Of a DNA stretch of 38,331 bases, positions 1-38,331 are shown piece by piece. The notes below the pieces were generated by a model. It had not been told where the DNA came from. It was given only the letters and a program-made list of their open reading frames with translations, and made no database searches. The DNA comes from Clostridia bacterium. GTDB lineage: Bacteria > Bacillota > Clostridia > Oscillospirales > CAG-272. The position numbers were made by a program, and so were the translations under genes. Position 1 is the first letter of the stretch. Each line of letters begins with the position of its first letter. The stretch covers positions 1 through 38,331 of the forward strand of contig JAGBIB010000140.1 in assembly GCA_017935195.1 (NCBI GenBank), given 5' to 3'.

Positions 1-1058
1 ACAAGCTGTGCCATCTGGCTCATCTTTTTGGGCAGGGCAAAAATGAAGGTGCTCCCCTTTCCAACGGTGCTTTCCACCTTCACCGTTGCTCCAAGAAGCA
101 ATCCGATCTGCTTGACCAAGGCAAGCCCCAAGCCGTTGCCCTCGGTGGTGTGGGAACGGTCGGTCTGGTAAAAGCGGTCGAAGATGCGCACCATCTCCTC
201 TTCCGTAAGTCCCGGTCCCTCGTCGCCGATCTGCGCAACGATCCACTCCCCCTCTTCCTTTAAGGAGATGGAAAGTCTTCCTCCCTTGGGAGAAAACTTG
301 ATGGCGTTAGAGATCAGGTTGACCCAGACGTGGGACAGAACGCTCTCGTCGGTCTCATATAGAAGCTCGTCCATGTCTATGTCCAAAAAAAGCTCCTTTT
401 CCATCCATTGCTTTTCAAAAAGAAGGAGGGTGTGGCGGATCTGCTCGTCGATATAGAACTCGCTTTGCTCGGTGACATACTGCTGATTTTCAAGCTTGGT
501 CAAAAGCAGAATGTTGGTGGAAAGCCCCGACAGACGGTCGGACTCCTTCACAATAAAATCGATATATTCCCTTTTCTGCTCCTCACTTAAAGTATCGTCC
601 AACTGAAGCTGCTTGGCAAAGCCGCGAATAGACACAATGGGCGTTTTGAATTCGTGGGAAAAGTTGTTGATGAAGTCCTTGCGAAACAGCTCGGTCCCCT
701 CAAGCTCTCCCGCCATCCGATTGAAGTTTTTGTAAAGATCGGTATAATCCCCTTCGCCTGCGGGAACCTCCACGCGGGCGGAAAAGTCACCGTTTTCCAC
801 CTTTTGCATGGCATCGTTCAAGTTCTTCATAGGCTTTAAAATGTGCTTGACCAGAACGGGTAGAACAAGCATAGACAAGATCATGCTGGCAATTGCGCAG
901 AAGAAAGGGATAATAAGGGGCGATCTTGAAATAAGCAGGATCAGGGGAAAGCGCAAATGAAAGCTTACGATCACTAAAAGCGCCACGATGGTGCCCATGG
1001 CAAGCTGGGTTGCCAATATGAGCATGGCGGTCTTGAAAAAGAGTGACTTGTATTTCAT
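1..1058 (-). CDS. Sensor histidine kinase, intramembrane-sensing type (3' end runs off the window edge)
   Basis: My own reverse-strand translation from the ATG at 1058-1056 gives MKYKSLFFKTAMLILATQ... It has two N-terminal hydrophobic segments with under about 15 aa between them and a HAMP-like linker. Motifs: H-box FSHEFKTPI, N-box NLISNAIKFS, G1 DEGPGL, G2 GNGLGLAL. The frame stays open to base 1, and it is absent from the ORF track because there is no stop in the window. Its start forms an ATGA overlap with the regulator stop. Confidence 0.9.
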   Translation of the reverse strand, partial: MKYKSLFFKTAMLILATQLAMGTIVALLVIVSFHLRFPLILLISRSPLIIPFFCAIASMILSMLVLPVLVKHILKPMKNLNDAMQKVENGDFSARVEVPAGEGDYTDLYKNFNRMAGELEGTELFRKDFINNFSHEFKTPIVSIRGFAKQLQLDDTLSEEQKREYIDFIVKESDRLSGLSTNILLLTKLENQQYVTEQSEFYIDEQIRHTLLLFEKQWMEKELFLDIDMDELLYETDESVLSHVWVNLISNAIKFSPKGGRLSISLKEEGEWIVAQIGDEGPGLTEEEMVRIFDRFYQTDRSHTTEGNGLGLALVKQIGLLLGATVKVESTVGKGSTFIFALPKKMSQMAQL

Positions 1059-1729
1059 TTCAGATATACCGCCTTGTAGCCAAGACCTCTGACGGTGACG
1101 ATCTCAAAATCCTCATTGCCCTTGAAACGATCCCGCAGGCGGTTGACGTGCACGTCAACCGTGCGCTCGTCGGTATCGCAGTCCATTGCCCAGATCTCGT
1201 CCATTAACTGGCGGCGGGTAAAGATCTGCCCGGGGTAGGACAGAAGCTTAAACAGCAGAAGAAACTCCTTTTGGGGGGGCTCACTGCGTACCCCTTTTTC
1301 GGTAACCGTCATCCCGCTGTAATCAAGAACAGTAGAACCCACGGTGATCTTCCTTTCGGAAGCAATGCGGGAGCGGCGCAAAAGGGCGGTGATCCGCCAA
1401 AGCAGCTCCTCCTCGTCCACGGGCTTTGTCATATAGTCATCGGTACCCGCCAAAAAGCCTTCTTTTTTATCTCTGTGAGTCTGCTTGGCGGTAACCATCA
1501 ATATAGGCAGAGTGCTTCCGCCCTCCCTGATGGTTTTTGAAAATTCGTAACCGTCCATTTCGGGCATCATCACGTCAAGAACCACCAGGTCCACGTGCTG
1601 CTCGTCAAGCAGGGCAAGTCCCTCCACCCCGTTTGCGGCAGTGTGTACGGTATAGCCCGCTCTTCCAAGAACGGCTTGCATCAGTCTTCTTTGAATGGGA
1701 TCGTCCTCTACGACCATAATATTGAACAT
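1055..1729 (-). CDS. OmpR/PhoB-family response regulator (receiver plus winged-helix)
   Basis: This is the track ORF 1055..1753. Receiver motifs are VVEDD, DLVVLDVMMPEMDG and MVTAK; the C-terminal winged helix has TVDVHVNRLR and VRGLGYKA. I prefer the start at 1729 (MFNIMVVEDD) because GAAGGAGA lies about 7 nt upstream. The ATG at 1753 has no SD. Confidence 0.9.
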   Translation of the reverse strand: MFNIMVVEDDPIQRRLMQAVLGRAGYTVHTAANGVEGLALLDEQHVDLVVLDVMMPEMDGYEFSKTIREGGSTLPILMVTAKQTHRDKKEGFLAGTDDYMTKPVDEEELLWRITALLRRSRIASERKITVGSTVLDYSGMTVTEKGVRSEPPQKEFLLLFKLLSYPGQIFTRRQLMDEIWAMDCDTDERTVDVHVNRLRDRFKGNEDFEIVTVRGLGYKAVYLK

Positions 1730-1770
1730 ATGCGTCTCCTTCTCATTCATCAATACTCATCTTCGATGCT

Positions 1771-1799
1771 ATCATACTACCTTTTTATTTTTAATTCAA
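1771..1799 (-). promoter_or_regulatory. Candidate sigma-A promoter of the two-component operon
   Basis: On the reverse strand, TTGAAT (1799-1794), a 17-nt spacer and TATGAT (1776-1771) sit about 35 nt upstream of the preferred regulator start. Confidence 0.5.
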
Positions 1800-1806
1800 T
1801 ATAAAT

Positions 1807-1869
1807 TTCATAAATATTCACACCATTTTTGGAAAAGTTCAACTATAGTTCATTTTAGGATGGTATACT
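1807..1869 (+). promoter_or_regulatory. Candidate response-regulator boxes plus extended -10 of the ABC transporter gene
   Basis: GTTCA-N6-GTTCA at 1837-1852 is an 11-bp-period direct repeat. Two further TTCA motifs at 1807 and 1817 lie in helical phase with it. TGGTATACT (extended -10, 1861-1869) follows 11 nt after the repeat, and there is no good -35 hexamer. Confidence 0.35.
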
Positions 1870-1902
1870 GTATCTGTAAAATGGCAAGAAAGGTCTAAAA
1901 TT

Positions 1903-4900
1903 ATGCTCAAACTCCAACAAATCACAAAAACATACGACGTGGGCGGTGACCTGAAGGTGCAGGCTCTGCGCGGCATCGATCTGGAATTCCGCAAAAACGA
2001 ATTTGTTTCCATCCTCGGCCCCTCGGGGTGCGGAAAAACCACCCTTTTAAACATTATCGGCGGTCTTGACAGAAACACCACGGGTGAACTGTTCATCTCG
2101 GGTAAATCCACCGCACGTTACGGTGACAGAGAGTGGGATAACTACAGAAACCACTCCATCGGCTTCGTCTTCCAAAGCTACAACCTGATCCCCCATATGG
2201 ACGTACTGGCAAACGTAGAGCTTGCCCCCACCATTTCGGGCGTATCCAAGGCAGAGCGTCGCATCCGCTCCGTGGAGGCGTTAAAGAAGGTAGGTCTGGG
2301 TGATCAACTGCACAAAAAGCCCAATCAGCTCTCAGGCGGTCAGATGCAGAGAGTTGCCATCGCAAGAGCGCTGGTCAACGACCCCGAGATCCTTTTGGCA
2401 GACGAGCCCACAGGTGCACTTGACACCGTCACCAGTGTACAGATCATGGAGCTTTTGAAGGAGATCTCCAAGGATCGCCTGATCATCATGGTCACCCATA
2501 ACCCCGATCTGGCTGAAGAGTATTCTTCCCGTATCATCAAATTGAAGGACGGTCTGGTGGTGGACGATTCCGATCCCTATACCGCTCCCGTGCAAGAAGC
2601 AGAAGATGAGGTAAAGACCGAAAAAGCTGCTAAAAAGAAGAAAAAGAAAAAGGAAAAGATGGCGTCCATGTCCTTCTTCACCGCCCTTTCCCTTTCCACC
2701 AAGAACCTGCTGACAAAGAAAGCAAGAACGGCTTTGGTCAGCTTTGCGGGTTCCATCGGCATCATCGGCATCGCCCTCATCCTCTCCCTTTCAAACGGCG
2801 TGCAGATCTTCATCGATCAGGTGCAGGAGGACACCCTGTCCACCTATCCCCTGAGCATCAACAAATATTCCTCCGACACCGCCGCCATCTACGAGGCGAT
2901 GACCCAAACCAAAAACGAACAGCTTGAGTTTGAGGAGGATCGCATCTATCCCGATGATACTCTTGGCAGCATGATGAGCGCCATGACTCAGATCAAAACC
3001 AACAATATCGAAGATTTCATCGACTATTTTGAGGAGCACAAGTCTGAGTTGACGGGAAGTCTGAACGCATATAAGTACATTTACGATCTGACCATCCCCG
3101 TTTACAGCATCATTGATTCCGAAGGCAAGAAGGAGGCAATGCAGACCAATCCCACCTCTATCTTTGACTATATGGGCGACGAGATCAAGAATATGATGTC
3201 CTCTATTACCGCACTTGCGGGAGGCAACACCGGCATGAATTTCTATCAGGAGATGCTGGCGGGTGTTGACGGAGAGCTCATCAATCCCGTGGTCAAGGAG
3301 CAATACGATCTGGTGGGTGAGAATAGCCGTTGGCCGCAAAGTGCCAACGAGGTCGTGCTTGTTGTAGGCGAAAACAATCGCATCAGCACCATGGCACTCT
3401 ACGCCCTTGGCTTTATGGATCCCGCCAACATCAAGGAGGTCTTAGGATCTCTGATGGATCCCAACAAGGAATATGACAACCAGATCGAAGAGGGCTTCTA
3501 TTATGAGCTTGATGACTTCATCGGTCACACCTTCACCTACCTTCTGCCCACCGACTACTACTACACCGACAAAAACAGCGGTCACTACAAGGTTGGAGAC
3601 AAAACCTATCCCATCTGGAAGGATCACAGAGAGGACCAGCTCTTTGACGAGCTGCAGTTTATCGAGGAGCACGGTAAAGACTTGACCGTGGTGGGAATCA
3701 TCCGTCCCAATCCCGATGCCACCTCCACCTCCCTTTCTTCCCCCATCGCCTACACCTCTGCACTGACCAAGGAGATCATTGCCGATGTGGAAAAGACCGA
3801 TCTGGCTATTCAGCAAAAGGAAACGCCCGAATACGACGTATTCAGCGGCACCACCTTTGAGGAAATGCAGTTCACCAAGGAAAACATCGACGTCTTCCTT
3901 GATATGCTGGAGACCGAGCAAAAGCAGAGCCTGATCATGATGATCAATCAAATGATGCAGACCGCCTTCACCGAGGAGCGTCTGCCCGCCACCCTGCAGG
4001 CACTTGATGATCAGTCCTTTGCCGCCATCGTAAAGATGTACGCCCCCAACTATACCAAGACAAACCTGAGCGAATTCGTGGCAAGCCTTGATGAACAGAG
4101 TGCCATGGCACTGATCGGAATGCTTTCTCAGCAGACCGGTCAGCCCATCACCGCAGAAAGCCTGCCCGCCGTTCTTTCCATGATGGACGACGAGTCCTTT
4201 AACGGCATCGTTGCCATGTTTGATAAGTCTGCTCCCAAGTATTCCAAGGAGCAGATCGATGCCTTCCTTGAAGCCATCGGGGAGGAAGGCAGAGGGACAA
4301 TGCTGGAGCAGTTCAAAAAGAACATCGTGGTCACCGAGGAAAATCTGGCACAGACCCTTTCGGGTGTAACCGACGAGGAGTACGAGCAGCTCACCGCCTA
4401 CTATCTGCCCGAGGATCAGCGCACCACCTATGACACAAACCTGTCTAAGATCGGCTATCAGGACAAGAGCCGCATCAACTCCATTCAGCTCTTCGCAGTG
4501 GACTTTAACGGCAAGGATAAGATCAAGACGTTCGTGTCCAAGTATAACGATTACGCCATCGACCAAGCTCTGCTTGAAAATCCCGATCTGAAGGAAGAAG
4601 ACCACGATAACTACACGGTAGAGGTCAGCGACCTTGTGGGATCGCTGATGTCGGGCATCAACACCGTCATCAACGCCATCTCTTACGTGCTTATCGCCTT
4701 CGTTGCCATCTCGCTGGTGGTTTCCTCCATTATGATTGCCATCATCACCTATATCTCGGTGTTGGAGCGCATCAAGGAGATCGGTATCCTGCGGTCTTTG
4801 GGCGCTTCCAAGAGAAACGTCCGTCAGGTCTTTAATGCGGAAACCCTGATCGAAGGCTTCATCTCGGGTGCACTTGGTATCATCGTCACCCTGATCGCCT

Positions 4901-5082
4901 GCCTGATCGCCAACCCCATCATCCACGAGCTGACGAATCTAAACAACATCAACGCCACCCTGCCCATCCTCGCTGTGCCCATCCTTATCGGCATCAGCGT
5001 GTTGCTCAATGTCATCGCAGGTCTGGTTCCCGCATATCTGGCATCCAAGAAGGATCCCGTGATCGCCCTGAGAAGCGAATAA
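1903..5082 (+). CDS. Fused ABC transporter: ATP-binding domain plus MacB/FtsX-type permease with a very large extracytoplasmic domain
   Basis: The ORF is 1059 aa. The N-terminus carries Walker A GPSGCGKTT, signature LSGGQMQR and Walker B LLADEPTGALD. A poly-Lys linker follows, then TM1 (about aa 285-305), a soluble region of about 620 aa, and three C-terminal TMs with the FtsX-like ERIKEIGILRSLGASKRNV. An internal in-frame ATG at 2659 is preceded by an AAAAGGAAAAG SD-like run. Confidence 0.9.
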   Translation: MLKLQQITKTYDVGGDLKVQALRGIDLEFRKNEFVSILGPSGCGKTTLLNIIGGLDRNTTGELFISGKSTARYGDREWDNYRNHSIGFVFQSYNLIPHMDVLANVELAPTISGVSKAERRIRSVEALKKVGLGDQLHKKPNQLSGGQMQRVAIARALVNDPEILLADEPTGALDTVTSVQIMELLKEISKDRLIIMVTHNPDLAEEYSSRIIKLKDGLVVDDSDPYTAPVQEAEDEVKTEKAAKKKKKKKEKMASMSFFTALSLSTKNLLTKKARTALVSFAGSIGIIGIALILSLSNGVQIFIDQVQEDTLSTYPLSINKYSSDTAAIYEAMTQTKNEQLEFEEDRIYPDDTLGSMMSAMTQIKTNNIEDFIDYFEEHKSELTGSLNAYKYIYDLTIPVYSIIDSEGKKEAMQTNPTSIFDYMGDEIKNMMSSITALAGGNTGMNFYQEMLAGVDGELINPVVKEQYDLVGENSRWPQSANEVVLVVGENNRISTMALYALGFMDPANIKEVLGSLMDPNKEYDNQIEEGFYYELDDFIGHTFTYLLPTDYYYTDKNSGHYKVGDKTYPIWKDHREDQLFDELQFIEEHGKDLTVVGIIRPNPDATSTSLSSPIAYTSALTKEIIADVEKTDLAIQQKETPEYDVFSGTTFEEMQFTKENIDVFLDMLETEQKQSLIMMINQMMQTAFTEERLPATLQALDDQSFAAIVKMYAPNYTKTNLSEFVASLDEQSAMALIGMLSQQTGQPITAESLPAVLSMMDDESFNGIVAMFDKSAPKYSKEQIDAFLEAIGEEGRGTMLEQFKKNIVVTEENLAQTLSGVTDEEYEQLTAYYLPEDQRTTYDTNLSKIGYQDKSRINSIQLFAVDFNGKDKIKTFVSKYNDYAIDQALLENPDLKEEDHDNYTVEVSDLVGSLMSGINTVINAISYVLIAFVAISLVVSSIMIAIITYISVLERIKEIGILRSLGASKRNVRQVFNAETLIEGFISGALGIIVTLIACLIANPIIHELTNLNNINATLPILAVPILIGISVLLNVIAGLVPAYLASKKDPVIALRSE
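3871..4410 (+). repeat. Three in-frame tandem repeats of about 60 aa inside the transporter's extracytoplasmic domain
   Basis: The units start at 3871, 4051 and 4240:
- FTKENIDVFLDML...ERLPATLQALDDQSFAAIVKMY
- YTKTNLSEFVASL...ESLPAVLSMMDDESFNGIVAMF
- YSKEQIDAFLEAI...ENLAQTLSGVTDEEYEQLTAYY
The similarity is at protein level; the DNA has diverged. Confidence 0.6.
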
Positions 5083-5104
5083 ACGGTAACCGTTCTTCAA
5101 AAGA

Positions 5105-5144
5105 GGGGCTGTCTCAAATTTGCAATTTGAGACGCCCCCTTTTT
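5105..5144 (+). terminator. Rho-independent terminator after the ABC transporter gene
   Basis: GGGGC(T)GTCTCAAATT, a TGC loop and AATTTGAGACGCCCC form a 15-bp stem with one bulge, followed by a T5 run. Confidence 0.8.
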
Positions 5145-5207
5145 CCTTGTCTTGGTCCTTTGAGTCGATTTCAGTCGGCAAAAAAACAAATGCCTTTCAA
5201 AAAAGAG

Positions 5208-5261
5208 GTTGACATCTCAACGAGTTTGTGCTATAATGCCTCGAGTTGTTGAGATGTCAAC
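5208..5261 (+). promoter_or_regulatory. Consensus sigma-A promoter bracketed by two identical-in-inversion 14-bp palindromic operators
   Basis: The promoter is TTGACA (5209-5214), a 17-nt spacer and TATAAT (5232-5237), preceded by TGC (extended -10). GTTGACATCTCAAC (5208-5221) and GTTGAGATGTCAAC (5248-5261) are exact reverse complements. Each is itself a GTTGA-N4-TCAAC palindrome. Confidence 0.7.
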
Positions 5262-5306
5262 ATCATCGTTTTCAAAGAACGCCAAAACAGAAAGGACCAA
5301 TGATTT

Positions 5307-6545
5307 ATGAAGAAGAGTACTATTAAAAAAGCCGTTGCCATCGTCTGTGCCTGCCTTGCGGCATTGCTTGTTGCCGCAGTGATCGCAGTGGGTGCGCTGT
5401 GGGGAAACGAGATATCCTCGGTTGCCTCCATCAAGATGCTGGCTGAAGCAAATGAGCAAAACAAAAGCGCCCCCGTTTATCTGATGGACGTGAAGGGCGG
5501 CTACTATTTTGACGACTTCTTGAAGCAGGGCGGTGCCTCAAACGACGGTGAACTGATCAACTTCGTGGTTGAAAACATCACCAAGGGCATCATTCCCATC
5601 ACCATCTCCTCTCCAAACATCGGCTGTTCCTCCTTCACCGGTGTATCCGCCAAAGGCGATCGGTATTTCGGAAGAAACTACGATTTTTCCACCTCCACGG
5701 CGATGATCGTGAGAACCAATCCGGGAAGGGGCAGATACGCCTCCATCTCCAGCGTGGATCTGCAGTTTTTGGGCATCAAGGACGATGTCCCTCTTGACGG
5801 GCTTTACGATAAGCTGCTCTGCCTTGCCGCCGCCTACGCGCCCCTTGACGGCATCAACGAGGCAGGGGTGTCCTGCGGCATCTATATGTCCTATCAGGGC
5901 AAGGAGGGCGAGGTCGTCTCCACAAATCAGCAGACCGACAAGCCCGACCTGACCTCCACCACCATGCTTCGGATGATCCTTGACTATGCGGGTTCTGTCG
6001 ACGAGGCAGTAGAGCTGGTGAAGCAGTACGACCTGCACGACAGCGCAAACACCTCCTTTCACTATATGGTTGCGGATGCCACAGGCAGATCCGCCATCCT
6101 TGAATGGGTAAACGCCACCGACTCTGCCGATACCGACGGCAGCAAGCGCACCCTGCGGGTCTACTATAATGACAAAGATGCCTCCCTTGGTCAAAAGGAA
6201 GGGGAAAACGCCTTCCAATATATCACCAATTTCATCGTCACCCCCGACTATTACGAAAACGCCGAGGATATGACCGGTCTTGACCGCTATGACGGCATCG
6301 AGACCGCCATCAACCCCGACGGCTCCAACACCGCGGGCGTGATGGACGAGCAAAAAGCACTCGACGTTCTGAAGCTGGTGGGGCGCAGAAGATGGGACGC
6401 TGAGCACGGCAAGACCGACTCCAACACCATCACCGTTTGGTCTGCCCTTTATAATCTCACCGACAAGACCGTTTTGTGGGTGAGCAACGAGGGATTTGAT
6501 GAGGAGGATGCGGTTTTCACCTTTGATTTCTCCTATCTTGACTGA
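5307..6545 (+). CDS. Ntn-hydrolase of the peptidase C45 / acyl-CoA:6-APA acyltransferase / choloylglycine-hydrolase-like type, N-terminally membrane-anchored
   Basis: The ORF is 412 aa. An N-terminal TM (AVAIVCACLAALLVAAVIAVGAL) is followed by a pro-region of about 100 aa. Then comes IG|CSSF with Cys107 and FGRNYDF, which I recognise as the nucleophile and oxyanion motifs of autoprocessing Cys-Ntn hydrolases. The family was assigned from memory of those motifs only. Confidence 0.7.
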   Translation: MKKSTIKKAVAIVCACLAALLVAAVIAVGALWGNEISSVASIKMLAEANEQNKSAPVYLMDVKGGYYFDDFLKQGGASNDGELINFVVENITKGIIPITISSPNIGCSSFTGVSAKGDRYFGRNYDFSTSTAMIVRTNPGRGRYASISSVDLQFLGIKDDVPLDGLYDKLLCLAAAYAPLDGINEAGVSCGIYMSYQGKEGEVVSTNQQTDKPDLTSTTMLRMILDYAGSVDEAVELVKQYDLHDSANTSFHYMVADATGRSAILEWVNATDSADTDGSKRTLRVYYNDKDASLGQKEGENAFQYITNFIVTPDYYENAEDMTGLDRYDGIETAINPDGSNTAGVMDEQKALDVLKLVGRRRWDAEHGKTDSNTITVWSALYNLTDKTVLWVSNEGFDEEDAVFTFDFSYLD

Positions 6546-6564
6546 GAAAAGGCGGCGCACTTAA

Positions 6565-7779
6565 ATGTTTATTCTTAAAAAGCTGGGATGCCGCCTTTTC
6601 CAAGCGGTATTCCGCGCCGCACTTCCCTTTTTACCCTACAGAGATCCCGTCATCCTTTCGGACTGTGATGCCCTCGGGGCAGTCTTACAAAAAGAAGGAC
6701 TTGACAGGGTGCTGGTGGTGACAGACCGAGGGATCGTAGAGCACGGTCTGACCCGCCCCCTTGAAGAAAGCCTGAAAAAGGCGGGGATCGGATTTTGCAT
6801 CTACGATCAGACGAGAGCAAACCCCACGGTGCAAAACGTGGAGGACGCCCGTGCCCTGTATTTGAAGCAAGGCTGTCGGGGGCTCGTTGCCATCGGCGGC
6901 GGGTCTGCAATGGACTGCGCCAAGGCGGTGGGCGCACGGATCGCCTATCCAAAAAAAAGCCTTGCACAGCTTGGCGGCATTCTGCGGGTGCGAAGACCCC
7001 TGCCGCTGCTCGTTGCCGTGCCCACCACGGCAGGAACGGGAAGTGAAACAACTCTTGCCGCGGTGATCACCGACGAAAAAAGCCATCACAAATACGCGCT
7101 GATGAGTTTTCCCCTCATTCCCCGCTACGCCCTGCTTGACCCCGCTCTTTGCCGCTCCCTGCCCCCGCATCTGACTGCCACAACGGGTATGGACGCCTTA
7201 ACCCACGCGGTGGAGGCGTACATCGGCAGATCCACCACCAAAAAGACCCGTAGGATGGCGCTTGAAGCCACCGCGTTGGTCTTTGAAAACCTGAAAAGGG
7301 CGTATGACGAGGGCGGCGATCTTGAAGCAAGAGAAAAGATGCTGAAAGCCGCCTATCTTGCGGGCGGGGCGTTTTCAAGATCCTACGTGGGCTACGTGCA
7401 CGCCGTCGCCCATTCGCTGGGCGGACAGTACGGCACGCCCCACGGTCTTGCAAACGCGGTGACCCTGCCCTATTTTTTAGAGGCATACGGGCAGACCGTC
7501 CACAAAAAGCTATACCGTCTTGGCATTGCCGCAGGGGTATGCACCGAAAAAGACAGCCCCCAGGAAGGGGCAGAAAAATTCATTTCCGCCGTGAAGGCGT
7601 TAAACGCCTCCATGGGCATTCCCAAAAGGCTTTCGGGAATCCGAAAAGAGGATATTTCCATTATGGCAAAGCACGCCGAGCGGGAGGCAAATCCTCTCTA
7701 TCCCGTACCCGAACTGATGACAAAAAACGAGCTTGCGGTGTTTTATGAACAGATCGCAGATTGGAGTAACGAATTATGA
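6565..7779 (+). CDS. Iron-containing (group III) alcohol dehydrogenase
   Basis: The ORF is 404 aa with GGGSAMDCAKAV, PTTAGTGSE and the His-rich metal site HAVEAY...HAVAHSLG. It starts 19 nt after the hydrolase stop. Confidence 0.9.
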   Translation: MFILKKLGCRLFQAVFRAALPFLPYRDPVILSDCDALGAVLQKEGLDRVLVVTDRGIVEHGLTRPLEESLKKAGIGFCIYDQTRANPTVQNVEDARALYLKQGCRGLVAIGGGSAMDCAKAVGARIAYPKKSLAQLGGILRVRRPLPLLVAVPTTAGTGSETTLAAVITDEKSHHKYALMSFPLIPRYALLDPALCRSLPPHLTATTGMDALTHAVEAYIGRSTTKKTRRMALEATALVFENLKRAYDEGGDLEAREKMLKAAYLAGGAFSRSYVGYVHAVAHSLGGQYGTPHGLANAVTLPYFLEAYGQTVHKKLYRLGIAAGVCTEKDSPQEGAEKFISAVKALNASMGIPKRLSGIRKEDISIMAKHAEREANPLYPVPELMTKNELAVFYEQIADWSNEL

Positions 7780-9158
7780 CAAGCCAAGAGATCAAAGCCC
7801 TTCTTGAAAAGCAACGCGCCTTTTATAAGAGCGGCGCCACCCTTCCCGTGGATTTCCGCAAAAGACAGTTAAAGAAGCTTTACGCCTCGGTGAAGGCGCA
7901 TGAGCAGGAGATCAACGCCGCCCTGAAAAGCGATCTTGGAAAAAGTGCTTATGAGGGATTTATGTGCGAAAGCGGTCTGGTGCTCACCGAGATCGGCTAT
8001 ATGATCTCCCACACCAAGGGCTTTACCCGCAAAAAAAGAGTGCCCACTCCGCTGGCACAGTTTTATTCCCACAGCTACAAGATCGCCGTTCCCTACGGCA
8101 ACGTGCTGATCATGAGCCCCTGGAATTATCCCTTTTTGCTGACCCTTGACCCCCTTGCCGACGCCATTGCCGCAGGAAACACTGCCATCGTCAAGCCCAG
8201 CGCCTATTCCCCCGCCACGGGACGGATCGTTTCCACCATCATCCAAGAGTGCTTTCCTCCCGAATACGTGGCGGTGGTGGAAGGAGGCAGAGAGGAAAAC
8301 AAGTCTTTACTGGACGAAAAGTTTGACCTCATCTTTTTCACGGGAAGCCAGAGCGTGGGCAAGGAGGTGTTAAGGCACGCCGTCGAGCATCTGACCCCCG
8401 CCGTTCTGGAGCTGGGTGGAAAGAGTCCCTGCATCGTGGACGAAAGTGCCGACCTTGCCCTTGCCGCAAAACGGATCGTCTTTGGCAAATACCTCAATTG
8501 CGGGCAGACCTGCGTTGCCCCCGACTATATCCTCTGCCACGAATCGGTGAAGGATGCCTTTCTTGCCGAAGTCAAAAAGCAGATCGAAAAGCAATTCGGC
8601 ACTCACCCCTTAAGCAACCCCGATTACGGCAGGATCGTCAACCAAAAGCACTTCGACCGCCTTTGTAGGCTGATAGACGAAAAGAAGGTGGTATACGGAG
8701 GAGAGCGGGACGAAAAGGGCTTGCGCATTGCCCCCACCGTGATGGACGGGGTGACTCCGGAGGATGCCGTGATGAAGGAGGAGATCTTCGGACCCCTTAT
8801 GCCCATTCTGACCTACACCGATTTTGAAAAGCTGATCCAAGAGCAGAAGGATCTGAAAAAGCCCCTTGCCCTCTATCTCTTCTCCAAAAACAAGAAGCAT
8901 ATCAGAATGGTGGAGCAACAGCTTTGCTACGGCGGAGGATGCCTCAACGACGTGGTCATCCATCTTGCCACCTCGTCCATGGGATTTGGAGGAGTAGGAG
9001 AAAGCGGCATGGGCTCTTACCACGGCAAGGAGGGCTTTGATGCCTTTTCCCACTACAAGTCCATCGTGGACAAAAAGTGCTTGATCGACCTGCCTATGCG
9101 CTATCAACCCTACGGAAATAGGCTTTATGAAAAGCTTCTCCATCTTTTTTTAAGGTGA
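7776..9158 (+). CDS. NAD(P)-dependent aldehyde dehydrogenase (class 3-like, about 460 aa)
   Basis: Motifs are FTGS, ELGGKSP, the catalytic Cys in GQTCVAPDY, and EEIFGP. It forms an ATGA overlap with the alcohol dehydrogenase stop. Confidence 0.9.
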   Translation: MTSQEIKALLEKQRAFYKSGATLPVDFRKRQLKKLYASVKAHEQEINAALKSDLGKSAYEGFMCESGLVLTEIGYMISHTKGFTRKKRVPTPLAQFYSHSYKIAVPYGNVLIMSPWNYPFLLTLDPLADAIAAGNTAIVKPSAYSPATGRIVSTIIQECFPPEYVAVVEGGREENKSLLDEKFDLIFFTGSQSVGKEVLRHAVEHLTPAVLELGGKSPCIVDESADLALAAKRIVFGKYLNCGQTCVAPDYILCHESVKDAFLAEVKKQIEKQFGTHPLSNPDYGRIVNQKHFDRLCRLIDEKKVVYGGERDEKGLRIAPTVMDGVTPEDAVMKEEIFGPLMPILTYTDFEKLIQEQKDLKKPLALYLFSKNKKHIRMVEQQLCYGGGCLNDVVIHLATSSMGFGGVGESGMGSYHGKEGFDAFSHYKSIVDKKCLIDLPMRYQPYGNRLYEKLLHLFLR

Positions 9159-9195
9159 CAGCAAAACAACAATATCCCTCCAAAAATATTACTGC

Positions 9196-9233
9196 AAAAA
9201 AACTGCAAGGTCCAAAGACCTTGCAGTTTTTTT
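9196..9233. terminator. Bidirectional rho-independent terminator between convergent genes
   Basis: The layout is A7, CTGCAAGGTC, a CAAA loop, GACCTTGCAG, T7. The 10-bp stem is perfect and carries an A-tract on one side and a T-tract on the other. Confidence 0.85.
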
Positions 9234-9235
9234 AT

Positions 9236-9706
9236 TCAGTTCCAGGGCTCCACCTTATAAACGTCGATGTGGGGGAAGTCTTCACCATCCAGCTGATAGT
9301 ATCCAAGAACCCCTTCCACGATCACCCAGGATTTCTCTTCCGGATAACTACCGTCACGGGTGACCAGCTCAAAGCCGGTGTAGCAGCAGTTGGCGTTGTC
9401 CGCCACCGTCAGATAGTGATAGCCGTCATCGCCCGTGTAGTACTGTCCGCCAAAGCGCACCGTCTTGCCCACGAACTCTTCAAAATAGATCTGGATCTTC
9501 ACCGCCTTATTATACTGCTCGGCAGCATCAAGGACGGCAAGATCAAGGAAGGTTTCCTCTTCTTCCTCCTCAAGGCTGAGGGACTGCCACCACGCACTCT
9601 CGCCCTGCGAAGGCTTTTGTGCCTCAGATGTCGTGGTCGGCTGCCCGTTACAGGAGCAAAGAGCGAGCATCAGCGCCGCAAGAACGATCAAAACGATCCT
9701 TTTCAT
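9236..9706 (-). CDS. Small lipoprotein, last gene of the zinc-uptake operon; its C-terminal domain resembles the CC-motif domain of DUF1980/TIGR03943 proteins
   Basis: The ORF is 156 aa. It has a signal peptide with lipobox LALC|SC, an acidic run EEEEEE, then GKTVRFGGQYY...LTVADNANCCYTGFEL...WVIVEGVL. Its start forms an ATGA overlap with the znuB stop. The domain assignment is from memory of the family pattern and was not searched. Confidence 0.65.
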   Translation of the reverse strand: MKRIVLIVLAALMLALCSCNGQPTTTSEAQKPSQGESAWWQSLSLEEEEEETFLDLAVLDAAEQYNKAVKIQIYFEEFVGKTVRFGGQYYTGDDGYHYLTVADNANCCYTGFELVTRDGSYPEEKSWVIVEGVLGYYQLDGEDFPHIDVYKVEPWN

Positions 9707-10617
9707 TTTGTTTTTTTTCCTTTCGCAAGGGCTTTTTTACCCTTTACCCGATCGATAACCGCCTTGATGCCCATGCAAAGAAGGAGCGTAAGGACGTTGA
9801 AGCAGACCACGCAGGGGCCGATGGGCAGGGAGGACACCTGGTGTCCGAATTTGAACTGGATGACAGCCGAGAACACCAGACCCAAGCAGAAATTCAGCGC
9901 AGACAGCAGGGCGGCAACGGTGATCACGCTTTTGAAGCGCTTGCAGATGCGCATTGCCGAAAGCGCGGGGAAAACGATGAGTGCCGAGATCATGATCGAG
10001 CCGATCATCTTCATACCCACCACAATGGTCACTGCGGTAAGCACGGCGATCAGGATATTGTAAAAAGAGGCGTTGGTGCCTGCCGATCTTGCAAAGGCAG
10101 GATCGAAGGTGATGGCAAAGATCTTGGAAAAGAGCAGGACGAAGATGAGGATCACACCCACGGCGAGGATGACGCTCAGCGTCACGTCGGCACTCTTTAA
10201 GGCAAGGATCGAGGTGCCGAAGAGCGAGGAGCAAACGTCGCCCGCGCCCTTGTTTGCCACGCTGTAGATCACGTATCCCGCGGCAACCGCTCCCGTGCTG
10301 AGCATGGCAATGGCGGCATCGCCCTTGATCTTTCCGCTTTCGGAAAGAAGGAGGAGCACCACGGCGGCAATCACCACCAGCGGCATGGTGATGAGCATCT
10401 GCTTGCCCTCCGACACGCCAAGGGCGGCGGCAATGGCAAGAGCGCCAAAGCCCATATGGGAAAGGCCGTCACCGATCATAGAATACCTTTTCAGTACCAG
10501 CGGCACGCCCAGAATTGCGGCGCACACGGCGGTGAGCAGTCCAACGATCAGCGCCTTTACAAGAAGGGGCGCCAAATTCTCGCTGAACAGCGTTTCAAAG
10601 GAAATAACGAGCTGCAT
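9703..10617 (-). CDS. znuB: Metal (Zn/Mn-type, ABC-3 family) ABC transporter permease
   Basis: The ORF is 304 aa and polytopic, with the characteristic LKRYSMIGDGLSHMGFGALA motif. It lies 3 nt downstream of the ATPase gene. Confidence 0.85.
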   Translation of the reverse strand: MQLVISFETLFSENLAPLLVKALIVGLLTAVCAAILGVPLVLKRYSMIGDGLSHMGFGALAIAAALGVSEGKQMLITMPLVVIAAVVLLLLSESGKIKGDAAIAMLSTGAVAAGYVIYSVANKGAGDVCSSLFGTSILALKSADVTLSVILAVGVILIFVLLFSKIFAITFDPAFARSAGTNASFYNILIAVLTAVTIVVGMKMIGSIMISALIVFPALSAMRICKRFKSVITVAALLSALNFCLGLVFSAVIQFKFGHQVSSLPIGPCVVCFNVLTLLLCMGIKAVIDRVKGKKALAKGKKTK

Positions 10618-10620
10618 TCA

Positions 10621-11328
10621 TCAAACCTCTCTTTCCTTCGCTAAAACGGCTTCTCTGTCATATTCCTCAGTTGCTCCGAAATAAAGCATCCTTCTGCCTA
10701 AATGGAGGATGTGGGTGGCGTACTGCATCGCCTTTTCGGGATCGTGGGAGATCATGATCACCGCCATCCCCTCCTTTTTGTTCAGATCGTCGATCAGCCC
10801 GTAAAGCTCCTCGGTGACCACAGGGTCAAGACCGGCGGTGGGCTCGTCAAGCAGGATCAGATCCTCTGCGGCGCAAAGAGCGCGGGCAAGCAGGGCTCTC
10901 TGCTTTTGTCCCCCCGAAAGCTCCTTAAAGGAGCGGTCTTTTAAGTGAGTGATCTTCATCAGCTCGATATTTTTTTCGGCAAGGGCTTTATCTGCCTTGG
11001 TGTAAAAGGGCATAAAGCGTCTTTTGCCCTGACAGCCCGAAAGCACGACCTCCTTCACGCTTGCGGGAAAGTCCGCCTGCCCGGGCTGCTGCTGGGGCAG
11101 ATAGCCGATGGCGTTCTTTTTTAAGTAGGGGGCTCTTTCGATCTTGCCTGCCATGGGAGAAAGGAAGCCTAAAAGCGACTTCATCATGGTGGACTTGCCC
11201 GAGCCGTTTTGACCCAGCACGCAAAGATATTGTCCCTTTTCAATGGAAAAATCAAGCCCTTCGATCACGGGCATTCCCTCATAGCCAAGGGTCACGTTTT
11301 CAAAACGGATCAAGGTCTGTTCATTCAT
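10621..11328 (-). CDS. znuC: Metal ABC transporter ATP-binding protein
   Basis: The ORF is 235 aa with Walker A GQNGSGKST, signature LSGGQKQR and Walker B LILLDEPTAGLD. Confidence 0.85.
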   Translation of the reverse strand: MNEQTLIRFENVTLGYEGMPVIEGLDFSIEKGQYLCVLGQNGSGKSTMMKSLLGFLSPMAGKIERAPYLKKNAIGYLPQQQPGQADFPASVKEVVLSGCQGKRRFMPFYTKADKALAEKNIELMKITHLKDRSFKELSGGQKQRALLARALCAAEDLILLDEPTAGLDPVVTEELYGLIDDLNKKEGMAVIMISHDPEKAMQYATHILHLGRRMLYFGATEEYDREAVLAKEREV

Positions 11329-11337
11329 ATAAGCTCC

Positions 11338-12324
11338 TTATTCTGCCCCGAGGGCGAACTTTAAAACGTTGAGGTTTTGCTCCATTAGCGAGATATAATC
11401 CTGACTCTCAAAGTCCTTTTCAGAGAGGATATGGCAGGAATGGAGCATCAGCGCCTGCCCGCCCGTTCTCTTTGCCAGCGTTTCGGCATAGGAAGGATTG
11501 GAATTTTCCATATAGAGGATGGCAGGCAGTCCCAGCTCGGATGCCTTCTTATAAAGAGCATCCAGGGTGGTCAGCGAGGGCTCCACTGCCGAGGAGCATC
11601 CAAGAAATGCGGCATCAGCAAGAATGCCGTAGTCGTTGCAAAGATAACGGAAGGGGAAACGGTCGGCAAAGATCAGGGTATTAAAAGTCTTTTTTTCCTT
11701 TAATTCCTCGAATTTGCCGTCAAGCTCCGCCAGCTTTTCTTTATACGCCTCTGCGTTTTCCTCGTAAAACGAGGCGTTTTCGGGATCGATTTGCACCAGC
11801 TCGGCAAGAATGCCGTCCACCAGCTCCATTGCTCTTTTGGGAGAGGTCCAGACGTGCTCGTCAAGCTCCTCCTCGTGGCTATGCTCGTGATCATGGTCGT
11901 GCTCTTCCTCCTGCATTCCGGGGATGGCATCGTTACAAAGGGGCTCGTCGATCATGGAAAGCATCGTTTTATAAACGGCATCCGACTTGATCGAGGATTG
12001 AAGCTCCTCCATCAACGCCCCGTCGGACTCTCCGCCCACGAACAAAAAGAGGTCTGCTTCGTGAAGCTCGTCAAGCTTTGCAATGGAGATGTCCTTGAGC
12101 CCAAAGGAATGGGTCTCGGTGCCGGGCATCATCAGCATTTCCGCCCGCACCTTATCCCCCGCAATGTTTCTTAAAAAATCGTACTGAGGGAATACGGTGC
12201 AGACCACGTAGGGTCTGCCGTCCTCCTGCCCTCCCCCAAAGGAGATATTGCAGGCGGTAAAAGCCCCCAAAAGAAGGATTAAACAAAGGGCAAATGCCCC
12301 AAATCGGCTGAATGTTCTGATCAT
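11338..12324 (-). CDS. znuA: Zinc ABC transporter substrate-binding lipoprotein with a His/Asp/Glu-rich loop
   Basis: The track ORF 11338..12441 overlaps zur. I prefer the start at 12324 (MIRTFSRFGAFALCLILLLGAFTAC, with lipobox) because GGAGAGGAAG lies in the 16-nt gap after the zur stop. The loop EEEHDHDHEHSHEEELDEH is typical of ZnuA/AdcA-type binding proteins. Confidence 0.85.
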   Translation of the reverse strand: MIRTFSRFGAFALCLILLLGAFTACNISFGGGQEDGRPYVVCTVFPQYDFLRNIAGDKVRAEMLMMPGTETHSFGLKDISIAKLDELHEADLFLFVGGESDGALMEELQSSIKSDAVYKTMLSMIDEPLCNDAIPGMQEEEHDHDHEHSHEEELDEHVWTSPKRAMELVDGILAELVQIDPENASFYEENAEAYKEKLAELDGKFEELKEKKTFNTLIFADRFPFRYLCNDYGILADAAFLGCSSAVEPSLTTLDALYKKASELGLPAILYMENSNPSYAETLAKRTGGQALMLHSCHILSEKDFESQDYISLMEQNLNVLKFALGAE

Positions 12325-12340
12325 CGGTCTTCCTCTCCGC

Positions 12341-12772
12341 TCATGTGCGGTTCTCTCTTTTTTTCTCATCGGTGCATTTTCCGCAAACGCCGTAAAGAAC
12401 GCTTGCGCTGTTATCCACCGCAAAACGGTGATTTTTTTCAATATGGCGCAAAAGCTCGCTGGAAAGTCCGCATTCCAAATGGACCAGCGCTCCGCATTTG
12501 GTGCATTTCAGATGAAGATGCCCCTTGCAGTCGCTTTCGCTGTGGTATTGATAAAGCCAGCCTCTTCCCTGCTGCTTTGGAAAACGTCTCAGGATCCCGT
12601 CCTCGGTCAGCTGCACCACCAAACGGTAGATCGTGCTTTTTCCGAGGGTCGCTCCTTCCTCGTCCTCCACCGCAAAGATCTCTGCAAGCTGTTCTGCCGA
12701 GAACTGCTTTTCGGGGTGGCTTTTTAAAAAGGCGGTCAAAAGTTTTTTCTGTTCTGTCTGATATTTGCTCAT
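12341..12772 (-). CDS. zur: Fur-family metalloregulator, probably Zur
   Basis: The ORF is 143 aa with a winged-helix N-terminus, CxxC pairs (CTKCG...CGKC) and HLHLKC. It is the first gene of the zinc-uptake operon. Confidence 0.8.
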   Translation of the reverse strand: MSKYQTEQKKLLTAFLKSHPEKQFSAEQLAEIFAVEDEEGATLGKSTIYRLVVQLTEDGILRRFPKQQGRGWLYQYHSESDCKGHLHLKCTKCGALVHLECGLSSELLRHIEKNHRFAVDNSASVLYGVCGKCTDEKKRENRT

Positions 12773-12787
12773 ATTACCCTATTTTAT

Positions 12788-12865
12788 AAATTGAGAATTA
12801 CTCTTGAATTATAGCGAAAAAGTTTTATTTTGTCAAGAGCATTTTGAAAATAATTCTCAAATTGA
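12788..12865 (-). promoter_or_regulatory. zur-znu promoter with two Fur-family-like boxes
   Basis: On the reverse strand the promoter is TTGACA (12836-12831), a 17-nt spacer and TATAAT (12813-12808). A 7-1-7 box TGAGAAT-T-ATTTTCA (12859-12845) lies upstream of the -35. TTGAGAATTA (12791-12800) is an exact inverted copy of 12851-12860 and sits at the predicted transcription start. Confidence 0.55.
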
Positions 12866-12881
12866 GGAGGAGTTTTCAACG

Positions 12882-12914
12882 AAAAAAGCCGTGAGGGGGA
12901 TCATTCCTCACGGC
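12882..12914 (-). terminator. Rho-independent terminator of the MFS/M20 operon
   Basis: GCCGTGAGG (12888-12896) pairs with CCTCACGGC (12906-12914) in a 9-bp stem with a 9-nt loop. T6 follows on the reverse strand (12887-12882). Confidence 0.85.
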
Positions 12915-12923
12915 TCTGTATAT

Positions 12924-14057
12924 TCAAAAAAAGGGCAGGATCATTTCAAAACAGAGGCAAAGTCCGGGCAAAAGACTGTCTATCTCCACGTACTCCTCTC
13001 TGGTATGCGCCCCCTTGCCCTGACAGCATCCCACGCAAAGAGCGGGAATGCCCATGGAAAGGGGAATATTACAGTCGGTGGACCCGGGCACGAAGGACAC
13101 TTCCCTTCCGTAATGGGCAAGATACGCCGCTTCAGCCCGCTTTTCAAGGGCACCTTGCACCCCTTCGTCCACCTTCACCCCGCAGGGGCGTTCCCCGAGA
13201 GGCGTAACGGTAAGACGGGCGGAGGGCAGGTCAAACGCCTTCACCGTCCGCTCAAAAAAGTCCTTCATATAGGCAAGGCTCTCAGCGCTGTCCGAGCGGA
13301 ATTCGTAAAGCATCTCCGCATCCTCTGCAATGGTATTCACCGAGGTGCCGCCCGTCACCCTGCCCACGTTGTAGGTGGTTTTGCCTTCCTTTGGCAAGAC
13401 CACCTTGTCAAGAGCGCAGATCAGCTCTGCTAAATGGGTGATGGCGTTTTTGTTGCCAAAGGCGTTAAAGGAATGCCCGCCTGCCGTTTTCACCGACACC
13501 CGATAGCGCATAGAGCCCACCGCGCGGTTCACGGCATAGCCCTGATCCATACTGTCAAAGGTGACAAGCTCCCTTACCCTGCGTCCGTAACGTTCCATCA
13601 GGGCTCTACAACCCTTTAAGTTGCCAAGTCCCTCCTCGCCACTGTTGATGACCAGCAAAACCCCGCCGTCTGTGGGCGAAAGTCCCATTTGGGCAAGATA
13701 CTTCATTGCCATCAGCAAAGCGACAACGTTTGCGCTGTTGTCCCCAATGCCGGGACAAAAGATCTTCCCGTCCTCTTGCCGCAGGGGCAAGGGCTGATCA
13801 TCGGGAAAAACCACGTCGCTGTGCGCCATAAAAACACGGATGGGTCCTTCCCCCTCACAGTTTATGGGGAAGACCACGTTGAGCGCCTCGTCGATATATA
13901 CGCCCTGCGCCCCCTGCGCCTGCAGCCAATCCTTGCAAAAGGCGGCGCGCCCCTCTTCCCTTCCCGAAAAGGCGGGAAGTACGGCAAGGCGCAAAAGCAG
14001 GTCGAGTGCCTCCTGCCGATGCTCTTCTATATACGCTAAAACTCTTTGTTCAGGCAT
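12924..14057 (-). CDS. M20-family metallopeptidase (PepT/ArgE/DapE-like)
   Basis: The ORF is 377 aa with metal-ligand motifs MAHSDVV, GIGDNSANV and NSGEEGLGNLKG. It overlaps the MFS gene stop by 8 nt and has AAGGAG upstream. Confidence 0.85.
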   Translation of the reverse strand: MPEQRVLAYIEEHRQEALDLLLRLAVLPAFSGREEGRAAFCKDWLQAQGAQGVYIDEALNVVFPINCEGEGPIRVFMAHSDVVFPDDQPLPLRQEDGKIFCPGIGDNSANVVALLMAMKYLAQMGLSPTDGGVLLVINSGEEGLGNLKGCRALMERYGRRVRELVTFDSMDQGYAVNRAVGSMRYRVSVKTAGGHSFNAFGNKNAITHLAELICALDKVVLPKEGKTTYNVGRVTGGTSVNTIAEDAEMLYEFRSDSAESLAYMKDFFERTVKAFDLPSARLTVTPLGERPCGVKVDEGVQGALEKRAEAAYLAHYGREVSFVPGSTDCNIPLSMGIPALCVGCCQGKGAHTREEYVEIDSLLPGLCLCFEMILPFF

Positions 14058-15345
14058 CCTTTTTCTCCTTTCGCTTCACCGTTATAAGCAGCAGGAAGAG
14101 TGCCAATACTGCCGCCGCAACCAGGGCGGCGATAAAGATGCCCTCATTTGGCACGAAGGAGCTGGTGCCGTCGTTGTTTATAACGGTCTTTGCGTTTTTC
14201 AGCACCGTTTTACCGATAAAGGGACCGATCACGCCGGGTAAAAGCACCTGAGCAAAGATGCGTACCCCCTGAAGCATCCCCGATTTTCCCTCGGGTGTCA
14301 GCGCTCTGATGCGTGCGCCGAAGACCGCCATACCCGCAAGGTAGCCGCACATCATCAAAAGCGATCCGATAAAGACGAGTACCGTGCCTTTGAAGAAAAT
14401 GAGCAGAATATAGCCTGCCATCAGCCACAAAAGGCTGATCCAAGAAGAAAACACAAAGCCCTTCTTGTCATAGACCCTGCCCCACAAGGCGGTGACAACC
14501 GAGGCAAGGATGATGGCGGGCGCCATAATAAGCACGTAGTCCGTCATCTTCAGAGACACCTCGTAATAGAGGATCAGATAGGGCATAAAGATCTGAATGG
14601 AGATATTGAACAGCACGAAGGCGCAAAGGCTGAGGTAAAGCGAGGCGTTGCTCTTGACGGTGGAGGGCAGGAAGCCGTAAAAGACCGTTTTGAAGTACCC
14701 TTCCTTCACAGGCGCGATCTTGGGCTCCTTGATAAGGAAAAAGCCAAGCACACCCACCAAAAGCACCACGCCGCCGATGATGAAGAAGACAGCCGTCCAG
14801 CTTCCTTCTTTATCAAGATCAAAAGCCATAAAGCCGCCGAAGACCGCCAAAATGGCAACCAGAGGCATCATGGCGTTGATCCCCTCCGCCGCACCGCGGT
14901 TTGAAGGATCGGTGCTGTCAGTGAGCCACGCATTGAAGGCGGCATCGTTGGCAGTAGATCCGAAAAAGGTCATCAGACAGTCAAGAACGATGGTCAGCGA
15001 CACCCCCACCGTAGCGGCAGAAAGGGTCTGCGGGATCACAGCGGCAATGAGATCCTTTTTTAAAAGGGCAAAAGACAGGATGGAAACGCCCCAAAGGATG
15101 TAGCCCATACACATGAAGAGCTTTCTTTTGCCCACCTTGTCCGAGAGAGCGCCCATAAAAACGGTGGTGAGCGTTGCCGCCACCGCACTTGCGGCGACCA
15201 TGAGCGAAATGTCACCGGCAGAAGCAGAAAACATCTTATACATAAAGACGTTCAGATACATATTCTCCACCACCCAAGCGATCTGTCCGATCAGGCTGAA
15301 AATGGTGAGGGCAAGCCAAAACTTCGGGGAAAGTTTTCGTTTCAT
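14050..15345 (-). CDS. MFS transporter
   Basis: The ORF is 431 aa with about 12 hydrophobic segments and the MFS loop motif GALSDKVGKRK. A strong SD AGGAGGA lies 8 nt upstream. Confidence 0.85.
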   Translation of the reverse strand: MKRKLSPKFWLALTIFSLIGQIAWVVENMYLNVFMYKMFSASAGDISLMVAASAVAATLTTVFMGALSDKVGKRKLFMCMGYILWGVSILSFALLKKDLIAAVIPQTLSAATVGVSLTIVLDCLMTFFGSTANDAAFNAWLTDSTDPSNRGAAEGINAMMPLVAILAVFGGFMAFDLDKEGSWTAVFFIIGGVVLLVGVLGFFLIKEPKIAPVKEGYFKTVFYGFLPSTVKSNASLYLSLCAFVLFNISIQIFMPYLILYYEVSLKMTDYVLIMAPAIILASVVTALWGRVYDKKGFVFSSWISLLWLMAGYILLIFFKGTVLVFIGSLLMMCGYLAGMAVFGARIRALTPEGKSGMLQGVRIFAQVLLPGVIGPFIGKTVLKNAKTVINNDGTSSFVPNEGIFIAALVAAAVLALFLLLITVKRKEKKDA

Positions 15346-15386
15346 AAGGGCATTCCTCCTGTTGCAATTTGCTATACTGTAAATCT

Positions 15387-15415
15387 ATTATACCATAAAA
15401 GCAAAAAATTGTAAA
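15387..15415 (-). promoter_or_regulatory. Sigma-A promoter of the MFS/M20 operon
   Basis: On the reverse strand, TTTACA (15415-15410), a 17-nt spacer and TATAAT (15392-15387) with TGG immediately upstream (extended -10). It lies about 40 nt from the start codon. Confidence 0.65.
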
Positions 15416-15455
15416 GCGAAAATCCACAGGTGCGCCGACTTAACCACTCCCAAAG

Positions 15456-15495
15456 TTTTTAAACAAAAAGGAGCCTTCACGCCCAAAGCTCCTTT
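15456..15495 (-). terminator. Second, weaker terminator-like hairpin
   Basis: AAAGGAGC (15467-15474) pairs with GCTCCTTT (15488-15495) around a 13-nt loop. A T-rich run follows on the reverse strand. Confidence 0.4.
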
Positions 15496-15512
15496 AAACA
15501 ATGAAACGCAAA

Positions 15513-15544
15513 CAAAAAAGATCCAAGTCTTTCGACTTGGATCT
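15513..15544 (-). terminator. Rho-independent terminator immediately after the pseudo-tRNA 3' end
   Basis: AGATCCAAGTC, a GAAA loop and GACTTGGATCT form an 11-bp perfect stem on the reverse strand, followed by T6. Confidence 0.8.
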
Positions 15545-15694
15545 TGGCAGAGAGATGGGGATTCGCTCTCGGTCGCGCGTTGTCGCTTTCGCCCCTGCGA
15601 AAGCTCCGCTCCCTCGGTCAGGGGCGGCTCTGACTGCCACCGGCAGTCATTCACTCCCACCCCGTTCTCATCCCCATTATTCAAATCCGCCAAC
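15545..15694 (-). ncRNA. Unclassified 150-nt GC-rich structured element ending in a near-exact copy of the tRNA-Ser 3' end
   Basis: Nested helices, given in plus-strand coordinates:
- 15544-51 / 15686-93
- 15555-62 / 15670-77
- 15621-27 / 15657-63
- 15632-38 / 15642-48
- 15585-92 / 15597-604
Two of these helices need G-U pairs that exist only in the reverse-strand RNA. The 3' 21 nt match the tRNA-Ser 3' end at 20 of 21 positions. I recognised no known RNA family and saw no dedicated promoter. Confidence 0.4.
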
Positions 15695-15726
15695 AAAAAA
15701 GTGCACCCTATTGGGTGCACTTTTTT
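15695..15726 (-). terminator. Terminator hairpin after tRNA-Ser, the core of a 23-bp perfect inverted repeat
   Basis: The layout is A6, GTGCACCC, TATT, GGGTGCAC, T6. The repeat extends perfectly to 15686-15708 / 15713-15735, so its outer 7 bp include the tRNA acceptor 3' strand and CCA. Confidence 0.75.
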
Positions 15727-15728
15727 GT

Positions 15729-15820
15729 TGGCGGAGAGATGGGGATTCGAACCCCAGAACGGCTCACCACCGTTACGCGATTTCCAGTCGCGCGCCTTCG
15801 ACCAACTCAGCCATCTCTCC
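15729..15820 (-). tRNA. tRNA-Ser, anticodon GGA, CCA encoded
   Basis: I folded the reverse complement by hand. The acceptor is GGAGAGA/TCTCTCC with discriminator G and CCA. The anticodon loop is CUGGAAA, the variable arm is long (ACGG/CCGT), and the T arm is TGGGG-TTCGAAT-CCCCA. It is 92 nt. Confidence 0.95.
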
Positions 15821-15838
15821 GTACCGAGGTCGATGGAG

Positions 15839-15867
15839 AGTATACCACAAAAAAGCAGTTTTGTCAA
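15839..15867 (-). promoter_or_regulatory. Sigma-A promoter of tRNA-Ser
   Basis: On the reverse strand, TTGACA (15867-15862), a 17-nt spacer and TATACT (15844-15839) preceded by TGG. An A/T-rich UP-like tract lies upstream. The tRNA 5' end is about 19 nt downstream. Confidence 0.65.
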
Positions 15868-15942
15868 TACCTATTTTTTATTTTTTTAAATAAATTCAGC
15901 AGATAAAAAAGAAAGTCCCGCCGTTGATTTTGAGCAGTTACG

Positions 15943-15971
15943 TTGACAGCAAAAGACGTTCATGATATAAT
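15943..15971 (+). promoter_or_regulatory. Consensus sigma-A promoter of the low-GC orphan gene
   Basis: TTGACA (15943-15948), a 17-nt spacer and TATAAT (15966-15971) preceded by TGA (extended -10). Confidence 0.65.
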
Positions 15972-15994
15972 GCTGCAAAAGGCGGTGAACCTAC

Positions 15995-16480
15995 TTGTTT
16001 TACATATTGAATCTTATTCTCGTTCTTTACAACATCATTCTTTACATGTTTTTCCGTGAAGGTATTTACGATTTTCTGCGTCTTTCAAAAATGAGCAAAA
16101 CATATATCAAAAAAAGCCGAAGAGGATTTCGGAATTATTGGCTATATAGCGCTATACACAAACAACACTCGCTGGGCATCCTGTATTATCTGAACATTAT
16201 TTATTTAAGCTACACCCTTTTCTTTTCTGTAAGTACGCTTGCTTTGGGCTATATCAAACTCCTTCAACCTGTTTTGTTCATCGGTTCAATCGTGCTTTTG
16301 TTTATACAGATCCCCTGCACCGTAAGCTCCTGCGCCCATATCTACCGTATAGAATTTGGAAAGCCCTTTATTTTTCTAACAAGAGACAGCCAAACAAAAA
16401 AGCTACGCAGTTCGCTGCTCGACGCTCTTTCATGGATTTTGACCGCATTGCTGATCTATTTAGCTTATACACAGTTGTAA
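15995..16480 (+). CDS. Hypothetical polytopic membrane protein, markedly AT-rich orphan gene
   Basis: The ORF is 161 aa with a TTG start preceded by AAGGCGGTGA at 6-7 nt. It has about 4 hydrophobic segments and no motif I recognise. The GC content is visibly much lower than in the flanking genes (judged by eye). Confidence 0.5.
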   Translation: MFYILNLILVLYNIILYMFFREGIYDFLRLSKMSKTYIKKSRRGFRNYWLYSAIHKQHSLGILYYLNIIYLSYTLFFSVSTLALGYIKLLQPVLFIGSIVLLFIQIPCTVSSCAHIYRIEFGKPFIFLTRDSQTKKLRSSLLDALSWILTALLIYLAYTQL

Positions 16481-16531
16481 ACAGGATGTTTTCAATAACC
16501 AAAGAAGAAGTTTCAAAGGTGCTGATAAAAA

Positions 16532-16942
16532 ATGAATGCACATTTAAAAACAAGAATATGGTATTCCTGCGGGATTGTCCTTTTGATCGCCTTTGGGTTG
16601 CTGTCACGCAAGATCTCCGTTATTCCGCCCTGCGTGGGAGATGCACTATGGGCAATGGTAATGTATTGCTGTTGGCGCATCCTTCTTATCAGAAAAGCGG
16701 CGGTGCTTTCTGCAATCATTGCCCTTACCGCCTCCTTCCTCATCGAGCTTTCCCAGCTTCTTCGGTGGCAATGGCTGGTTGACCTGCGCGCCACCACCCT
16801 TGGACATCTTCTCCTTGGGCAGGGCTTTTTGTGGTCCGACCTTTTGGCGTACACCGTGGGCATCGGCATCCTGTTCCTTCTCACCGAAGGGATCGGATGG
16901 CTGTTTAAAAAACGGCAAAAAGCCGTCGTCACAAAAAAATAA
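16532..16942 (+). CDS. Small membrane protein, DUF2809/VanZ-like pattern
   Basis: The ORF is 136 aa with 4 hydrophobic segments. GDALWAMVMY and LGQGFLWSDLLAYTVG resemble the DUF2809 signature as I remember it. Confidence 0.6.
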   Translation: MNAHLKTRIWYSCGIVLLIAFGLLSRKISVIPPCVGDALWAMVMYCCWRILLIRKAAVLSAIIALTASFLIELSQLLRWQWLVDLRATTLGHLLLGQGFLWSDLLAYTVGIGILFLLTEGIGWLFKKRQKAVVTKK

Positions 16943-16957
16943 GCACTCAAAAACGTA

Positions 16958-16992
16958 CCCGAGGCATCAAAGCGATGCTTCGGGCATTTTTT
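16958..16992. terminator. Terminator hairpin between convergent genes
   Basis: CCCGAGGCATC, an AAAGC loop and GATGCTTCGGG form an 11-bp stem with one G-U pair. CATTTTTT follows on the plus strand and a T5 run follows on the minus strand. Confidence 0.7.
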
Positions 16993-17974
16993 AAGATTTC
17001 CTTTTCTTTTTTAATTCCGCCAGCGGATTTTGATCCATTGCGTCTCTTACCTGGTCGTTATTCACGTGGGTGTAGATCTGAGTGGTGTTGAGCTGCTCGT
17101 GCCCCAGGATCTCCTTCAAGACTCTCACGTCCACCCCGCCCTCCTGATACATCAGGGTGGCGGCAGTGTGCCTTAATTTGTGGGTGGACAGGTGCTTGTA
17201 GCCCAGTCCCGCACGGTCCAGGTACTTGTATACCACGTGTTGTACCGTTCTTCTGCTCACCCTTTTGCCAAGACGGGAGATGAACAGGGCGTTTTTCTCT
17301 TTGATCTCCTGCCCGTTGCCCCGCACCTTCAGGTATTCCTCGATGGATGCTCTGCAGGCGTCGTTCAAGTAGACAACCCGCTCTTTACTCCCCTTTCCGA
17401 TGACCCTGAGTTTGGTGTGATCTCGGTCGATATCCGAAAGATTGATGCCCACCAGCTCTGCAAGACGCATCCCGCAATTGAGAAAGAGGGTGACCATACA
17501 GTAATCTCGCTCCTTGAAGAGCGACTCCTCGTCGTCCTCCACCGCCTCCAAAAGCTCCACGCTCTCCTCAAGGGAAAGGTGCTTTGGCAGCCGCTTATCG
17601 ATCTTCGGGGAGCTGATGGCGGCGGCAGGGTTGATCTCCAGATCGCCCCGCACGTTCACCAGATATTTGAAAAAGGATTTGATGGCAGAAAGCTTTCTTG
17701 CTCTGGCAGATGCCCGATTGTTCCGCTCCTCGCTGACGTACCTCAAAAAGCGGAAAATGTCCTCGCTTTTGATCCGTTCAATCTCCGAAAGCGAGAAATC
17801 GGCGATCGCCTCTGCGGCAAGCTCCTCCTCTGTGGGTACCCTCGTTTTGGCGCTTGCCCGCAGATACTGAAAAAACATCGTCAGATCGGTCTTATACTGC
17901 TCGATGGTCAGGGGGGAGCGGTTCAAATGGCTTAAATAGTTGCAAAAGTGGTTGAGATGGACAGGAAGATCCAT
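16991..17974 (-). CDS. Tyrosine site-specific recombinase, XerC/XerD-like
   Basis: This is the track ORF 16991..18013. I prefer the start at 17974 (MDLPVHL) because AAAGGAGA lies 5 nt upstream. It has an N-terminal SAM-like domain. Catalytic residues are R in GMRLAEL, K in GKGSKER, HKLRHTAAT, LGHEQL and IYTHV. Confidence 0.9.
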   Translation of the reverse strand: MDLPVHLNHFCNYLSHLNRSPLTIEQYKTDLTMFFQYLRASAKTRVPTEEELAAEAIADFSLSEIERIKSEDIFRFLRYVSEERNNRASARARKLSAIKSFFKYLVNVRGDLEINPAAAISSPKIDKRLPKHLSLEESVELLEAVEDDEESLFKERDYCMVTLFLNCGMRLAELVGINLSDIDRDHTKLRVIGKGSKERVVYLNDACRASIEEYLKVRGNGQEIKEKNALFISRLGKRVSRRTVQHVVYKYLDRAGLGYKHLSTHKLRHTAATLMYQEGGVDVRVLKEILGHEQLNTTQIYTHVNNDQVRDAMDQNPLAELKKKRKS

Positions 17975-18088
17975 TGTTTCTCCTTTCTTGAGATCAAGCG
18001 CAAAAAAGCGCATTGAAAAAGTGTATTTTTAGAAAAGAATTCATAAAATACTCTAAGTTTTAACACAATTATACCTTATAATGTTAAG

Positions 18089-18700
18089 ATGAATGAGAAT
18101 GATAAAAGGTACGGTTCCTATATGAAAATTTTGAAAGACAACTTTTACACGGTGGTCAAGCTTTGGGTCAATCAGTTTGCCATGATCTTCCTCGGCGTGC
18201 TGATTCTCCTGCCCTCTGCAGGAGCAGACACGCCCAAATGGCTAATGCCCGTTGCAAGCGCCTTTACAGCTGTTTTTTATCTGGTACTTCTTTTCTGGAG
18301 CAGCTGTGAGCTGGGACTTCAGCACAGCGTTTCCATTGAGATCGGCAAAATGAAAAGAGATCCTCTGGTGGGCCTCATCCTGTCGTTGACTGCCAATCTG
18401 CCCGTGCTGGTCTGCACGGTGATCGCCTGCATCTCTAAAGCGTTTATCGCCGGCGTTCCCTATTTCCAGAGCCCCGAGGGTGCCGAGGGTCTTGCCGCCA
18501 ACGTTTACGCCATCTCCACCACCATCAACGAGCTTCTTCATATGATGTACAAGGGGCTGCTGATCTTCTTTGATCTCAACCGCTTCCCCTTCATCCATCT
18601 GCCCATTGCCCTGCTTTCCATCGGTGTGTGCACCCTTGCATATCTTGCAGGCACAAAGGGCTTTTGCGCCTCCCTTTTTGCTAAGAGAAGAGAGGATTGA
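18089..18700 (+). CDS. Hypothetical polytopic membrane protein
   Basis: The ORF is 203 aa with about 5 hydrophobic segments and no recognisable motif. The start is uncertain: ATG 18089 or ATG 18122. Confidence 0.55.
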   Translation: MNENDKRYGSYMKILKDNFYTVVKLWVNQFAMIFLGVLILLPSAGADTPKWLMPVASAFTAVFYLVLLFWSSCELGLQHSVSIEIGKMKRDPLVGLILSLTANLPVLVCTVIACISKAFIAGVPYFQSPEGAEGLAANVYAISTTINELLHMMYKGLLIFFDLNRFPFIHLPIALLSIGVCTLAYLAGTKGFCASLFAKRRED

Positions 18701-18763
18701 GCATGATTTTTCTCCCTGCGGCATATGCTTTTGATACCGCGGCGGAGGAGCTGACGATCTATC

Positions 18764-18806
18764 GTCCTTTCGCCGTGCATTGCTATGCGAAAGGACTTCC
18801 TTTTTT
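18764..18806 (+). terminator. Rho-independent terminator
   Basis: GTCCTTTCGC (18764-73) pairs with GCGAAAGGAC (18787-96) around a 13-nt loop, followed by TTCCTTTTTT. Confidence 0.65.
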
Positions 18807-18823
18807 AAGGATCGGTATGCTTT

Positions 18824-19564
18824 ATGAACAAAAAAGAGGTGCTCATCCGCCTTGCCTCCCTGTTTACCGTCAGCACATTGCTGGTCTTCACTGCCGTTTT
18901 CGCTCTTGGAGCCGGGACGTCTCGAAAGGACAATTCTATTTTAACAGACGGTGGCTCATCTGTCAAGGAAAAAGAGGAGAAATTCGTTTTGATCCTTGAT
19001 GCGGGACACGGCGGAGAGGACGGTGGAGCAACCGGTCTTTCGGGTGCACTTGAAAAGGAGCTGAATCTGCAGGTCACCTTGAAGACCGCAGAGCTTCTTG
19101 AGGCCATGGGCTACGAGGTGCTTTTGACACGAGAGGACGATCGGATGCTGGGCGAAGGCGAAAAGGGACACAAAAAGCTTGCCGACTTAAAATACCGCCT
19201 TGAATTTGCCAACAGCCACGAAAATGCCCTGCTCATCAGCATCCATATGAACAAATTCCCCATGGAATATTGCAAGGGCATCCAGCTTTATTATGCCCCT
19301 GCAAATACCCAAAGCCTCCCCCTTGCAAAAATTCTCCATGCGCTGGTAAAAGATTTTCAACCCGAAAATCAAAGGGAACTGAAGGAAGCGGGTTCTGCCA
19401 TTTATCTACTGGACCGCACCACCGTCCCCGCCCTGCTGATGGAATGCGGCTTTCTTTCCAATGCCGAGGAGGAAGCCCTTTTGAAAAGCGAGGACTACCA
19501 AAAACAGCTTACCTGCCTGATTGCCTGCACCGTCTGCAAATATGAGGAAGGGCTTTCGGCATAA
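18824..19564 (+). CDS. cwlD: N-acetylmuramoyl-L-alanine amidase (Amidase_3), CwlD-like germination-specific type
   Basis: The ORF is 246 aa with an N-terminal TM. Motifs are LILDAGHGGEDGGATG, SIHMN and ECGFLSN. Its size and single anchor fit CwlD. Confidence 0.75.
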   Translation: MNKKEVLIRLASLFTVSTLLVFTAVFALGAGTSRKDNSILTDGGSSVKEKEEKFVLILDAGHGGEDGGATGLSGALEKELNLQVTLKTAELLEAMGYEVLLTREDDRMLGEGEKGHKKLADLKYRLEFANSHENALLISIHMNKFPMEYCKGIQLYYAPANTQSLPLAKILHALVKDFQPENQRELKEAGSAIYLLDRTTVPALLMECGFLSNAEEEALLKSEDYQKQLTCLIACTVCKYEEGLSA

Positions 19565-19598
19565 ACACGAAAAAGACGTAAAGAAAAGGAACAACGCT

Positions 19599-20987
19599 AT
19601 GGCAACCAAGCAAAAGACCGTCTTTCTCTGCTCCGAGTGCGGATATTCCAGCACCAAATGGAGTGGAAAATGCCCCTCCTGCGGGGAATGGAACACCATG
19701 GAGGAGACCTCCTTTGTCGAGGAGGAAGCTTCACCAAAGAATAAAAACCGCGCCATCGGGGGCAAGGACAACAAGGCTCTGCCCTTTGACGATCTGGAGC
19801 TTCCCGCCTACTTAAGAGCAGAAACGGGCACGGGCGAGCTGGACAGAGTTTTGGGCGGCGGCATCGTGCAGGGCTCCGTGGTGCTGATGGCGGGCGAGCC
19901 CGGCATCGGCAAGTCCACCATGCTCCTTCAGATCTGTAACACCCTTGGCAAAAACGCAAAGGTGCTGTACGCCTCGGGAGAGGAATCCACATGGCAGTTA
20001 AAATACCGTGCCAAGCGCCTTGCCGTTTCTTCCCCCAATCTCTTCGTTTTGACCGAAACCAACATCGACAAGATCTTGTCGGAATGCACCCGTATCGCTC
20101 CCGACTATCTGATCGTAGACTCCATCCAGACCGTCTTTGACGACCGTCTGAGTTCTGCTCCCGGCAGCGTTTCCCAAGTCAGAGAAACCGCCCTGCAGCT
20201 GATCAACTGCGCCAAGAGCAGGGGCATTTCGGTGATCTTAGTGGGTCACGTGAACAAGGAGGGGGGCATTGCAGGTCCCAAGGTTCTGGAGCATATGGTG
20301 GATGCGGTGCTTTATTTTGAGGGCGACAGACAAAATGCCTTCCGCATCATCCGTGCCGTGAAGAACCGCTACGGCTCCACCGGCGAGATCGGCGTTTTTG
20401 AAATGACAGACAAGGGCCTTTTAGAGGTACCAAACCCCTCCGAAATGCTCCTTTCGGGCAGACCCAAGGGGGTATCGGGCAACTGCGCTGTCTGCGTGAT
20501 GGAGGGTTCCCGTCCCATCATTGCCGAAATTCAGGCGCTGTCGGTGCCCACCGTCTTTCCCTCCCCCCGCCGCACCTCAAACGGCATCGACTACAACCGC
20601 GCCTGCCTGATCCTTGCGGTGCTGGAGCGGCGTCTGGGACTGCGCTTCTCCGCAAACGACGTTTATTTAAATGTCATCGGCGGACTGCGCCTTGACGAGC
20701 CGGGCAGTGACCTTGCCCTCGCCCTTGCCCTCATCTCCTGCCTCAAGGATAAATCCATCGGGGGGAAGGTGCTGGCACTGGGAGAGCTGGGTCTTTCGGG
20801 CGAGTGCCGTCCCGTTTCCTTTATCGACCAACGGGTGAAGGAGGCGGCACGCCTTGGCTTTTCCACCATCCTTTTGCCCAAGGGCAATTTTGACAAGGGC
20901 AATTTGCCGAGAATCGAGGGCGTAAGCATCGTGCCCGTGCGCTCCATTTTCGACGCTCTGCAGATTTTCAATTCAAAAGAGGATTAA
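19599..20987 (+). CDS. radA: DNA repair protein RadA/Sms
   Basis: This is the track ORF 19521..20987. I prefer the start at 19599 (MATKQKTVFLCSECGY). It has the zinc finger CSECG...CPSCGEW, Walker A GEPGIGKST, KNRYG and a Lon-like C-terminal domain. Confidence 0.95.
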   Translation: MATKQKTVFLCSECGYSSTKWSGKCPSCGEWNTMEETSFVEEEASPKNKNRAIGGKDNKALPFDDLELPAYLRAETGTGELDRVLGGGIVQGSVVLMAGEPGIGKSTMLLQICNTLGKNAKVLYASGEESTWQLKYRAKRLAVSSPNLFVLTETNIDKILSECTRIAPDYLIVDSIQTVFDDRLSSAPGSVSQVRETALQLINCAKSRGISVILVGHVNKEGGIAGPKVLEHMVDAVLYFEGDRQNAFRIIRAVKNRYGSTGEIGVFEMTDKGLLEVPNPSEMLLSGRPKGVSGNCAVCVMEGSRPIIAEIQALSVPTVFPSPRRTSNGIDYNRACLILAVLERRLGLRFSANDVYLNVIGGLRLDEPGSDLALALALISCLKDKSIGGKVLALGELGLSGECRPVSFIDQRVKEAARLGFSTILLPKGNFDKGNLPRIEGVSIVPVRSIFDALQIFNSKED

Positions 20988-20996
20988 ATCGCCATT

Positions 20997-22172
20997 ATGA
21001 CCTCCCTTTTACTGAAATTATTCGTTAAAAACCATCAAAACACCTCCGATTCCAAGGTGCGCGCCTCGGTGGGCAAGCTTGCGGGAACAGTGAGTATGAT
21101 CGCAAACGTCCTGCTTGCCGCTATGAAGATCTTAGCGGGCACCCTGCTCATGGGCGGCTCGGTTTCTGTGATCGCAGACGGTGTAAACAACCTTTCCGAC
21201 TCGGCTTCGGGCTTTTTGTCCCTCCTTGGCTTCAAGCTTGCCGAGAAGCCTGCCGACGAAAGCCATCCCTACGGGCACGGCAGATACGAATACCTTTCGG
21301 GACTGATGGTGGCTTTGCTCATTATGGTCATCGGCTCGGAGCTGCTTATAAACAGTGTCAAGCGCATTTTCGACCCCACCCCTTTATCTATCGGCCCTCT
21401 TTCCATCGCCATCCTCCTTTTTTCCATCCTCGGAAAGCTGTGGCTGATGTATTTTAACAAAAAGCTTGGCAAAAAGATCTCCTCAAGCACTCTTTACGCC
21501 ACCGCCGCAGACAACCGCAACGACGTGCTTTCCACCTCTGCAGTGCTTATTGCGGGCATTATCAGCCACTATACCCCCTTGGAGCTTGACGGCTACGTGG
21601 GCGTTGCCGTGGCCCTCTTCATTCTGTATAGCGGCTTTGGCATCGTTAAGGACACCATCGACCCCCTTCTTGGCAGAGCCCCCTCCCCCGAACGGGTGAA
21701 GGAGATCAAGGAGCATCTTTCCTCCTACGAAGGAGTGCTGGGCATCCACGATCTGATGGTCCACGATTACGGCCCCGGCAGACAGTTTGCCTCGGTACAC
21801 GTGGAACTTTCCTCCGATACCGACGTTTTAAAGGGACACGACCTCATAGACCGCATTGAACGGGATCTTTACGCCAGGCTGGGACTACATCTGGTGGTGC
21901 ATTACGATCCCGTCTGCGTGGGTGACGAGCGGCTGACCGACTTTTCGCTCTGGCTGAAGGAAGAGATCAAACGGGTGCATCCCGATATGGACGTACACGA
22001 TCTGAGAATGGTTCCCTGCGAGGGACACGTGAATGTGATCTTCGACTGCGTCCTGCCCTACGGGTGCAGGATGAACGAAAAGCAGGTAAAAGAGGCTCTT
22101 TCTTCCCGAATCAGAAAGAAATACCCTAACTACCTGCCCGTGATCAACGTGGAGCACAGCTTCGTTGGCTGA
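20997..22172 (+). CDS. Cation diffusion facilitator (CDF) family metal efflux transporter
   Basis: The ORF is 391 aa with 6 TMs. It has ADGVNNLSDS and the HPYGHGRYE motif, plus a cytoplasmic C-terminal domain. Confidence 0.85.
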   Translation: MTSLLLKLFVKNHQNTSDSKVRASVGKLAGTVSMIANVLLAAMKILAGTLLMGGSVSVIADGVNNLSDSASGFLSLLGFKLAEKPADESHPYGHGRYEYLSGLMVALLIMVIGSELLINSVKRIFDPTPLSIGPLSIAILLFSILGKLWLMYFNKKLGKKISSSTLYATAADNRNDVLSTSAVLIAGIISHYTPLELDGYVGVAVALFILYSGFGIVKDTIDPLLGRAPSPERVKEIKEHLSSYEGVLGIHDLMVHDYGPGRQFASVHVELSSDTDVLKGHDLIDRIERDLYARLGLHLVVHYDPVCVGDERLTDFSLWLKEEIKRVHPDMDVHDLRMVPCEGHVNVIFDCVLPYGCRMNEKQVKEALSSRIRKKYPNYLPVINVEHSFVG

Positions 22173-22196
22173 CAGCTCCGAAAGGACGATGAAACA

Positions 22197-22901
22197 ATGG
22201 ATCGCTTTTTAAGAAACAGAATGCTTTTTGGAAATGAAGGGCAGGAGCTGCTCTTTTCAAAGAAGGTCACCGTCTTTGGTGTGGGAGGCGTTGGCGGATA
22301 CGTTTGCGAGATGCTTGCCCGAAGTGGTGTGGGGACGATCGAGATCGTGGATCACGATACGGTGAGCGAGAGCAACATCAACCGTCAGATCATTGCCTTA
22401 TCCTCCACCGTGGGAAAAGACAAGGTGGCGGTGATGGAAAAGCGCCTCAAGGAGATCAATCCCCACTGCAAGGTGATTGCCCGCAAGGAATTTTTCCTGC
22501 CCGAAAACGCCCATCTTTTTGACTTTACCGACCGTGATTTCGTGGTGGATGCCATCGATACGGTCTGCGGAAAGCTTGCCATCATTGAAGGGTGCGTCAA
22601 GGCAGGAACCCCCGTCATCTCCTCCATGGGCACGGGCAACAAGCTCCACCCCGAGATGCTGGAGATCACCGACCTTGCAAAGACCTCGGTCTGCCCCCTT
22701 GCAAGAGTGATGCGAAGAGAGCTGAAAAACAGAGGGATCACCCATCTGCCCGTCCTCTTTTCAAAGGAAGAGCCCTTAAAGCCGGCCTTTTTTGACGACG
22801 ACACCCCAAAAGGCAAAGCCGCACCCGCAAGCTCGCCCTTTGTGCCCTCCTCTGCGGGAATATTGATCGCATCCTACGTGGTGCGTGAATTGTTAAAATA
22901 A
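22197..22901 (+). CDS. tcdA: ThiF/E1-like tRNA threonylcarbamoyladenosine dehydratase
   Basis: The ORF is 234 aa with FGVGGVGGYVCEMLARSGVGTIEIVDHDTVSESNINRQ and INPHCKV. Its size and motifs fit TcdA/CsdL rather than MoeB or ThiF. Confidence 0.75.
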   Translation: MDRFLRNRMLFGNEGQELLFSKKVTVFGVGGVGGYVCEMLARSGVGTIEIVDHDTVSESNINRQIIALSSTVGKDKVAVMEKRLKEINPHCKVIARKEFFLPENAHLFDFTDRDFVVDAIDTVCGKLAIIEGCVKAGTPVISSMGTGNKLHPEMLEITDLAKTSVCPLARVMRRELKNRGITHLPVLFSKEEPLKPAFFDDDTPKGKAAPASSPFVPSSAGILIASYVVRELLK

Positions 22902-22927
22902 AATGGTTGCCTTGCGCAGCCATTTTT
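22902..22927 (+). terminator. Rho-independent terminator after tcdA
   Basis: AATGGTTGC, a CTTGC loop and GCAGCCATT form the stem, which runs into T5. Confidence 0.7.
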
Positions 22928-23064
22928 CATATCCGCAACTAAAGCAAAGCTTTAGTGCTTAACAAGCAATTGATAATTGTTTTTTAAAAAAAGATGGTGT
23001 ATAATACAGGTGTCAGCTGATAACGAACCAACCAACACCAACCAAACGAAAAAGGAGATTTACC

Positions 23065-24198
23065 ATGAATATAAACATTGGAACCACCATCAAAAATCTG
23101 CGCACAAAAAAGCAGATCACCCAAAAGCAGCTTGCCACCTATCTCGGCGTCACCGAGCAGGCGGTCTCCCGATGGGAATCGGGAGGAGGCTTCCCCGACA
23201 TCCAGCTCCTTCCCTCCATCGCTTCCTTCTTTTCGGTCTCCACCGATCTTCTCCTTGGCGTCGATCTGCCGGAAAGAGAACAGCGCCTTGCCGAAATTCG
23301 CCGTAAAATCGATGAAGCCGCCGAAATCGGATCCGATAGCACCGAAGAAACCGTTGCAGAGGCAAGAGCATGGGCAGCAGAATTCCCCGGAGAAGAGGAT
23401 ATTCAAAAGAATCTGGCAGACGAGATCTGCAAATATACCATGTGGGATGAAAAGCCTAAAATGGGACTCTTACGCGAGGCGGAAAAGATCTACTGCACCC
23501 TGATCGACACCACCACGGATAACGAATTCCGCAACCGCGTGATCGAAGTGCTTTGTGCCCTTTACTGCATCGGCTTCAAGGATCCCCTGCGCGCCGATGC
23601 CTGCGCCGATAATCTGTCTTCTATGAAGTATTGCCGTGAATCGGTAAAAACAAGCGTATTTTCCGCTTGGGTGCAGGATCATCCCGAGGACGAGCATTTG
23701 CTGGTGCATTATCAGGACTATATGGAAAGACTGGTTACGTCCCTGTACTCGACGGTGTACCCTTACGTTATCAACCACATTCCAAACACCCCTGACCATT
23801 TTGACGAAAAGATCCGCTATTTTGATTGGCTGATCGATCTATATAAAAACTTCTTTGGTGAAAATATGCTGGACTACGGCGCAGATGTGGCAAGCCTGCA
23901 CAGACTCATTGCAACCTATACCGTGGCACAGGGCAAGGTAGAAGAAACCCTTGGCCGCCTCGAAAAAATGGCCGAGTACGCTTTAAAAGCAGACTCGGCA
24001 AAGCCCGGTGATACCTGCACCTCCCCCCTTGCCGACAAAATAGTATATCTCGGCAACTGCGAAGAATACGATACCCTCGTCATTCACAACTGGGCATATT
24101 ATTGCCGCGAAAAAATGGGACAAAGCCGCTACGACATCCTCCGCGAGGAGCCCCGTTTCAAGGCGCTTTGCAAGAAGTTAGAAGAAAATATGAAATAA
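23065..24198 (+). CDS. XRE-family HTH regulator with a C-terminal all-helical (TPR-like) domain of about 300 aa
   Basis: The ORF is 377 aa. The N-terminal HTH is IKNLRTKKQITQKQLATYLGVTEQAVSRWESG, and AAGGAG lies 7 nt upstream. Confidence 0.8.
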   Translation: MNINIGTTIKNLRTKKQITQKQLATYLGVTEQAVSRWESGGGFPDIQLLPSIASFFSVSTDLLLGVDLPEREQRLAEIRRKIDEAAEIGSDSTEETVAEARAWAAEFPGEEDIQKNLADEICKYTMWDEKPKMGLLREAEKIYCTLIDTTTDNEFRNRVIEVLCALYCIGFKDPLRADACADNLSSMKYCRESVKTSVFSAWVQDHPEDEHLLVHYQDYMERLVTSLYSTVYPYVINHIPNTPDHFDEKIRYFDWLIDLYKNFFGENMLDYGADVASLHRLIATYTVAQGKVEETLGRLEKMAEYALKADSAKPGDTCTSPLADKIVYLGNCEEYDTLVIHNWAYYCREKMGQSRYDILREEPRFKALCKKLEENMK

Positions 24199-24208
24199 AC
24201 ACCTCTCA

Positions 24209-24243
24209 GGCGACCCGCTTTATATCGGGTCGCCGATTTTTTT
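24209..24243 (+). terminator. Rho-independent terminator
   Basis: GGCGACCCG pairs with CGGGTCGCC around an 8-nt loop. GA and T7 follow. Confidence 0.85.
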
Positions 24244-24323
24244 CGTATAAAAAAGAAAATCCGGTGCAAACTACCAAATGCAGGGGGAAATAAAACCGCA
24301 CCCCCAAAAGAAAGGAGCGCCAA

Positions 24324-24497
24324 ATGAGCCCGAAAGAACTTCTTTATATCGAGGATGCCCTCACCCACGCACAGTTTTTGCAGCAGCAATGCACCAACGC
24401 CGCAAATCAGGTGCAGGATCCTCACTTAAAGCAATGCCTGACCACCATGGCGGAAAAGCACCGCCAGACCTTCCAGTCCTTCATTAGCCTTGTTTAA
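24324..24497 (+). CDS. Small (57 aa) helical protein, CotF-partner-like
   Basis: It is below the track's size cutoff, so I translated it myself: MSPKELLYIEDALTHAQFLQQQCTNAANQVQDPHLKQCLTTMAEKHRQTFQSFISLV. AAAGGAG lies 6 nt upstream. The next gene follows after 20 nt. Confidence 0.55.
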   Translation: MSPKELLYIEDALTHAQFLQQQCTNAANQVQDPHLKQCLTTMAEKHRQTFQSFISLV

Positions 24498-24517
24498 AAG
24501 AAAGAGAGGATCAAACT

Positions 24518-24766
24518 ATGGATGATAAGACCATTATGGAAAATCTGCTGATGACCACCAAGGGTGTTTGCGATCTGTATATGCACGGCACTATTGAGTC
24601 AGCAGGCACCTCAAATGTGCACCGCACCTTCAATCAAGCGCTCACCGACGCTCTGAGTATGCAAAACGACATCTACAAGAATATGACCGACCGCGGCTGG
24701 TATCAAACGGCAAACGAAGAGCCTCAGAAGATCCAGCAGGTCAAGCAGAAATTCTGCTGCTGTTAA
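24518..24766 (+). CDS. Spore coat protein F (Coat_F)-like protein
   Basis: The ORF is 82 aa. The pattern DDKTIMENLLMTTKGVCDLY...ESAGTSNVHRTF...MTDRGWYQ matches Coat_F as I remember it. The C-terminus ends in CCC. Confidence 0.65.
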   Translation: MDDKTIMENLLMTTKGVCDLYMHGTIESAGTSNVHRTFNQALTDALSMQNDIYKNMTDRGWYQTANEEPQKIQQVKQKFCCC

Positions 24767-24773
24767 AAAAAGC

Positions 24774-24803
24774 AAGGATCTTGCCCGAAAGGGCAAGATC
24801 CTT
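24774..24803. terminator. Bidirectional terminator between the CotF-like gene and the GH89 gene
   Basis: AAGGATCTTGCCC, a GAAA loop and GGGCAAGATCCTT form a 13-bp perfect stem. An A7 run lies upstream and a T-rich run downstream. Confidence 0.85.
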
Positions 24804-24842
24804 TTCATTTTGAGTATACCGTTTGCTTCTTTTCAAAAAGCT

Positions 24843-27800
24843 TTATTTTTTCTTCTGTTTAGAGATCACAACGATAATCACAACAACAATCACTGCTCCG
24901 ATCGCAATTACAGCAGCAATTGCCATAGTCACACCGAATACGATGCCGCCTGCAGAATTCTTCTGATCGTCATCCTTGTCGCCCTTGGAAGGATCCTTTT
25001 TCTCATCGGAAACAGCAGGCTTGCTCTCATCAGAGATTGCAGGCTCCTTGGAGGGATTCTCGGAAGGATCTTCAGAAGGATCGGTTTCTTCGGAAGGTTC
25101 TGCGGAAGGCTCATCGGAAGGAGTGGGCTCTTCAGAAGGCTCTTCGGAGGGAGTAGGCTCCTCAGAAGGCTCTTCGGAAGGATCTACGGGAGGATCCACG
25201 GGCGGATCTACGGGAGGTTCAACTCCCTCGGGAACCACGGGCTCCATGGTTGCGGGGAAGTCAAAGCCTGTTGCCTGTGCGCTCTCGTATACCAGCTCAT
25301 CGCCGTCGTATACCGAGATCTGCAGAGTGTAGTTCATACCGGGAACGGGGACGAACATATTCTCACCCTGACCCATACAAGTCTCAAATCTGTAAAGCTT
25401 GCAGTCAATCACCTTGGTTGCGGGAGCCATGGTGATGTGCTTTGCAAGACCACCGGAGATGATGGTCAGCTTCCAAGTCAACTCCTCGGAAATGTCAATG
25501 GCGTTGCCGTGTGCATCGGTAATGGCAACCAGCAGCTGCGTCACACCGGGCTCTGCGCCTTCGCCGTTGGGGTTGTTGGGAGAATTTTTCCAGTTTTCCC
25601 AAGCGCCGAACTGAGAGGGCGCAATGGTGATCTTGCTCTCGTCCACGGGAGGCTCAACGGGAGGAACGTAAGGAGGATCGATGGGATCAGCCGAAACGGT
25701 CAGCTCATCGTCCACAAGTCCTTCACCGTTCTTCAGGGTGATCACACAACCCACGGTCACCACGTCATTGCCGGTCAGAACCTTACCGGTAGCGTCGGTG
25801 ATGGTGATGGTGCCGTCCTTTGCACTCAGTGCAGCCATCAGAGCGGCTGCGGTGGTGCCCTCGGGCATCAGCTTCAGCTTACCGTTTTCGATGGTACCGA
25901 GGTTTGCATCCTTCTTGATGGAGATGGTGTTGTAGGACATTGCCTTGATCTCGGAAAGTGCGGGCCAGATCTGGCTTCCGGTTGCCACGGATTTCAGTAC
26001 CACGCGCACATCGGTGGTGGTTACGGGCTCTTCAAAGGCAATGGTTACGGTATAAGACTTCTTTACGGGATCGTAGCTCTGTGCGTCGCAAACCTTTACG
26101 AACTCGCCGTCCTTCAAGATCTGGATCTCATACTGCATAATGTCCGCACCCAGATTTTTTCTGGTCTCTGCAGACACGATCAGCTCGTCGATGGTCACTT
26201 CCTTCGGGAAGGTCAGACCGGCGTAGGTGGGGAATGCAGCGGAGGTGGCGATCCACAGGTCGGTGGGTACGCCGTTGTTCAGGTTGGCTACAGGGTAGCT
26301 AGCCTGTGCAGTCTTTGCATAAGCGGTTGCCTGACCTGCGATGTTGCAACGAAGAACTCTGGGCAGGAATGCATTGTCATAAAGATACTTATCGGTGATC
26401 TCAGAGTAGATCGCCTTCAGACCTCTTGCGTTTGCATCGCCCTTGGCGTTGCTGATGGTACGGTCATAGTCCTTTTCGTTGAGAACGAAGTCCCACGCAT
26501 AGGGGAAGTAGGTGGTTGCATCGGGTGCCTTCTTGCCTGCCTCGATGGCGTCAAAGAAGGACTTCCACATGGGATAGTTGTAATCCATCAGCTGTCCCGA
26601 ATACTGACGGTAGCCGTAGGAATGGAGGGGATGGCTACTCCAGGAGGTGATCAGCGCCTTGGCGTTTACTTCCATCATGAAGATATCGTAATCGCTGTAC
26701 TTGCCGGTCTTGTCATCCTCGCACCAGTCTTCAATCCGTCCGATCCACTCGCCCATGGTGCTGTCGATCTCGTATCCGCACACCTCGTCAAGGATCTTGA
26801 TGGTGTCCATATACTTGTTCTTGTTCAAGCGGAAGGTGGTCATATCGGAGGAATTATACGCCTCTACCAGAGAGGAGAAGTAAGAAACCATACTGTTGCA
26901 CAGCAGCTGCTTTAACAGGTCTACTGCATCGTAAATATAGGTTTCCTTATCAGCGTACTTATCAAAGTCCTTCATAAAGAGGTCAACTGCCTCTTCGAAC
27001 TTATACTTGTCATAGGTAAGAGGATAAGTACCCGAAATACCCGAGGGAGAGAAGGAAGGAACCATATTTACCAGCGAGTTGATGTTGAACTCGTGATTGC
27101 CCGAATAACCGTAAGCGGTGTCAAGCAGGATGTCCCAAGCCTTCTGCACGTTTTCGGAGGTACCGCCGTAGCGACGCTCTACGTACTGATCAAGCCAAGC
27201 GTTGATATCAAACTTTTCGCTATGCCAAGCCATCTCCCAAAGAAGCTCCTGACATACGGGGTTCATCTGGGTACCCTCGGCAACAAGACCGATACCCTTC
27301 ATATGCTTGGTTGCCTTCTGCGCCTTGATGATCTCGGTCATCATATATTCAAGCTCACCGTGTACGCCGGGTCTGCCGCCGAAGTTGTCCAGCATACAGA
27401 ATACCCAGCCGGTGCTGTTCCATTCCTTGCCGCCCCAAGAGGAGGAGTTGGCGTAGTTGGGAGCGCAGGTAGCGTTCAGGTCAAGAACCAGAACGTGGTT
27501 TGCTCTGTTGTCGGCACCGAAGCCGTCCAGCACTGCCTTTTCGGGGTTGCCCCACCAGCACTGAATGATCCAAACGGCGTCAGCATCGTTAGACTTCATA
27601 TGACCAAGGATGTCGGAAGCCATTTCGCTTCTGGACTGATCCTTGGGGATGACGCCGCCCTCGTGGGCAAGGTCGCCTGCATAGTAGTTGGTGATGTCGC
27701 CGTACAGATACTTCTGCGTATCGTAGAAGGTGTCAGCCAGCTTCTTGTAGCCGTTGTAGTTGGTCTTCAGAAGGGGAGGACGGGTAAAGCCCGACCAGGT

Positions 27801-29171
27801 GCCCTGTGCGACCATATGACCGCCTGCGATGTTGTCAAAGCCCATGTTCACAAGGGTCTTGGCAGCCTTCTTCTCGAAGGTGGTGGGCAGAGTGCCCATA
27901 AAGCCCTGCAGACAAGGCTGGATACCTAAAACGGTCATAAATCTCTGATTCTGACGAGCCAGCTCAAGAGTATCCATGATCCAGCTGTCCGAAACCGAAC
28001 CACCGTAGTTTTCAAGGTTGCCCATCAGCCACCACGCCTTGTAAGCGTAGCCGCAAACGAAGTCCTTTGCTTCGTCTGCATTGTAGCCGAACTGCTGAAG
28101 GTACATTACCCACAGCGCCTCGGTAGCGGTGGTGTCAAGGATCACGTTTACGCCCGACAAAGCCAGATAGTCAAGCTCTCTCTGCCACTCGTCAAAGCCG
28201 TAGAAGGGCATGGTGTAAGACAGTGTGCAGTAGTTATAAGCGTAGCGCACCTCGTAAGGAGATTCCACGCGCACCTTCGTCGTTACCTGAGGAATGGATG
28301 CGGGCATGGTCACCTGCTCGGTCTGCTGAGAAACGTGCACCTTGCAGAAATACTTCAGATAGTAGTTCAAGCCGGTAGCAATGCTCACGCCCTCGTCACC
28401 CTTGATGAGGACCTTGCCGTTCTTCATGGAGATCTCATAGAAGTTCTTGCCGTTCTGGCTGCTTGCCAGCTCGAAGGTGAACCAATCCTTGTATTTTGCG
28501 CCAAGGAGTCTTTCAACGATGCCGTATACCGCCTCGGTGGTGTCCTTGGAGGTGTAGGTATCCTTCACGGTGTAGTTGTCCTCCAAGGTCACACCGTGGT
28601 TTTCCTTCAGCCATTCGCTGTAGGAGGAGAACTCCATCTTCTCTCTGGTTTCGGTCACCTTCTTGGTGCTCTTCTTACCGTACACACGGATCTCGGAGAT
28701 CTTGGAGTTGTCCCAGTCGCCGCCCGGAGCGTTGGTCACGTTCACACGCACGATGCGGTAGGTGCAGTTCTTCAGCTCGTGCACGTTGCCGCCCTTGGTT
28801 GCGTTGTCGTAATCAAAGGAAGCGATCTCATCAAAGGAGATGCCGTCAAGAGATCCGTAGATCTTGTACGCCCATTTACCCGAGGGCATCACGACCTTGA
28901 TCTTGCTGATGTCATAGTTTGCCATCAGGTCCACGTCCACGTATTTGGGGAAATCCTGTCCCGTCCACGTGGTGTTATCCTTTCCGTCCACAACGTTTTC
29001 GGGTGAACCCGTGGTGGAGTTGGAGCGGGTGGGCTTCTTATAGGCGAGGTTGTCGGGATCGCTGGGGTCAGTCTCGTCCGCAGAGGCGGGCAGAGACAGC
29101 TCGGGGATCACCGGCAGAACGATGGAGAATACCATCATGAACGCCAAAAGAAAACTGAAAAATCGTTTCAT
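24843..29171 (-). CDS. Secreted multidomain alpha-N-acetylglucosaminidase (GH89/NAGLU-like) with discoidin/CBM32-like modules, a Pro/Glu/Ser stalk and a C-terminal TM anchor
   Basis: This is the track ORF 24843..29228. I prefer the start at 29171 (MKRFFSFLLAFMMVFSIVLPV, a signal peptide) because AAAGGA lies upstream. GLNYYLKYFCKVHVSQ parallels the NAGLU N-domain motif, and a TIM-barrel-like core follows. Two F5/8-type-C-like modules are present. The C-terminus is a PVDPP/EEPSEEPTPS stalk, then a hydrophobic helix and KQKKK. Confidence 0.8.
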   Translation of the reverse strand: MKRFFSFLLAFMMVFSIVLPVIPELSLPASADETDPSDPDNLAYKKPTRSNSTTGSPENVVDGKDNTTWTGQDFPKYVDVDLMANYDISKIKVVMPSGKWAYKIYGSLDGISFDEIASFDYDNATKGGNVHELKNCTYRIVRVNVTNAPGGDWDNSKISEIRVYGKKSTKKVTETREKMEFSSYSEWLKENHGVTLEDNYTVKDTYTSKDTTEAVYGIVERLLGAKYKDWFTFELASSQNGKNFYEISMKNGKVLIKGDEGVSIATGLNYYLKYFCKVHVSQQTEQVTMPASIPQVTTKVRVESPYEVRYAYNYCTLSYTMPFYGFDEWQRELDYLALSGVNVILDTTATEALWVMYLQQFGYNADEAKDFVCGYAYKAWWLMGNLENYGGSVSDSWIMDTLELARQNQRFMTVLGIQPCLQGFMGTLPTTFEKKAAKTLVNMGFDNIAGGHMVAQGTWSGFTRPPLLKTNYNGYKKLADTFYDTQKYLYGDITNYYAGDLAHEGGVIPKDQSRSEMASDILGHMKSNDADAVWIIQCWWGNPEKAVLDGFGADNRANHVLVLDLNATCAPNYANSSSWGGKEWNSTGWVFCMLDNFGGRPGVHGELEYMMTEIIKAQKATKHMKGIGLVAEGTQMNPVCQELLWEMAWHSEKFDINAWLDQYVERRYGGTSENVQKAWDILLDTAYGYSGNHEFNINSLVNMVPSFSPSGISGTYPLTYDKYKFEEAVDLFMKDFDKYADKETYIYDAVDLLKQLLCNSMVSYFSSLVEAYNSSDMTTFRLNKNKYMDTIKILDEVCGYEIDSTMGEWIGRIEDWCEDDKTGKYSDYDIFMMEVNAKALITSWSSHPLHSYGYRQYSGQLMDYNYPMWKSFFDAIEAGKKAPDATTYFPYAWDFVLNEKDYDRTISNAKGDANARGLKAIYSEITDKYLYDNAFLPRVLRCNIAGQATAYAKTAQASYPVANLNNGVPTDLWIATSAAFPTYAGLTFPKEVTIDELIVSAETRKNLGADIMQYEIQILKDGEFVKVCDAQSYDPVKKSYTVTIAFEEPVTTTDVRVVLKSVATGSQIWPALSEIKAMSYNTISIKKDANLGTIENGKLKLMPEGTTAAALMAALSAKDGTITITDATGKVLTGNDVVTVGCVITLKNGEGLVDDELTVSADPIDPPYVPPVEPPVDESKITIAPSQFGAWENWKNSPNNPNGEGAEPGVTQLLVAITDAHGNAIDISEELTWKLTIISGGLAKHITMAPATKVIDCKLYRFETCMGQGENMFVPVPGMNYTLQISVYDGDELVYESAQATGFDFPATMEPVVPEGVEPPVDPPVDPPVDPSEEPSEEPTPSEEPSEEPTPSDEPSAEPSEETDPSEDPSENPSKEPAISDESKPAVSDEKKDPSKGDKDDDQKNSAGGIVFGVTMAIAAVIAIGAVIVVVIIVVISKQKKK
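25121..25216 (-). repeat. In-frame tandem DNA repeats encoding the Pro/Glu/Ser stalk
   Basis: Two 30-nt units (25121-25150 and 25151-25180) match at 27 of 30 positions. Three 12-nt units (25181-25216) encode VDPP. The whole of 25020-25220 is low-complexity. Confidence 0.8.
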
Positions 29172-29216
29172 AAAACGTCCTTTCCCGGCTGTTAGCCAAA
29201 TGTATTGATCGTACCT

Positions 29217-29245
29217 ATTATACCGCACTTCCTCCCTTTTGTCAA
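29217..29245 (-). promoter_or_regulatory. Consensus sigma-A promoter of the GH89 gene
   Basis: On the reverse strand, TTGACA (29245-29240), a 17-nt spacer and TATAAT (29222-29217). Confidence 0.65.
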
Positions 29246-29315
29246 CTCCCTATACCGCAAAAATGAGGCTATACGGCATTTACCCCGCCCTTTTTCAAAG
29301 AGAGAAAAGTTTTCC

Positions 29316-29344
29316 TTTACAAAAGAAGAAAAGCGTGATATAAT
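29316..29344 (+). promoter_or_regulatory. Sigma-A promoter of the mtaB operon
   Basis: TTTACA (29316-21), a 17-nt spacer and TATAAT (29339-44) preceded by TGA. Confidence 0.65.
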
Positions 29345-29386
29345 AATTATGTATGCAATTCCCCCAAAAAAGAAAGGACAAGAAGG

Positions 29387-30676
29387 ATGAGGATCGCTTT
29401 TTACACGCTGGGCTGCAAGGTCAACCAGTACGAAAGCCGTGCTCTTTTGGAGGCTCTTGAAAAAGAGGGCTTTGAAGAGGCAGACAAGCAGGCAGACGTG
29501 TGCATTATCAACACCTGCACCGTAACGGCCGAAAGTGACCGCAAGGCACGTCAGACGGTACGCCGTGCCATCAGGGAAAACCCCGGAGCGTATATCCTGG
29601 TCACCGGATGCGCCTCCCAGATCGATCCCGAACGCTTTCTTGCCATCAAGGGCGTACACTTTGTCAACGGAAACAGAGACAAAAAGGCGCTGATTGCCCA
29701 TATCCTGCGCTACAAAGACACGGGGATAAAGACCGAGGGAAAAGAGATCCTTGACCTTGAAGAGAGAGAGTACGAGAGCCTTTGCGTCAGCGGATCGGAG
29801 CGTACCCGCGCCTATATGAAGATCGAGGACGGATGTGAGAGCAAATGCGCCTACTGCATCATCCCGAGGGCAAGGGGAAAAATCGTATCAAGACCCCTTG
29901 AAGACTGCCTTGAGGAAGCAAGAAGGCTTGTTAAAGCAGGCTACAAGGAGATCGTTTTAACGGGCATTGAGGTCTCCGCCTACGGTGAGGATTTAGAGCA
30001 CGCCGATCTTGCCCTGTTGCTTGAAAAAATGGAGGAGATCGAGGGGCTTTGCCGCATCAGGCTTTCCTCCATCGACCCCTCTTACCTGCGCCCCGCCTTT
30101 ACCGACCGCATCGCCCGCCTTTCAAAGGTAGCACCCCACTTCCATCTTTCTCTGCAAAGCTGCTGTGACGACACCCTCCGCAGGATGCGCCGCCGCTACA
30201 ATACCGAGATCTTGACAAGGAATTTGGGCTATCTTCAGCAAAGGATGCCCGCCGTCCGCTTTACCGCCGACGTGATCGTGGGCTTCCCCGGCGAGACCGA
30301 GGAGGAATTTGAAAGGACCCGCGCCTTTTTAAAGACCCTTCCCCTTTTGCACACCCACGTCTTTGCCTATTCCCCCCGTCCCGACACCGAGGCGGCGTCC
30401 ATGCCCCTGCAGGTGGACGAGCAGACCAAGAAGTCCCGCTCGGCAAGGCTCATTGCCCACTGCGAGGACATCCGCGACGGGCTTTTGAAAAAAGAGGAGG
30501 GGCAAAGCTACCCCGTCCTTTTCGAGCAATACAAAAAGGGCGTTGCCTACGGACACACCCCCCATTTCATCGAGGTCGCCGTAAAAAGCGACAAGCCGCT
30601 TGACGACGAGATCTGTCTTTGCCGTCTTTCGGGAAGCGAGGGGGGCGTGGTCTTTGGAGAAAGGACAGATCTATGA
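29387..30676 (+). CDS. mtaB: Radical-SAM methylthiotransferase, MtaB-like (ms2t6A37)
   Basis: The ORF is 429 aa. The N-terminal UPF0004 domain reads MRIAFYTLGCKVNQYES...INTCTVT...VTGC. It has the radical-SAM CESKCAYC motif and a TRAM-like C-terminus. Confidence 0.8.
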   Translation: MRIAFYTLGCKVNQYESRALLEALEKEGFEEADKQADVCIINTCTVTAESDRKARQTVRRAIRENPGAYILVTGCASQIDPERFLAIKGVHFVNGNRDKKALIAHILRYKDTGIKTEGKEILDLEEREYESLCVSGSERTRAYMKIEDGCESKCAYCIIPRARGKIVSRPLEDCLEEARRLVKAGYKEIVLTGIEVSAYGEDLEHADLALLLEKMEEIEGLCRIRLSSIDPSYLRPAFTDRIARLSKVAPHFHLSLQSCCDDTLRRMRRRYNTEILTRNLGYLQQRMPAVRFTADVIVGFPGETEEEFERTRAFLKTLPLLHTHVFAYSPRPDTEAASMPLQVDEQTKKSRSARLIAHCEDIRDGLLKKEEGQSYPVLFEQYKKGVAYGHTPHFIEVAVKSDKPLDDEICLCRLSGSEGGVVFGERTDL

Positions 30677-31125
30677 AGGACCTTTTCATCCGTCCCGTCA
30701 AAAAAGAGGACGAGCAAGTTTATATGGAGTTGATCCGCTCCTTTTATAATACCGATGCGGTAATCGCTCCCCTGCCCGAGGAGTACCACCTGCGCAATTT
30801 CGCCGAGGCTTTAAAGGACGGCCCCTTTTTCAAGGTCTTCCTTTTGGAAATGGAGGGGAAGAGCGTGGGCGTGGGGCAGATCTCCTTCCGCTACGGCAGC
30901 GAGGTGGGCGGAATGGAGTGCTGGTTTGAAGACCTGTACATCCTTGAAGAGTATCGCTCTTTGGGCATCGGCGGCAGATTTATGGATTACGTCAAGGAAC
31001 GCTTCCCCGCAAACCGCTATCGGCTGGAGGTGGAGGACACCAACCCCCGCGCCGTGGCGCTGTATGAAAAAAAGGGCTTTACCACCCTGCCCTACAAACA
31101 AATGATCTGTGATCTGAAAGGATGA
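30673..31125 (+). CDS. GNAT-family N-acetyltransferase
   Basis: This is the track ORF 30619..31125. I prefer the start at 30673 (MKDLFIRPV), which has GGAGAAAGGA upstream and forms an ATGA overlap with the mtaB stop. The acetyl-CoA motif is YRSLGIGGRFM...AVALYEKKGF. Confidence 0.8.
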   Translation: MKDLFIRPVKKEDEQVYMELIRSFYNTDAVIAPLPEEYHLRNFAEALKDGPFFKVFLLEMEGKSVGVGQISFRYGSEVGGMECWFEDLYILEEYRSLGIGGRFMDYVKERFPANRYRLEVEDTNPRAVALYEKKGFTTLPYKQMICDLKG

Positions 31126-32393
31126 CGAAATCGATGAACAAAGCAAAAACGCTTGCAGTGCTTGCAGTGCTGCTCCTTCTTTCCACCCTCTTTGCCGCCT
31201 GCGGCACGCCTGCGCCCAGCGGAATGTATCACCCCCTTGACACCGAAGAATACGTCAACGGCGTGAAGGACTTTGCCTTTGCCGTACCCGAGGGGTACGA
31301 GGTGACCATCTCCTCCAATATGCTGGCGGCGGTGGGAGAAAAGGACTCCTTCTCGGTGCAAACCCGCCACAGCGACTACTATTATCAAAACGGTCTTGAA
31401 GAAAATTACAAGGAACTAAAAAAGCAGCTCACCGCTCTTTACGGTGACTTTGAAGAAAAGAAGACTGCCGATCTGACCGTGGCTGAGCAGAACGCTTTAC
31501 GGGTGGACTACGAGTTGACGGTGGCAGGCGTTGCCTGCGGATACACCCAGTATCTTTTTTACAAGGACACCACCGCCTTCTATCTCTTCACCTACACCTA
31601 CGAGCCGGGCAAGGCAGACGAACAGCTCCTTCGTAGCGTGCTTGAAACGATTTCCTTCACTCCCGACACCTTCAGTGCCCCCAAGGGCTTCAAGAGAGTG
31701 GAAAACGCTGCGGCAAAAAGCCTTTCCTCCGACAGATATCTGTTATACTGCCCCGACGAATGGATCTTCGATAATACTTTAGGTCAGATCTGCATCCGTG
31801 TGCCCTCCTCCACCATCATCTCAAACATTTCATTAAATGAGCAGAAATTGGAAGGCAATCTTGCCGACTACGTAAAGGACTATGCCTCCACCGTTGCCCC
31901 CGATATCGATTGGGGAAAGGGTGAACTGTCAGCAATGGAGCAATACGTGCTGGCCACTCTTTATCAGATGAGCGAGGTCCTGCCCGAATTCAAGCTCCAC
32001 ACCGTAACGGGTGAGGAAGAGGAGGACGAGGGAGAGGATCAGCCTCTTTCCTATACCGAGATCAAAAAAGAGGATCTGGTTTCCATGAAGGATGCCTTCC
32101 TGCAGACTCTGACCACCGATCAGGACATCAAGTTCAGTTACGTGGACTTCTGCGCTACCCTTTCCGACCACAAGGCGCACGGCTCGGGCGGACTGTTTAC
32201 CCAAGGGTCCGACGTTGAGGGTGAAGAGGATGACGAAACGGCAACCTACAGCTTCCGTCAATATTTCGTGGTGAAGGACGGGTATCTCTATTTCTTCACC
32301 TACACCGCTTCCGTCGACCAATTCAAGACCCAGCTTGAGGATGCCGAGAAGGTAATCGACAACTTTGAATTCATTGAAAAAAGCGAAAAATGA
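31122..32393 (+). CDS. Lipoprotein of unknown function with an internal two-domain duplication
   Basis: The ORF is 423 aa with a signal peptide and lipobox LFAAC. Both halves end in a similar strand pattern: YTQYLFYKDTTAFYLFTYTY and FRQYFVVKDGYLYFFTYTA. An acidic linker EEEEDEGED joins them. The start could be 31122 or 31134. Confidence 0.7.
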   Translation: MTKSMNKAKTLAVLAVLLLLSTLFAACGTPAPSGMYHPLDTEEYVNGVKDFAFAVPEGYEVTISSNMLAAVGEKDSFSVQTRHSDYYYQNGLEENYKELKKQLTALYGDFEEKKTADLTVAEQNALRVDYELTVAGVACGYTQYLFYKDTTAFYLFTYTYEPGKADEQLLRSVLETISFTPDTFSAPKGFKRVENAAAKSLSSDRYLLYCPDEWIFDNTLGQICIRVPSSTIISNISLNEQKLEGNLADYVKDYASTVAPDIDWGKGELSAMEQYVLATLYQMSEVLPEFKLHTVTGEEEEDEGEDQPLSYTEIKKEDLVSMKDAFLQTLTTDQDIKFSYVDFCATLSDHKAHGSGGLFTQGSDVEGEEDDETATYSFRQYFVVKDGYLYFFTYTASVDQFKTQLEDAEKVIDNFEFIEKSEK

Positions 32394-32441
32394 CCGATGA
32401 AGTTGCCCCGCACGGGGCAATTTCTTCTTGAAAGGCAGAAT

Positions 32442-33590
32442 ATGATCTATTTAGATAACGGCGCCACCACACCGCTTTGTCAGGGCGCAAAAGAAAAGAT
32501 GGCAGAGGCGATCGCCTCCTTCGGCAATCCCTCCTCCCTTCATACCGAGGGGCTAAAGGCAAAGGCGCTGAAGGAAGAAAGCCGTGCCCTGCTATATAAG
32601 GCGTTAAACGCCCGCAAGGAGCAGTACGAGATCTTCTTCACATCGGGGGGAACGGAGGCAAACAACCTCGCCCTCTTCGGGGTGGCAAGGGCAAAGAAAT
32701 ATAAAAACCCCAAGATCATCATTACGGACAGCGAACATCCCTGCATCGACGAGCCTGCAAGAAGGTTAGCGGAGGAGGGATTTACAGTGGTTCGCCTGTC
32801 CACCAAGGGCGGAAGGATCGATCTAAACGAGTTCCTTGACGCCATGGACGAGCAGACCATCCTTGTTTCGGTGATGTCGGTAAACAACGAGACCGGCGCC
32901 ATCTACCCCGTAAAAAATCTTTTCGGGGCGGCAAAAAGGATCAATCCCAAGGTCATCTGTCACACCGATGCGGTGCAGGCTTTTTCAAAGATCCCCTTAA
33001 ATCCCGCGACGATTGGCGCAGATCTGATGACCGTCAGCGCCCACAAGATCCACGGGCCCAAGGGGTGCGGCGCACTGATCGTCCATAAAGAAGTCTTAAA
33101 ACGAAGAGCCCTTCTGCCCCTTATTTGCGGAGGCGGTCAGGAAAACGGGATGCGCTCAGGCACCGAGAACACCGTAGGAATTGCAGGATTTGGCGGTGCC
33201 ATTGCAGAAAACCTGCCTAAAATGCAGGAAAATATTGAAAAAATGAGAAATCTGCGGGCGTATCTTCTTGAAAAGCTCCCCGAAGAGATCACCCCCAACC
33301 TGCCCGAAAATCCCGCCCCCCACGTGCTTTCCATCACCCTGCCTCAGATCAAGAGCGAAACAGCGCTTCACGCCCTGTCGGCAAAGGGTATTTGCGTGTC
33401 AAACGGCTCTGCCTGCTCCTCTAACGGCGGCGGACACAAAAACTCCGTCCTTTCTGCCTTTGGACTTACCGAAAAGCAGGCGGACAGCACCCTGCGCATC
33501 AGCTTCTCAACTGAAAACACCAAAGAGGACGTGGACGCTCTGGTCCTTGCCCTTGAAGAGTGCCTAAGCACCCTGGTGCGCTTCAAATAA
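32442..33590 (+). CDS. Cysteine desulfurase (NifS/IscS-type class V aminotransferase)
   Basis: This is the track ORF 32397..33590. I prefer the start at 32442 (MIYLDNGATTP). The PLP lysine is in SAHKIHGPKG and the catalytic Cys loop is SNGSACSS. Confidence 0.9.
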   Translation: MIYLDNGATTPLCQGAKEKMAEAIASFGNPSSLHTEGLKAKALKEESRALLYKALNARKEQYEIFFTSGGTEANNLALFGVARAKKYKNPKIIITDSEHPCIDEPARRLAEEGFTVVRLSTKGGRIDLNEFLDAMDEQTILVSVMSVNNETGAIYPVKNLFGAAKRINPKVICHTDAVQAFSKIPLNPATIGADLMTVSAHKIHGPKGCGALIVHKEVLKRRALLPLICGGGQENGMRSGTENTVGIAGFGGAIAENLPKMQENIEKMRNLRAYLLEKLPEEITPNLPENPAPHVLSITLPQIKSETALHALSAKGICVSNGSACSSNGGGHKNSVLSAFGLTEKQADSTLRISFSTENTKEDVDALVLALEECLSTLVRFK

Positions 33591-33607
33591 TTCGAAAGGA
33601 GTACGCA

Positions 33608-34372
33608 ATGTTTCCCTTTTTTATTTGTCTTTTGGCAGGTCTTGGTGCAGGTGTAGGCACGGGAATCGCAGGAATGAGTGCCTCTGCCGTTATTACCCCT
33701 ATGCTGGTCACCTTCCTTCATATGGATGCCTATAGCGCCATTGGTATTGCCCTTGCCTCCGATGTGCTGGCAAGCGCCGTTTCCGCCTATACCTACGGAA
33801 AAAACAAAAAAATCGATATCAAAAACAGCTACGTCATGCTGATTTCCGTTTTGGCCTTCACCCTGCTTTTCAGCTGGATCTCAGGCTTCGTGCCCCACAG
33901 CACCCTTGGAGGCATGTCTGTGTTCGGCACGCTGATGGTGGGCGTAAAGTTTTTAATAAAGCCCGTAATGTCTGAAAAGACCTCCCTTTCAAAGGACAGC
34001 ACCAAAAGAAAGGTACTCCTTTCTATCGTCTGCGGTGCGGTTATCGGCTCGATCTGCGGCTTTATGGGGGCAGGCGGCGGTATGATGATGCTCCTGCTGC
34101 TCACCAGTATACTGGGATACGAATTAAAAACTGCAGTGGGTACCAGCGTCTTTATCATGACCTTCACAGCTCTTGTGGGTGCAGGAGGGCATTTTGCTAT
34201 CGGCGGAGCCCCCGACTTCTTTTGTTTGGCGGTGTGTATGCTCAGCACCCTGCTCTTTGCCCGTGTTTCAGCTCTTTTGGCTAACAAAGCCTCGGCAAAG
34301 ACACTCAACCGCGTGGTGGGCGGTGTAATGGTAGCCTTCGGTGCCATCATGCTGATCTTTCAATTTCTGTAG
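33608..34372 (+). CDS. TauE/SafE (DUF81) family sulfite/anion exporter-like membrane protein
   Basis: This is the track ORF 33560..34372. I prefer the start at 33608 (MFPFFICLLAGLGAGVGTGIAG) because AAAGGAG lies 6 nt upstream. It has about 7-8 TMs and repeated Gly-rich GxGGG motifs. Confidence 0.75.
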   Translation: MFPFFICLLAGLGAGVGTGIAGMSASAVITPMLVTFLHMDAYSAIGIALASDVLASAVSAYTYGKNKKIDIKNSYVMLISVLAFTLLFSWISGFVPHSTLGGMSVFGTLMVGVKFLIKPVMSEKTSLSKDSTKRKVLLSIVCGAVIGSICGFMGAGGGMMMLLLLTSILGYELKTAVGTSVFIMTFTALVGAGGHFAIGGAPDFFCLAVCMLSTLLFARVSALLANKASAKTLNRVVGGVMVAFGAIMLIFQFL

Positions 34373-34381
34373 ACAGACAAC

Positions 34382-34423
34382 AAAAAAGCAAACGCATTCT
34401 TTTGAAATCGCGTTTGCTTTTTT
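34382..34423. terminator. Bidirectional terminator between convergent genes
   Basis: AAAAAAGCAAACGC and GCGTTTGCTTTTTT form a 14-bp perfect inverted repeat that includes the A and T tracts. The loop is 14 nt. Confidence 0.8.
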
Positions 34424-34425
34424 CA

Positions 34426-35121
34426 TTATTCTTCTGCAGGTACGCCGTCAAGGATCTGCCGCAGCAGCATTGCCAGATTCCGATTGAGAGAATCCTCCGA
34501 ATAATCGGAAACATGATGGTATCCTTCCCCATCGGAGCGTTTCACCATAAGGTACGGATACATGGAATCACGGATCCATTTTCCCTCGGGAATCTCCGCC
34601 TTGAAAATGCGTCCCTGTACGCCTTCAAAGGAAACAGACAGCACCTCATGCTTGTTGCCGGGAATATCTCCGTCCACCGAAAAATAGTCAAAAACAGAGT
34701 GCTCTATATAACTGTTTCCTCTGAGATCTATTTCTTTGGAGCACTCTTCGGTCCACTGATTTTCAAAAAAATACGTCTTCAAGCAATAGTGCACCGTGCC
34801 CGTCACGCCTCTTCCGTCCTCGTCCTCAATGCAGGGCCACCAGCCCTCCTTCAAGCTGTAGGAAGTCAGGGTCGAGCCGTCTTCATCGTACACATCGTCA
34901 ACATAGGTCATATATTCCTCTATATTCTCGCTATCAAGCTCCACGATGGTAAAATAGGACAAAAATTCCTCTTCGCTGATGGCGTTTTGCTCCTGCTCCA
35001 TTTCATTAAGCCTATCCTGAAGCAAGTCCATGCCCACCCGTGCGATCCCGCAGGACGAGCAAGCAAGTGCAAAGGAAAGCACCAAAAGCAGGGCGCACAG
35101 CTTAATAAAAGTTTTTTTCAT
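34426..35121 (-). CDS. Lipoprotein of unknown function
   Basis: The ORF is 231 aa with a signal peptide and lipobox ALAC|SSC. AAGGAG lies 8 nt upstream. It has its own candidate promoter: TTGCTT, a 17-nt spacer and TATACT in 35135-35175. Confidence 0.65.
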   Translation of the reverse strand: MKKTFIKLCALLLVLSFALACSSCGIARVGMDLLQDRLNEMEQEQNAISEEEFLSYFTIVELDSENIEEYMTYVDDVYDEDGSTLTSYSLKEGWWPCIEDEDGRGVTGTVHYCLKTYFFENQWTEECSKEIDLRGNSYIEHSVFDYFSVDGDIPGNKHEVLSVSFEGVQGRIFKAEIPEGKWIRDSMYPYLMVKRSDGEGYHHVSDYSEDSLNRNLAMLLRQILDGVPAEE

Positions 35122-35199
35122 CAGATCACTCCTTAAAAGTTTTTTTCAGTATATCACAGATCTTTCAAAAAAGCAATCAACTATCCGTTAAGTTTGATC

Positions 35200-35793
35200 T
35201 TATGAAAGCTTTTCCATGGTGCCGATCAGAGTATGTCCGCAGCAAGTGCATACACCGTCAAACGATCGGTTTTTCCCGCCGCACACGGGGCAGTCCAGCC
35301 CCTCCGCCTCGATTTCGGGAAGGCGCACCACCACGGGCGAGCCGTAAAGATGGAAAACCCTGTCCCCCACCTTGTATTGCTCAAGATACTCCGCCTTTTT
35401 TGCCCTTTCGCTATACACCTTCTTGCGCACCCTTTTGCCCTCGTCGGTTTTGATCCACAGAGTGATTTCGTTTCGATAGTAGTGCCCCTCCAAGGAGGGC
35501 TCGAATCTGCGCTCGAAGTCACTGACCGTCTTCACGTCCACCCGCTCCACTCTTCCAAAAAAGGTGCGGTCAAAAAGCCTGCGCGGTTTTATAAGAATAA
35601 ACAGAGGCAGCACCAGCGCAATGCTCTTATAAAGGATTGGAAAGCCGCTGCCGAAGCGATCGGGCGGGAAGACGCTATCCCCGAAAAAGGAAAGCAGCAG
35701 GCATACCACGATCTCAACCAAAACAAGGGGAAGGATCTGTTTTAAAAAAGCCTTCCTTGAAAAGGATTTTAAGTCTTTAGATAGTTGTTTCAT
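35200..35793 (-). CDS. Membrane protein with a C-terminal zinc-ribbon, unknown function
   Basis: This is the track ORF 35200..35811. I prefer the start at 35793 (MKQLSKD) because GGAGG lies 8 nt upstream. It has two TMs, a beta-rich domain, then CPVCGGKN...CTCCGH. Confidence 0.6.
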   Translation of the reverse strand: MKQLSKDLKSFSRKAFLKQILPLVLVEIVVCLLLSFFGDSVFPPDRFGSGFPILYKSIALVLPLFILIKPRRLFDRTFFGRVERVDVKTVSDFERRFEPSLEGHYYRNEITLWIKTDEGKRVRKKVYSERAKKAEYLEQYKVGDRVFHLYGSPVVVRLPEIEAEGLDCPVCGGKNRSFDGVCTCCGHTLIGTMEKLS

Positions 35794-35822
35794 AAAAATG
35801 TACCTCCGCATATTTTTTCGGT

Positions 35823-36386
35823 TTATCCTTCTTCAAAAATATTTCCCAAAAGCCATTTTGAACCGCAAACTCTCACGTCGGGAAGCAAGGGATCATTGTT
35901 GTAAAGCAACGCAAAGGTGGCGTCTTCTGCTTTGCTTACAGAGATGGGCGCAGGATTTAAAACCACGTATTTTTGATGCTTTTGACCGGAAGCGTCAAAT
36001 GCCATCTTGTATTTTTTGATGGTATATACCCGATCCACTACCGCTCCGGGCGACGGACGTCTGGGGTTTACCACGTAAGAAGCCCTTCTTTCCACGATCA
36101 ATTCAAGCCGTTTGCCATTCATATCAAAATGGTAGCGCACTCTGCGAAGAGGGGTGGTGATCACGGCAATATCTATCGTTTTTTCGGGCATCTCCAAAAA
36201 AAGATCCGCCTTGCCGTCATGCCTAAAAACAGAAAACATCGGATTGCGATAATACCCCACACTGCCGTGATGCGCTTTGGCTTTTTTGGTAAGTTTTCTT
36301 AAAAAATGGAGTCGTTTCAAAATCAAATAAAGATAGTTCAAAAGCACGATCACAACTACCAATACCAATATCCACAAAAATAGCAT
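35823..36386 (-). CDS. N-terminally membrane-anchored protein of unknown function
   Basis: This is the track ORF 35823..36485. I prefer the start at 36386 (MLFLWILVLVVVIVLL) because GAGGGGGG lies 7 nt upstream. It has one TM and a basic domain of about 150 aa with no motif I can name. Confidence 0.55.
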   Translation of the reverse strand: MLFLWILVLVVVIVLLNYLYLILKRLHFLRKLTKKAKAHHGSVGYYRNPMFSVFRHDGKADLFLEMPEKTIDIAVITTPLRRVRYHFDMNGKRLELIVERRASYVVNPRRPSPGAVVDRVYTIKKYKMAFDASGQKHQKYVVLNPAPISVSKAEDATFALLYNNDPLLPDVRVCGSKWLLGNIFEEG

Positions 36387-36540
36387 CGCATTACCCCCCT
36401 CGTCCTGAAAAGATTTGTAACAATATTCCTCCATACTCTTCTTTCTGACTACAGTATACACTGCTTTAAAGGAAAAGTAAATCATAAGATCACCGTAATA
36501 GCCTCTTCTATTTTCATAAAAAAGAAAAATAGAAGAATAA

Positions 36541-36571
36541 AAGGGATCAAGTTCTCCGCCATTGATCCCTT
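36541..36571 (-). terminator. Terminator-like hairpin after the XRE-like gene
   Basis: AAGGGATCAA pairs with TTGATCCCTT in a 10-bp stem with an 11-nt loop. A T-rich run (TTATTCTTCTATTTTTCTTTTTT) follows on the reverse strand. Confidence 0.55.
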
Positions 36572-36577
36572 TGTTTG

Positions 36578-37087
36578 TTATTTTTTCTTTCGTTTTTCGT
36601 ATGCTTCTATATCAATGAGCCCGTTTGCAAGCATTTTCTCCGTCCAGAGCTGCAGAGTTTCCACCGTGATGGAGATGCGCTCCAGCTCCTCTTGAATGTA
36701 AATGAAATCGTCAATTTCGCCCACGTCTATTTTGCCGTCTGCCGTGATCTCGATCAGTCGGTCCTTTTCTTTATTCACCGAGTTTAACGATGCCAGCATT
36801 TCCAGAACGATCGAGGATAGCTCCTTGATCTCCACCTTGGGCACGTACTTCTGCCCGATGGGACAATCGGAAGAGCAGTAATGATTGCAAAGCGAGGGAC
36901 GCTTATATTTTTCCGCCATCGCCAAGATCTCCTCGGGGTGTGCGATGGTTTTTTCGTTTTCGATCTTTTCTATTCTGTCCGCAGGAACGCTTTCAAGCAG
37001 CTCGCTTGCCTTTTCTCGTGATAACTCCAGCTCCTCCCGTGCAAGCTGATATACGTTTTTGTTTTCCTTGGTCGAAGCTCTGCCCAT
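36578..37087 (-). CDS. XRE-like HTH regulator with a CxxxCxxxC motif and a helical C-terminal domain
   Basis: This is the track ORF 36578..37150. I prefer the start at 37087 (MGRASTKENK) because GGAGGA lies 4 nt upstream. The HTH pattern is ELSREKASELL...IEKIENEK...PEEILAMAEKY, followed by LCNHYCSSDCPIG. Confidence 0.7.
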   Translation of the reverse strand: MGRASTKENKNVYQLAREELELSREKASELLESVPADRIEKIENEKTIAHPEEILAMAEKYKRPSLCNHYCSSDCPIGQKYVPKVEIKELSSIVLEMLASLNSVNKEKDRLIEITADGKIDVGEIDDFIYIQEELERISITVETLQLWTEKMLANGLIDIEAYEKRKKK

Positions 37088-37111
37088 TTGATCCTCCAAA
37101 GCATTTTTATC

Positions 37112-37140
37112 AGTATAACACGATATCCTTCCGTTGTCAA
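37112..37140 (-). promoter_or_regulatory. Sigma-A promoter of the XRE-like gene
   Basis: On the reverse strand, TTGACA (37140-35), a 17-nt spacer and TATACT (37117-12) preceded by TGT. Confidence 0.6.
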
Positions 37141-37164
37141 TACAACTCAACCAACGCGCAACAC

Positions 37165-37194
37165 AAAAAAGAGGGACTCCTTTCGGAATCCCTC
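37165..37194 (-). terminator. Rho-independent terminator after tsf
   Basis: On the reverse strand, GAGGGATTCC, a GAAA loop and GGAGTCCCTC form a 10-bp stem with one G-U pair, followed by T6. Confidence 0.85.
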
Positions 37195-37207
37195 AATTTC
37201 ATTTGAA

Positions 37208-38140
37208 TTATTTGCCGGTGAGCTTTGCGATCTCTTCAGCGAAGTTCTCTTCTCTCTTCTGGATGCCTTCACCCTTCTCGAAGATCACGAAGGAGTCAAC
37301 CTTGATGCTGCCGCCCAGTCTCTTGGCTTCGGTCTCAAGGTACTTACCAACGCTCATGGAGTCGTCCTTCACGTAGGGCTGCTCAACAAGGCATACCTTC
37401 TCGAAGAAGTTCTTGCCCATCTTACCTGCAACGATCTTCTTGAGAACCTCTTCGGGCTTGTTTGCAAGCTTGGGATCGTTCTTTGCCGCTGCAACCTGAA
37501 TAGCCAGCTCCTCTTCCACTGCGCTCTCGGGAACGTTTTCCTTTGCAACGTAGGTGGGAGGGTTACCTGCTGCGATCTGCAGAGCAACGTTCTTTACAAC
37601 GTCTGCAAACTCAGAGTGGTTCTTTGCAGCCTCGTCAGCGTCAAACTTTACGATAACGCCGGTCTGACCCATACCGTGGATATAGGTGGTGGTGGTGCCT
37701 TCAACAACAGTGAAACGGCGGATGCTCAGCTTCTCACCGATCATTGCGATCTTCTCAGTCAGGGTTGCCTGAACGTCCTGGTTGGAGCCGGAGAAGGTCT
37801 TGGTCATCAGCTCTTCAACGGTTGCGGGGTTGGTCTCGATGATGGTCTTCAGCAGACCCTTAACGAACTCCTTGAAGGTATCGTTCTTTGCAACGAAGTC
37901 GGTCTCGGAGTTTACTTCGATCATTGCGGTCTTGTCGCCATCCTTCAGAATGTCAACAACACCCTCAGCGGCAATTCTGCCTTCCTTCTTGGCAGCGGTA
38001 GCCAGGCCCTTCTCACGGAGGATCTTTACAGCGGCCTCAACGTCGCCGTCAGCCTCTACGAGTGCCTTCTTGCAGTCCATCATACCAAGTCCGGTCTTTG
38101 CGCGCAGCGCAGCTACGTCCTTTGCGGTGATCTGTGCCAT
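37208..38140 (-). CDS. tsf: Translation elongation factor Ts
   Basis: This is the track ORF 37208..38248. I prefer the start at 38140 (MAQITAKDVAALRAKTGLGMMDCKKAL) because AAGGAGGAAG lies upstream. It has the canonical UBA-like N-terminus and a dimerisation core. Confidence 0.95.
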   Translation of the reverse strand: MAQITAKDVAALRAKTGLGMMDCKKALVEADGDVEAAVKILREKGLATAAKKEGRIAAEGVVDILKDGDKTAMIEVNSETDFVAKNDTFKEFVKGLLKTIIETNPATVEELMTKTFSGSNQDVQATLTEKIAMIGEKLSIRRFTVVEGTTTTYIHGMGQTGVIVKFDADEAAKNHSEFADVVKNVALQIAAGNPPTYVAKENVPESAVEEELAIQVAAAKNDPKLANKPEEVLKKIVAGKMGKNFFEKVCLVEQPYVKDDSMSVGKYLETEAKRLGGSIKVDSFVIFEKGEGIQKREENFAEEIAKLTGK

Positions 38141-38159
38141 TTTTTCTTCCTCCTTGATC

Positions 38160-38331
38160 TTATGCCTCAGCGGGAGCCTCAGCGGTCTCTTCGGTTGCGG
38201 GTGCCTCGGTCTGCTCGCCCTGCTTGCCTTCCAAAACTGCGTCTGCAAGAGAAGAGGAGATCAGCTTGATGGCGCGGATTGCGTCATCGTTACCGGGAAT
38301 TACATAGTCTGCATCGTCGGGATCGCAGTTG
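38160..38331 (-). CDS. rpsB: 30S ribosomal protein S2, C-terminal 56 codons (5' part lies outside the window)
   Basis: My own reverse-strand translation gives [35 protein letters not shown]... with the stop at 38162-38160. This is the conserved S2 C-terminal motif, and the gene sits directly upstream of tsf. Confidence 0.9.

Follow-up and report, generated by a model that had tools for sequence, protein, structure and literature searches.

Duplicated tRNA 3′ ends are the standard footprint by which genomic islands are delimited. Accretion of CIMEs of the ICESt1/ICESt3 type was reportedly described by Pavlovic in 2004 and by Bellanger in 2011. CIMEs (cis-mobilizable elements) and tandem accretion at tRNA 3′ ends, as in the ICESt1/ICESt3 type, have been reviewed (PMC5704250).

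In the DNA studied here, a stretch of 38,331 nt that we call the window, this footprint surrounds a 150-nt segment behind a tRNA-Ser(GGA) gene. The segment is one copy of a widespread family of tiny structured elements in gut Clostridia. Here the footprint takes the form of a conserved unit of 150-350 bp with a folded core, common among uncultured Clostridia of gut and rumen and missing from Rfam. Our literature search found no published description of such elements.

The tRNA-Ser(GGA) locus

The features of the locus, in window coordinates and in the direction of the tRNA, are these:

16991-18013, XerC/D-like integrase gene on the 5′ side of tRNA-Ser, co-directional, about 1.2 kb beyond the tRNA
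15839..15867, minus strand, sigma-70-like promoter of tRNA-Ser (TTGACA, 17 nt, TATACT, TG extension), from the promoter scan
15729..15820, minus strand, tRNA-Ser(GGA) gene, from ARAGORN and Rfam
15729-15749, minus strand, block of the tRNA that is repeated downstream, its last ~21 nt from T-loop to CCA
15686..15735, minus strand, T1, a 23-bp perfect palindrome with the terminator GUGCACCC-AAUA-GGGUGCAC and U6, from inverted-repeat search and reading
15664..15694, minus strand, 5′ arm, a decayed inverted tRNA 3′ end, GTTGGCGGA-TTTGAATA-ATGGGGAT-GAGAAC, from reading and inverted-repeat search
15670-15677, minus strand, 5′ strand of helix P0, ATGGGGAT, with compensatory changes in 23 related units
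15619..15665, minus strand, conserved family core (P1, unpaired (G)AGUGAAU, hairpin P2, unpaired AGAG), from covariance model R1
15566..15620, minus strand, junction UGACCGAG, expanded P3 hairpin and second GACCGAG joiner, from reading and folding
15585-15604, minus strand, P3 hairpin GCUUUCGC-AGGG-GCGAAAGC, with GCGAAAGC and C-GCA-G mini-hairpin motifs
15545..15565, minus strand, psi, a pseudo tRNA 3′ end, CGAATCCCCATCTCTCTGCCA, 20/21 identical to the tRNA end and 3′ strand of P0, from direct-repeat search
15518..15545, minus strand, T2, an intrinsic-terminator-like hairpin and U-run directly 3′ of psi, from the terminator scan; kept in L009 and L168
15467..15495, minus strand, T3, a second terminator-like hairpin before the MFS promoter, from the terminator scan
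15387..15415, minus strand, promoter-like site of the MFS transporter gene, outside the element and its downstream limit, from the promoter scan
14050-15345, MFS transporter gene

Over 20-21 nt, psi differs from the tRNA-Ser end by one mismatch, where shuffled sequences predict no matches at all. Probably psi formed the end of the tRNA-Ser gene before being displaced, and T2 is probably that gene's original terminator. No family-matched ORF lies between the repeats at 15729-15749 and 15545-15565, nor inside the element, and the GC content of the 150-nt segment is 61.7%, as against 37-38% in the flanking intergenic DNA. ARAGORN reported only tRNA-Ser at 15729-15820 in the window (covariance score 55 bits in the Rfam scan); the element has no cloverleaf or tmRNA architecture, and its tRNA-derived content consists of the last ~21 nt and one inverted copy of them. 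The palindrome of T1 spans the UCCGCCA end of the tRNA on one side and UGGCGGA on the other, and its terminator has a GC-rich stem of 8 bp followed by U6. This terminator was seen by reading the letters and is absent from the output of the terminator scanner. The window holds one copy of the core (covariance model R1: 53.8 bits, E = 2.4e-12).

Much of this layout agrees with the original prediction, made from the letters of the same DNA. The duplicated tRNA end at 15545-15565 (20/21, with 0 expected in shuffles) was recovered, as were the 23-bp perfect inverted repeat (15686-15708 / 15713-15735), which includes the acceptor 3′ strand and CCA, and a terminator after each copy of the tRNA end, T2 by the scanner and T1 by reading. 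A promoter-like site was also found before the MFS gene at 15387-15415, downstream of the element; since this site (15415-15387) lies beyond it, the element is, as predicted, not the leader of the MFS operon.

The prediction that the element belongs to no known RNA family likewise held. With Rfam 15 at the gathering threshold the tRNA alone passes in the window, and an E-value scan of 15350-15950 gave chance hairpin matches only. Rfam searches of 13 viral and 5 genome loci with family members returned nothing relevant, and BLASTN of the element and of a consensus of its tRNA-independent relatives (type B, see below) gave no meaningful match in cultured phages or PLSDB plasmids. Exact scans of viral contigs with the P3 or P2 hairpin alone yielded none or chance matches, one of which (L020) exposed the common core motif; a viral-contig scan for Ser-type units found none.

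At the tRNA-Ser locus, sister strains that are 94-99.9% identical carry one or two units. The window and L009 share the arrangement tRNA-[T1-E-psi]-T2, in which E is the element. Two units surround an 836-bp module in L001 (99.9% identical), and L168 reads tRNA-Z-X-[unit]-Y-[unit]-T2, with two terminators between the element and the upstream ORF. The repeated unit begins with T1, which is duplicated along with the element in both of these strains. Modules X, Y and Z are single-ORF modules, each with its own promoter and terminator; one module ORF in the L168 and L001 arrays is weakly SUKH-like, i.e., immunity-like. We found no larger ICE, IME or prophage relative at the tRNA-Ser site, where the sister strains have small promoter-and-ORF modules instead. 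An excised circle was not found either, nor was the empty site that the original prediction proposed to look for, in which the tRNA would be followed directly by T2; one metagenome scan with T2 gave unrelated contexts. We also considered a circular element of ~1 kb. A 1025-bp contig with a homologue of ORF170 has nearly the length predicted for X together with one unit (1023 bp); however, it has other flanks and no core, and this candidate was rejected. Homologues of ORF170 occur in many unrelated contexts.

A family of structured units behind tRNA genes

The 30-nt core AGTGAATGAC..CCGGTGG..GTCAGAG occurs in at least 119 contigs from genomes of Clostridia living in gut and rumen, and also in 12 viral contigs; several core-bearing contigs can come from one MAG (e.g., UMGS975: L064, L083 and L103). 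Across many families and genera of Clostridia nearly every base of the core is conserved, and its helices covary. It is important to consider that its seeming invariance is partly by construction, because the copies were gathered with an exact core pattern.

Among the matches listed, roughly one copy in three directly follows a tRNA gene, and 30 have a tRNA on the same strand 36-631 nt upstream. In 16 of these 30 the tail of the unit is identical to the final 16 nt of that tRNA, and in 19 it has at most one mismatch. At least 10 tRNA specificities are involved (Glu, Pro, Leu, Met, Ser, Asp, Tyr, Trp, Thr, Val). Synteny as the cause of this linkage was rejected, because the genes that flank the window's locus are absent from the other loci with tRNA-Ser(GGA) and a unit.

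Units of ~150-350 bp have the order terminator, arm, core and tail. In tRNA-linked units, the 3′ tail copies the unit's own tRNA from T-loop to CCA, and the beginning of that tail has a true reverse complement in the 5′ arm, which matches each unit's tRNA, e.g., GACAGGAGTTGA / TCAACTCCTGTC in L149. We found no conserved promoter in the spacers upstream of units. Whole units stand in tandem in L021, L081, L135, L106, L145 and L068, and terminators like T1 are homologous across genomes, e.g., in L042, L122 and L037. In L093 the tRNA gene has no encoded CCA, and the adjoining duplicated tRNA end has none either. The tail must therefore have been copied from DNA rather than from mature tRNA, and an origin as a retro-element or from a tRNA-primed tail was discarded. 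L066, L085 and L088 each have a unit within a tRNA operon, between tRNA genes and with no terminator; there the unit must be transcribed. The order in L111 is lambda-type integrase gene, 3′ copy of tRNA-Met, terminator, inverted arm, core and a further 3′ copy. The tRNA 3′ copy that belongs to the integrase element is intact, and the unit is a separate module after it.

The flanks of the core distinguish several types. In type A they read ..TTCGAA on one side of the core and CGAATCC.. on the other, and in type C the core is placed elsewhere, in the variable-loop region within a 3′ copy of tRNA-Met. Of the 142 listed copies, about 85 (~60%) are of type B, away from tRNAs and between short inverted sequences (CCCCU...AGGGG). 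They are frequently at contig ends, like multi-copy repeats, and their orientation relative to neighbouring genes is unbiased. Many begin GTAGCG, and the start GTAG-CGAAGC is frequent. Hammerhead-like CUGAUGAG motifs near some type-B copies have no Rfam support and were set aside. In L138, an 81-nt type-B unit is nested in the P2 hairpin loop of a type-A copy.

An autonomous partner gene in cis was sought by clustering 1271 neighbouring ORFs and was rejected: no protein family recurred in more than six loci, those that recurred were housekeeping families, and no transposase recurred. A tyrosine recombinase lies within 3 kb of only 2 of the 142 listed copies. We also compared the unit with IS200/IS605-derived PATEs and TnpB omega-RNAs, whose scaffold overlaps the tnpB 3′ end or the right end of the IS and whose 3′ guide matches the adjoining DNA. 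The tail does equal the flanking target sequence, but no tnpB-like ORF recurs within 3 kb of these copies, and Rfam gives no match.

The strong folding that had been predicted for the 150 nt was borne out. The minus strand folds at -70.5 kcal/mol (z = -4.56, with 0/200 shuffles equal to that) and the plus strand at -58.4 kcal/mol (z = -3.4). Looking for compensatory substitutions in the proposed helices, another of the suggested checks, revealed them in P0 (AUGGGGAU/AUCCCCAU), P1 (GGGGUGG/CCGCCCC) and P2 (GACUGCC-GGU-GGCAGUC), each of which covaries in related copies. P0, whose arms are 8-13 bp long, was recovered with such changes by RNAalifold from 23 related units. For P1 and P2 across the family, 91% of cells are paired, both sides have changed in 180 cells versus 46 in shuffles, and the covariation score is 0.409, compared to 0.106 for shuffles and at most 0.09 for slid controls; the inner three base pairs of P2 take more than 20 distinct Watson-Crick combinations. 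The predicted hairpin GCUUUCGC/GCGAAAGC corresponds to the family hairpin P3, which is of variable length and has CGCAG at its position in 103 of 130 family copies. However, the predicted helix UUGGCGGA/UCUGCCAA is limited to the window's lineage and a few others. As had been proposed, the repeat analysis shows that the 5′ arm can pair in two alternative ways, either with the genuine tRNA end or with psi.

The original prediction also read G-U pairs as a sign of constraint on a reverse-strand RNA. In P1 and P2, G-U outnumbers A-C by about 11 to 1 family-wide on the tRNA-sense strand, here the minus strand, and one particular strand must therefore fold. However, it is not implied that the folded strand is RNA. 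The loops of the family are GCGNAGC or GCGNNAGC, together with C-GCA-G, and are of the GNA type, not GNRA or UNCG. Loops of the GNA type are classic hyperstable DNA mini-hairpins (PMC13037366, PMC3201870).

Origin and possible movement of the unit

Our preferred reading, in which we have even confidence, is that the element is a miniature, non-autonomous integrative unit that targets tRNA 3′ ends, with a conserved core that acts as folded DNA and is moved in trans. What we observed directly are the anatomy of the unit, its membership in the family, the linkage to tRNA genes, covariation and the variation between strains; that it arose by recombination, folds as DNA and is moved in trans we infer. 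Positions 15545-15728 are one unit of this family of gut Clostridia, and comprise the terminator T1 after the tRNA CCA, an arm that is an inverted copy of the tRNA T-loop/T-stem 3′ segment, a core of ~85-110 nt (P1, unpaired AGUGAAU, P2 tipped CC-GGU-GG, the junction UGACCGAG, and P3 with its C-GCA-G loop) and a direct copy of the tRNA 3′ end from T-loop to CCA. Entry would have occurred by site-specific recombination within the T-loop-to-CCA block. The present end of tRNA-Ser would then be sequence supplied by the element, followed by T1, and the original end, psi (15545-15565), would have been displaced downstream together with T2. The inverted arm and psi may represent a split recombinase core site (helix P0), the core would extrude from one DNA strand, the tRNA-sense strand, and the folded core is probably the handle recognised by a recombinase acting in trans. 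Every unit would bring a new copy of the attachment sequence; therefore, units could stack in tandem, and other tRNA-targeting modules could accumulate between them.

Several observations hint that DNA, rather than RNA, is what folds: the position of the element between terminators with no promoter, the unbiased orientation of type-B copies, the GNA-type and C-GCA-G loops known from DNA mini-hairpins, and the ratio of G-T over A-C of ~11 to 1 on the tRNA-sense strand. Other observations we count against the preferred reading. Neither an empty site nor an excised circle was found, no recombinase is tied to the family, and the integrase in the window is on the 5′ side of the tRNA. The ~60% of listed copies that are type B are not beside tRNAs, and the nested unit of L138 resembles the outcome of transposition into hairpin loops more than the work of an integrase. 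The arms of tyrosine-recombinase core sites are normally 6-8 bp apart, whereas those of the unit are ~90 nt apart. An RNA would account equally well for the invariant unpaired sequences, the tandem G-A pairs and the G-U excess, and the units of L066, L085 and L088 are transcribed in tRNA operons.

The nested unit of L138 also speaks for a different explanation, which we consider unlikely. An island would have left an attR palindrome (inverted arm and tRNA 3′ end), and a separate miniature transposable element that targets hairpin loops, namely the ~81-110-nt core, would have hit its centre; the core would then be unrelated to tRNA integration. Besides the 81-nt type-B unit within the P2 loop, this two-step origin fits the abundance of type-B copies off tRNAs, between CCCCU...AGGGG and often at contig ends, the flanks of type A, which resemble an insertion with a 4-nt duplication at the centre of a palindrome, and the different placement of the core in the tRNA-Met 3′ copy of type C. 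However, it needs the same event to have happened independently at over 40 att sites, belonging to 10 or more types of tRNA, with a leftover "island" that is invariably just a terminator and a spacer of 5-20 nt. Moreover, whole units including the terminator occur in tandem and are homologous across genomes (L042, L122, L037), the integrase element of L111 has an intact tRNA 3′ copy with the unit as a separate module behind it, and there is no recurrent transposase nearby. Quite unlikely, in our view, is a functional non-coding RNA made from the tRNA strand by terminator read-through or within tRNA operon transcripts, whose tRNA-like 3′ end (T-stem 3′ strand, acceptor strand and CCA) might serve, e.g., as a decoy or regulator of tRNA-3′-end enzymes or as a recombination guide. 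Strong covariation with invariant unpaired nucleotides, the excess of G-U over A-C on the tRNA-sense strand, the better folding of the minus strand, the two alternative pairings of the 5′ arm and the co-transcription of units between the tRNA genes of L066, L085 and L088 all speak for such an RNA. Yet the element in the window sits behind a strong terminator (8-bp GC-rich stem and U6) and has no promoter, two terminators follow the upstream ORF in L168, the upstream spacers have no conserved promoter, type-B copies are randomly oriented relative to flanking genes, the loops are typical of DNA mini-hairpins, the tail follows the gene and not the mature tRNA where CCA is not encoded, and Rfam has no matching family. 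For these reasons the trailer-derived RNA suggested in the original prediction is the least supported of its ideas.

The other two proposals of the original prediction each contain part of the picture. That of an att-site scar is right in that the duplicated tRNA end is att-like; however, this is not a one-off event but a large family with at least 10 tRNA specificities, tandem arrays and a strain-variable number of copies. Taken to its limit, as an inert remnant of one deleted island targeting tRNA-Ser, with no activity and with structure as a by-product of tRNA-derived repeats, the scar becomes very improbable. Direct repeats of a tRNA 3′ end around a gene-free segment are indeed what CIMEs present (PMC5704250), and the 38-kb window has a single copy. 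But near base-for-base conservation of the core across many Clostridia families, with covarying helices, already makes such a scar unlikely, and units are amplified in tandem in many genomes and differ in number between near-identical strains at this very locus. The proposal of a MITE-like insertion with tRNA-derived terminal inverted repeats is half right, since the ends are tRNA-derived inverted repeats. Many dispersed copies, which had been named as support for a repeat or MITE, exist across genomes, although the window holds only one.

Returning to the integrative unit that we prefer, one extension of it, which we regard as speculative and unlikely, is that the core is a handle for a trans-acting recombinase and that the inverted and direct arms form a programmable address of the target. 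Exchange of arms would retarget the unit to a new tRNA T-arm or, in type B and the nested unit of L138, to another hairpin; the unit might work as a folded single-strand att site (cf. attC and CTX attP) or through a guide-like RNA made from it. Each unit would plant a landing pad, seeding strain-variable arrays of promoter and ORF behind tRNA genes. Programmable arms would explain how one family comes to be at 10 or more different tRNA genes and, if arms and core do programme target choice, would offer a new way to direct recombination to chosen sequences.

The family would account for many puzzling "pseudo-tRNA ends", as well as for tandem repeats that follow tRNA genes and for breaks in contigs of gut MAGs, and a covariance model of the core would allow units to be masked or flagged in annotation. 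Of all kinds of site-specific integrative element, the unit may be the smallest. It seems to increase the number of attachment sites and thereby to create hotspots for small accessory genes, with variation visible between strains of 94-99.9% identity.

Comparison with known systems

Like MITEs, REP/BIME sequences and the palindrome-inserting elements of the IS110/IS1111 type, the units are small, non-coding and multi-copy across genomes, and often break assemblies. They share with MITEs the terminal inverted repeats (the P0 arms, 8-13 bp), short length and absence of coding sequence. One insertion is nested in a hairpin loop (L138), and the GTAG-CGAAGC that often starts type-B copies may recall the GTAG-headed palindromes of REP/BIME. 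However, the direct repeat of ~20 nt that ends exactly at the tRNA CCA is not a typical target-site duplication, and points to site-specific recombination that restores the tRNA rather than to duplication at a staggered cut. In contrast to all three groups, the inverted arms of the unit are derived from the target and differ per tRNA, and among the neighbouring ORFs that were clustered no transposase, RAYT or DEDD recombinase is linked to the units.

The folded single-strand att sites of Xer-exploiting elements, such as CTX phage attP(+), and the single-strand origins (ssoA) of rolling-circle replicons resemble the unit as strand-specific, highly structured DNA of ~150 nt with conserved loops and covarying stems. 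The TAGCGA motif of type B presumably resembles the CS-6 element of ssoA. Unlike attP(+), the unit has no dif-like site, and unlike ssoA replicons it has no replication protein or relaxase in cis; we take the likeness as a lead only.

As in CIMEs, a gene-less segment lies between direct repeats of a tRNA 3′ end, the tRNA is intact, and more elements stack at the repeated att site (L001, L168, L093, L111). However, CIMEs are islands in decay that measure kilobases and whose content is specific to a lineage, whereas the unit measures ~150-350 bp, has a core conserved over many genera, lies behind at least 10 tRNAs and is amplified in tandem although no ICE or IME accompanies it in cis.

Integrons differ from the family in several ways. 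Our units have no RYYYAAC/GTTRRRY boxes; they end in GTTGGCGGA... and ...TCTGCCAA, with tRNA-specific arms in other members, and their inner sequence is conserved, whereas attC conserves shape, not sequence. Modules X, Y and Z have their own promoters and terminators, unlike integron cassettes; the anchor is a tRNA gene rather than attI, most arrays of the family have no ORF cargo, no evident integron-type integrase is linked to them, and the recombinase gene of the window is absent from nearly all other family loci. Nevertheless, the likeness to attC and cassette arrays of integrons, and to the rAID-1 arrays of Bacteroidales (bioRxiv 10.1101/471110), extends over several features: a structured repeat whose outer inverted repeats pair and in which one strand is apparently the folded form, a unit found repeatedly at the borders of small single-ORF modules, in an array that varies between strains (L168, L001), and a Xer-like recombinase gene ~1.2 kb away in the window.

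Layout and fold of the tRNA-Ser(GGA) locus

The feature behind tRNA-Ser(GGA) is real and goes beyond chance. Its unit consists of a terminator-like hairpin (T1), a 5' arm, a folded core and a copied tRNA 3' end, and is located among the following features.

15867-15839, minus strand: promoter-like site, promoter of tRNA-Ser
15820-15729, minus strand: tRNA-Ser(GGA), detected by ARAGORN and Rfam
15735-15686, minus strand: T1, a 23-bp perfect palindrome directly after the tRNA CCA end
15694-15545, minus strand: GC-rich stretch
15565-15545, minus strand: psi, a pseudo tRNA 3' end that matches the final 21 nt of the tRNA at all but one position and forms the 3' end of the GC-rich stretch
15545-15518, minus strand: T2, a terminator-like hairpin between psi and the MFS promoter
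15495-15467, minus strand: T3, a second terminator-like hairpin, consecutive to T2 and before the MFS promoter
15415-15387, minus strand: MFS promoter
15345-14050, minus strand: MFS transporter gene

T1 contains the terminator hairpin GUGCACCC-AAUA-GGGUGCAC and a U-run. GC content is 61.7% in 15694-15545, versus 37-38% in the flanking intergenic DNA. The minus strand of these 150 nt folds with -70.5 kcal/mol (z = -4.56), better than all 200 shuffles; the plus strand folds more weakly (-58.4 kcal/mol). Rfam detected only the tRNA in the window, even at permissive thresholds. The original prediction, which had described the fold, the duplicated tRNA end and the palindrome and had recognized no RNA family, is borne out in every detail. 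Its two mutually exclusive folds are also upheld: the 5' arm can pair with the tRNA-end copy on either side because the inverted copy, although decayed, spans the whole tRNA end, such that tRNA end, terminator and arm form one long palindrome. This arrangement is found in the window and in four other loci (L131, L042, L093 and L111).

Two unrelated metagenome contigs, L161 and L162, contain the T2 hairpin sequence as well; in L162 it forms part of a local repeat. A gene for a XerC/D-like tyrosine recombinase (SAM_1 and Phage_integrase domains; 16991-18013, minus strand) lies 1.2 kb past the 5' side of the tRNA and is co-directional with it, with DUF2809 and ORF161 (opposite strand) in between.

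A covarying core in three settings

A chance match led to the core motif AGTGAATGAC-N(1-5)-CCGGTGG-N(1-5)-GTCAGAG (window 15655-15628, minus strand), which is present in 12 viral contigs and, within the collection of species-representative genomes, in at least 119 stretches; because copies were gathered by exact pattern, part of the core's invariance is built in. The carriers are nearly all labelled as gut or rumen Clostridia MAGs (Oscillospiraceae, Acutalibacteraceae, Eubacteriales, Lachnospiraceae), and the few labelled otherwise may be binning noise. Many copies are at contig ends, which is typical of multi-copy repeats. Searched with a covariance model of the core (R1), the 38-kb window yields one copy, and 100 family loci yield few additional ones.

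Two core helices covary, namely P1, formed by either side of the motif, and P2, the hairpin GAC-NNN-CC / GG-NNN-GUC. Together, 91% of their cells are paired, 180 cells are changed on both sides (46 in shuffles), and covariation is 0.409, compared with 0.106 in shuffles and a maximum of 0.09 with slid partners. In the tRNA-sense strand, G-U outnumbers A-C by roughly 11 to 1. A subset of copies has tandem G-A/A-G within P1. In the third hairpin, P3, the stem varies and the loop C-GCA-G is kept in 103 of 130 copies.

Roughly 43 of 142 copies are organized as in the window (type A, linked to tRNAs): terminator, 5-20-nt spacer, 5' arm, P1-core-P1', junction UGACCGAG, P3 and tRNA 3' end. A same-strand tRNA lies 36-631 nt upstream in 30 copies, and the tail reproduces its last 16 nt exactly in 16 of these, or with at most one mismatch in 19. 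The linked tRNAs are those for Glu, Pro, Leu, Met, Ser (four anticodons), Asp, Tyr, Trp, Thr and Val. The copied block runs from the T-loop to CCA, and its first 8-13 nt, in reverse complement, make up the 5' arm. The helix of arm and psi (P0) was recovered with compensatory changes, along with P1 and P2, by RNAalifold on 23 units. Whole units, including the terminator, are repeated in tandem at six loci (L021, L081, L135, L106, L145 and L068), and at three (L066, L085 and L088) a unit without a terminator lies between two tRNA genes. In L093, the tRNA gene has no encoded CCA, and neither does the adjacent duplicated end in the array; the tail is therefore copied from DNA, not from mature tRNA.

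The 5' arm does not simply repeat the T-stem of the tRNA: in L149, GACAGGAGTTGA faces TCAACTCCTGTC and the T-loop is non-palindromic.

The L093 array, behind tRNA-Leu, alternates two kinds of unit, of which the first has the AGTGAATGAC core and the second has none, carrying TAGCGAGCCGAAGGCGAG and a fuller T-arm copy; the tRNA's terminator palindrome also takes in the tRNA end (CCGCA/TGCGG). Direct and inverted repeats of TTCACTATT / AGTGAAGAG follow the copied tRNA end and terminator in L106 (3377-3640 and 3730-3990) and occur in the flanks of L113, L080 and L143. The word TAGTGAA is found both in these repeats and in the invariant unpaired core motif (U)AGUGAAU, and it may be a shared protein-binding site, like an integrase arm-type site.

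Type B copies, approximately 60% of the total, begin with G-TAGCGAAGC-G and are set between CCCCU...AGGGG sequences away from tRNAs, including in phage-like contigs. They show no orientation bias relative to flanking ORFs. In L138 (1305-1480, oriented coordinates), behind tRNA-Thr, an 81-nt type B unit (GGGTAGCGAAGCG...GCAGCGAGAC) sits inside the P2 hairpin loop of a type A unit, replacing about 4 nt of that loop. Type C copies follow tRNA-Met. In the type C locus of L111 (3867-2330, minus strand), a gene for a lambda-type integrase (arm-binding, SAM_3 and catalytic domains) comes first. Behind it lie a 45-nt copy of the tRNA-Met 3' end that starts in the anticodon loop and reaches CCA, then a terminator, the anticodon arm in inverted form, the family core and a further, shorter copy of the tRNA-Met 3' end.

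Neighbouring genes and sister strains

When 1271 ORFs within 3 kb of the 142 copies were clustered, no family occurred in more than six loci, and the top families were housekeeping ones (MATE efflux, response regulator, ABC transporter). A tyrosine recombinase was near only 2 of the 142 copies in a single-query phmmer search, which has limited sensitivity. The window's flanking genes were not found at other loci with tRNA-Ser(GGA) and a unit, so the unit tracks the tRNA rather than the neighbourhood.

At the locus matching window 15545-15728, L009 (MFS protein 89% identical) has a single unit as in the window, with ~95% identity; several substitutions are transitions in helices that preserve pairing via G-U. 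L001, 99.9% identical to the window, has two 187-bp units flanking an 836-bp module, X, which comprises a terminator, five AATCGTTRAA repeats, a promoter and a 170-aa ORF (ORF170) that weakly matches SUKH/SMI1_KNR4 (E = 0.004). In L168 (MFS protein 97% identical), the order is tRNA, module Z (ORF118), X, unit, module Y (ORF124), unit, T2 and MFS. ORF124 has a lipoprotein-like signal, and ORF118 had no match. ORF170 homologues are frequent elsewhere without the core, and the modules are therefore independent passengers. In L003-L008 and L167 (MFS protein 96% identical), tRNA and units are both absent.

The three different small modules between tRNA-Ser and the MFS gene (L001 2781-3616; L168 448-3110) each open with a terminator immediately after the ...CA end, followed by a short-repeat array amid GC mini-hairpins (5x AATCGTTRAA; AATGATG/CATCATT; TGATGATATACA), and then a sigma-70-like promoter ahead of a single small ORF. 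ORF170 resembles a small gene of mobile or hotspot type: it has over 120 homologues, mostly on ~1-kb contigs (L151, 1025 bp; L152-L160), one cluster has 286 member sequences, and the contexts are unrelated and variable, near WYL, HTH, TnpV and HNH genes. L003-L008 and L167 are ~93-94% identical to the window's DNA over the shared region, and synteny breaks exactly at the MFS gene start (window ~15346). Upstream of MFS they have a 190-195-aa ORF, an ECF sigma factor, an RsgI-like anti-sigma factor and YceG, and they lack tRNA-Ser, ORF161, DUF2809 and the integrase.

Possible origin and relation to known elements

With tRNA-targeting integrases, a copied block that starts in the T-loop and stops exactly at CCA marks site-specific integration in which the tRNA has to be rebuilt. 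Because the units carry such a block, a three-part integration reading is the most economical. The unit (T1, arm and core) would have entered by recombination inside this block, such that the tRNA would now finish in unit-supplied sequence, then T1, with psi and T2 as displaced originals. The att-site scar and the MITE-like insertion of the original prediction are each right in part. Together, the inverted arm and psi resemble a recombinase core site with its two arms, and the core between them, folding from one strand, would work at the DNA level, as a handle in trans. Each unit would bring an extra attachment copy, which fits the tandem arrays and the build-up of modules X, Y and Z. We give this explanation as a whole, with its proposed mechanism, an even chance.

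It is also conceivable, if rather unlikely, that there were two steps, in which an island left an att palindrome that was later entered by a miniature transposon targeting hairpin loops. The nested copy in L138 and the type B copies suit this idea; however, the supposed island is constant and minimal, and whole units are repeated in tandem. A functional RNA made from the tRNA strand could explain the covariation, the invariant loops and the operon-embedded copies. We nonetheless consider it distinctly unlikely, given that terminators surround the element, that it has no promoter and that type B copies are randomly oriented. These same observations, together with the strand-specific excess of G-T and the mini-hairpin motifs, lead us to favour the DNA-level role in trans; GCGNAGC/GCGNNAGC and C-GCA-G are hyperstable DNA mini-hairpins (PMC13037366, PMC3201870). 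An inert scar is highly improbable, as the core is conserved across genera.

No Rfam 15 family matches the element, and ARAGORN found no tRNA or tmRNA gene in it. We found no description of such elements in the searchable literature, although novelty is not thereby proven. CIMEs and their accretion have been described (PMC5704250), and the unit behaves as a CIME of very small size would. The sister-strain units at the window locus resemble attC repeats, as in the integron-like arrays of rAID-1 (bioRxiv 10.1101/471110). Unlike integron attC sites, however, the units have no R boxes; moreover, the modules carry promoters, in contrast to integron cassettes, and no IntI is linked to the units. As a target-site duplication of the MITE kind, the ~20-nt direct repeat that stops at CCA is atypical. 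The element belongs most naturally among miniature elements of integrative or attachment-site type that have a conserved folded core.
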